Positions 1 to 6,163 of a stretch of 6,163 nt of DNA are shown piece after piece (the first letter of the stretch is position 1; each line of letters opens with the position of its first letter). The position numbers were made by a program, and so were the translations under genes. The notes under the pieces were generated by a model that saw nothing but the letters and a program-made list of their open reading frames with translations, made no database searches and was not told the origin of the DNA. The DNA lies in IMG/VR virus record IMGVR_UViG_3300020040_000002, positions 1 through 6,163 of that record, one strand, 5' to 3'. The stretch comes from a virus.

Positions 1-54
1 CTTGAACTTGATTGCGATGAAAGCACGACGAAAGAAAAAAGGAAGAGGGACTAA
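1..54 (+). CDS. Duplicated 3' fragment (last 17 codons plus TAA) of the 107-aa ORF at 5773..6096; an artefact of the terminal redundancy
   Basis: Translates to LELDCDESTTKEKRKRD*, identical to the C-terminus of ORF 5773..6096. Confidence 0.8.
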   Translation, partial: LELDCDESTTKEKRKRD

Positions 55-121
55 GGTTGTAACCCGTCCGCTTGGAGGTCGGGTCCTTTAGGCCGTCGGC
101 TCCCAGGGGAGTCGCTCTCCC
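1..121. repeat. Terminal direct repeat, copy 1 (assembly overlap of a circular molecule)
   Basis: Read by eye: 1..121 (cttgaacttgattgcgatg...gagtcgctctccc) is identical to 6043..6163. Confidence 0.97.
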
Positions 122-135
122 CTGGGATTCTTTTT
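101..135 (+). terminator. Rho-independent terminator downstream of the 107-aa ORF
   Basis: A perfect 11-bp GC-rich stem, tcccaggggag (101..111) paired with ctcccctggga (117..127), has a 5-nt loop tcgct and is followed directly by ttcttttt (128..135). It lies 47 nt after the TAA at 52..54. The start of the second copy is visible at 6143..6163. Confidence 0.8.
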
Positions 136-147
136 ACCCTCAAACTC

Positions 148-281
148 ACCGAATTTATTCGGTATATAGTTCGTGAAGTGAAGCCATGGAGCTCGAAGAC
201 GCGAAGCGTCCCGGCCGTTAAGGCCGTCGAGCGGCGTAACGAAACAGTTTTCGCGCTCGAAAGTACCGTCTTTCGAAGCGC
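148..281 (+). other. Cluster of stem-loops in an ORF-poor region; candidate ssDNA origin or regulatory region
   Basis: Hairpins read by eye: accgaa/ttcggt at 148..163 (loop ttta); gacgc-GAA-gcgtc at 198..210 (contains GCGAAGC at 201..207); cggcc-gttaa-ggccg at 212..226; gcgctcgaaag/ctttcga(a)gcgc at 253..281 (11 bp with one bulged A). A direct repeat AGGCCGTCG occurs at 90..98 and 221..229. Confidence 0.6.
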
Positions 282-300
282 AAAGTATTATTCTTCGACT

Positions 301-501
301 ATGGATTTATTTGATTTTCGCCCCCGTTTTTCTCCTGTGATCAACAGTATTCCCTACCGTTTCTCTATTGGAGCCTATCGCGGCCGCAAGCGCGTTATTA
401 TTGCCTGGTTTTCCGAAGAAGAGCCCGCCAATGATTACCTCATTCGCTGTCGTCTCGATCATCCTGCTATCAAATTTGACTGCCTTAGAAGTTTTTTGTG
501 A
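301..501 (+). CDS. Hypothetical 66-aa protein whose stop overlaps the Rep start
   Basis: This is the ATG-initiated part of ORF 178..501. By hand count about 54 of 66 third codon positions are T/C, like the structural genes, against about 21 of 41 in the upstream part 178..300. The stop TGA (499..501) shares its A with the Rep ATG (501..503). No homology recognised. Confidence 0.5.
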   Translation: MDLFDFRPRFSPVINSIPYRFSIGAYRGRKRVIIAWFSEEEPANDYLIRCRLDHPAIKFDCLRSFL

Positions 502-1571
502 TGCCTTGCCTCTCTCCCATATGGATACGCAATCGCCGCTATTTCGACAAGAAGAATCCCTGTCGTAATGGCTCTGATGTCGCTAAGTCCGCCCTAGCTC
601 TTCGTCCCTGGGATATCGCTCGTCAATGGCTCATGGTTCCGTGTGGAAAGTGCGAAGACTGCCTGCGTCGTCAGCGTAATAATTGGTTCGTTCGCCTCGA
701 GCGCGAACTCGCTCGTTGTAAGGCCAATAGTCAGCAGGCTATTTTCATTACGATAACCATAGCTCCGAAGTACTACAATGAAGCATTACAGGACCCCTCT
801 AAGTTTATTCGACGGTGGAATGAGAGAGTTCGCCATTCGCTCGGACACTCTTTCAAGCATGCGTTTTTCCAAGAGTTCGGGACTCACCCGGAAATAGGAT
901 CGGAGCCGCGCCTTCACTTTCACGGTTTTCTTTTCGGGACCAACTGCCTCTACAACGACATCCGGTCGGCTGTCGGTGATCTCGGCTTTGTTTGGCTTGG
1001 AAAAGGCACGCATAAACGTGCTCGATACGTTGTTAAATATGTTACTAAACAAATTCAGTTTAATCCCGAAGACGTTTCGGATAAATTTGTTACCATAAAT
1101 GGAAAAGCTACAGCTCTGTCTTGCCTCCTCCAACATCGCCGTTATACGCGAAAATTCGTATCTGCTGGCGTTGGTGATTTTCTCGGTTATATGCCTCGCC
1201 CTTCTCTTCGTACTTCGACGTGGTCTTATTTTGACTTTGAGAAGCGTATCAATTATAACTACTCGATTCCTCGATATTACCTTAGATACCTTAAACCGGA
1301 AGACGATGTTGCTCGCTCGATTACCGCTGCTGACTCTTACGCACATTTTAGCAAGTCTCCTCTGGTTAAGCGTATTGTGTCTTTGTGTGTTGAACGGTTC
1401 AATCTCCAATCCTCCGTATCCCGTAGAGAGGCATACACGTGGGAACAAAAGCAAATGATGCGCTTTTCTGCGTCCTCTCGCAAGATGCCGGATTTCGATC
1501 CTCCTACCTGGTTGGATTTGGATATTCTCCAGTTTTGGGAAGACCACTATAAACTTCAACTAAACATTTAA
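501..1571 (+). CDS. VP4: Replication initiation protein (HUH rolling-circle endonuclease, Microviridae VP4 / phiX174 gpA-like)
   Basis: N-terminus CLSPIWIRN, a cysteine cluster PCGKCEDC, motif FITITI (744..761), HUH motif LHFHGFLF (HFH at 915..923) and the two-tyrosine catalytic motif ARYVVKYVTK (Y-x3-Y at 1026..1040), as in phiX174 gpA. An alternative GTG start lies at 498. Confidence 0.93.
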   Translation: MPCLSPIWIRNRRYFDKKNPCRNGSDVAKSALALRPWDIARQWLMVPCGKCEDCLRRQRNNWFVRLERELARCKANSQQAIFITITIAPKYYNEALQDPSKFIRRWNERVRHSLGHSFKHAFFQEFGTHPEIGSEPRLHFHGFLFGTNCLYNDIRSAVGDLGFVWLGKGTHKRARYVVKYVTKQIQFNPEDVSDKFVTINGKATALSCLLQHRRYTRKFVSAGVGDFLGYMPRPSLRTSTWSYFDFEKRINYNYSIPRYYLRYLKPEDDVARSITAADSYAHFSKSPLVKRIVSLCVERFNLQSSVSRREAYTWEQKQMMRFSASSRKMPDFDPPTWLDLDILQFWEDHYKLQLNI

Positions 1572-1574
1572 TTT

Positions 1575-3365
1575 ATGGGAAAACAACCTTTTATTTCGCA
1601 TGCTGTAAATGGTTATTCTCGGTACGATGTTCCTGAGAGTAAAGCTTTTACGTGCACACCGGGTATTTTGTATCCGGTGCGAATCGATTTTATTAACGCT
1701 CGTGATCGCGTATCTATCGAACAAGGCATTGATGTTCGCAGCAACCCCCTTGCTGTCCCGACGTTTAATCCCTACACTGTTCGACTTCACCGCTTTTGGG
1801 TGCCGCTTCAGCTGTATCACCCTGAGATGAGGACGAATAGCAGTAAGTTCGATATGAACAACTTGAGCCTGAATTTCGTTGCCGCTGCAACAACTGGCTC
1901 TTACGAGTACACTTACAATAACTACCCTTATTCCAACTCGTTGCTTCGTTGGCTGCGTGTTATCCCCGCTTCTATACCGACCCCGACCTCGAGTAACGTT
2001 CCGATGTCTGCCAATCTTACGGCGGCTCAGTTATCGTATCCTTTAGGTTGGTGTAATGCCGATTCTTATCTTGCTTACTGGGACATTGTCCGCAATTATT
2101 ACAGCTATTCCCAGTGGGGTCTCTACTCTTTCGCCTGGCCCTCCAGCTGGTGGTTCATCCCTAATAGCACTGGCACTGCGTATAACACCCCTCAGTTCAG
2201 CGACGTATCGACGTTTTTCTCGCAAAGAATCGGAAACCTCGAGTTTCTCGATGCTTATTATGAAAGCCAATTCTACCCTTCAGCTGTGCCGTCGTCGAAT
2301 AATACGTATAATAGGGGAAATCTTTTTTCCCAGATAGTGCTTTCGGACCTCGGCACTACGATTACCGCCTCCAAGAATGGCTACCCCGTTTCTACCATTT
2401 ATCCCGGAAGCACCTCGTTAACTACCGCAGGCCCCTCGAATCAACTTGCCGCTGGCCCTGGTACTACGACTGTTACTACGCTTGGAGCATTTCTTGTAGC
2501 TCATCCGATGGCCGTTATACCTTCAAATCCTGATCGTTATAGTCGCTTGCTCCCCGTCGGCAGTTCTGAGAGTGTTTCCATGTCTGGTGTTTCAACCATA
2601 CCACAGTTGGCTATTGCTTCACGGCTTCAGGAATATAAGGACTTGCTTGGTGCTGGAGGTTCTCGCTATAGTGATTGGCTGGAAACCTTTTTTGCGTCGA
2701 AGATTGAACACGTCGATAGACCTAAGCTGCTTTTTAGTGCTTCACAGACTGTCAACGTACAGGTCGTCCTGAATCAAGCAGGTCAAAACAACTTCAGTGG
2801 TCCGAGCGTCAATGGCCCTCTTGGCCAGCAAGGAGGTGCTATTGCCTTTAATGAGCGCCTTGGTCGTCGGCAATCCTACTACTTCCGTGAGCCCGGTTAT
2901 TTGATTGATATGCTGAGTATTCGCCCCGTCTACTATTGGGCAGGTATCTACCCCGACTACCTCCATTACACTGGTGCCGATTACTTTAATCCGATCTACA
3001 ATGACATTGGATATCAGGATGTTCCTGGGTTCCAGTTCGGCTTCGGAACTACTTCAGCCTCGGAGGCCGTGGCTTACGAACCGTGCTTTAACGAGTTCCG
3101 ATCCTCGTACGACGAGGTTCTTGGTCAGCTTTCCCGATTCCAAGGCACTGCTACCAGTATGCCTATCTATTCTTATTGGGTTCAACAGCGCGTTTTGTCG
3201 GCTAGCTATAACCAGTATTACTCCCTTCTGTTCGTGGATATTGACCAGGTAAACTCCCCGTTTGCCTCCAAGACAGAGGATAACTTTTTCATCAACCTTT
3301 CGTATTCTGTTCAGAAGAAGAATTTAGTTAACAAAACATTTGCAACCCGTTTGTCTAATCGCTAA
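1575..3365 (+). CDS. VP1: Major capsid protein (Microviridae VP1 / F protein family), 596 aa
   Basis: Family-typical segments: NPYTVRLHRFWVPLQLY near the N-terminus, AYWDIVRNYY, and ASRLQEYKDLLGAGGSRYSDWLETFF. Size and position directly after Rep (ATG 3 nt after the Rep TAA) also fit. Confidence 0.93.
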   Translation: MGKQPFISHAVNGYSRYDVPESKAFTCTPGILYPVRIDFINARDRVSIEQGIDVRSNPLAVPTFNPYTVRLHRFWVPLQLYHPEMRTNSSKFDMNNLSLNFVAAATTGSYEYTYNNYPYSNSLLRWLRVIPASIPTPTSSNVPMSANLTAAQLSYPLGWCNADSYLAYWDIVRNYYSYSQWGLYSFAWPSSWWFIPNSTGTAYNTPQFSDVSTFFSQRIGNLEFLDAYYESQFYPSAVPSSNNTYNRGNLFSQIVLSDLGTTITASKNGYPVSTIYPGSTSLTTAGPSNQLAAGPGTTTVTTLGAFLVAHPMAVIPSNPDRYSRLLPVGSSESVSMSGVSTIPQLAIASRLQEYKDLLGAGGSRYSDWLETFFASKIEHVDRPKLLFSASQTVNVQVVLNQAGQNNFSGPSVNGPLGQQGGAIAFNERLGRRQSYYFREPGYLIDMLSIRPVYYWAGIYPDYLHYTGADYFNPIYNDIGYQDVPGFQFGFGTTSASEAVAYEPCFNEFRSSYDEVLGQLSRFQGTATSMPIYSYWVQQRVLSASYNQYYSLLFVDIDQVNSPFASKTEDNFFINLSYSVQKKNLVNKTFATRLSNR

Positions 3366-3377
3366 TACATTGATTTT

Positions 3378-3674
3378 ATGGCACTTGATTGGTTACTCGC
3401 AGACGCTCCTGCTTATGTCTCCCGCGGTCAGCGAATTATGTCTGTTCTTGACGGTTCTGGCTCTGTCGACGTTTTGCCTGGCCGCCCAGACGTAGTGGTT
3501 GAGCCCTCTGACTTCGACAAGGGCGAGAAGTTTAACCCTGAAATCGATTTCGACCCTAATTCGTTCTCTCGTATGGATAAGTTTGATGGTCTCGAGGTTG
3601 GTCAGGAACTCATTGATTCTCAGTTAGATAAGGCTAAGTCTACCTCAAAGCCCTCTAACACTGAAGAAAAATAG
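3378..3674 (+). CDS. Hypothetical acidic 98-aa protein; possible scaffolding-type protein
   Basis: The ATG lies 12 nt after the VP1 stop. T/C-rich third positions match neighbouring genes. The protein is rich in D/E (DFDKGEKFNPEIDFDPNSF). Function is inferred only from charge and position next to the capsid gene. Confidence 0.6.
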   Translation: MALDWLLADAPAYVSRGQRIMSVLDGSGSVDVLPGRPDVVVEPSDFDKGEKFNPEIDFDPNSFSRMDKFDGLEVGQELIDSQLDKAKSTSKPSNTEEK

Positions 3675-3704
3675 TATATCCTTTACTTGACGATATATGC
3701 TACG

Positions 3705-3782
3705 TGCGCGGACCCCTTCTGTGAGAGTTCGTGAATCGCTGAAGGTTATTGGTAACGACTGCAGGAGAGGCCGCGCATTTTT
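3705..3782 (+). terminator. Long imperfect hairpin followed by a T5 run; terminator-like, and possibly an ssDNA structural element
   Basis: Base stem tgcgcgg (3705..3711) pairs with ccgcgca (3771..3777). A second helix 3713..3721 / 3762..3770 has one C-A mismatch and one G-T pair. A third helix agt(t)cgt 3726..3732 / acgact 3755..3760 follows, then a 22-nt apical loop, then ttttt (3778..3782). It starts 31 nt after the stop of the 98-aa ORF. Confidence 0.55.
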
Positions 3783-3832
3783 ACTATCGTTCTTTATTCA
3801 ATTGTTTACACCATTGTGGCGAGGTGACGTAT

Positions 3833-3859
3833 TTCGCGGTTCGGAGAACCGCCCCGAAC
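3833..3859 (+). other. Pair of mutually exclusive hairpins upstream of the lipoprotein-VP2 gene pair
   Basis: gcggttc (3836..3842) pairs with gaaccgc (3846..3852) around triloop gga, 7 bp. Alternatively gttcgg (3839..3844) pairs with ccgaac (3854..3859), 6 bp. The two folds share nucleotides and cannot coexist. Confidence 0.45.
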
Positions 3860-3904
3860 GAAGTGAGGGTACGGCACCGTAGCTTCCCCTTAATTTTTAA
3901 TGCC

Positions 3905-4096
3905 ATGTCAGACGTTAAACAACCCTTCTACAAGTCTAAGGCGTTCTGGACACTCATTTCGTCCATCGTTGCTGCATTGGCTGCTTTTTTTCTTGCTTCG
4001 TGCTCGGCTCAAGCTAAGATGCAGCGTAGTGGCGTTCACATAGACACCGTTCGTGTCGATTATATTATTCGTTCTAGAAATTTAACTCACGTGTAG
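3905..4096 (+). CDS. Small predicted lipoprotein precursor (63 aa; 31-aa mature peptide)
   Basis: Sequence MSDVKQPFYKSKAFWTLISSIVAALAAFFLASCSAQAK... has a basic n-region (K5, K10, K12), a hydrophobic core and a lipobox L-A-S-C with Cys33. Third-position T/C bias is like the other genes. The TAG stop (4094..4096) sits one nt before the VP2 ATG (4098). The upstream part of ORF 3749..4096 has only a TTG start and overlaps hairpins. Confidence 0.65.
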   Translation: MSDVKQPFYKSKAFWTLISSIVAALAAFFLASCSAQAKMQRSGVHIDTVRVDYIIRSRNLTHV

Positions 4097-4097
4097 T

Positions 4098-5360
4098 ATG
4101 CCTATACCTATCGCTGCCGCTGGCGCCGCTGCTTCTTTTGGTCGCGCCCTTGGCGGATCCGCCGCCTCTACTGGCTCTACCGGTTTAATAAACGGTTTTT
4201 TAGGTCAACTTTTTGGAGGCATGAATGCTCGCCGTCAGTGGCGATATCAGCAAAAACAGATGAAGCTTCAGCAGCAGTATGCTCTCGAGCAGATGCAGAA
4301 GCAGTCTGAACTCTCCTACGCTAATTGGCAAAAACAGTTCGATTATGAGAACGCTTACAATGATCCCTCGAAAGTTTTCGATCGCTATCTGAAAGCTGGC
4401 GTTACTCCTGCCGCCGTACTCGGCTCTTCTGGTGTCGGAGTAAATGCTACTATGTCTGGCGGCTCAGCCTCTATGCCCTCCGCCTCCGGTCCTTCGGGCG
4501 GCTCGCCTATCGCTCCTGGCGGTTTCGCAGCTTCTGATCCTGTGGCTATTGCGCAGAATATGATGGCTCGCTCCTCAGTTAATCGCAACGACGCTGCTGC
4601 TAATCGTGATAATGCTGAGGCTGAACTCATGAGAGGCAATACTCATAGTACTGACTGGCGGAAGGAGATGGATACCCTGGAGAAGAAGTCGTTAGAGCAT
4701 CACATTGACAATGTTTCCGAGTTAGTCCGCCTTAATCGCGCTCTAGCTGACATCCATGCTGCTGATGCCCAATACGCCGATCTTATGGCTACGTACAAGT
4801 TTCAAGACTTCCTTACCATGTATGCGAAACATGTTGAAGAGGCAAATCAAATCAAGAAGTATAACGACAAATACTTCGATTCTGTTTATGCCGCTCAAAT
4901 CGCTCGGGATTTCGCCGCCGCTTACGAATCCTCTTCCTCCGGTGATGTCTTGCAGGTTGAGTCTGAGGTTCTCAAGGTTAAGCTGGCTGATCTCCGTGAG
5001 TGGTTCAACCTCAATTGGGATTCCGAGATTGATGTCCCCGAAGTCAATGAGAAAGGTAAGCCCACCGGTAAGACGGTGAAGATGACAGGTCGCCAGATTC
5101 ATCAGAAGCTTATGGGTCTCGCCGTCTCGGAAGGCGAACAGGATCTCTCAGGTCGTTGGTTTCACAATCGATCCAGCAAGAATGCTTTTGGTTATAGCAT
5201 GGCGAGAACCGCTCTGCTTGGCGCCATGGCTCTTACCGGCTCGGTTGCGGCGAAGCGTCCCGCTGCTGCTGGTTACGATGAAAGTAAAGAGGTTTACGGC
5301 AAGGATGGCCGATACGCTGGCACAACAATGACTAGCCGTCGTTATATAGAGAAAGAATGA
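4098..5360 (+). CDS. VP2: Minor capsid / DNA pilot protein (Microviridae VP2, phiX174 H-like), 420 aa
   Basis: The N-terminus is Gly/Ala-rich (PIPIAAAGAAASFGRALGG). It is followed by a Q-rich coiled segment and the family-typical ENAYNDPSKVFDRYLKAGVTPAAVLG block. Position after the capsid module also fits. Confidence 0.85.
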   Translation: MPIPIAAAGAAASFGRALGGSAASTGSTGLINGFLGQLFGGMNARRQWRYQQKQMKLQQQYALEQMQKQSELSYANWQKQFDYENAYNDPSKVFDRYLKAGVTPAAVLGSSGVGVNATMSGGSASMPSASGPSGGSPIAPGGFAASDPVAIAQNMMARSSVNRNDAAANRDNAEAELMRGNTHSTDWRKEMDTLEKKSLEHHIDNVSELVRLNRALADIHAADAQYADLMATYKFQDFLTMYAKHVEEANQIKKYNDKYFDSVYAAQIARDFAAAYESSSSGDVLQVESEVLKVKLADLREWFNLNWDSEIDVPEVNEKGKPTGKTVKMTGRQIHQKLMGLAVSEGEQDLSGRWFHNRSSKNAFGYSMARTALLGAMALTGSVAAKRPAAAGYDESKEVYGKDGRYAGTTMTSRRYIEKE

Positions 5361-5383
5361 ACAGTCTTTTCGACCTTTTGAAT

Positions 5384-5414
5384 TTTGCTCTTTGCTCTTT
5401 TTGCCTTATATTTG
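5384..5414 (+). promoter_or_regulatory. Bacteroidota-type promoter candidate (-33 TTTG / -7 TAnnTTTG)
   Basis: TTTG at 5384..5387, a 19-nt spacer, then TATATTTG at 5407..5414, which ends 26 nt upstream of the ATG at 5441. It lies in an 80-nt T-rich gap with a tandem tttgctc tttgctc (5384..5397). The consensus is recalled from Bacteroides fragilis promoter studies. Confidence 0.5.
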
Positions 5415-5440
5415 CACTGTAAACCAATAACCATACTACC

Positions 5441-5761
5441 ATGAAAAAAGTAACAAGGAAATCTAGGATCGATGATTTGATGATTGATGTTATCGAGTAC
5501 GCCTTCACAGAATGGCTCGTTCGTCGAAATTTGTACTCCGCCTTCAAGGCAAACTACAGCACTAGGCCTTTGTCTCGCGACGGTTTTCGTGATCGCCTGC
5601 GTGCTCATATCCGGCGCTCCTTCAATAACCCCGTTTTTGGCCCAAAAAACCTCGTCTCCTCTGCGTTCGTATTCCTCTTTACGCCCGAGGGTGTTGCCTT
5701 CTGGACTGCCCAGGCCGCTGCCTGGGAACGCTTTTACTCTAAGTTTCAAACAAAACGTTAA
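5441..5761 (+). CDS. Hypothetical strongly basic 106-aa protein (candidate nucleic-acid-binding protein)
   Basis: ATG-initiated with coding-like T/C third positions. By hand count about 20 K+R against 9 D+E, with N-terminus MKKVTRKSR. No family recognised. Confidence 0.65.
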   Translation: MKKVTRKSRIDDLMIDVIEYAFTEWLVRRNLYSAFKANYSTRPLSRDGFRDRLRAHIRRSFNNPVFGPKNLVSSAFVFLFTPEGVAFWTAQAAAWERFYSKFQTKR

Positions 5762-5772
5762 ATTATTCCGCC

Positions 5773-6096
5773 ATGACAGAAATTCATCTTCTTGTCCGCC
5801 GTGTTAATCCGGCCATTAAAATTGACCTCGCTCAAGTAGGTTACATTAAAGACAGTCAGTTTACCCCCATTCCCTTCGATGCTATTGCGAATTCTCCTAT
5901 CGCGCCCTATCTGAAGAGTTCGTGCATTAGCGATTCGCTCTACGTCAACCACCCAGAAATCTCTGACCTCATTAAAGCCTGCGGAACCCTCCCTGGCTTT
6001 TGCGTCGAGTTTTTCGATAACACGATTGTTATTATGTTTAACCTTGAACTTGATTGCGATGAAAGCACGACGAAAGAAAAAAGGAAGAGGGACTAA
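5773..6096 (+). CDS. Hypothetical 107-aa protein spanning the circularisation junction
   Basis: The ATG lies 11 nt after the preceding TAA. Third positions are coding-like. The protein is slightly acidic with a basic tail TKEKRKRD. The terminator at 101..135 (second copy from 6143) follows it. No family recognised. Confidence 0.65.
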   Translation: MTEIHLLVRRVNPAIKIDLAQVGYIKDSQFTPIPFDAIANSPIAPYLKSSCISDSLYVNHPEISDLIKACGTLPGFCVEFFDNTIVIMFNLELDCDESTTKEKRKRD

Positions 6097-6163
6097 GGTT
6101 GTAACCCGTCCGCTTGGAGGTCGGGTCCTTTAGGCCGTCGGCTCCCAGGGGAGTCGCTCTCCC
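6043..6163. repeat. Terminal direct repeat, copy 2
   Basis: Identical to 1..121. Confidence 0.97.

Follow-up and report, generated by a model that had tools for sequence, protein, structure and literature searches.

LPP, a small putative lipoprotein gene next to the pilot-protein gene of a gut microvirus

The phage lipoproteins Llp of T5, Cor (T1, phi80 and N15) and Ltp of TP-J34 act by superinfection exclusion. Colicin lysis proteins, which bring about quasi-lysis or release by activating the outer-membrane phospholipase, are made as precursors of about 45-52 aa with mature parts of 27-35 aa, and the signal peptide of one of them, the bacteriocin release protein (BRP) of pCloDF13, is stable and toxic and contributes to lethality. 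Other small lysis proteins work through a membrane helix: the helix of phiX174 E, the only specific part of that protein, binds MraY, and LysM binds MurJ.

Few phages are as common in the animal gut as microviruses. All lytic members of the group must have some means of lysing the cell, and beyond phiX174 and its kin the literature leaves open both host lysis by microviruses and the way in which they keep each other out (PMC3394797, PMC7062461). Cells that carry a gokushovirus are immune to superinfection, through a mechanism still to be found (PMC7062461). The window analysed here is the whole 6,163-nt stretch of the IMG/VR virus record IMGVR_UViG_3300020040_000002. It carries a 63-codon gene, LPP, directly upstream of the gene for the DNA pilot protein VP2. 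LPP is new to the microvirus literature: we found no description of a lipoprotein in Microviridae, only the automated label of one nr record of the family, titled 'MAG TPA: lipoprotein [Microviridae sp.]'.

The LPP gene and its surroundings

The LPP coding sequence (3905..4096, + strand) consists of 63 codons from the ATG at 3905 to the TAG at 4094-4096, and its 63-aa product is MSDVKQPFYKSKAFWTLISSIVAALAAFFLASCSAQAKMQRSGVHIDTVRVDYIIRSRNLTHV. On the same strand follow one another the n-region M1-K12 (3905..3940), the hydrophobic h-region A13-F29, AFWTLISSIVAALAAFF (3941..3991), the lipobox L30-A31-S32-C33 (3992..4003), with Cys33 encoded at 4001-4003, and a predicted mature lipopeptide of 31 aa, C33-V63 (4001..4093), of a kind we call type A. 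The T/C bias at third codon positions described in the first-pass annotation was recovered, with 0.41 T and 0.24 C in LPP, in agreement with the other genes of the window.

An earlier suggestion was to look in related genomes for purifying selection and for loss of the ORF or its cysteine. All 82 orthologues were intact at 63 codons, the variable sites at codon positions 1, 2 and 3 numbered 30, 16 and 61, and dN/dS was 0.064 at a pS of 0.63, that is, with synonymous divergence near saturation. The remaining five frames across LPP had stops or pN above pS in these orthologues; the gene occupies its own genomic space, is not overprinted, and its alternative frames are closed or unselected. Among the informative genomes picked by similarity of their VP1 (capsid) sequence, 69 of 69 carried LPP, and the cysteine was present in all 271 unique family members. 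Purifying selection on LPP is strong, and the gene is real. Its shortness, the lack of a Pfam or PHROG family and its omission from several GenBank records might suggest a chance ORF in an intergenic stretch. The selection pattern in the 82 orthologues refutes this, and a chance ORF would not be expected to form a family of at least 784 protein clusters (395 in a separate count) or to keep 55-75% identity where the other genes of the genomes have diverged much further; we give it a negligible probability. LPP belongs to the core genes of one clade of gut microviruses, which have Bacteroidales, most likely Alistipes, as hosts.

The intergenic stretch before the gene (3675-3904) showed a mean diversity of 0.117 vs 0.46 at third codon positions. 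It includes a nearly invariant non-coding block (3681..3796, +; per-position identity at least 90% in 95 relatives) with the motif GCGCATTTTTACTATCGTTCTTTA at 3773-3796, which was found in distant relatives too. Between this block and the LPP start lies an insertion of about 95 nt with a GC-rich hairpin (3797..3890, +), present in about 10-20% of the relatives. Gene callers often read the non-coding block in frame, which gives a spurious N-terminal extension of 37 aa and products of 100 aa. The insertion breaks the frame of this extension and therefore supports M1 at 3905 as the true start. We rejected the 100-aa protein starting MLRARTP, as its upstream stretch is the near-invariant non-coding block, which both in the window and in the insertion-bearing relatives is either interrupted or not in frame, and the MSD start is conserved.

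Two further readings of the locus were discarded. In MG945498 the VP2 annotated across the LPP region is no fusion of the two genes; the annotation extends VP2 too far, in another frame. 'Long forms' of 172-223 aa in a sister lineage might be taken for a fusion of a lipoprotein with a tail or for a unimolecular spanin; selection in the LPP frame was seen only in about the first 60-65 codons, and beyond them it sits in another frame (per-frame pN/pS). The linker of the long forms is an alternative frame in which stops are depleted, as its second codon positions coincide with the third positions of the real gene, which are rich in T and C; the C-terminal basic tail might still be made as a fusion.

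A T7 homopolymer (3985..3991, +), made up of the T of a GCT codon and the codons for Phe28 and Phe29, had been pointed out within the signal-peptide coding region. The run is present in the window, but a conserved role is not borne out: its length varies from 2 to 8 across the 82 orthologues and reaches 7 or more in only 12 of them, and the Phe29 codon is TTC in 57/82. A programmed slippage site was ruled out, since the run is not conserved. A few database entries of the family are frameshifted at this site.

VP2 (4098..5360, +) matched PHROG 8689, 'pilot protein for DNA ejection' (E = 5e-9), and its start is separated from the LPP stop by a single nucleotide (TAG-T-ATG, 4094..4100, +). Among 92 related loci, 77 have this 1-nt spacer and four have one of 2 nt. 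No gene of the window, VP2 included, has a Shine-Dalgarno sequence. The junction is consistent with coupling of VP2 translation by termination and reinitiation. Expression of LPP together with VP2, as first proposed, thus finds support in the tight junction of the window's lineage, but the link is not obligatory, with LPP lying away from VP2 in Dulem virus 219, in the Alistipes prophage L011 and in L159 and L160. The junction, and a VP2 gene with no ribosome-binding signal of its own, would also suit a helper that acts inside the phage with no effect on the host envelope, either as an upstream frame setting the level of VP2 or as an anchor or chaperone of the pilot protein in assembly. A purely regulatory frame, however, would not hold a dN/dS of 0.064 or an invariant lipobox, other lineages do not keep LPP beside VP2, the type of LPP is independent of that of VP2, and cytoplasmic procapsids would be out of reach for an exported lipoprotein. 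We regard such a helper as very unlikely.

Lipoprotein signal and membrane targeting

The N-terminus of LPP agrees with the PROSITE PS51257-type lipoprotein rule, with K5 among the first 7 residues, six uncharged residues before the box and Cys33 within the limit of 35. The box fits [LIVMFWSTAG]2-[..]-[AGS]-C, and LASC also fits [LVI][ASTVI][GAS]C. The n-region is basic (K5, K10 and K12, the last invariant family-wide), and the h-region comprises 17 aa (A13-F29), or 20 aa if counted up to S32. In the alignment of the 271 unique members the position before the invariant cysteine was restricted to S (247), G (16) or A (8); position -2 was S, A, T or V, and position -3 mostly L (213/271). These results uphold the signal-peptidase-II-type architecture initially read from the window, with a basic n-region, a hydrophobic core, LASC, Cys33 and a 31-aa mature part, and LPP is very probably a real lipoprotein gene. 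Among the annotated genes, orfX (see below) being left out of the scan, it has the only membrane-grade hydrophobic segment (KD19 2.14).

AlphaFold2 predicted a helix at residues 12-33 (pLDDT about 90) and, in two runs with 10 and 19 sequences, no confident fold for the mature part (pLDDT 47-59). Selection was strong along most of the precursor, with dN/dS of 0.034 (residues 1-9), 0.040 (K10-C33) and 0.056 (residues 34-57); the tail, residues 58-63, stood at 0.249. The residues of LPP that are invariant across the family all lie in the signal peptide, and F14, W15, T16, A24 and F29 are invariant even across different types of mature peptide.

Profile and sequence searches gave no significant match for LPP in Pfam, PHROGs, NCBIfam, PADLOC or the PDB sequences. 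The best match, PADLOC PDC-M02A (E = 0.0065, 14.5 bits), was treated as noise. Pfam returned no family at E up to 0.1, Lysis_col included, and NCBIfam only weak matches of the signal region to lipoprotein models (E = 0.08-0.3). The only PHROG spanin match, to the signal region of a type-B member, was non-significant (E = 0.09). The comparison with Llp, Cor, Rz1 and the colicin lysis proteins suggested in the first-pass annotation therefore turned up no relative, either among their models or among PDB sequences.

In Bacteroidota, surface export of lipoproteins is signalled by K-(D/E)2 or Q-A-(D/E)2 just after the cysteine (PMC5080379). This signal is absent from LPP, whose positions +2 to +6 read SAQAK, and D or E occurred at these positions in only 5 of the 271 unique members, in line with the earlier remark that no acidic residues follow the cysteine and that surface export is not expected. 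We infer that the 63-aa precursor would be exported by Sec and lipidated at Cys33, and that signal peptidase II would remove residues 1-32. The product would be a slightly cationic lipopeptide of about 30 aa with many beta-branched residues. It would stay on the periplasmic side of a membrane because the surface-export signal is absent.

LPP could instead be an uncleaved bitopic membrane protein, with its N-terminus in the cytoplasm and its C-terminus in the periplasm, whose conserved transmembrane helix binds a host protein of the inner membrane, on the model of E and LysM, and whose cysteine serves another purpose. The helix is long (about 20 residues), confidently predicted and unusually conserved, and the C-terminal part varies by type, as it does in E. 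On the other side, an invariant cysteine preceded by S, G or A only, with variation at -2 and -3, is the signature of signal peptidase II, and an h-region of 17-20 residues lies inside the range accepted for lipoprotein signals (7-22). The mature part is itself constrained within its type. Moreover, the type-A mature peptide also occurs on unrelated hydrophobic segments ending in [S]C (clusters P0193, P0205 and P0206), which makes a specific helix dispensable; the preserved feature is thus a hydrophobic helix plus a lipobox cysteine. An uncleaved anchor appears improbable to us.

Exchange of LPP between microviruses and its possible roles

Outside microviruses LPP has no relatives: database searches found none in other phages, and the only copies in cells were two genome matches, both in microvirus prophages of Alistipes. 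Together with the lack of Shine-Dalgarno sequences, this agrees with the Bacteroidota host assumed at the outset. In integrated prophages LPP is the first phage gene beside host DNA (L011 in Alistipes montrealensis; L160, adjoining a host 4HBT gene).

LPP is modular and horizontally exchanged. Lineages that share only 28-32% identity in VP1 and VP4 (capsid and Rep) have LPP sequences that are 69-75% identical, and no co-variation of LPP type with VP1 or VP2 type was found. One conserved signal peptide bears at least four divergent types of mature peptide, those of the other types measuring 28-35 aa, and the types are swapped between near-identical backbones: the VP1 of L134 is 88% identical to that of the window and its VP2 is closest to the VP2s of type-A genomes, yet its LPP is of type B.

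The likeliest role of LPP, in our tentative assessment, is superinfection exclusion or a block of entry. As the first gene past the main non-coding region, and with translation that would feed straight into VP2 in the window's lineage, LPP is expected to be expressed early and in good amounts. The lipopeptide would then bind a component of the host envelope needed by incoming microviruses, for example a receptor, or the route of entry that the pilot protein takes through the periplasm or inner membrane. Other microviruses would be kept out, and progeny would not be wasted on infected cells and debris. Divergent mature peptides on one signal peptide are typical of host-interaction and exclusion morons; the swaps between near-identical backbones, the spread across divergent lineages, the variable position in the genome, the place next to host DNA in the prophages L011 and L160 and the non-overprinted genomic space of LPP point the same way, as do the superinfection immunity of gokushovirus carriers and the presence of a separate candidate for lysis (see below). 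Several observations speak against exclusion. LPP has no sequence or structural likeness to Llp, Cor, Ltp or any exclusion protein, and known exclusion lipoproteins are twice as large as its mature peptide (28-35 aa). The strong constraint on the signal peptide (dN/dS 0.04, pS 0.6) is not predicted by exclusion, whereas a model after the colicin lysis proteins predicts it. A periplasm-facing peptide could not mask surface glycans, the likely primary receptors. An essential function, lysis for instance, would explain equally well or better why a 6-kb virus keeps the gene in 69/69 genomes. The mature type is also independent of the phage's own VP1 and VP2 types, so any exclusion would act via a host factor and not by recognition of a specific capsid or pilot protein.

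Lysis or release, in the manner of the bacteriocin release lipoproteins, is a possible role that we hold to be only slightly less likely. The lipopeptide, possibly with a stable and functional signal peptide in the inner membrane, would weaken the envelope at a late stage of infection, either by itself or by providing the outer-membrane step next to the overprinted membrane protein orfX (see below). LPP is the sole canonical, non-overlapping gene of the window with a membrane-grade hydrophobic segment, and the profile searches (Pfam, PHROGs and NCBIfam among them) detected no peptidase or endolysin, as had been noted before. A core, strongly constrained gene would suit lysis, and the sizes of precursor and mature part (63 and 31 aa) resemble those of the colicin lysis proteins. 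The signal peptide is constrained as much as the mature part or more and bears all family-wide invariant residues, and exchange between divergent phages of one host genus would fit a host-envelope-specific lysis module too. Against lysis, LPP matches neither the Pfam colicin-lysis family nor any other lysis family. The early and fairly strong expression implied by its position and its feed into VP2 would be awkward unless the protein acts slowly, swaps of mature type among near-identical genomes are unexpected for a conserved target in cell wall or membrane, and a toxic gene at the prophage edge beside host DNA would need tight silencing.

A lysis candidate of a more classical kind is orfX, an ORF of 119 aa at 1099-1458 with two hydrophobic segments, overprinted in Rep. 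Synonymous variation of Rep is suppressed in this region (p=2e-24), and orfX is under selection. It is a second, hidden membrane-protein gene of the window and could be the lysis gene, with LPP, if involved in lysis at all, possibly as its partner at the outer membrane. The statement in the first-pass annotation that phiX174 E has no visible counterpart in the window does not hold in view of this ORF.

Sequence alone does not separate exclusion from lysis as the role of LPP. Being clade-wide, strongly selected and predicted to be exported, LPP is a concrete candidate for one of these two functions in microviruses. Its exchange across deeply divergent microviruses of one host genus shows that these 6-kb genomes trade host-interaction modules, and LPP may serve as a host marker of Alistipes-type microviruses. 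If LPP turned out to carry out lysis or release in Bacteroidales microviruses, no single-gene lysis factor of the lipoprotein type would have preceded it in any phage, and it would be a lysis module that unrelated microviruses sharing a host can exchange. Should LPP disable a function of the Bacteroidales envelope, so short a lipopeptide (about 30 aa) would be of practical interest.

Comparison with known systems

Like the o-spanin Rz1 of lambda and the unimolecular spanin gp11 of T1, LPP is a small, predicted periplasm-facing lipoprotein of a phage of Gram-negative hosts, and the long forms of the sister lineage superficially appear to join an N-terminal lipoprotein to a hydrophobic-basic C-terminal tail. 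However, no i-spanin partner (a type-II membrane protein with a periplasmic coiled coil) is encoded nearby, the mature peptide lacks proline, in contrast to the proline-rich o-spanins, the linker of the long forms is not selected in the LPP frame, and their C-terminal hydrophobic stretch spans only about 11 residues.

LPP and phiX174 E are both small microvirus proteins targeted to the membrane, and each has a conserved hydrophobic helix near its N-terminus. E differs in being overprinted in gene D, in having its C-terminus in the cytoplasm and in not being a lipoprotein, whereas LPP has genomic space of its own and an invariant lipobox; the E-like arrangement in the window is that of orfX inside Rep.

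The colicin lysis or bacteriocin release proteins (Pfam Lysis_col; ColE1 Kil, pCloDF13 BRP) differ from LPP in belonging to SOS-controlled plasmid operons of enterobacteria, and LPP is encoded by a phage of Bacteroidota. The sequences are not alike; the signal peptide of LPP, at 32 aa, is the longer one, and LPP has a cationic mature part with many beta-branched residues. Common to both are a tiny lipobox precursor, a mature part of about 30 aa and a small mobile replicon, and the signal peptide, which is the most conserved part of LPP, seems to be functional in both.

LPP likewise has no homology to Llp (T5), Cor (T1, phi80, N15) or Ltp (TP-J34); its mature part is about half their size and has no predicted fold, it belongs to a microvirus, and its adjacency to VP2 does not extend to all lineages. 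All are, like LPP, small phage lipoproteins with no role in the virion. Their genes often lie beside receptor-binding or DNA-delivery genes; LPP adjoins that of the VP2 pilot protein in the window's lineage but not in Dulem virus 219, L011, L159 or L160. Like Cor, LPP passes between unrelated phages that share a host.

The small ORF upstream of VP2

The window represents a complete circular microvirus genome, assembled with an overlap: it carries a 121-nt exact terminal direct repeat (1-121 = 6043-6163) and the true genome length is 6,042 nt. All genes lie on a single coding strand (+). They comprise Rep/VP4 (498-1571; Pfam REP_ORF2-G2P, PHROG 942), the major capsid protein VP1 (1575-3365; Pfam Phage_F, PHROG 514), a VP3-like ORF assigned by position and size (3378-3674), the ORF studied here, LPP, coding for a predicted small lipoprotein (3905-4096), the pilot protein VP2 (4098-5360; PHROG 8689) and three ORFs of ~107 aa each without family match (5441-5761, 5773-6096 and 178-501). 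No Shine-Dalgarno-like motif was found within 25 nt of any gene start in the whole window, which fits a host from the Bacteroidota, where this is usual. In GenBank, the genomes nearest to the window are labelled 'Microviridae sp.' and stem from the faeces of pigs, deer, civets, rodents, lemurs and tortoises.

The first-pass annotation correctly described the ORF and its product, including the LASC lipobox (Cys33), as well as the TAG-T-ATG junction to VP2 and the T7 run; the third-position T/C bias of LPP is that of the other genes. A protein search revealed 395 LPP clusters at 90% identity and a profile search 784. Among 1.84 billion 50%-identity representatives, 67 clusters were detected, all small microvirus-type proteins except for one 695-aa repetitive protein, a noise match. 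All 82 orthologues retrieved as DNA were intact at 63 codons, with 30, 16 and 61 variable sites at codon positions 1, 2 and 3, respectively (pS 0.63, pN 0.083, dN/dS 0.064). The other frames in these orthologues contained stops or showed pN > pS; no selected overlapping gene was detected, and the conservation of LPP is thus not due to one.

Of 80 loci picked by VP1 similarity alone, 70 are full-length genomes. The LPP motif was matched in 68 of these 70. Of the other two, L157 carries FWSL in its type-B copy; L149, an incomplete contig, is also missing residues 1-45 of VP2. With the latter set aside, LPP is present in 69/69 informative genomes. Compared with the window, the median identity of LPP is 87%, and that of VP1 and VP2 is lower (69% and 64%); LPP is conserved on a par with Rep and VP3. 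Many GenBank records leave LPP without annotation. A feature 'similar to VP2' at 3403-5028 of L003 (MG945498.1) proved to be over-extended at its 5' end across LPP, in a different frame.

A conserved signal peptide with exchangeable mature peptides

The LPP sequence satisfies the PROSITE-type lipoprotein rule. Across 271 unique sequences of the family the Cys never varies, and position -1 is restricted to S, G or A. Residues S, A, T or V occur at -2, and -3 is mostly L; this is the pattern that signal peptidase II requires. In P0193, P0205 and P0206 a type-A mature peptide follows quite different hydrophobic segments ending in FPSC, LSSC or FCSC, so the constant feature is a helix plus the lipobox Cys. 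AlphaFold2 predicted a confident helix for residues 12-33, terminating at the Cys, and no fold for the mature part. An effector that acts as the uncleaved helix, ending as this helix does at an invariant Cys, is an improbable reading; LPP is presumably processed as a lipoprotein. The surface-export signal of Bacteroidota, K-(D/E)2 or Q-A-(D/E)2 (PMC5080379), is missing after the Cys in the family sequences, and the product, anchored in either the inner or the outer membrane, should therefore face the periplasm.

The signal peptide (..SKKFWTL..IVAAL.AFF..C) is shared by mature peptides of at least four divergent types, 28-35 aa long: type A, that of the window (CSAQA[KR].QRSGVHIDTVRVDYIIRS.N..), type B (CTTRHYVVQSASSIKSGDTTRTTITYEQIGNFKRP), type C (CSRSVLTFRGQGDVEFRYQG..) and type D (CATSTTLTVRGAQVDSLDFNRTVQFK..). 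The residues invariant across the family (K12, F14, W15, T16, A24, F29 and C33) all lie within the signal peptide. Type A is under strong constraint in both halves (dN/dS 0.040 over K10-C33, 0.056 over residues 34-57). One genome, L134, encodes a type-B LPP although its VP1 is 88% identical to that of the window, and its VP2 groups with the VP2s of type-A genomes; judged by this comparison, LPP types are swapped among near-identical backbones. Four family members (P0217, P0221, P0222 and P0227) are frameshifted at or just past the T-run coding for Phe28-Phe29, probably through homopolymer sequencing errors, or else by occasional real slippage. The T7 run itself is not conserved in the family.

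In a sister lineage (L011 6977-7585; L093-L096, L098, L099, L124) the LPP module lacks a stop codon and reads on for ~135 codons through the alternative frame of another gene to a basic tail. About 30 representative clusters are such 'long forms' of 172-223 aa, composed of the LPP module, a variable S/T/P/L-rich linker and a conserved tail ..RSRRGGRRGKPRPKIKTIPLGGSHL. Per-frame selection analysis of two sets of close relatives (L093-L096; L098/L099) revealed purifying selection in the LPP frame over the first ~200 nt only, which makes the ~60-aa module the functional unit. Beyond this point selection acts in another frame, that of a separate conserved protein, and the linker is not under selection in the LPP frame; it stays open because its second codon position coincides with the T/C-rich third position of the other gene. 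As the basic tail lacks an ATG of its own in several of these genomes, a fusion product of LPP and tail is conceivable in this lineage. The window contains a tiny basic ORF without family match, MLLCLTLNLIAMKARRKKKGRGTKVVTRPLGGRVL (end ..KARRKKKGRGTKVVTRPLGGRVL), at 6026-6133 (+), which overlaps the end of ORF 5773-6096 in a different frame and runs on into the terminal repeat. Its motif (..RRGGRRGKPRPK.KTIPLGGSHL) ends the long-form proteins of the sister lineage. It may be a candidate equivalent of the DNA-binding J/VP8 peptides of other microviruses, which we take it to resemble by composition.

Genomic position and host

LPP adjoins VP2 in the lineage of the window, where 77 of 92 loci have a single nucleotide between the two genes. 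In Dulem virus 219 its place is between VP2 and Rep, in L159 it is upstream of a small ORF and Rep, and in L011 and L160 it is the first phage gene beside host DNA. A role as a VP2-related helper, for which one would look to this adjacency, appears highly improbable across these arrangements. In every arrangement LPP is the first gene past the main non-coding region. In the window, this region contains a block (3681-3796) that is nearly invariant in 95 relatives, with conservation far above that of coding sequence. Part of the block, GCGCATTTTTACTATCGTTCTTTA, also occurs in distant relatives, and the block is probably a cis element, e.g. an origin of replication, a promoter or a site of integration. 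It is frequently called by gene callers as a 37-aa N-terminal extension of LPP. It is followed by a ~95-nt insertion with a GC-rich hairpin (3797-3890; CGCGGTTCGGAGAACCGCCCCGAACG), present in only ~10-20% of relatives and conserved among its carriers; it resembles a small mobile element that has inserted between the genes.

A scan of genomes from 185,579 species revealed two LPP loci, both in integrated Alistipes microvirus prophages (L011 in A. montrealensis, L012 in an uncultured Alistipes). These belong to another microvirus lineage, and the LPP of L011 is 75% identical to that of the window despite only 28-32% identity of the prophages' VP1 and VP4. Similarly, Dulem virus 219 shares 69% identity in LPP but 32% in VP1. 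We infer an Alistipes-like Bacteroidales host for the window.

A candidate lysis gene within Rep and the possible role of LPP

Searches of Pfam, PHROG and NCBIfam detected no peptidase or endolysin among the genes of the window. Among the annotated genes, to which the hydrophobicity scan was confined and which do not include orfX, an ORF overprinted on Rep, only LPP has a segment of membrane-grade hydrophobicity. The earlier statement that the genome has no recognisable lysis gene did not hold. In an alignment of 96 genomes, third-position diversity of Rep is lowered from 0.432 to 0.169 precisely within nt 1099-1458 (Mann-Whitney p = 2e-24), with first and second positions unchanged and no comparable dip in any other gene. 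This stretch is probably an overprinted gene: in the +1 frame (+ strand) it encodes the 119-aa orfX, which contains two hydrophobic segments and ends in a conserved PPYPVE.R. Of 93 informative relatives, 91 keep the ORF intact from the same start to the same stop, and in relatives with a Rep of only 48-86% identity the frame is still open over 115-133 codons. OrfX has no Pfam or PHROG match. With its phiX174-E-like arrangement it is a candidate single-gene lysis protein of the classical kind, and part of the original rationale for LPP is weakened by it.

LPP showed no similarity in Pfam, PHROGs, NCBIfam, PADLOC or PDB, and we found no microvirus lipoprotein described in the literature searched; one nr entry carries the automated name 'lipoprotein'. 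The function of LPP is consequently deduced from its anatomy and evolution. A role in superinfection exclusion or entry block is our tentative preference. It is favoured by the genomic space that LPP has to itself, its moron-like mobility and variable position, the swapping of types, its first-gene position, implying early expression, its place at the prophage edge, and the existence of orfX as a separate candidate for lysis. A match of the PADLOC candidate defence protein model PDC-M02A to LPP residues 28-62 (E = 0.0065, 14.5 bits) was taken as noise, though one to revisit should exclusion be followed up. A release or lysis effector resembling the colicin lysis proteins would agree with the core status of LPP in a 6-kb genome, its tiny mature size and its unusually constrained signal peptide; we regard this role as only slightly less likely than exclusion. 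LPP offers a well-founded, directly testable lead on two open questions of microvirus biology.

The overprinting of orfX on Rep is the arrangement known from the phiX174 genes E, B and K. Small phage lipoproteins are likewise known as a kind; new is a family of them without detectable relatives, in a virus family without described lipoproteins, and its modular evolution is unusual.
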